Of a stretch of DNA of 64,000 nucleotides, positions 1-64,000 are shown piece by piece (the stretch's first letter is position 1; the number at the start of each line of letters is the position of its first letter). This DNA comes from Sphyrna mokarran. Lineage: Eukaryota. A program made the position numbers and the translations under genes. The notes beneath the pieces were generated by a model, which ran no database searches, was not told the DNA's origin, and saw only the letters and a list, made by a program, of their open reading frames with translations. The DNA lies in NCBI GenBank assembly GCA_024679065.1, contig JAGIQG010000043.1, positions 2,790,001-2,854,000 on the forward strand. Direction: 5' to 3'.

Positions 1-273
1 CAATTACAGTAGAAAATACAGACTAGAAGCTATGACGAATTAGAAGCATTGAGAGGTGAAATTGCACTGCAGGCGATATTCCATCTGAGAATCGTGGACA
101 TTAAGAGAAAGTTCATTTCCGTTTTGCTCGCCATCATAACATTGAGCCCCCAATCCACCCGAATTTGCACCGGCTCCACTTTCGGAACTCTCCTTGGAAA
201 AAGAAGAATGTTTTTGCAACTTTGTAAATCCAGGGAACACACATCTCTCTCTCTCTCTCATTTCCCTTCTCAT

Positions 274-318
274 TTAAAGTTTTGGATCCTCGTTAAAGGC
301 CAAGCGAGCATAAAGCGT
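274..318 (-). CDS. Gene A terminal exon ([14 protein letters not shown]), ITSM/ITIM-like motif
   Basis: Acceptor cacttttcatccacAG, phase 0 matching the previous exon; paralogue 54574-54618 differs by four synonymous changes and one L/F change. Confidence 0.8.
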   Translation of the reverse strand, partial: TLYARLAFNEDPKL

Positions 319-3300
319 CTGTGGATGAAAAGTGATATGTTAGCGTGATACACAGCTTTATTATAGAGACAGGTGAGACCACTGAATACCCCCAATCTTC
401 CGCCTACCCCCACTTTATTCAATCGGTTCACGGCTGTAAGGTTACTCAACTCACAGTCACCTATCAATATTGAATAATATTAATTGAATTAATCCACTCC
501 CTAATATAAATCTATCTGTCGCGCCTTTGGGAGTTCCAATTGCCCAATATTCTGTATAGCTTTTTAGTGACAAGAATTCGCCCCGCGTTCTGTGCAGAAG
601 TGTTTCGAGTTGATTCATTACTGTCACATGTTAGTATGCATTGAAATATAATGATTCTAGCCTAGTACACAGATAATGTGTACCGTGCATGGAGAATGAA
701 AGGAGAAGGTGCATATTGTAGAGTTACGGTGATAGGTAGGCTATAGAGAAAGTTCAACTTAATATGAGGTAGGTCAATTCTAATGTCTGATGGCATCAGC
801 GAAGAAGCTGTCCTTGCGTGACCTCAGAATTATATATTTTTTTCCTGAAGGAAGAAGGTGGAAAAAAACATATTCAAGGTGCTTTGGGTCCTTGATAATG
901 GTGGCTGTTTTGATAGAAACATAGAAGATACCAGCAGGGAGAGGTCATTTGGCCCTTTGAGTCTGCTCCAGCATTCATTATAATCATGACTGATCGTCCA
1001 GCCCAATCGTCTAATCCTAATTTCTCCCCATAACCTTCGCTCCCAATTGCTATATCCAGCCGCCCGTTGAATACATTCAATATTTTGGCATCGGCTACTT
1101 CCCGTGGTAATGAATTCCACAGGCTCACTGAGTGAAGAAATATCTCGTAACTTCCGTCCTAAATGGTCTGTCCCAAAACCTCAAACAGTGACCCCTGCTT
1201 CTGGACTCCCTCCACTATCGGGAACATCCTTCCTGTATCTACCCTGTTTAGCCCTGTTAGAATTTTATAGGTCTCTGTGAAATCCCCCCCTCATTCGTCT
1301 GAACTGCAGTGAAAGCCGCAGCATCATGTTGCAGCTGTACAAAACTCTAGTGCGGCCGCACTTGGAGTATTGTGTGCAGTTCTGGTCGCCACATTATAAG
1401 AAAGATGTGGAGGCATTGGAGAGGTACAGAGGAGGTTTACCAGGATGTTGCCTGGTATGGAGGGCAGGTCCTATGAAGAGAGGTTGAAGGATTTGAGGTT
1501 GTTTTCGTTAGAAAGGAGGCGGCTAAGAGGGGATCTTATTGAAGCATATAAGATGATTAGAGGTTTAGATAGGGTGGACAGTGATAGCCTTTTCCTAGGA
1601 TGGAGAAAGCTAGCACGAGGGGACACAGCTTTAAATTAAGGGGTATGAGTTATAGGACGGATATCATAGGTAGGTTCTTTACTCAAAGAGTGATTAGGGA
1701 GTGGAATGCCCTGCCTGCAGCTGTTGTAGATGCGCCAAGTTTGTGGCGTTTAAGAGGTTAATTGATAAGTATATGGAAGAGAAGGGAATGGTTTAGTTTG
1801 GAGGGGCATTGCTTTTTATTTTGGTCGGCACAACATCGAAGGCCGAAGGGCCTGTTCTGTGCTGTATTGTTCTATGTTCTAAAACAATTTTAACCTTGTC
1901 AATCTCTCCTCATACATCAATCCCGCGATTCCTGGAATGAGCCTGGTAAACTTTCGCTGCACTCCCTCCAGAGCCAGAAAATCCTTCCAAAGTGAATGCA
2001 TTTGGTATGTCTCCTGGTCTGTCCAAGACTACAAGAACTGGTCTCGTCCCATTATTCAAACTAGCCTCGTCTCTATTGACTCTGTCCTCACGTCCTGTTG
2101 CCTCGGGGAAAAACAGCCAACAGAATCACGGACTCCCCTCCCCCACGCACTCCGGACATTCTGTCTTCCACCTTCTTCCGTCGGGAAAAAGATACAAAAC
2201 TCTGAGGTCAGGTACCAACCTACTCAAGAACAGGTTCTTCCCTGCTGCTGTCAGACTTCTGAATGGATCTAACTCTCACTGAGTTGATCTTTCTCTGTAC
2301 CCGAGGTATGACTGTAGCACTATATTCTCCACTCTTTCCTTCCCAATGAACGGTATGCCTTCTCTGTATAGTGCGCAAGAAACAATACTTTTCACTGTAT
2401 CCCAATACATGTGGCAATAATAAACCGAACCTATGTACTCAATGAATGATGTACTTTGCCTGTACAGCGCTCAAGGAATAATATTTTTCACTGTATCCCA
2501 ATACATGGGACAATAATAAATCCAATCTATGTACTCTGTGAACGATATGCTTTGTGAGTATAGTGTGCAAAAACAATACTTTTCACTGTATCCCAATACA
2601 GGGATTTGAGGTTATTTTCGTTAGAAAGGAGGCGGCTAAGAGGGGACCTAATCGAAACATATAAGATGATTAGAGGTTTAGATAGGGTGGACAGTGATAG
2701 CTTTTTTCCTAGGATGGAGAAAGCTAGCACGAGGGGACACAGCTTTAAATTAAGGGGTATGAGTTATAGGACGGATATCAGAGGTAGGTTCTTTACTCAA
2801 AGAGTGATTAGGGAGTGGAATGCCCTGCCTGCAGCTGTTGTAGATGCGCCAAGTTTGTGGCGTTTAAGAGGTTAATTGATAAGTATATGGAAGAGAAGGG
2901 AATGGTTTAGTTTGGAGGGGCATTACTTTTTATATTGGTCGGCGCAACATCGAAGGCCGAAGGGCCTGTTCTGTGCTGTAGTGTTCTATGTTCTATGTTC
3001 TAATCATTAATCAAATGTACTGTACTCTACGAACAGAATGCTTTGTCTGTGTAGCGCGAAAGAAACAATTCTTTTCACTGTATCCCAATACACGTGACAA
3101 TAATAAATCAAATCAAATCAAATCAAATCAAATGTTCCACGAATGAATTAAACAAAAAAGCTAACTTGAAAGAAATTATTCGGCCTCGAAGCTGTCCCTG
3201 TCCATGGAAGCCACCAGGTTTGTCGAGGTTTTCGAGAATTTTCCGTGTTAGTAATGAATTCTAAACCGCGGATTAATAATTAATGAAAAGTATCAGTGTG

Positions 3301-6300
3301 GTATATTAAAAAAATAATTCCATTCACTCACCTCTTTATTCTGTTTGTGTTCTCTGGATTCTCTCAGTTCCTCATCACTGTTCGCGGTTCCTGTTAGAAA
3401 GGGGGATTTAAACTGAAATTTAAATGAATTAATTTCACACTGAACCCGCTCAAAAGTGTCAATATCTCGGAAATAGATGTTTGGATTGAGAGCGCCGCGG
3501 GTAACAGATTCCCCCAACAATCACTACCTCTCTGCCGGTTCCTGCATATCCTTCTTCCGGCCGCAAGGATCAATCCCAGAAGGAGAAGTGCCGCAGCCGA
3601 CAAACCCCCGGAAAACAATAAATGACAGGTGGGCGAGAACGGAGAATCTGCAAAAAAGCATTGAACTTTCAGTCAACGGAAATCAAGTGTGGAAATAATT
3701 AAACAAACAAGGATCTTGTTCAATCTAACTGTCCAATTCGACCGGAAAATGGTAAAACATTTGTACACTTTCCCTACCATGTAATAGAGTCGCACATTTA
3801 CAATAGAACGCAAGGCCAGGCAAAGAGAGATACTGACAGAGAGACTGAGGACATTTTGAATAGAGCACACAGAGAGATGGAGGGAGAGAGTGGAAGATTC
3901 AGGCAGAGAATAATCATGTCATCCCAGAGTGCAGCGGAAGACCATTCGGGCCATCGAGTCTGCACCACCCTATCCCCGTCACCTCACGTATTTACTCTGC
4001 TAATCCTCCTGACTCTCGGCTCAATTTAGCATGGCCAATCCACTTATCCCGCACACTTTGGGCACTAAGGGGCAATTTAGTATGGCCAATCCACTTAACC
4101 CGCGTATCTTTGGACACTAAAGGGCAATTTGTCATAGCTAATCTAACTAACCTACATACCTTCGATACTAAGGGGCAATTCACCATGCTTATCCACCTAA
4201 GTTACACATCTTTTGACATTAAGGACAATCTACCATAGTTGATCCACCTAGCCTTCACACCGTTTGACATCAAGGAGCAATTTAACGTAGCTGGTCCACT
4301 TAACCTACACACCCGTTGACACTAAGGGGCATGTACCATGGCTGATCCACCTAACCGACACATTCTTTGGCACTAAGGGCCAATTTAGCATGGCCAATCC
4401 ACCTAACCCTCACATCTTTGGACACAAAGGGGCAAATTAGCATGGCCAATCCACTTATCCCGCACATCTTTGGACACTAAGGGGCAATACAGCATAGCCA
4501 ATCCACTTAACCCGCATATCTTTGGACACTAAGGGGCCATTTGGCATGGCCAATCCACCTAACCTGCACATCTTTGGAATTTGTGGGACAACAGCAGCAC
4601 CCGTGGGAAGGCCAATGTAATTGAATGGGATTGAAGTACAGGGAGGCGAAGGGATGAATAAATGGTTCACTGCTGTGCTGAGATAGAGAGCGACACTCGA
4701 AATATAATCACACGTTTCAATTTTACACACTGACAGATTGGTCCCTGACCTTCGGATGCGCCATGTTGTCTTAGCCAGATACAAGAAGGGGAAGAGGATA
4801 AGAGGCCATTCGTCCTATCTCATCTATTCTGCCATCCAACATCACCATCCCTCACCATGTACATAAACTTCACTTCTCCGCTCTTCTCTTACTCATTAAT
4901 CGATCCGCTCTCACAGCTGTGTTTCAGTGATTGAACATCCATGGTTCACAACGATAGCAAAGAAGAGGCAAAATATCAGAAAATGAAACGGGGAGGATTA
5001 TGATAGGACAGTGCTGATTTAGATATTCATGGATGCCCGCAGAGACATTTGTAATTTACAAAGTTAGGCTGCTTTTAGTAAAGTGTCTCGTTATTATTAA
5101 ATGGATTGAAAAATAGTCATTGTGAATAGCTACCTTTCTGAGATGAGAAACTGTCACTGAGAATACTGTCAGTGGAGTTGACCCTAACGGCGCAGGTACA
5201 GCGAGCACCGCTTCTCCAAGTTTCCGCCGAGAGGCTGATATAACTCCTGACGGTGTAGGTCCCGTCCGGCTCCAGTGACCCTGAATCGGTCTGTCCCTCG
5301 GTATCCCGCCCCGAAACATTCCAGCGGACAGGAAAGGAATCGGGAGACACACCTCTGACCAGGCACATCAATGGGACCCTTTCCATGGCGGGAATCTCAT
5401 CCAGAGGCGGAGTGAGGAGGAATATGGAGGGAGAACCCGCTAAATCCAGCAAATGAAACGGAGAACACTCATTAATTGGTAGAACAGGACACTTTACTTG
5501 CTCTGAGATACCCACTGCAACAGAATATTAATGAGATTTACCTGTAATCACTAATTTGGAGCCATTTCCGAATATTTGGGTCATGTTCTGATAAATGCGC
5601 TTTGCACAGTAATACATCCCAGAGTCATTTATTCGGGAATCCGTAATTATTAGTGAATAAAGACGCCCATTTTCAGAAATCTGGCTGGAAAATCTCCCGT
5701 CAGCTTGGCTGTTCTTGTATGCTCTGTAAACGAAATCCATGCCGTTTCTCCCCCTCTGTCTGTACCAGTAGACATAGCCAACAGCTTGACCCTGGATGCG
5801 GCAGCTGAGATTAACAGGACTCCCCGCGGGGAGTGTCTGAACCGGCGGAAACTGGGACACGGTGACCTGAGACACTGTAACTGGGAAAGAGAAACGGAGA
5901 GCACAACAGTCACCACAGGTAATGGAGCATTCCCTGAATCCCTACAGTGCAGAAAGGGGCCAGTTGGTCCATCGAGTTTGCACTGATCACAATCCCTCCT
6001 ATCCGTATTCCGGCAATATTTTCACTGCTAATCCCTGTTACCAAGGGGCAATATAGAACAAAGGTCAAAGAACAAAACAGCACGGGAAACAGAACCTTTG
6101 GCCCAACAAGCCGCGCCGCCACTCCGATGTTTCCACTTCTACCCGTTATCCCTGTCTTTGTTTATAGATCTATGGATTAAAAACCAAATGTGAGACAATT
6201 TAGGGAGAATTTGTTTTGCCAATCCCTTGTTAGACAAGTTAGACCAAATCACCCGTAGGATAAAAACAAGCACATCAATATCATCATCTATTTACACACT

Positions 6301-7484
6301 TCCCAGGGACTCCCAAGGCTCATGATCCCTATTTTAAATCAGTTTTCTATACCCCTACATTCCCATTCTGTTCATGTGCCCATGTAAGGTTCTCTTAAAT
6401 AACTCCAGAGTGCCTGCCTCCACCACTTTACTTGGCAGCGCATTCCATACCCCCACCACCCTCTGTGTGAAAAAAAGCTCCCTCGAGCATCCAAATTATA
6501 CGTTACCCCACTTACCCTTTTCCCGTGACCCCTCGTGCTATTCGAGTCCATCCTAGGAAAAAAACTTAACTCTGTTTACTGTATCTATACCTCTCATAAT
6601 CTTGCACACCTCTATTAGATCTCCTCTAAGTCTATAGCGTGGCCATTCAAACTAACTCACGCATCTTTGGACTTTTGGGGGAAGAGGAGCACTCGGAGGA
6701 AACCCACGCAGACACGGGGAGAACGTGCAACTTCTGCACGGGAATCCAAGCCTGGCGCTGTGCTGTGGCAATGTTAACCCACCGCTGAGATGTTCCAGCA
6801 CTTCCTAATTTTGCTTCGAGTCTTCTCCTCCTCAGTTGACTTTGGGAGCTAAAGTCTGTTCAGAAATTTATAACTGACTCTGAAGTTCTACTTGAAAATC
6901 TTTCTCTTTCATGTCGCCAATATTGTTAAGGAAGCCCATTCACACAACATAGCTCAGGAGAAATGGAAAATCAGATTAATTCCGTTCTAATCATTGTTAT
7001 GAATCGACCTTGCATTTTCTCAGTAACATTTGATTCATTGTTAAGTAAAACTTGCACGCTAAATCACAACTTATAGCACTGCTGAAGCGCGGGGTGAGAG
7101 GACCTTCGGCCCTTCCAATTTGTGTTGAACTTGTGAAAGATGTCACTAATATTATTGAATTTCACCCCTTTATATTTGTATTCAGTTCGCCCATTTTGAA
7201 AGTTCCGTTTCACCCGTTTGAAAGTTCCTGTTGGATCTGCTTCCTCCACCCCTTGAGGCAAAACCTTCCAGATCACAACAGGTCAGATGGGTTAAAAAAA
7301 ATCCCCTAATCTCCCTCTCTACTTTTACCAAATTCATATTCCCTTGGTTTCCAGAAACTCCTGCCAACAGAATCAATTTCTGCCTCTTCGCTCTATCCAA
7401 ATCCTTCTCCACTCTATCTGAATATAATGAGGATATCTCACCCTGGAAGAGATGGAACAATGCACAGATACCGAGGAAACCCAT
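274..7484 (-). CDS. Gene A: non-rearranging VJ-C1-TM-cytoplasmic IgSF receptor (type 1), 6 exons, ~303 aa, intact
   Basis: Exons 7442-7484, 5542-5880, 5134-5439, 3528-3647, 3332-3390 and 274-318 all have GT-AG boundaries. Intron phases are 1,1,1,1,0 and the total is 912 nt with no internal stop. Every exon recurs at identical length in paralogue B. Confidence 0.85.
1315..1880 (+). mobile_element. CR1-type LINE 3' fragment nested in an older minus-strand CR1 remnant
   Basis: [32 protein letters not shown]2 C-terminus and ttctatg tail; the site is empty in copy 2 (~55590). Confidence 0.9.
2600..3001 (+). mobile_element. CR1-type LINE 3' fragment
   Basis: [19 protein letters not shown] and (ttctatg)n tail; absent from copy 2. 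Confidence 0.9.
3332..3390 (-). CDS. Gene A cytoplasmic exon 1 ([20 protein letters not shown])
   Basis: Acceptor ccccctttctaacAG, donor GAG|GTGAGT; identical peptide at 56659-56717. Confidence 0.8.
3528..3647 (-). CDS. Gene A stalk/transmembrane exon ([40 protein letters not shown])
   Basis: Acceptor cttttttgcAG, 120 bp, uncharged hydrophobic run followed by basic stop-transfer residues; conserved at 56857-56976. Confidence 0.85.
3915..4590 (-). repeat. HE1-like SINE with expanded ~51-bp internal minisatellite (about 11 units)
   Basis: Unit catggccaatccacctaacccgcacatctttggacactaaggggcaatttag; related arrays at ~9480-9700, 18140-18540, 34760-34980, 57350-57750 and 63060-63320. Confidence 0.8.
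5134..5439 (-). CDS. Gene A C1-set Ig domain exon
   Basis: Motifs [36 protein letters not shown]; 306 bp, phase 1/1; 102-bp intron from V. Confidence 0.95.
5542..5880 (-). CDS. Gene A germline-joined VJ exon (V-set Ig domain with FGNG J motif)
   Basis: Acceptor tttctctttcccAG; motifs LSC, WYRQ, DSGMYYC and [10 protein letters not shown] in one exon; donor G|GTAAAT. Confidence 0.95.
7442..7484 (-). CDS. Gene A leader exon ([14 protein letters not shown])
   Basis: ATG at 7484, hydrophobic stretch, CAG G|GTGAGA phase-1 donor; conserved at 61313-61355. Confidence 0.85.
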
Positions 7485-7645
7485 TGTCCTTGAGCGAGAC
7501 CGTGAGACTCTGAGCCCTTGGTCAAAATTTCACTGAGAACCCGCTCTTGTTCTCTCTGTGTGGGGGTGTAGTGGAATGCACGCACTGTGTACATGAATGA
7601 CAACACGACAGGGGTTTGAAAATAGAACCGAGGTAGAGAGCTCTC

Positions 7646-7660
7646 TGCGGTTTTCCTGTT
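7646..7660 (-). promoter_or_regulatory. Adjacent ETS + RUNX motifs ~165 bp upstream of the gene A ATG
   Basis: Minus strand AACAGGAAAACCGCA; identical at 61515-61529 upstream of gene B. Confidence 0.35.
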
Positions 7661-8079
7661 TACTACGGGTCCAGTGCTGGCGAGCATTCGGCATGTTCTC
7701 CAAATTGCCTCAAATGTCTCACTCACATCAGTTACACCGGACATGGAGTGCAGAGCACCGCTTTTCCGAATCTGGTAAGGATTCCTAGGTGGTGGAAAAG
7801 ATGCAGTTAACATTTCACAACGAATGATACCAGAAATGAGAGTGTGCCACTGTCAGTGAGTCTTGAAGAGGTTGGAGCTCTTTATCTCTGAAAGAAAAAT
7901 AGAAAATTGAGGGCTGATCCCCTGAAATATTTGCAATTATGAAATGGTTCAACAAGGCAGAAGTAGGATTCCAAAATATTGCAGGATGAGTTTGTCGCTT
8001 AGCAGGAATTCAGGACCAAAATGTAAGTTGGAAGAATGGGGGAAATATAGAACTCGATTGCATAGGGAATACTTTTGAT

Positions 8080-8720
8080 TTAATTTAATTTGATTTGATT
8101 TATTATTGTCACATGTATTGGGATGCTGTGAAAAGTATTGTTTCTTGCGCTCTGCACAGACGAAGCATACCGTTCATAGAGTACATAGATTTGATTTATT
8201 ATTGTCACATGTATTGGGATATAGTGAAAAGCTTTGTTTCTCGTGCGTTGCACAGACAAGCATACCATTCATAGAGTGTATAGATTTGATTTATTATTAT
8301 CACATATATTGGGGCACAGTAAAAATTATACCTTCTTGCATGCGTACACAGACAAAACATACCGTTCATAGAGTATATAGATTTGATTTATTACTGGCAC
8401 ATGTATTGGGATACTGTGAAAAGTATTGCTTCTTGCGCACTATACAGACAAAGTATACCATTCATAGAGTGAATAGATTTGATTTGTTTTTGTCACATGT
8501 ATTGGCATACAGTGAAAAGTATTGTTCTTTTCACGGTATGCAGACAAAGCACACGATTCAGAGTACATTGATTTAATGTATTATTGTGACATGTACTGGG
8601 ATACAGTGAAAAGTATTAGTTCTTGCGCACTATGCAAACAAAGCATACCTTTCATAGAGAAGGAAAGGTGATGGTAGTGTCAGAATCATCGCCAGGCTGT
8701 AGAGAAAGTTCAATTTAATG
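8080..8720 (-). repeat. ~96-bp tandem array (about 6 units) derived from a Rex1/L2-type LINE 3' UTR
   Basis: Repeated gatttgatttattattgtcacatgtattgggatacagtgaaaagtattg; about 3 units at 61960-62230. Confidence 0.8.
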
Positions 8721-11700
8721 CAGTGTGGGCCCATTTTTCGTTGGATAGTAATTCACGTGACAATAATAAATCAAACCAAATCAAACTAAAATCTGCCAAT
8801 TAATTAAAAGTCGCACTCTTGAAGTCGTTCTGATTATGGCGTTAGTTGCCCCATTTTCCACCTCACGTCCACTTGAGACAAATGACAAAGATGTATTTTA
8901 ACTGGGCAGCTGGATAGACACCAATGAGAGAAAGGAGTAGAAGGACATATTGATGGAATGATAGAAAGAAGGAATGGGGTACCTCTGGAACATTGACAGC
9001 AGCTGATAGGCCGAATGGTGTAAAACTGTTCTGTGCATTTTATGTATTTGTGTTAGAAAAACATGAAATCAAAGCCACGCTTCGATACTCTGATATGTGA
9101 ACGGTTATTGCTGCCTCTATGCTTTACCTGGGTTGCAAAAGGGCATGGTCCGCAATATTTCAGATAGATTACAGTCGCCTAGCTTAATGTCAAGCCTGGC
9201 ACGAACACAGGATGCCCCCAGGTTCTTGGTAGTCGGTGGGATGTCTTTACTAGTGCACTTACTATTGAAATGGAGGAGATTCAGTCAGGTTCACGCGAAA
9301 CGGGATGCTGAAAATTGACAATTGATAAAGCTTGGATAAATTAACTTATAGAACCATAAAACTCCTATAATACAGAAGGAGGACCATTCATCCCATTGAG
9401 CCTGCACAACCAGCAAACCCACCCCGGCGTTATCGCCGTGACCCCACATAGTTAGCCTGCTAATTCCCCTGACACTAAAAGTCATTTTAGCATGGCCGAT
9501 CTACCAAACCTGCACATCTTTATCCACTAAGGCACAATTTAGCATGGCCAATCCGGCATCCTGAACATTTTTGGAAAGTTAGGGCCAATTTAGCGTGGCC
9601 AATCAACTGAGCATAGCCAATCAGACAACCGGCACATATTTGGCCACTTAAGGGGCAATTTTGCACGACCAATCCAGAATATCTATACATCTTTGGATAC
9701 TAGGCCTAATAGAGATGTTTAAAATTATGAAGGGCATTGATAGGGTGAACTGTTGAAAGGTTTTTCCCAAGTCGGAGGTGACGAGCACAAGGGGTCACAA
9801 GTTCAAGCTGAGAGGAAGGGGGACGGCAAGGTTCAACACAGATGTCAAGGGGACGAATTTTACACAGGGTGTGATGGGGGCCTGGAATGCACTGCCAAGC
9901 AAGGTGGTTGAGGCGGACACGCTGGGATCGTTTAAGACTTATCTAGATAGCCACATGACCAGACTGGGAATAGAGGGATACCAACAAATTGTCTAATTGG
10001 GCGCACAAACAGCGCAGGTTTGGATGGCTGAAGGGCCTGTTCCTGTGCTGTACTGTTCTTTGATCTAAGGGGCAATTAAGCATGATCCATCAACCTAACC
10101 AGCACATTGTTGGACGTTGGAATTTAAACTTACAGTGTTCTAATTTACAGATCCTGTCCCAGGTCCCTCAATCGCCATTTCTATTAATTTGTGTTGCTTC
10201 ATTTGACAAATCCTCTTAAATCAATGCCATGCGACTCTCGGTATTTTGCCTTTTCATCAATATGGTATTCGTTCTTTTTTTACAGAAATGACAAATGATG
10301 ATTGAACACAGAAACAGACAAGGTTCTAAACTCAAAAATAAATAAAAATAACAGGATTTGTTCTATTTAAGCTAATCTACGTCCTTTATCTGAATATAGG
10401 TTTTCTTAATATAGGGAGAGTAATATTGTTTATTTATTATTGTGCTTCTAGAAAGCCAGCATACCCTTTACTCTGAAAAAAACTTCCTTTGCATGAAAAA
10501 CACGCCTATTTAAGTAGCAACTGCCTTGTTACTTGTTCTCTACACAGCTTAGTAGTGGCACTTGGTTTCGACTGTATGATGATCAGTTGACATTCTTGAG
10601 TAACCATTTACCAAGTGGTGGTAATTATAGGACGGAGGTAGGTTCTCTACTCACAGGGTAATAAGGGCGTGGAATGCCCTGCCTGCAGCAGTTGTGGACT
10701 CGCCAACTTTAAGGGCGTTCAAATGGCCAGTGGATAGACATATGAATAACATTGGAATAGTTTAGGTTAGCGGGTCATTAGATGGTTCCACTGGTCGCCG
10801 CAACATCGAGGGCCAAAGGGCCTGTACTACGCTGTAATGTTCTACATTCTATGTTCTATGTCCGACGTTCTATTACTGATTAATCTGTGTATTTGGGCAC
10901 AGTACATTTGGTCCCCAACTCCTAATAATCTACCATTGATTCCTTGAACGATAAAGTTGCCTTGTGATGAGAGACTGAAAAAATATGTTAAATTCTCCGT
11001 AGAACAGGAAAATGAGACTTTGACGCATTGAAACACAATATTTTGAAAGATGGGTGACATGCCAGATCCGAAAGACTTTGATTCCCCCTTGGCTGGAAAA
11101 TATGTCACATAACCTCAGGATAAAGAAATTGCCATTTCAGAATGAGAGGAGAAGAATTTTCTGTGCCTAGAGGATAATGGATCTTTGGGATCCACCCAAG
11201 TGACCTGTCGATATTCAGTCACTCATAGCCTGACCCCTGGTCCTGTGAGACAGCGGTGCTATCCACTGTGTCACCATGCCGCCCAGGAACGTAGTCAATG
11301 GAGTAAAAGTCAACGGTGACTGGAACAAACAGGATCAATGAATGTAATGCTATTACTGGAAAATAGGGGCTCAAACTATGGATCAAACATCTAGGCTCAA
11401 AATTCAAATGTGTAAAATGTAATTTGTGTAAAAAGTATTTTGAGTCGGAGCTATTCGCTCTGTTGTGAAACAAGAAACTAGTTAGTATTTTAAAGTCACG
11501 AATATTAGAGGAACATTTATTCAAATGTTCCAATTAGACATCCCAGTAGAATCAGCCGCTTTAGTGAAACAAAGCCCTAATAAGGATACAGTTTGGAACA
11601 CGGTTTTCTGTGATATTTACAGTAAAGCGTCAACATGCACCGCCCCAACAGACCGAACACACTTATAAACTGCCAGTGGATAAAATCTTTCATTTTTGGG

Positions 11701-12569
11701 AGTTCGTCAGTTGATCGAGTGAGAATATTAAACCAGTAAATTCAATGTTCTAGTTTCCTTACGAGAATCTATAGCAATTATTCCAACAGGGAACGTTCAA
11801 AAGAATGAGAAGGAACCGACCTGGTAGACCAGAGCTAGATCCATATATCTTAATGTGAAGGCCCTGGTCGAACGAATTAATGCCACAACAGGTTGGGAGG
11901 TGAACAGAGAGGGCGCTCCTTCCGGAATGATTGAAATGCTCTGCAAAAAAAGCTATGACCTTTAAAGTCAAGGAAAATAGCAGTGAGATTTTCAGCAGAG
12001 AGCGGGGCTTGGCAGCAGATAGAGAAAGACAGAGAGGCGTTGGCTGTGGCCACGCTTGCATGGTGTGACTTTAAGAGAGACGCCTCACTCACAGCCCTTT
12101 TGGGGACTCTGCAAAAGCAGCAATCGCTGGTCGAGATTCTGACCACGTTGAGACAGAAAGTTGTCCGAGACTACAGTTCAATGTGGTTTTTCGTTTGTTT
12201 ACAGTTGAGATGCTACGCCTACCCAACTGCCTCCAGAGATGAGAAGCTGAGACACAATGTAAAACCGCAGACAGTTGGGCATTCATAGTAGATTTAGCTG
12301 CACAGAGAACCTGCTGGTTTACAATTAAGCCATATTACAGGAACCTATTCAAAAGAATATCTGTCACAATTTGGAAGCATTGCTCGTGTTGATTACAATT
12401 TGCAGAAACCCCCTTCTGATTCTCAACAGACGCACTCGTTTCATCTGCAGGTCAGATGAACTGCAGTTTGTACATTCTACACTCAAGCAGCAAATAACTG
12501 CGATTTCCAACATAATTTCAATCAAGTCACACATAATTCATAGAATATTTTCACTTCTTTTAATCTCCC

Positions 12570-14060
12570 GAGAGTGGATTGGAAAGTACCTAGAGCTGGG
12601 GGTTTGGATGGGCAGGAATTTGTAAGATGTGTACTGGAAGGATCGTTGGAACAGTATGTGGCTAGCCCGACTAGAGAAGGGGCGATATTGGATTTAGTTC
12701 TGAGTAATGAGCCAGGGTAGGTGGTTGAGGCAGGCAAGGTCTTGGAAAGAATTATAAGGGATAGGATTTATAAGCATCTAGAGAGGAATAAATTGATTAG
12801 GGATAGTCAGCACGGTTTTGTGAAGGGTAGGGCGTGCCTCACAAACCTTATTGAGTTTTTTGAGGAGGTGACCAAAGAGGTAGATAAGGGTAATGCAGTT
12901 GATGTAGTGTATATGGATTTTAGCAAAGCGTTTGATAAGGTTCCCCATGGTAGGCTACTGCAGAAAGTGCAGATGCATGGGATTGAAGGTGATTTAGCAG
13001 TTTGGATTAGGAGTTGGCTAGCTGATAGAAGACAGAGGGTGGTGGTTGATGGGAAATATTCAACCTGAAGTGCAGTTACAAGTGGTGTACCTCAAGGATC
13101 TGTTTTAGGGCCACTGCTGTTTGTCATTTTTATAAATGACCTAGATGAGGGTGTAGAGGGTTGGATTAGTAAATTTGCTGACGATACCAAAGTGGGGGGA
13201 GTTGTAGACAGCGAGGATGGATGTTACAGTTTGCAGAGGGACATAGATAGGTTGCAGAGCTGGGCCGTAAGGTGGCAAATGGAATTCAATACGGATAAGT
13301 GTGAGGTGATTCACTTTGGTAGGAATAACAGGCATATGCAATATAGGGCTAATGGAAGGACCCTTAATAGTGTTGTCGAGCAGCGGGATCTTGGGGTACA
13401 AGTACATAGCTCTTTGAGAGTTGGCACCCAGGTTGATAAAGTTGTTAAGAAGGTGTACGGTGTGTTAGCTTTTATTGGTAGAGGGATTGAATTTAGGAGC
13501 CGTGAGGTTATGTTATAACTGTACAAAAATCTGGTGCAGCCGCACTTGGAGTATTGCGTACAGTTCTGGTCGCCGCATTATAAGAAAGATGTGGAAGCAT
13601 TGGAAAGGGTGCAGAGGAGGTTTACCAGGATGTTGCCTGGTATGGTGGGAATGCCTTATGAGGAAAGGCTGAGGGACCTGAGGTTATTTTCATTAGAGAG
13701 AAGAAGGTTACGCGGTGACCTAATCGAGGCGTATAAGATGATCAAGGGATTGGATAGGGTGGATAGTGAGAGCCTTTTTCCTCGGATGGTGATGACCAAC
13801 ACGAGGGGACATAACTTTAAATTAAGAGGTGGTAGTTATAGGACGGATGTCAGAGGCAGGTTCTTTACACAGAGGGTGGTGAGGGCGTGGAATGCCCTGC
13901 CTGCAGCAGTTGTGGACTCGCCTACTTTGGGGGCATTCAAATGTTCGGTGGATAGGCATATGGATGATATTGGAATAGTTTAGGTTAGAGGGTCCACTGG
14001 CCGGCGCAACATCGAGGGCCAAAGGGCCTGTACTGCGCTGTAATGTTCTATGTTCTATGT
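12570..14060 (+). mobile_element. CR1-type LINE, RT domain to 3' tail, with internal deletion and stops
   Basis: SQHGFVKGRACLTNL, VYMDFSKAFDKVPH, GVPQGSVLGP and KFADDTK motifs; ttctatg tail. Confidence 0.93.
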
Positions 14061-14064
14061 TGAT

Positions 14065-15630
14065 GTTGTAGTCGGGGAACATGTGGCTAACAGTCTGCAT
14101 TTAGCATTCAGATGGAAAAGAATGCTTGTTGCCCTAGGGGCAGGGTGTTGAATTGGGGGAAGGCTAACTACGGTCGGATTAGGCAGGAACTTAGGGATAC
14201 TGATTTGGAACGGTTGTTTGAGGGTAAGTCCACGCTAGGCATGTGTGACTCTTTGAAGGGAATACTGAAAATGTTGCAAGATAAGTATGTGCCGGCCAAG
14301 AGGAAAGATGGGAAAGGTAGGATTAGAAAGCCGTGGATTACTAGGGATATAGAGGACTTGGTTAGGAAGAAAAGAGAAGTGTACGATAGGTCAAAGCAGC
14401 TGGGAACTGAGACAGCATTGAAGGAATGTAGAGAGAGTATGAGGGAGCTCAAACAGGGAGTTAGAAGGGCAAAAAGGGGGCATGAAATGATTTTGGCGGA
14501 TAGGATTAAGGAAAACCCAAAGGCTTTTTATTCCTATATTAGGAATAAAAGGGTGGTTAGAGGAAAAATCAGACCTCTTACGGACAGAGGAGGGGAACTG
14601 TGCTAGAGCCCGAGGGAATGAATACTTTGCATCGGTATTCACGAAGGAGAGGGGCTTGTTGACTGCTCCCGTCTCTGAGGGAGCTGTGGACCAGTTGAGG
14701 GAAATATCCATACCGAGGGAGGAAGTGTTAGAGCTTCTAGGCAGCATTAAAACGGATAAATCTCCTGGGCCTGATGGCATTTATCCCAGACTGCTTAGAG
14801 AGGTGCGAAGTGAAATTGCTGGGCCTCTGACTCAAATCTTTGTCTCTTCCTTGGACACAGGCGAGGTCCCAGAGGACTGGAGAATAGCTAATATTGCACC
14901 GTTGTTTAAAAAGGATAGTAGGGATAACCCTGGAAATTATAGGCCGGTGAGTTTGACGTCAGCGGTAGGGAAGCTGTTGGAGGGGATTCTTAGAGATAGG
15001 ATGTATAGGCACTTAGAGCGTTGCGATCTGATTAGGGATACGCAGCATGGATTTGTTAAGGGGAGGTGGTGCCTTACAAATCTGGTAGAATTTTTTGAGG
15101 AGGTGACGAAATCGGTGGACGAAGGGCGAGCTGTTGATGTTGTCTATTTGGATTTTAGTAATGCGTTTGACAAAGTCCCTCATGGGAGGTTAGTCGAGAA
15201 GGTCAAGGCAAATGGGATACAAGGACAGGTAGCTAGATGGATAAGCAACTGGTTTGTTAATAGGAACTCAGTAAGAATTTAGCAACACCAATTTATAATC
15301 CAACCGGTTTATTTGATAGTAAAAACGCGAGCTTTCAACACTCTGTGTCTTCTTCAGGCAAATGCATTCAGGCAAATGCAGTGTCAGAACACTGCATTTG
15401 CCTGAAGAAGACACAGAGTGTTGAAAGCTCGCGTTTTTACTATCAAATAAACCGGTTGGATTATAAATTGGTGTTGCTAAATTCTTACTGAGTTCTTACC
15501 ACCCCAATCCAACGCCGGCATCTGTATATCATTGTTAATAGGAGACAGAGAGTAATAGTGGAAGAGTGTTGCTCTAGCTGGAGGTCGGTCACTAGTGGTG
15601 TGCCGCAGGGCTCGGTACTGGGACCTCAGT
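14065..15630 (+). mobile_element. CR1-type LINE ORF2 fragment interrupted by a Penelope-like insertion
   Basis: KSPGPDGIYPRLL, NYRPVSLTS and LDFSNAFDKVPH; the RT sequence resumes after 15543. Confidence 0.9.
15264..15531. mobile_element. Penelope-like terminal-repeat palindrome with hammerhead-ribozyme-like cores
   Basis: ~100-bp perfect inverted arms (15264-15366 and ~15393-15495); CTGAAGA..GAAA core at 15402-15426 and its mirror; TSD TTGTTAATAGGA at 15254-15265 and 15532-15543. Confidence 0.8.
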
Positions 15631-15662
15631 ACCTTATTGAAACGCATAATATAACATAACAT

Positions 15663-16005
15663 ATAAGATGATTAGAGGTTTAGATAGGCTGGAGAGTGAT
15701 AGTGTTTTTCCTAGGATGGAGAAAGATAGCACGAGGGGACATAGCTTTAAATTAAGGGGTGGTGGTTTTAGGACAGATGTCAGAGGCAGGTTCTTTACCC
15801 AGAGGGTGGTTACGGTATGGAATGCCCTGCCTGCTGCAGTTGTAGATGCACCAAGTTTGGTGGCGTTTAAGAGGTTAGTAGATAAGTTTATGGATGAAAA
15901 GGGAATGCTTTAGGTTAGAGGGTCACTGCTTGTTCCTAATTGGTCGGTGCAACATTGAGGGCCGAAGGGCCTGTTCTGCGCTGTAATCTTCTATACTCTA
16001 TGTTC
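15663..16005 (+). mobile_element. CR1-type LINE 3' fragment
   Basis: [27 protein letters not shown] plus tail. Confidence 0.88.
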
Positions 16006-16029
16006 TTCTATTTGTAATATATATATATA

Positions 16030-17055
16030 AATGAATTGGAAGAGGGAGTAAGTGGAGTGATCAGCAAGTTTGCAGACAATACAAAGATGGCTGGACTTGC
16101 GGATAGTGAGGAGCATTGTCAGGCCATACAGCAGGACATAGATAGGCTGGTAGCTTGGGCAGACACATGGCAGATGGAATTCAATCCTGATAAATGTGAG
16201 GTGATGCATTTCGGGAGAAAGAATGGAGGGGGGAGGTATATGATAAGGGGTAGACCTATTAAGAGTATAGAAACGCAGAGGGACCTGGGGGTGCAGGTGA
16301 ACAAGTCTCGGAAGGTGGCAGAGCAAGTGGAGAAGGTTGTGAAGAAAGCAGATAGTATGTTAGCCTTTATAGGAAGGGATATAGAGTACAAGAGCTGGCC
16401 TTTAATGTTGCAGTTGTATAAAACGTTGGTTAGACCTCATTTGGAATACTGCCTCCAGTTCTGGTCGCCTTACTACCGGAAGGGCGTGGAGACTCTGGAG
16501 AGAGTGCAGACGAGGTTTACCAGGATGCTGCCTGATATGGAATATCTGAGTTATGAGGAGAGATTAGGCAAATTGGGACTGTTTTCCTTAGAAAGATGTG
16601 GACTTAGAGGAGATCTGATAGAGGTGTACAAGATTTTGAAGGGGATATATAGAGTAAACAGGGTTAAGCTTTTTCCTAGGATGGACTCAAATAGCACGAG
16701 GGGTCATGGGCTTAGGGTGAGCGGAGTAAGGTATAATTTGGATGCTAGAAGGAGTTCATTCACACAGAGGGTGGTCGGGATATGGAATGCGCTGCCAAGT
16801 AAAGTGGTGGAGGCAGGTACTCTGGAGTTATTTAAGAAATACTTAGATGGGCACATGAACAGAATAGGAATGGAGGGGTATAGAAAACTGATTTAAAATA
16901 GGGATGATGAGCCTTGGGAGTCCCTGGGAAGTGAGTAAATAGATGATGGTTGATATTGATGTATTTATTTTTATCCTACAGTTGCTTTGGTCCACCTGTT
17001 GTCTAACGAGGGGCATACACGCGATGGGTCGTGAAAGGACTGCTCTTGGATCTTT
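16030..17055 (+). mobile_element. CR1-type LINE (second subfamily, different 3' UTR), 286-aa ORF2 C-terminus
   Basis: ORF 16036-16896; the same 3' UTR is found inverted at 46443-46610 and ~6265-6350. Confidence 0.9.
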
Positions 17056-19608
17056 TCCGACAGTATCCTACTGCTTCATGTTGTTCGTGTACGCTAGACC
17101 TGGATCTTCTAATGGGCAACACGACAGCTCAGTGACTATCGCTGTGCTGTGCAGGTACATTGATTTGGGCCTGTGTCTGTGGGAGTTTGCGCATTTTCCC
17201 CGTGCTTGCATGGATTTTCTCCGGGTGCTCCGGTTTCCTCCCACATCCCAAAGATGTGCTCTTAGGCGAATTGGCAAAACAAATTCTCCCTAAATTGTCT
17301 CAAATTTGGTTTTTAAATCCACTGATCTATAAACGTGGACAGGGATCGCAGGTAGAGATGGGAACATCGGGGTGGCGGCGAGGGCTCATTGGGCCGAAGG
17401 GCCTGTTTCCTGTGCAGTTTTGTTCCTTGTTCTTTGTTCTCTTTCTTCGGCAGCTTGCATCAGGAATCATGTGCAATCTCGTTACAGAATGAATCAGATT
17501 GAACACAATTACATTACAACATGCTGGCACAGCTGTTAGCAGTGTTGCCTCACAGTGCCTGGGACCTGGCTTCGAATGCTGCCTTGGGTCACTGTCTGCC
17601 TGGAGTCTGAATGTTCTCCTTATGCCTGCGCAGGTTCCCTCTGGGTGCTCTGTTTTCCTCTCACAGTGTGAAAATGTTGCAGTCTTGGTGGATTGGTCCT
17701 GCTAAATTGTCTCTTTGTGTCCAAAGCTGCATCGTTTAGCCTGATTAGCCATGTAAATTATTCCATAGTGTTCAAACATGTGCACGGTAGGTGGATTGAC
17801 CATACCCAACTGCCCTTTAGTGATTTTCGATGTGCCGGATAGAAAGATTGGTAATGGAAAATTCAGAGGATAGGATCATAGAACACCTGAAATGTAGATT
17901 TCCCCCTTAGTGTCGCGAGGTGCAGAGGCCAAGTGAATGTTCCGCAGCTTCTAGGGGCACTTTATCATTCTGGTATTCCAGTTAATCTGTTCGTGTCGTC
18001 TGGAGGTAGAACTCTCAGTGACTGTATGCGCACTGGCGGGAACATGGAATATGATCAGAGACTGCCTGCAGTGCAGAAGGAAGCACTAATTTACCCAGAT
18101 CCACATCACCCACCTTATCCCCATAACAACGCATAATGAACACGACTAATCCACCTAACCTATACATCATTGGCACTAAGGGGCAATTTAGCACGGCCAA
18201 TCCACCTAACCCGCCCATCTTTGGATACTAAGGAGCAATTTAGCATGGCCAATCCATCTACCCCGCACATCTTTGGATACTAAGGAGCAATTTAGCATGT
18301 CCAATCCACCTAATTTTCACATCTTTAGACAGTAAGGGACAAGTTAGCACGGCCAATCCAGCTAATCTACACATATTTAGACACTAAGGAGCAATTTAGC
18401 ATGACCAATCCAACTAACCTGCTCATTTTGGATACTAATGTGCAATTTAGCACGGCCAATCCACCTAATTTACAAATGTTTACACACTAAGGTACAATTT
18501 GGCACGGCCATTCCATCCTAACCTGCACATCTTTGGACATCATCATTTTCGAAAGAAAATCCTTGCTAAGGAATTCACATCCCGCGAATGAATTGAAATT
18601 TAGCTGAAATAGAAAACATATCACCACACAATTATTGTACTGAAACATTCCCTGAAGACATGCTGCCTATTCATCGCTATGACGCACATTCGATGACCAC
18701 ACTGTGTCAAGTGAATGTGGAATTCACCAGCACACCGCACCAAACTTGTGTCAGACTTTCCATTGCACAACCCGTCATAATTTCCACTGTATCTGAAAGA
18801 GACAAAGCTCTCTGGGTTTGAGCTCAGGTCAACCTGCAGCCATTAACCCTACAGAAACAAACAGGTCCACAAAACATGTAGAAATAGAACGTAAAGATAT
18901 CCAAAGAATTATTATATGCAAGATTCATTTTCTTGCTGTTGCAGGTTTATGTTGAGTAAAAGAGGTAAGAACTATCAGCTAGAATAAGTATTCACACAGT
19001 AAAAACTGTGACCCCATGTTCAGATGAAAGGAACTACTCTGTTCATGCGAGTTTGCTTTGTTTTCCTCACATAAATGCTCAGTAAATTTTCAGTAATGCC
19101 CTTTAGGGAAGGAACTTTCCCTCCCTTATCTGGTTTTCCCGACATGTAGACTCTTGAGCTAGAGTAATGTGACTGATTTTTAACGGCCCTCCAAAAGCAA
19201 CGAGGGATGGCCAAAAAATGGTGGCCCAGCCAGCAACACCCGTGTCTCAAAAATGAACATTCAAAGAAGTTTGTGATGGCTTCATTTTATTTTTACATAG
19301 TAAAATATGATTTTATTTGAACCCTACATATCAGAGCAATGGTTCACTGCACTGTGTTTTCAAAGAGCCAATTTTTCCCTAAATCCTTCGCTCCTTTTCT
19401 CTATTTTCCTCCCTAACTTCCTTTTGTTTCAGAGGGTATTTGATAGTAAACAAGGTGGCTTTGGAATAGAGACACATGTCAGCCAGGCCAGGTGAGAACG
19501 ATAGATTTCTTTCCCTAAACCAGTTGTATTTTACGACAATCCTCATTGGTTAAAAGGTCATCATTAGACTTCTGAACTCTGATTTCTATTGGAGAGAAAA
19601 TCCCGGTT

Positions 19609-19930
19609 GAGGTCATCCTCATGCATGCGGAACTTGGCTATTATTTTGTGTTTGGCGAGTATGCGTTTTCTTTTATCTTGAACACCGCCTTGGAGACCGC
19701 TTACCCATCACTATACATCGCTCCACACACATTGTCTGCACCAGTAAAGACTTGATTAACAGTAAAGACTCGCATTCCAACCATTGTCTTGCAATTGTGT
19801 CTCGATCTATATGGACCGTGCTTGTGAACCCACCTTTCCTCACACCTGAGAAAGGAGCAGTGTTTCAAAGGCTTGTGATTCCAAATAAACCTGCTGGATT
19901 TATCCTGCTGTTGTGAGATTTCTTACTCTC
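19609..19930. mobile_element. Degenerate Penelope-like fragment
   Basis: caaataaacctgctggatttatcctgctgttgtgagatttcttact resembles the termini at 15440-15495 and 46204-46260. Confidence 0.55.
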
Positions 19931-20019
19931 CTTACTTTCTTACACAATATTGAAGATTCATTTCCATGGCAACGTTGTTATCATTGTATTATCATAGAGT
20001 AATATAGAATTCTACAGTG

Positions 20020-20340
20020 CAGAAAGAGGCCCTTCGGCCCATTGAGTTTGCACCGAACACAAGCCAACCCAGGCCCTACCCCCTTATCCCTATACATTAT
20101 ACCCACTAATCCCTCTAACCTACACATCCCTAGACGCTAAGGGGCAATTTCTTAGCATGGCCAATCAACCTGACCCACATATCTTTGGACTGTGGGAGAA
20201 ACCCGAGCACCCGGAGGAAACCCACACAGATACAGGGAGAATGCACAAACTCTACACAGACAATGACCCGAACCGAGAATCGAACCCAGAACCCTGGAGC
20301 TGTAAAGCAACAGTGCTAACCACTGTGCTACCGTGTCGCC
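20020..20340 (-). mobile_element. tRNA-derived HE1-like SINE, near full length
   Basis: A-box (tagcacagtgg) and B-box (ggttcgattc) on the minus strand, central domain and CR1-type tail. Confidence 0.8.
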
Positions 20341-21331
20341 CTACCAGAATGGTAGGATGCGATCTTTATGGAGTATTGCCTTTTTCTCTATTTTATAATT
20401 CAGATGTCACTAATTCTAAGTTTGTGAAGCTTTGCAAGAAAGTTTCACGTTAGCGATCAAGGGGTTCTCTGCACATGGTAACACTGCGTAGGAGTCACAT
20501 CAGTCTAACTGTTTAGTCTTCAATCAAGAGAAGCAATCGGATTTGGTTCAATTTGTAGTTTCACCTATTTAGTAAGTTCCATCTCCCAGACACTGGCAAA
20601 GTGGGTTGCCGATTTAATAGATCTCCCATTTGACTATCCCATTCTTTTTAACGAGATCTTTGTTTATATTATAAATATAAAGGCTGGATGAAATCAGCCG
20701 TTCTGCAAGATCCATGGAGACAGAAACGCAGTTTCACAGACATTCTCTCTTTCCACCATGGCGCTCAGTGTATGCCAATGATTGACCAAAGATCCTTTGA
20801 CAGCACCTTCCAAACTCACGACCACTGCCTTGTAGAAGGACTAGAGCAACTTATGCACGAGAACACCACCATCAGCAAGTTCCCCTTCGAGCCACTCACC
20901 ATCCTCCCTTGGAAACATATTGGCCGTCACACGGCCAACATCCTGGAATTCTCTCCCTAACGGACATTTTGTCAACCTATAGAAGGTGGACTGAAGTCTT
21001 TCAAGAAGTCCGCTCGATTCATTAGGGCCACTGAGGATGGGGAAAGAATTCTGACCATCCAGCGATCACCATATCCCAGGAATGATTTTTTAAAAAGATG
21101 AACATTTTAGATTCATGTGAGTTGTGCAGAATTTGAACTGCGGTGTTGGGTTCTCTGAAACACACCTCAGTTTAGCATGAAGATATTGGAATTAAAAATG
21201 GATACATTGCGAGAACGCGTTACACAGAGTAATCTTATTCCTTCCAACGGATAAAATTATGAGATGGTCTAATCGCCGTGTTTAAGTTTGAAAAATAATT
21301 TGATGAGTTGATGGAGGGAAACAGTGTCCTC

Positions 21332-21430
21332 TGACGGGGGCGGAGTGGGGGGAGGTTTCCATAACATGGAGTCAGAGCTTTTAAATTATTGCCGGAACGT
21401 TTCGGGGTGACGTCAGGGTGCACTTTCCCA
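21332..21430. promoter_or_regulatory. Candidate enhancer or promoter (GC box, NF-kB-like, ETS, CRE)
   Basis: GGGGCGGAG, GGGAGGTTTCC, CCGGAA, TGACGTCA (21408-21415) and GCACTTTCCC within 100 bp. Confidence 0.4.
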
Positions 21431-23009
21431 GTGTGGACTGGTACTGTGGATCACTGTCCCCCAAGAAGATCTTGATGCAAGGATAAATATCATTTTGTTG
21501 GATTATGTTACAGGGCCCCGTGTTCAATTCCAACTCGGACACATGGCAAAAGATAAACACAACACAAAACATTTGGAATCAAATTCTAATGTATAATTAA
21601 AACCAGTTGTTGTAAAAAAAAAGTCCGTGTTGACAAGTCACTCAGTTAGTTCAAGGGCAAATAGGGATGGCCAATGCATACTGGCGAACCGGTGACGCTG
21701 AGATCCCATCAATGAACTAATTGAAGAAATAGTGAAGATTCTCCCTTGGAAAGAAAAGGGCCTCAAGCTTCCAATGTTTGCAATATCGAAATGGCAACGG
21801 ATATACATCATCACCTCAATGAAAAGTCCTTTGATTTTCACTTTCATAATGAACTATTTATTTTATTCAGAAGGCCAATGTCGTTTACATCCATTGATGT
21901 AACAATTCATCAACTGATTTTGTTTATGCTTCACGCTACCTCCGAAAAATAGCGAGGTTATCCAAGGACCCCACTTACCCCGGACAAACTCTCTTCCACT
22001 TACTTCCGTCAGTAAAAGAAATACAGAAGTCTGAGACCAGGTACCAACCAACTTAAGAACAGCTTCTTCCCTGCAGCCAACAGACTTTTGAATGAACATA
22101 CCATTATTAAATGTTCTTTCTCTACACCTATGACTGTAACAATGCATTCTGCACCCTATCCTAACCTTCTCCCCTATGTACTCTCTGAAATGTATGTTTT
22201 GTCAGCAAGAAGCAATAATTTTCAGTGTATCCCAATCCATGTAACAATAATAAATCAAATCAAACCAAATTAAATCAAACATCTCCCATGTTCCCATGAT
22301 CTCCTCATTACAAAATAAACATTATTTCCAGGACAACAGGCCACTGACACAGTGTTTGTAATCTACACCAGTCTGTTCCGATCCGCAGTCTGCCCATCCC
22401 TCCACAACATGATCTATTGTTATCTCCCTCCTGTGTTGATCCAATTTCCCCCTAAATGAGTATCTGATATTCAACTTAACAAAACCCTGTTGTACGGAGT
22501 TCCACATTCTGTGCTATTTCTGGGAAAGGTATTTCTCTTGAACTTAACATTGGATCCATGAGGGAATAACGAGTGCTGGGAGTCCAATGTTCTTGTGTCC
22601 CCTCACTTTCTATACGTATACCCTTTTGAATCTTTCATACATTCCAAGATCTATTTTAGGTCACCCCGCACCCCCCCCCACCCCCAAGTCGAACAAAGAA
22701 CAAAGAACAACACAACACAGCACGGGATACAGGCCGTTCGGCCCAACGAGCCCGCGCCGCCATTTTAACATTGTGAGTGCCCTCTTCTACCTATGACCTT
22801 TGTCTTCGCTTACTGGACTTCACAATAAAGGAATCATACCCAGATTGAGGGATGACTAATTTAGGGACAATTTGCTCATGCTGATGCTAATATCATAACA
22901 TTACATGACTACATTACTGATATCAATCTAATCAAGTTGTTGCCCACAGTTAAACGTTACCCATCCCTTCTATATAGGCATACTGTAACCTGGTAATCCA
23001 GATTCAATG

Positions 23010-23793
23010 AACACATTTATCAACTAACCTCTTAAACGCCACCAAACTTGGCGCATCTACAACAGCTGCAGGCAGGGCATTCCACTCCCTAATCACTCTT
23101 TGAGTAAAGAACCTACCTCTGATATCCGTCCTATAACTCATACCCCTTAATGTAAAGCTGTGTCCCCTAGTGCTAGCTTTCTCCATCCTAGGAAAAAGGC
23201 TATCACTGTCCACCCTATCTAAACCTCTAATCATCTTATATGCTTCAATAAGATCCCCTCTTAGCCGCCTCCTTTCTAACGAAAACAACCTCAAATCCTT
23301 CCACCTCTCTTCATAGGACCTGCCCTCCATACCAGGCAACATCCTGGTAACCCTCCTCTGTACCCTCTCCAATGCCTCCACATCTTTCTTATAATGTGGG
23401 GACCAGAACTGCACACAATACTCCAAGTGCGGCCGCACTAGAGTTTTGTACAGTTGCAACATGATGCTGCGGCTCCTAATTCAATCCCCCTACCAATAAA
23501 AGCTAAGACTCCATATGCCTTCTTAACAACTTTATCCACTTGACTGCCTACTTTCAGGGATCTATTGACACATACACCAAGATCCTTCTGTTCCTCAACA
23601 CTATTAAGAGCCCTACCATTAGCACTATACTCTACACATTTATTGTTCCTGCCAAAGTGCATTACCTCACACTTTTCCACATTAAACTCCATTTGCCACC
23701 TCTCGGCCCAGCTCTGCAACTTGTCCAAGTCACTCTGTAAACTATAACACCCCTCTTCGCTATCTACCACTCCACCGACTTTAGTGTCATCTG
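23010..23793 (-). mobile_element. CR1-type LINE 3' fragment
   Basis: ORFs 23438-23845 and 23004-23462, near-identical to 52330-53110. Confidence 0.92.
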
Positions 23794-24049
23794 CCTCCTC
23801 CTCCTGTCGGAAAAAAAGATACAAATGTCTGAGGTCACCGACCAAGAACTTTTTCTTCCCTGCTGTCGTCAGACTTTTGACCTCTATTATATTAAGTTCA
23901 TCTTTCCCTGCACCTCAGCTACGACTGTAACATTACACTGTGCACTCTCCTTTCTTTCTCTATAAACGGTATGCTTTGGCTGCATTGCGTGCAGGAAACA
24001 ATCCATTTCACTGTACACAAATACATATGACAGTAATAAATCAAATCAA

Positions 24050-24491
24050 ACATTCAGGCTTTCTTCAAATGAAGAGGAAACAGTTGAAACGATCTTAACT
24101 GTGTCATATCCCGGAAAGAGATCGTGAGATCTTAGTTGTTGATGCTCCTGTTGCCGCCGTTTATGCCAATAGATAACTCCTCCATGCCAACCAGCCCATG
24201 TGACAATGCACCTTGTATGTTCATCCAAGCGACAGAGTCCGGATTGCTGGGGTCTGTGGCAAAACTGCGTGAGATACAATACCTGAAAGAGACAAGGTTA
24301 ACACTACCTGTTCTGCTTCGGCAGGAAAGAGAACATCATTCCTCTGAAGTATGGGCAACAACAAAATATAACATACATCATTCTTTCATCAACAAATCAC
24401 ACTGAGTTCAAAAGTTGATGGTTAGCTTTGAACCAATAACCCGTACAAGGGAGGATGAGGAAGAATACACAAGCAGTGAAGGGTAATGCGT
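24050..24491 (-). pseudogene. Decayed leader + 5' V-exon relic of a further IgSF V gene
   Basis: Acceptor ccttgtctctttcAG at 24284-24283, then IVSHAVLPQTPAIRTLSLG*TYKVHC and, after a frameshift, GGVIYWHKRRQQE. A leader-like ALPFTACVFFLILP at 24447-24491 lacks an ATG. The relic is cut by LINE insertions below 24050. Confidence 0.6.
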
Positions 24492-24589
24492 TTTGCTGAT
24501 TGCAGCACAACAGTTGCGACTGCAAAATTGGAAAGGAAAACAAAAATTAGAGCGAGAGCCAATGTGATACTGACCCAGCTAATAGATCA

Positions 24590-24915
24590 TAGAATCCCAT
24601 AGTGCAGAAAGAGGCCCTTCCGGCCATTGAGTCTGCACCGAACACAACCCCACCCTGGCCCTACCCCCATAAATTATACCCACTAATCCTCTAACATACG
24701 CATCACTGGACACTAAGGGGCAATGTGTAGCATGGCCAATTAACCTAACCTGTACATCTTTGGACTGTGGGAGGAAACCGGAGTAGCAGGAGGCAACGCA
24801 CGCTGATACGAGGAGAACGTGCAAACTCCACACAGACAGTGACCCGGGCCGGGAGTCGAACCCAGGACCCTGGAGCTGTAGAAGCAGCAATGCTAACCAC
24901 TGTGCTACCACGCCC
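24590..24915 (-). mobile_element. tRNA-derived HE1-like SINE, near full length
   Basis: Same structure as 20020-20340; further copies at ~26440-26730, 29590-29885, 34580-35110, 37775-38085 and 38680-38995. Confidence 0.8.
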
Positions 24916-25598
24916 CTACAAATCATGGATCTGGTTTGGGGAATAACCCACTTGAAAATGCGTGGAAAACAGCAACGACAAATCACCCCCTGCCATCATC
25001 ACCCCCTCACTTCACAAACCACCCTCACACCACCCAAACCCAATCACCACGTTTATTAGCCGTACTAAGTTATCCCTTTGAGTGCAAAGATGCGTCAGTT
25101 AGATGGATTGGCTAAGGCAAATTGCCCCTATCCGCCCAAAAATGACTAGATTAAGTGGATGATCCTTTAGTGTCCAAAGACGTGCGATTCGATACAGATA
25201 TGGAGGTGGGGCCTGGGTGGAATTGTTGTCAGTGTTCATTGGGTCGAATGACCTCCTTCTGCTCTGTAAGGATTCTACAATTCTATGATTCTGCTGATTG
25301 GTGCCTGAGGATCTTTTATCTCCCAAAAGGAGAGATTGATTGTTTCTGTTGACCATCTCTTCTGAGATATTGGAGAATAGATGACACGTGAGTGATTTGG
25401 AAGAATTAATTCCTTCAACAGAAAATTATTGTTAGTGTCATAATTAGGCTTGCATTTACACTGCAAATGAAGTTACTGTGAAAATCCCTTAGATCTTTTG
25501 CCGTATTAGCACTTTCCTGTTTGATCCGTAATTTCGCATGTCATGAGACCAGAGATCACAATTTTAACATCTTTCCCCTTTCCTTGACCGAATAGTAT

Positions 25599-25630
25599 TG
25601 CAGCCACATCCAATACTGAAGGTGGCGCTG
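25599..25630 (+). promoter_or_regulatory. Candidate CTCF site with upstream module
   Basis: TGCAG-11 nt-ACTGAAGGTGGCGCTG; weaker second core ACGTCAGGCGGTGCTG at 25683-25698. Confidence 0.45.
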
Positions 25631-27841
25631 TTGGCAGCCATTTCCTCCACACCAGTTAACTCTGATCAACACTGGAACAGTTACGTCAGGCGGTGCTGTT
25701 GACAAATACTACGTTTACATGAAATGGCTCTGTTCACAGTTACTACCAATTGAATGGTTTCTCTCAAAGAGTCACTGCATCTACCGTTGGTGAATATGTT
25801 CTAGCTCTTTGCTTAGGCAATCCTGTTCACTGTGATTCTCCCTAAAGTAGCTGAACGGTTCTATCAAATCCCTTTTACCATTTCCCCCTTTCCGGGAGAA
25901 AAAATGCAATCATCTCCACACTCTTCAGAGAACAGAAGATTCCATTCCTAGTGCTAAGATAGCAAATGGCTTCTGGGCACTTCTGACGGCCGTGATACCC
26001 TCGCTGTGGTTTTCCATTCATAATTGTGCGCAACGTCCCTTCTTTGAAATGACGAGAATTTTCACAGACTTACATATAAATTGCAGCCTGAATGTTCAAT
26101 TCCTCTGTAGAGAAACTAATTGAATATTTTTTTTACCAAATGACCCTCTCAATTCATTCTGCCAACTTCTATGTTTCAGAATCTGCAGTTCTCTATCTCT
26201 TCAATCTGTGAACCTCTTTAAGTTTTTAACCATATTCCTCACTGGTGCCTGAACTCTTCATAATGGAATGCACAACTTCGTTCTTCTGGGTTAATGTGGA
26301 TCAGCCAACTGGCTGGTTATGTCCGCCTGAAGTCAATAAGACCAGTTGACCATTAGTTGTAGGAGCAAAATTAGGCCATTTGGTCCAACGCGTCTGCTCC
26401 ACCATCCGGTCATGACTGATCGGTTTCTCATTCCATAGAAACCCTACAGTGCAGAAAGAGACCATTCAGTCCATCGAGTCCGCACCAACGACAGTCACAC
26501 CCAGGCCTGATCTCCTATTTTATCCGCTAATCCCTCTACCTACGCGTCCCACGACACAAAGGAACAATTGAGCACGGCCAATCCACCTAAACTGCAATCT
26601 TCGGATCGTGGGAAGAAACTGGAGAACAGTGAGGATACCCACGCGGACATGGGGAGAATGTGCAAACTCTGCACAGACAATGACCCGAGCTGGGAATCGA
26701 ACCCAGGTCCCTGGAGCCGTGAAACAACATCACTACAATACTCTGCTGCCCAATCCCCTGCCTTTCCGCTGTAACATTTGATTCTCTTATCAATCAAAAG
26801 CGCATGAATCTGTTAAATACATTCAGTGACCTGGCCTCCAGAGTTTTCTGTGGCAATGAATTTCACAGATTCACCACCCTCTGGCTGAAGACACTTCTCC
26901 ACATCTCAGATCTTAAGAATTGCCCCGTTACTCCGAGATGTGCTCTTGGATCCTAATCTTTCCTGCCAATTTGAAGCATCTTCTATACGTCCACTCGATC
27001 CAGGTGTTTTAGTGTTAAGCAAGTTTCAATGAGATCCCCACCACCCTCTAAACTCCATTGAGTACAAAACCATAGTTCTCAAATGCTCCTCATATTGTCC
27101 GACAGATGTAACCTTCCAGCTCCCCCATGATCATTGCATACCTCGCATATCCTCTTTTCAATAAGGCCTCTTTCCACAATGTAGGGATGCTATCGATCTT
27201 AAACCTTTTCAATAATATTTTATCCTTCCAGTAATGAGGTGACCTCAACTCCACACCATATGCTTGTTGTGGACACCTGAGTGAACCGCATTCAGATCCA
27301 CCCTCAGAACACCAACTCAGGCCCCTTTCACCCTCAAACCTCGCACTCAGGTCCACTTCTCCCTCAGACCCACAACACAGTACCCTTTTCCCTCACACTT
27401 TCCACTGCATCCCCTTCCTTGTTCGGGCCTCCTACTCAGGCCTCTTCTGGCCATGTGTCTTGGCACCGCTCGTCCAGGGAGAGCACTGGATTCTTGGCAT
27501 GGCTGTCACCTGCCACATGCACCAGCATTGGTGCAATCACCTCAAATGGAAATGTTAGCATTTAGGAATCTGGGATACTTTCTGCATATTAGGAGGAGAA
27601 CAACAAAGGAAAAAGAAAAGAACAGTGCAACGAAAGAACAGGCCCTTCGGGCCACCAAACCTGCGTGGATCTTGATCTAGAACAACCACCTCTAAGCCTT
27701 GGTTACTCGCCTGTTGATTTATCTGTCCAGACAGATAGATAGAGAAATAGATAGATAGAAATAGAGATAGACAGAGATGGAGATAGATAGAGAGAGAGAG
27801 ATAGAGAGAGAAAAAGAGAGAGAGAGAGAGTTTATGTGTGT

Positions 27842-27977
27842 NNNNNNNNNNNNNNNNNNNNNNNNNNNNNNNNNNNNNNNNNNNNNNNNNNNNNNNNNNN
27901 NNNNNNNNNNNNNNNNNNNNNNNNNNNNNNNNNNNNNNNNNNNNNNNNNNNNNNNNNNNNNNNNNNNNNNNNNNNNN
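27842..27977. other. Assembly gap next to a (GA/GATA)n microsatellite
   Basis: Run of N. Confidence 0.99.
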
Positions 27978-29262
27978 TCCGATCAATCATTGAACTCTAA
28001 CGTTTTCCCTCATTCCAATGTGATTCAATGATTGGAGGGGGGCCAATCTTCAGCATTCCGTCATTGCTCACATGTATTACAGCAGTTACTATCCACACCA
28101 TCCAACTTGTACAGTGAGGCCTTTGCCTCTTGTCCTCCCTACTTGCACCATACCCTCCTGTCTCCATCATTCCTGCCTTCACACCACGTACAGAATCCTT
28201 TTGGATTTGCGGAAAGTGGGGAAGGCCAAAGTTTTCTTTCAGTCAGAGAAGTGAACCTCCAGGTAAGTTGTACTGCACTGAGTGACACTGGCTTTTTTTA
28301 GAATCTGAACTTCCAAAACTTCCAACAAACTCTTTGCCAATTCCGAGCAAATTCCCAGGGTCATTAATGTCACCCAGTGAGATCTGGATAAGAAAGGAAG
28401 GAACAGCTGGCATGACGGCATAGTGAGCATCGTCCTTTATGCAGCTGCCTCTGTGTGTCTCAGGGCTGTGGCAGATTCTAAAATGGATTAACTGGAAACA
28501 TTTCTTGCACCTACTGCTGGGGAGCCTGACCCTTGTGTGAACTCATCCTTTCCATTCCTCTCCCTGACCTGGTGCGGGACTGTGTATGAAGGGAGTTCCC
28601 AAGAGGGGTTCCAACATCCAATACACAGTTAGAGTTTGATTGGTGTGACGTTAGCGTTTCTTTAAGAAAATATATATATATATATGTATATATATATAAA
28701 TCATGATCTCTGAAGCTCTTACAATTAGTTTTTCTCAGCTCATAGCCTTAGGTGTTGTCATTGGTAGGATGAGAAAAAAGTGTGCCGAACAAGGGTTGGT
28801 TTTAAATTGTTTTGGCGCTGTGTTACAAGCATAACCAAATGAAGTTTCTCTGTCTTCTGTTTTATTGTATTTATTCGTCAATAGAAACATTTGATGCAGC
28901 GTTATAGTCGAAGAAAAATTCATTTTATTTACAGAAAAAAATTTACAAACAATTAACAATCGCATCAGTAACTGGAGTTACAGAATATGGCATTGAAGAG
29001 TAAGGAAAACCAAGGAATTATTTAGTGTGCTACTTCACACTTGCATGGCCTTAATATTGTAGAATATCTTTCACAATGCTGAAGAAACTCATTACACATT
29101 TGACAAAATGAGCCAGTCTTTCTCATCCGTGGCCAGTATGCGAGGAACATTCAGTAGTTTGAAGCGGATGTACTTGCTCCCATGTTGATTTCCACAGGGC
29201 AGAACATACATTGGTGATTCCAGTCTCCTGTATAATACGTCACAGACAAAACTCCCCGATTC

Positions 29263-29485
29263 TCATTTCCCGATCTTCTTTTTTGACCTTTTTTCCAATG
29301 CAGCCAAATCCAGGGAGGCGTAGAGAGGTCCACCCTGAGACTGGGAAATATATTCAACAGAAATGATTAAAATAAAGGACTGTTTCCAAAAATTCATTTC
29401 AATGTATTTTATTATAATGGGTTCAATGCACTCACCTGTATTCTATGTTGCGTTTTCAAGTTCGCCTCTGTTTGACCGTGATCCC
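29263..29485 (-). CDS. Gene C last exons 29436-29485 (GDHGQTEANLKTQHRIQ) and 29263-29334 (GGPLYASLDLAALEKRSKKKIGK*)
   Basis: CAG|GTGAGT donor; phase-0 terminal exon beginning near a YASL motif, the same layout as genes A and B. Confidence 0.78.
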
Positions 29486-32400
29486 CTGTGCGTTAAGAGT
29501 TAAACTATGAATTGAAACGTCACACAAGCTATAGAATCTTTAAGGACATAGAAATATCGGTCGCCAATGACCATTGTATGTCAACAGTTTGAAGGCTACT
29601 TAATAGAGTCACAAGTAGGCTTACATTAACTCTGCAAGGAAGATACTGTAAAAATTTCCTCCTTGCCACATCCTGGCAGTTGTTTTCCTGTTCTGAGGGA
29701 GAATTTAGCATCGCCAACTCACCTGAGTAGCACATCGTTTGGACTCTGGGAAGAGCACACGGAAGGAACACACGCAAACACAGGGAGAACACGTAAACTC
29801 GCCATAGACAGATACCCAAGCCAGGAATCGAACAAAGGTCCCTGATGTTGCGGGAGTGCAGTGCGAACCACTGTGCCACCGTGCCGCTGCTTTAGGTTGC
29901 TAGGCTACAATCATTAACACACAGCCCACCTAAATTTTGTCAACACGACAGATATTCCACAATTCTTCAGAGGCAGTTAGATATGACATTGTTGGTGAAG
30001 TCGATAGGATTGCATTCACTGGGGTTTAGAAGTGTGAGAGGGAACTTCCAGGAACCTTATAAAATTCTGATAGGATTCGATAGGACAGATTGAAGATCAA
30101 TGTTCCCGATGGTTAAGGAGTCCAGAACGAGGGATAATAGTTTGAGGTTACTGGGGAATCCTTTTAGAACTAAGGTGAGGAGAAATGTTTTCACCCAGAG
30201 GGTGGTGAATACACGGATTCATTACCACAGAATATAGTTGAGGCCAAAACATGATGTAATTTCAGGAAGAAATTAGATATACGTCTTGGGACTAAAGGAA
30301 TCAAATGGTATGAGGGGATGTAGGATCAGGATGTTGAGTTTGATTATCTGCTGTGGTCAAAATGAACAGCAGAGCAGGTTCAAAGGTCCGAATGGCATAT
30401 TCCTCCTTCTAGTTTCTGTGTTAACAAATGTAGACAAACAAGTGGCAATTAACAGTTAACTGTTGCATCCTCCATAAAAGAGGCTGCAACGAATCAGTCT
30501 TTTTGCTAATCCCGGAAACAGTCTTCTCAGGAAGAAAGCATAATTGTTTCCATCACATATGTTATTCTTGTGTTGTTTTGTGCCAATGAATACAAGGTCA
30601 AAAGCCTCGATAATAGGATTTTGTTTGACAAAGTTTAAGTACTCCATTTATTGAAATTTTCTTTCAATCATGTCTCTACAGTTAACTGTCAGTACCAATC
30701 AACTGGTGCACTCATCATGAAGTCATAGTTCGTGTAGGGACACATGATGTAGGTAGAACAAGGGAAGGGGATATTAAACAGAAATTTATGGAGTTGGGGT
30801 GGAACCTTAGGACCAAAACAGACAGAGTGGTTACCTCTGGACTCTTTCCTGTGCCACGGGGTAGTTTAGAGAAGAACAGAGAGAGGGAATGTTTGAACTC
30901 GTGGCTGCGGGAATGGTGCAGGAGGGAGAGGTTCAGGTTCCTGAACAATTGGGACTCAATCTGGGATAGAGGTTAGTAGATAAGTTTATGGACGAAATGG
31001 GAATGGTTTAGGTGAGAGGGTCATTGCTTTTTCCTAATTGGTCGGCGCAGCAGAACAGGCCGAAGGGCCTGTTCTGCGCTGTAATGTTCTATGTTCATAG
31101 CAACACTTCACCAATCAATTTCCACTTCATTGTTTTTTTAATTCTGACATTTAATCGCTGCCAACATTCCAATGAAACTTACCCATTTGTCGCTCCTTAT
31201 GTCCGTCTCGCTGCCTTCTCTGGCTCAAGCTAAAATTGGATATGGGAAAAGAACATCAAACAAATGTTATATCTGGCCTATCACATCTCAGATGCTGCAC
31301 ATTGTTGAAAGTAGAATTGTCTCGAGATCTTATATAAATCATCGAAAATAGAGGAACACATCGTGGAATCAGTTTTCGGATTGAAATAGGTCTGACAAAA
31401 TATAAGATAGAGAAAGAGGGGACAATGAACAATGTTAAACTTTGCACACTGTTCTCTTACTCACGTGTCATTCCGGGATCCTATTTCTCTGTCTTCTAAA
31501 ATAGAAGAATATATGATTAGCTAATTAAAAACTGCAAAGAGGAAATCATATTGAGGAAAAAAAAAGAAATTAAAGTGTTTCAGATAACCATTAATTTTCA
31601 CCTGATCTGCAGTGTTTACAAATCCAAATGGAAATAAGGACCGATAGCAGAATCAATATGACCAGGACACTGACTCGTACAGGAACCGTCTCTCCGCACC
31701 ATTCTATAGAGAAAAAGAACACTTAGAAACTGCCACCGGTCAAATCAGTCTTCTCCGGGGTTCTCTAACCAAATTAAAAATGCAGAGTCACCAAAATAGG
31801 GGGTGGATGTGGAAAATGAAACATTGCTGGTGGGAAAGAGAGTGGAGAGTGAACACACAGAATGGAATTGATGAGACAATATTTGCTTGTGGAGATCGAT
31901 TAAATGACAGCACTGTCAGAGTTGTCCTAAATTCACAGTGTATCAGATTGTTTTAGACCATAAGATCAGGAGACACAGGATCAGAACTAGGTTACTCGGC
32001 CCATGAGTCTGCACCACCATTCCATCATGGCTGATATATTTCTCACCCCCATTCTCTTGCCTTTCCCCATACCTTACCAGGACGTTGCCTGGTATGGAGG
32101 GCAGGTCTTATGAAGAGAGGCTGAGGGATTTGAGGTTGTTTTCGTTCGAAAGGAGGTGGCTAAGTGGGGACCTTATCGAAACATATAAGATGATTAGAGG
32201 TTTAGATAGGGTGGACAGTGATAGTCTTTTTTCCAGGATGGAGAAAGCTAGCACGAGGGGACACAGCTTTAAATTAAGGGGTGATAGTTATAGGACGGAT
32301 ATCAGAGGTAGGTCCTTTACCCAAAGTGTGGTTCGGGAGTGGAATGCCCTGCCTGCGGCAGTTGTAGATGCACCAAGTTTGGTGGCGTTTAAGAGGTTAA

Positions 32401-35400
32401 TTGATAAGTATATGGAAGAGAAGGGAATGGTTTAGTTTGGAGGGTATTGCTTTTTATATTGGTCGGCAATATAAAGGCCGAAGGGCCTGTTCTGTGCTGT
32501 AATGTTCTATGTTCTATGTTCTATAACCCTGATCCCCTTATTAATCAAGAAACTATCTATCTTTGTCTTAAAGATACTCAATGAGCTGGTTTCTTCAGCC
32601 TTCAGCGGCAAAGAGCTCCAGTGATTCACCACTCTCTGCTGATTCCTTCTCATCTCTGTTTTAGAGGATCCCAACACATGAGACAATAATAAATGAAACC
32701 AACTCATAGAGTCATAGAATCATTGAGTTTACAGAATGGAAACAGGCCCTTCGGCCCATTTTTTCCACGCTATCTTTTTTATTAAATCTCTAAGCGAGTC
32801 CCAGTTGCTCACATGTGGCCCATCTCCCTCTATATTCTTCGTACGCATGTAACTATCTAAATGTATTTTTCCAAGATAAAATTGTACCCCACTCTAATAC
32901 TATCTCTAGCAGCTTGTTCCAGACAATCACCACCCTCTGTTTGACAAAATTGTCCCCCTGGATGCATTTGTATATGTTCCCTGTCATCTAAAACCTATGC
33001 CCTCAATTTTTTGACTCCCCTATCTTTGGGAAAATATATTGACTATTTACCGGACCAGTGTCCCCTCATTATTTAACAGACTTCTCTGAAGTGACCACTC
33101 AGCCCCCTACGCTCCAGTAAAAAAAAAGTCCCAGTCTACCCAGCCTTTCCTTATAACTCAATCCATCAAGTCCCAGTAACATCCTACTGAATCTTTTCTG
33201 CACTCTTTTTAGTTTAGTCTATGTACTCTAAGAAAGATATGTTTGACATTTATTGCGTGCAGGAAACAATAATTTTCACAGTATCACAAATGTATGTGAC
33301 AACAATAAATCAAATCAAATCTATATAATCCTTGAACTGTATTCTTTATCTTTCAAACGCACGAGAAATAACACTTCCTGCATTATCCCAATACATGTGA
33401 CAATAATAAATCAAACCAAGTCAAATCAAGTTAATGGGGACTGATATTTAACTGTCTTTCATGCCGTCATTGTTACTTTTTCCAATTTATTTAAATTGAT
33501 GCCCTCCTGGTTCTCGGCCCTTTCCGCCTTTGTGAATCGGTTCATCTTCGTTGCTCTGTCCAGACAATTCAGGATTATAAACACATTTCTCACATCTCCT
33601 CTTAACCTTCAGCTATTACAGGGAACTAACTCTTGCTTTTCCACTCCATCCAGTTGACTGAAGTGCCTCATTTTTATGACCATTTAGTGAATAGTTATTT
33701 TTTCTCTGCACTCTCTTCATATTCATTATAAATTGCGTTGCCAGTAACTGTTCACAATTAAGACAGAATCAGAATCCTGCGAAATGTTGCTGTTCATTTG
33801 AGGTGTTATTGTTGTCATATCTGTTGATATGTAATGAAACATATTGTTTCTTGCACTCTAAACATACAACACATATATTTCACAACGTACATTGATTTGA
33901 TTTGATGTGGTTTGATTTATTCTTGTCACACCTATTGGGATACAGTGAAAAAAACATTCTCTCTTGCACGCTACACAGACAAGACATACCGTTCATAGAT
34001 TACATAGGGGAGAAATAAATGTGAGGATGCAGAATATATTGTCCCCTTCACAACTCGGGTGCAGTGAAAGATCAGTTTGATATAAGGTAAAAGCAAAATA
34101 CTGCGGATCCTGGAACCTGAAAGAAATATAGAAAAAACTGGAAGATCTCAGCAGGTCTGACAGCGTCTGAGGGGACAGAATAGAGCCAACGTTTCGAGTC
34201 TAGATAACTTTTCGAGGGAGCTTTGAAGAAGGATCGTCTAGACTCGGAATGTTGGCTCAAATCTCTACCCACAGATGCTGTCAGAACTTCTGAGATTTTC
34301 CAGCATTTTCTGGTTTGGTATAACGACTTAAGGCAGCAAGGGAGAAGCTGCTCTTCCGTCTGTTTGTACGTGATTTCAAACTTTGGTATCATTTCCCCGA
34401 TGAAAGAAGGTAGAAGAGATAATGTCCGGGCTGAGTGGAGTCCTTGATTATGTTGACAGCTTCTCTAAGCCAGTGAGAAGTGTAGATTTACTTCACTCCT
34501 TTTCGATTCTGTGACTCGATTTCGACCATCTGGATCCTCTATGTTTTCCTAACAGCCTGACTTCTCCAATGATTTGGAGGTGGCAGCATAGTGGTACACT
34601 GTTTCGCAGTGTTGTCTCACAGGGCCAGGGAACCTCGTTCGATTCCTGCCTTGGGTGCCTGTCTCTGTGGAGTTAACACATTTCCCCCTCTCTCTATATG
34701 ACTTTCCTTCGGCTGCTCTGCTTTCCTCCCACAGTCCAAAAATGGACAAGTTAGTTGAATTGCCCCTTAGTGTCCATCAATGTGTGGTTTCGTTGGGTTG
34801 GCCAAGCTAAATTACCCCTTAGTGTGCAGCAATGTGCCGATTAGTTGGATTGGCCATTCTAAATTGCCCCTTAGTGTCCAGCAATGCGTGGTTTGGAATG
34901 ATTGGCCACGCTAAATTGCCCTGTAGTTGTTCAGAATGTGCATATTGGATGGATTTGCCATGCTAAACTGCCCCTTAGCATCCCAAGGTGCGTCGGTTTT
35001 AGGGGGATTCGCGGCTCAGTACGGGGGTTACGGGAATGGGGCTTGGGTAAGAAGAGTCAGTGAGGACTTGATGAGGTAAATGTCCTCCTTCTTCATTTAG
35101 GATTGTATGATTTCAATAGATTTACGGTCAGGTAATTATTTTCCGAGAGATGAAAGAGTTGGAATCGTTTCCAACAATCCAAATTCAACATTTGCTCTTA
35201 ATTCATATAAAAGAGAAACAATGGGAAGAGCTCATCCAGTCAATCCCTAGAGCGTACTGCCAAATGATCATGGGGGATTAATAATGATTTATAATGTTAC
35301 TGACATGAGGATGGAAAATTTAAATATAACTGTTATGTGAGGAGGTAGATATAGATTGATTAATAGCCTTCCTGGAGCAAAGTGAGGTAAATTAATTCAC

Positions 35401-61355: not shown

Positions 61356-64000
61356 TGTCCTTGAGCGAGACCATGAGACTCTGAGCCCCTGTTCTAAATT
61401 TCACTGAGAACTCGCTCTTGTTCTTTCTGTGTGGGGGAGGTGTGAAATACGCGCACTGTGTACATGAATGAAAACATGACGGGTTTGAAAATAGAACCGA
61501 GGTAGAGAGCTGTCTGCGGTTTTCCTGTTTACTACAGGTCCAGTGCTGGCGAGCATTCGGCATGTTCTCCAAAATGCCTCAAATATCTCACTCACATCAG
61601 CTACACCAGACATGGAGTGCAGAGCACGGCTCTTCCGAATCTGGTAAGGATTCCCAGGTTGTGGAAAAAGTGCAGTTAACATTTCACAACGAATGATACC
61701 AGAAATGAGAGCGTGAAACTGTCAGTGAGCCTTGAGGAGGTTGGTGTTCTGTATCTCTGAAAGAAAAATTGAAAATTGAGGGCTGATCCACTGAAATATT
61801 TTCAATTATGAAATGGTTCAACAAGGCAGAAGTCGGATTCCAAGATATTGCAGGATGAGTTTGTCGCTAAGCAGGAATTCAGGACAAAAATGTATCTAGG
61901 AAAAATGGGGAGGATGTGGAAGTCGGTTGCATAGGGAATGCTTTTGATTGGATTAGAATTGATTTGATTTCTTACCGTCACATGTGTTTTAATACAGTGA
62001 AAAGTATTGTTTCTTGCGCGCCATACAGACAAAGCATATTGTTCAGAGAGTGAACACAATCGATTTATTATTGTGACATGTACTGGACTAAAGTGAAAAG
62101 TATTGCTCCTTGCGCGCTGTGCAGACAAGACATACCGTTCATAGAATATATAAATTTGATTTATTATTGTCACATGTATTAGGATACATTGGAAAGTATT
62201 ATTTCTTACGCGCTATACAGACAAAGCATACTGTTCATCGGGAAAGAAAATAGAATGTAGTGTCACTATCATAGCCAGGCTGAAGAGAAAGTTGAACTTA
62301 ATGCAAAGTGGGCCCATTTTTCGTTTATAATAATACATGTGACAATAATAAATCAAACCAAATCAAATTAAAATGTGCCCATTAAAAATAAATCGCACTA
62401 TTAAAATCGTTCTGATTATGGCGTTAGTTGCCCGATTTTCCTCCTCATGTCCGCTTGAGACGAATCACAAAGATGTATTTTAATTGGGCAGCTGGATAGA
62501 CACCAATGAGAGAAAGGAGTAGAAGGATATGTTGATGGAGTGATAGAAAGAAAGAATGGGGTACCTCTGGAACATTGACAGCAGCTGATAGGCCGAATGG
62601 TCCAAAACTGTTCTGTGCTTTTTATGTAATTGTGTTAGAAAAACATGAAATCAAAGCCATCCTTTGCTACTCTGATATGTGAACAATTAGTGCTGCCTCT
62701 ATGCTTTACATGGATTACAACAGGGCATAGTCCACATTACTTCAGAGAGATTACAATTGTCTAATTTAATGTTGAGCCTGGCCCGAATATAGGATGTCCC
62801 CAGGTTCTTGGTAGCCGATGACATGTCTTTGCAAATGTACTTAGTTTTGAAATATAGGAGACTCAGTCAGGTTCGTGCAAAACGGGAGGCTGAAAATTGA
62901 CAATTGATAAAGTTTGGATAAGTTAACTTACAGAAGCATAAAACTCCTATAGTGCAGAAGGAAGGCCATTCAGCCCACTGAGCCTGCACTGCTAGCAAAT
63001 GCATCCAGGCGCTATCGCCGTGACCCCACAAACTTAGCCTGCAAATTCCTCTGACACTAAGAGACAATGTAGCATGTCCAATCTACCAAACATGCACATC
63101 TTTATCCACAAAGGCACAATTTAGCACGGACAATCCGGCGTCCTGTACATCTTTGGATAGTTGGGGAGAATTTAGCTTGGCCAATCCACGTAACCTGCAC
63201 ATCTTTGGACACTAATGGACAACTTTCTCATGGCCAATCAGACAAACGGCACATATTTGGCCACTCAGGGACAATTTTGCAGGACCAATCCAGAATACCT
63301 GAACATCGTTGGATACTAAGACTAATAGAGGTGTATAAAATTATGAAGGGCACAGATAGGGTGAAGCTTTTTCCCAGGTCGGAGGTGACGAGCACAAGGG
63401 GTCATAGTTTCAAGGTGAGGGTGGGGGGGAGCAAAGTTCAACGCAGATGTCAGGGGGACGTATTTCATACAGAGGGTGATGGAGGCCTGGAAAGCAATAC
63501 CAAGCAAGGTGGTTGATGCGGATACACTGGGATTGTTTAAGACTTATCTCGATAACCACATGAACAGACTGAGAATAGAGGGATACAAACGAATGGTCTA
63601 ATTGGTCACATGAACGGCGCAGGCTTGGAGGGCAGAAGGGCCTGCTTCTGCGTCGTACTGTTCTTTGTTCTAAGGGGCAATTAAGCATGGTCAATCCACC
63701 TAATTGCACATTGTTGGTCATTGACATTTAAACTTAGTGTTCTACTTTACAGATCCTGTCCCATACACATCAATCGCCATTTTTATTAATTCCTGTTGCT
63801 TCTTTTGACAAATCCTCTTAAATCAGTGCCATGTAACTCTTGATATTTTGCCGTTTTAACAAATATAGTAGTCGTTCTTTTTTTTACAGAAATGACAAAT
63901 GGTGATAGAACATAGAAACAGACAAGGCTCTAAACTCAAAACTAAATAAAAATAACCCGATTTGTTCTATTTAAGCAAATCTTCGCCCTTCATCTTAATT

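Follow-up and report, generated by a model that had tools for sequence, protein, structure and literature searches.

The stretch analysed here, hereafter the window, comprises 64,000 nucleotides from contig JAGIQG010000043.1 of Sphyrna mokarran. It raises the question of whether 45 bases close to its start, at 318-274 on the minus strand, are the last coding exon of a receptor gene and, if so, which signal their tyrosine motif would carry. An initial annotation had proposed such an exon, with a switch-type motif under purifying selection, in a receptor that signals by itself. It should be noted that any list of open reading frames would miss a stretch as short as 14 codons.

Gene A and its last exon

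The gene to which these bases belong, gene A, lies on the minus strand and has the order leader-VJ-C1-transmembrane-tail, in one open frame of 303 amino acids with GT-AG at all five introns. The leader exon (7442..7484, 43 nt), which was scored against database leaders, is followed by a V exon containing the J motif FGNGS (5542..5880, 339 nt; Pfam V-set, E 4e-15), a C1-set exon (5134..5439; Pfam C1-set, E 1e-10), an exon for a stalk with one cysteine and an uncharged transmembrane (TM) segment (3528..3647), and a cytoplasmic exon of 59 nt (3332..3390, phase 1 to 0), all on the minus strand. The best PDB matches of the V domain were an scFv and a TCR-alpha V. V and J share one exon without an RSS, which makes the gene non-rearranging and sets it apart from the rearranging segments of TCR genes; an RSS scan of the window gave two loose RSS-like matches, neither of them adjoining a V exon.

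The TM segment of gene A is free of charge, as the initial annotation had read it. Among homologues of this gene type (type 1) the TM core is charged in one of 29, and among those of a second type described below (type 2) in none of nine; the stalk cysteine is kept in 49/49 homologues. Since the TM segment is uncharged, CD3 coupling of gene A is unlikely, and the uncharged core of 28 of the 29 type 1 homologues would argue against coupling to either CD3 or FcR-gamma. This supports the proposal that the receptor signals through its own tail rather than through CD3.

The 59-nt exon stops at phase 0 before GTGAGT, so that its junction with 318-274 is in frame and the open frame continues. The 45 nt encode the motif TLYARLAF, six further codons and TAA, and they are preceded by an acceptor region (319..345, minus strand) with a CTAAC branch-point-like site, a pyrimidine tract and CAG. 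The tyrosine is placed approximately 30 residues from the membrane and close to the C-terminus. When the 59-nt exon is skipped, the terminal exon is read out of frame and the motif is lost. The 3' UTR extends beyond the window start, with ATTAAA at 285 and 524 nt 3' of the stop.

The same two exons are joined in database models from Mustelus, Cetorhinus, Heterodontus, catsharks, whale shark, sawshark, skates and rays, under Ig-like or uncharacterised names. Taken together, the branch site, the AG acceptor, the phase, the paralogues and these shark and ray models bear out the 45-bp terminal exon, and 318-274 probably serves as the final coding exon, joined by splicing, of a V-J/C1 membrane receptor that does not rearrange. 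As an alternative, the initial annotation had pointed to a weak acceptor at 3261. An AG at this site would open 45 tyrosine-free codons in gene A; its pattern was matched in 15 of 28 copies (some variants were missed by the pattern), and nine of these 15 stop within two codons. The acceptor at 318 is conserved and that at 3261 is not. Both the 3261 acceptor and intron read-through were rejected as main ends of gene A, as they are unconserved across copies.

In the databases, isoforms P0003, P0016, P0011 and P0053, which belong to both gene types, skip either the 59-nt exon or the TM exon. The form without the 59-nt exon corresponds to P0003 in Mustelus, and those without the TM exon are possibly soluble.

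Selection on the tyrosine motif

The terminal exon region gave 37 matches in the genome, some of them on small contigs that resemble duplicates. The acceptor AG is retained in 38 of the 39 copies read (33 unique), and YAxL stands in frame in 33. Selection was evaluated on 19 unique genes that are open through the V, C, TM, cytoplasmic and terminal exons, with dN/dS estimated by a codon model on a fixed tree; identical duplicates and broken genes were left out, as were L027, L037 and L039, whose V and C exons lie beyond the locus stretch taken. For the whole terminal exon (14 codons) dN/dS was 0.47 (p 0.007). Codons 1-8, which hold the motif, gave 0.20 (LRT 18.4, p 1.8e-5) and codons 9-14 gave 1.6 (p 0.33, not significant); gene conversion may bias these values, and codon 8 was chosen as the boundary, following the motif, once the alignment had been viewed. 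In the other exons dN/dS was 0.70 (V), 0.53 (C), 0.80 (TM, not significant) and 0.75 (cytoplasmic, not significant). Furthermore, Y, A(+1), L(+3) and F(+5) are invariant in the 19 paralogues in spite of synonymous variation, and T(-2) is present in 18. Given the difference between codons 1-8 and 9-14, these codon estimates confirm selection on the motif and not on the entire exon. In the V exons of the same 19 genes, CDR-like positions visibly vary.

The route to the motif has been lost in three unique genes whose V, C and TM exons are intact: in L016 the acceptor AG is changed to TG, in L019/L020 a repeat is inserted in the cytoplasmic exon, and L049 carries frameshifts. The motif is therefore dispensable in some copies, and it is possible that these three are decoy receptors or young pseudogenes. 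The motif is lost in 6 of the 13 copies that are broken or orphan and in none of the 19 intact genes (Fisher p 0.002; 0.012 with duplicate orphans merged). This comparison has little weight, since an open terminal exon was itself part of the definition of "intact", L016 and L049 were omitted and L019 was counted as broken. The orphan terminal exons L036, L041 and L031, which lie with their upstream stretches at about 620-775 kb of contig C1027, have lost the tyrosine or the frame, and no type 1 V or C match was found in the 20-40 kb upstream of them.

The claim of purifying selection had been made on a comparison of gene A with copy B, a type 1 gene on the minus strand at 54574..61355. The differences between the terminal exons (that of B at 54574..54618, minus strand) are as originally listed: ACG/ACA, TAT/TAC, TTG/CTG and AAC/AAT are synonymous, and CTT/TTT changes the last residue from L to F. 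Considered alone, this pair gives a Fisher p of 0.008 and a binomial p of 0.011, for a pair picked after the data had been seen. Its synonymous divergence of 0.41 (4 of 9.7 sites) exceeds that of V, C and TM (0.13-0.17) about threefold, and its total divergence of 11% (5 of 45) is similar to that of the flanks (12.5-16%). In addition, copy B is a probable pseudogene, given an in-frame TGA in its V exon (~58880); its tail is intact and its J motif reads FGNSS. For these reasons the A/B comparison is weak as evidence of selection; its pattern would be partly luck and proves little. The claim holds for the motif codons on the basis of the 19 paralogues, but not for the last six codons, which vary freely, nor on the strength of the A/B pair.

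In other sharks and rays, YAxL lies within the last 60 residues in 40 of 47 database gene models; as YAxL was the search pattern for these models, only the other positions of the motif are informative. Among the 40, position -2 is T in 30, D in 8 (the ray lineage) and S in 2, and position +5 is always hydrophobic (F 23, I 9, V 6, L 1, Y 1). Position +2 is the most variable of the motif (R 19, Q 8, H 6, D 4, other 3). As for the seven models without the motif, P0003 and P0016 translate the last exon in the frame of the 59-nt skip and the rest end earlier or without a motif. In the bamboo shark, an unnamed T-cell marker, LOC122552491 (PMC11372145, Supplementary Data 2, row 771), has an identifier near that of the type 1 homologue LOC122552426; the locus identifier of the homologue itself was not found in the searched parts of that supplement.

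A profile search also retrieved similar V-J/C1/TM proteins from bichir, sturgeon, gar, lungfish, coelacanth, newt, caecilian, turtles and Komodo dragon. In an unrooted tree of 36 rows, a branch with values 92/85 (not starred) parts shark type 1 and one bony group from shark type 2 and the others, and a tree in which all shark rows were forced together was only narrowly rejected (AU p 0.041, the group having been named after the tree was seen). On the type 1 side, T stands at -2 in 6 of 7 motif-bearing bony proteins, some of which read TEYA; the motif-bearing bony proteins of the type 2 side have a canonical ITIM in 4/4. Seven bony rows whose tail lacks a motif stand outside this tally.

The type 2 gene and predicted signalling

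Between A and B, the window contains a type 2 gene (29263..37565, minus strand; this span excludes the leader) with an open frame and GT-AG at all introns. It consists of V-J, C1, a stalk cysteine with the TM segment, three small cytoplasmic exons and a terminal exon (29340-29263) that encodes PLYASLDL. The gene is intact and has a lysine-rich C-terminus. Its last exon gave 35 genome matches, and YxxL-(D/E)-L is found in 28 of the 30 last exons read, the other two being read out of phase; database models corroborate this tail. In sharks the residue at -2 is mostly Pro, for which reason the type 2 motif is ITIM-like and not canonical, and the two ray type 2 proteins (2/2) carry the ITIM consensus. 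Coupling to FcR-gamma through an Arg that precedes the TM segment of this gene was also considered and rejected, the core being without charge in all type 2 homologues.

Both gene types belong to a cluster of approximately 70 receptor genes and alternate along about 2.2 Mb of C1027, where the 69 V matches, 37 of type 1 (one of which later resembled a different V) and 32 of type 2, fall into 50 runs (p 0.0002). This alternation would also arise from the duplication of a two-gene cassette, without physical pairing of the products. Within the cluster there is also a different, broken V/C-like remnant (L097, G000:C1027:839243-839700). A separate head-to-head pair of a type 1 and a type 2 gene (G000:C894:2351000-2395000; L081-L084, L050) retains both motifs, is more diverged and is possibly the ancestral locus.

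Regarding the motif itself, TLYARL fits the broad ITSM consensus TxYxx(V/I/L) (PMC3958483) but not the narrow one, TxYxx(V/I) (PMC12151841, PMC8631942), since L occupies +3 in the 19 intact paralogues. From the ITIM consensus, (S/I/V/L)xYxx(I/V/L) in the latter two papers, gene A departs by its T at -2; an ITIM is present in one of the 19 paralogues (with I) and in two of the 40 homologues (with S). The residues A, L and F, found in 19/19, agree with the docking preference of SHP-1 and SHP-2 for a medium-sized non-polar residue at pY+1 and hydrophobic ones at +3 and +5. In the text available for these sources, Ala at pY+1 favours SHP-1 docking (PMC8631942), the C-SH2 domain of SHP-2 prefers Thr at pY-2, Phe at pY+5 helps both SH2 domains of SHP-2, and sharks possess SHP-2 and SHP-2L (PMC12151841). 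As T(-2), A(+1), L(+3) and F(+5) are conserved and match these preferences, an SHP-recruiting brake would be likelier than a SAP switch. Two SHP docking motifs in one tail are found in neither gene type, both of which carry a single motif per chain.

We therefore regard it as fairly probable, from sequence features, that gene A encodes an inhibitory receptor in which phosphorylated TLYARLAF would recruit SHP-2 or SHP-1, with a disulfide-linked dimer giving two phosphotyrosines. Ligand binding would cluster the receptor and a Src-family kinase would phosphorylate the tail tyrosine, upon which T(-2), A(+1), L(+3) and F(+5) would dock an SH2 domain of SHP. A dimer is proposed because each chain has one motif while SHP needs two phosphotyrosines; both gene types keep the stalk cysteine, so the second motif could be supplied by another type 1 chain or by a type 2 chain (YASL). 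For PD-1, bridging of the single ITSMs of two receptor chains by SHP-2 has been reported (PMC7078208). Skipping of the 59-nt exon may yield motif-less forms that act as decoys or signal tuners. Against this proposal, the motif misses both the strict ITIM and the narrow ITSM consensus, and one motif per chain would bind SHP-2 weakly unless dimerised: in PMC3958483, KD values were 22-29 uM for a single ITSM and 1-2 uM for the stronger tandem pairs. The idea of a receptor that signals by itself thus agrees with the uncharged TM segment and the motif in its own tail, but it may be incomplete, as type 2, with a motif of its own, is a possible partner.

More tentatively, and with the odds rather against it, the two types may form a TCR-shaped germline heterodimer in which the brake would be split between an ITSM-like site (for the C-SH2 domain of SHP-2) and an ITIM-like site (for its N-SH2 domain), a division that would predate the split of sharks and bony fishes. 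If this were true, free pairing of approximately 20 intact type 1 genes and approximately 30 type 2 V exons would give a combinatorial, non-rearranged inhibitory repertoire, and the family would be a living model of a pre-RAG antigen-receptor dimer with its own tails as signallers.

A true SLAM-like switch, in which the phosphotyrosine would bind SAP or EAT-2 where these are present and activate, leaving SHP for their absence, we consider unlikely. The motif fits the broad TxYxxV/I/L, and the third ITSM of CD244 likewise starts with TLpY (PMC3958483); T(-2) is shared by most paralogues (18/19), homologues (30/40) and type 1-side bony relatives (6/7). Furthermore, bamboo shark T cells express a sh2d1a-like (SAP) gene (PMC11372145), so that a candidate partner for the switch is present in sharks. 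However, +3 is L and not V or I in every copy, the ray lineage has D at -2 (8/40), the conserved hydrophobic +5 matches the preference reported for SHP-2 (PMC12151841), and PD-1, which also has T(-2), acts through SHP-2 (PMC12151841, PMC7078208). Of the switch motif originally proposed, the broad form stands; the narrow form, the D at -2 and the SHP-like Ala(+1) and Phe(+5) speak against it.

Slightly less likely still would be a role in sorting, in which unphosphorylated YARL, as a YxxL motif, would be bound by adaptor mu subunits for endocytosis of the receptor; this role may coexist with signalling. The location of YxxL, close to the C-terminus and approximately 30 residues from the TM segment, agrees with this role, and an Arg at +2 is favoured by AP-2, but +2 is precisely the most variable position, and the constraint on +1 Ala, -2 Thr and a hydrophobic +5 fits SH2 binding better. 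Finally, it is very improbable that transcripts of gene A end elsewhere (at 3261, by read-through or by skipping) and that the 45 bases were conserved merely as recently duplicated flank, since the tyrosine-free codons opened at 3261, the motif-less isoforms P0003 and P0016 and the flank-like divergence of the A/B exon are outweighed by the inconstancy of the 3261 AG among copies, the low dN/dS of the motif codons and the shark and ray models that end in this same exon.

Relation to known receptors

PRARP and VJC1, reportedly described by Fu et al. in 2019, are a non-rearranging pair of the IgSF. They consist of V-set and C1-set domains, a TM segment and a tail with a tyrosine motif, and the two linked types form disulfide-linked homo- or heterodimers. 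The shark genes are like them in having V and J in one exon, no RSS and a V-C1 ectodomain, as well as two linked gene types, one tyrosine motif per tail and a stalk cysteine; unlike this pair, they amount to approximately 37 + 32 V exons on one contig. In addition, PRARP is placed in the MHC in the available text of PMC10751288, whereas the shark cluster is off the MHC class I contig: the 44 class I matches all fell on C1548 and none on C1027 or C894, these being contigs and not chromosomes. An MHC class II query matched nowhere and is uninformative on linkage. No protein named PRARP appeared among the database matches retrieved. In its architecture, distribution and pairing of gene types the shark family resembles the PRARP/VJC1 pair, of which it is a putative relative.

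With TCR chains the shark genes share V-J plus C1, the stalk cysteine and the best PDB matches of V; they differ from them in the absence of RSS, the unsplit V/J, the lack of TM charge and a long tail with its own motif. NKp30/NCR3 combines one VJ domain with a charged TM segment, SLAM receptors have a V-C2 ectodomain and SIRP-alpha has two C1 domains; the shark chains differ from the first by V-J plus C1 and an uncharged TM segment, and from the second by their V-J/C1 ectodomain. Gene A shares the broad TxYxxV/I/L with the ITSMs of the SLAM family (CD244, SLAMF7), unlike whose members, with several ITSMs each, it has a single motif (PMC3958483). SIRP-alpha is similar in its V-C1-type domains and in a YAxL-x-hydrophobic motif (TYADLNL), but carries tandem motifs on one chain (PMC3958483), compared with one motif and one C1 in the shark chain. 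The ITSM of PD-1 has the consensus (T/V)EYATIx(F/Y) (PMC12151841), with which gene A has in common T(-2), A(+1), a hydrophobic +3, an aromatic +5 and an uncharged TM segment, and the bony relatives TEYA; PD-1 differs in that one chain carries both an ITIM and an ITSM and has only one V domain, compared with one motif, L at +3 and V-J plus C1 in the shark. UrIg and UrIg2 are, as the shark family, non-rearranging elasmobranch VJ genes, although UrIg2 has nine C domains (PMC12227049) and type 1 has one C1; neither ITIM nor ITSM gave a match in the accessible text of that paper. Judged by the features tested, the family would thus be none of these: not a TCR chain, UrIg, NKp30 or SIRP-alpha.

Among the literature found, PMC10751288 and PMC12227049 alone touch this topic in their accessible parts. 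The literature searched gave no description of the tails or the expansion of the shark family, and earlier papers or supplements may include shark members. Inhibitory receptors of the Ig family often carry a tyrosine motif on a short last exon. By itself the exon is ordinary, and the interest lies in the family, which is little studied and combines an antigen-receptor architecture without rearrangement, a large expansion and one SHP-type motif per chain type. If the chain types pair, this would bear on signalling by TCR/Ig precursors before CD3 coupling, and the family would be a candidate NK-like inhibitory receptor family in sharks. Automatic annotation in other sharks already includes the exon, under misleading Ig names. 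Likewise, the database entry of a caecilian relative (P0121) bears the name "programmed cell death protein 1", yet the protein belongs to the V-J/C1 group described here.
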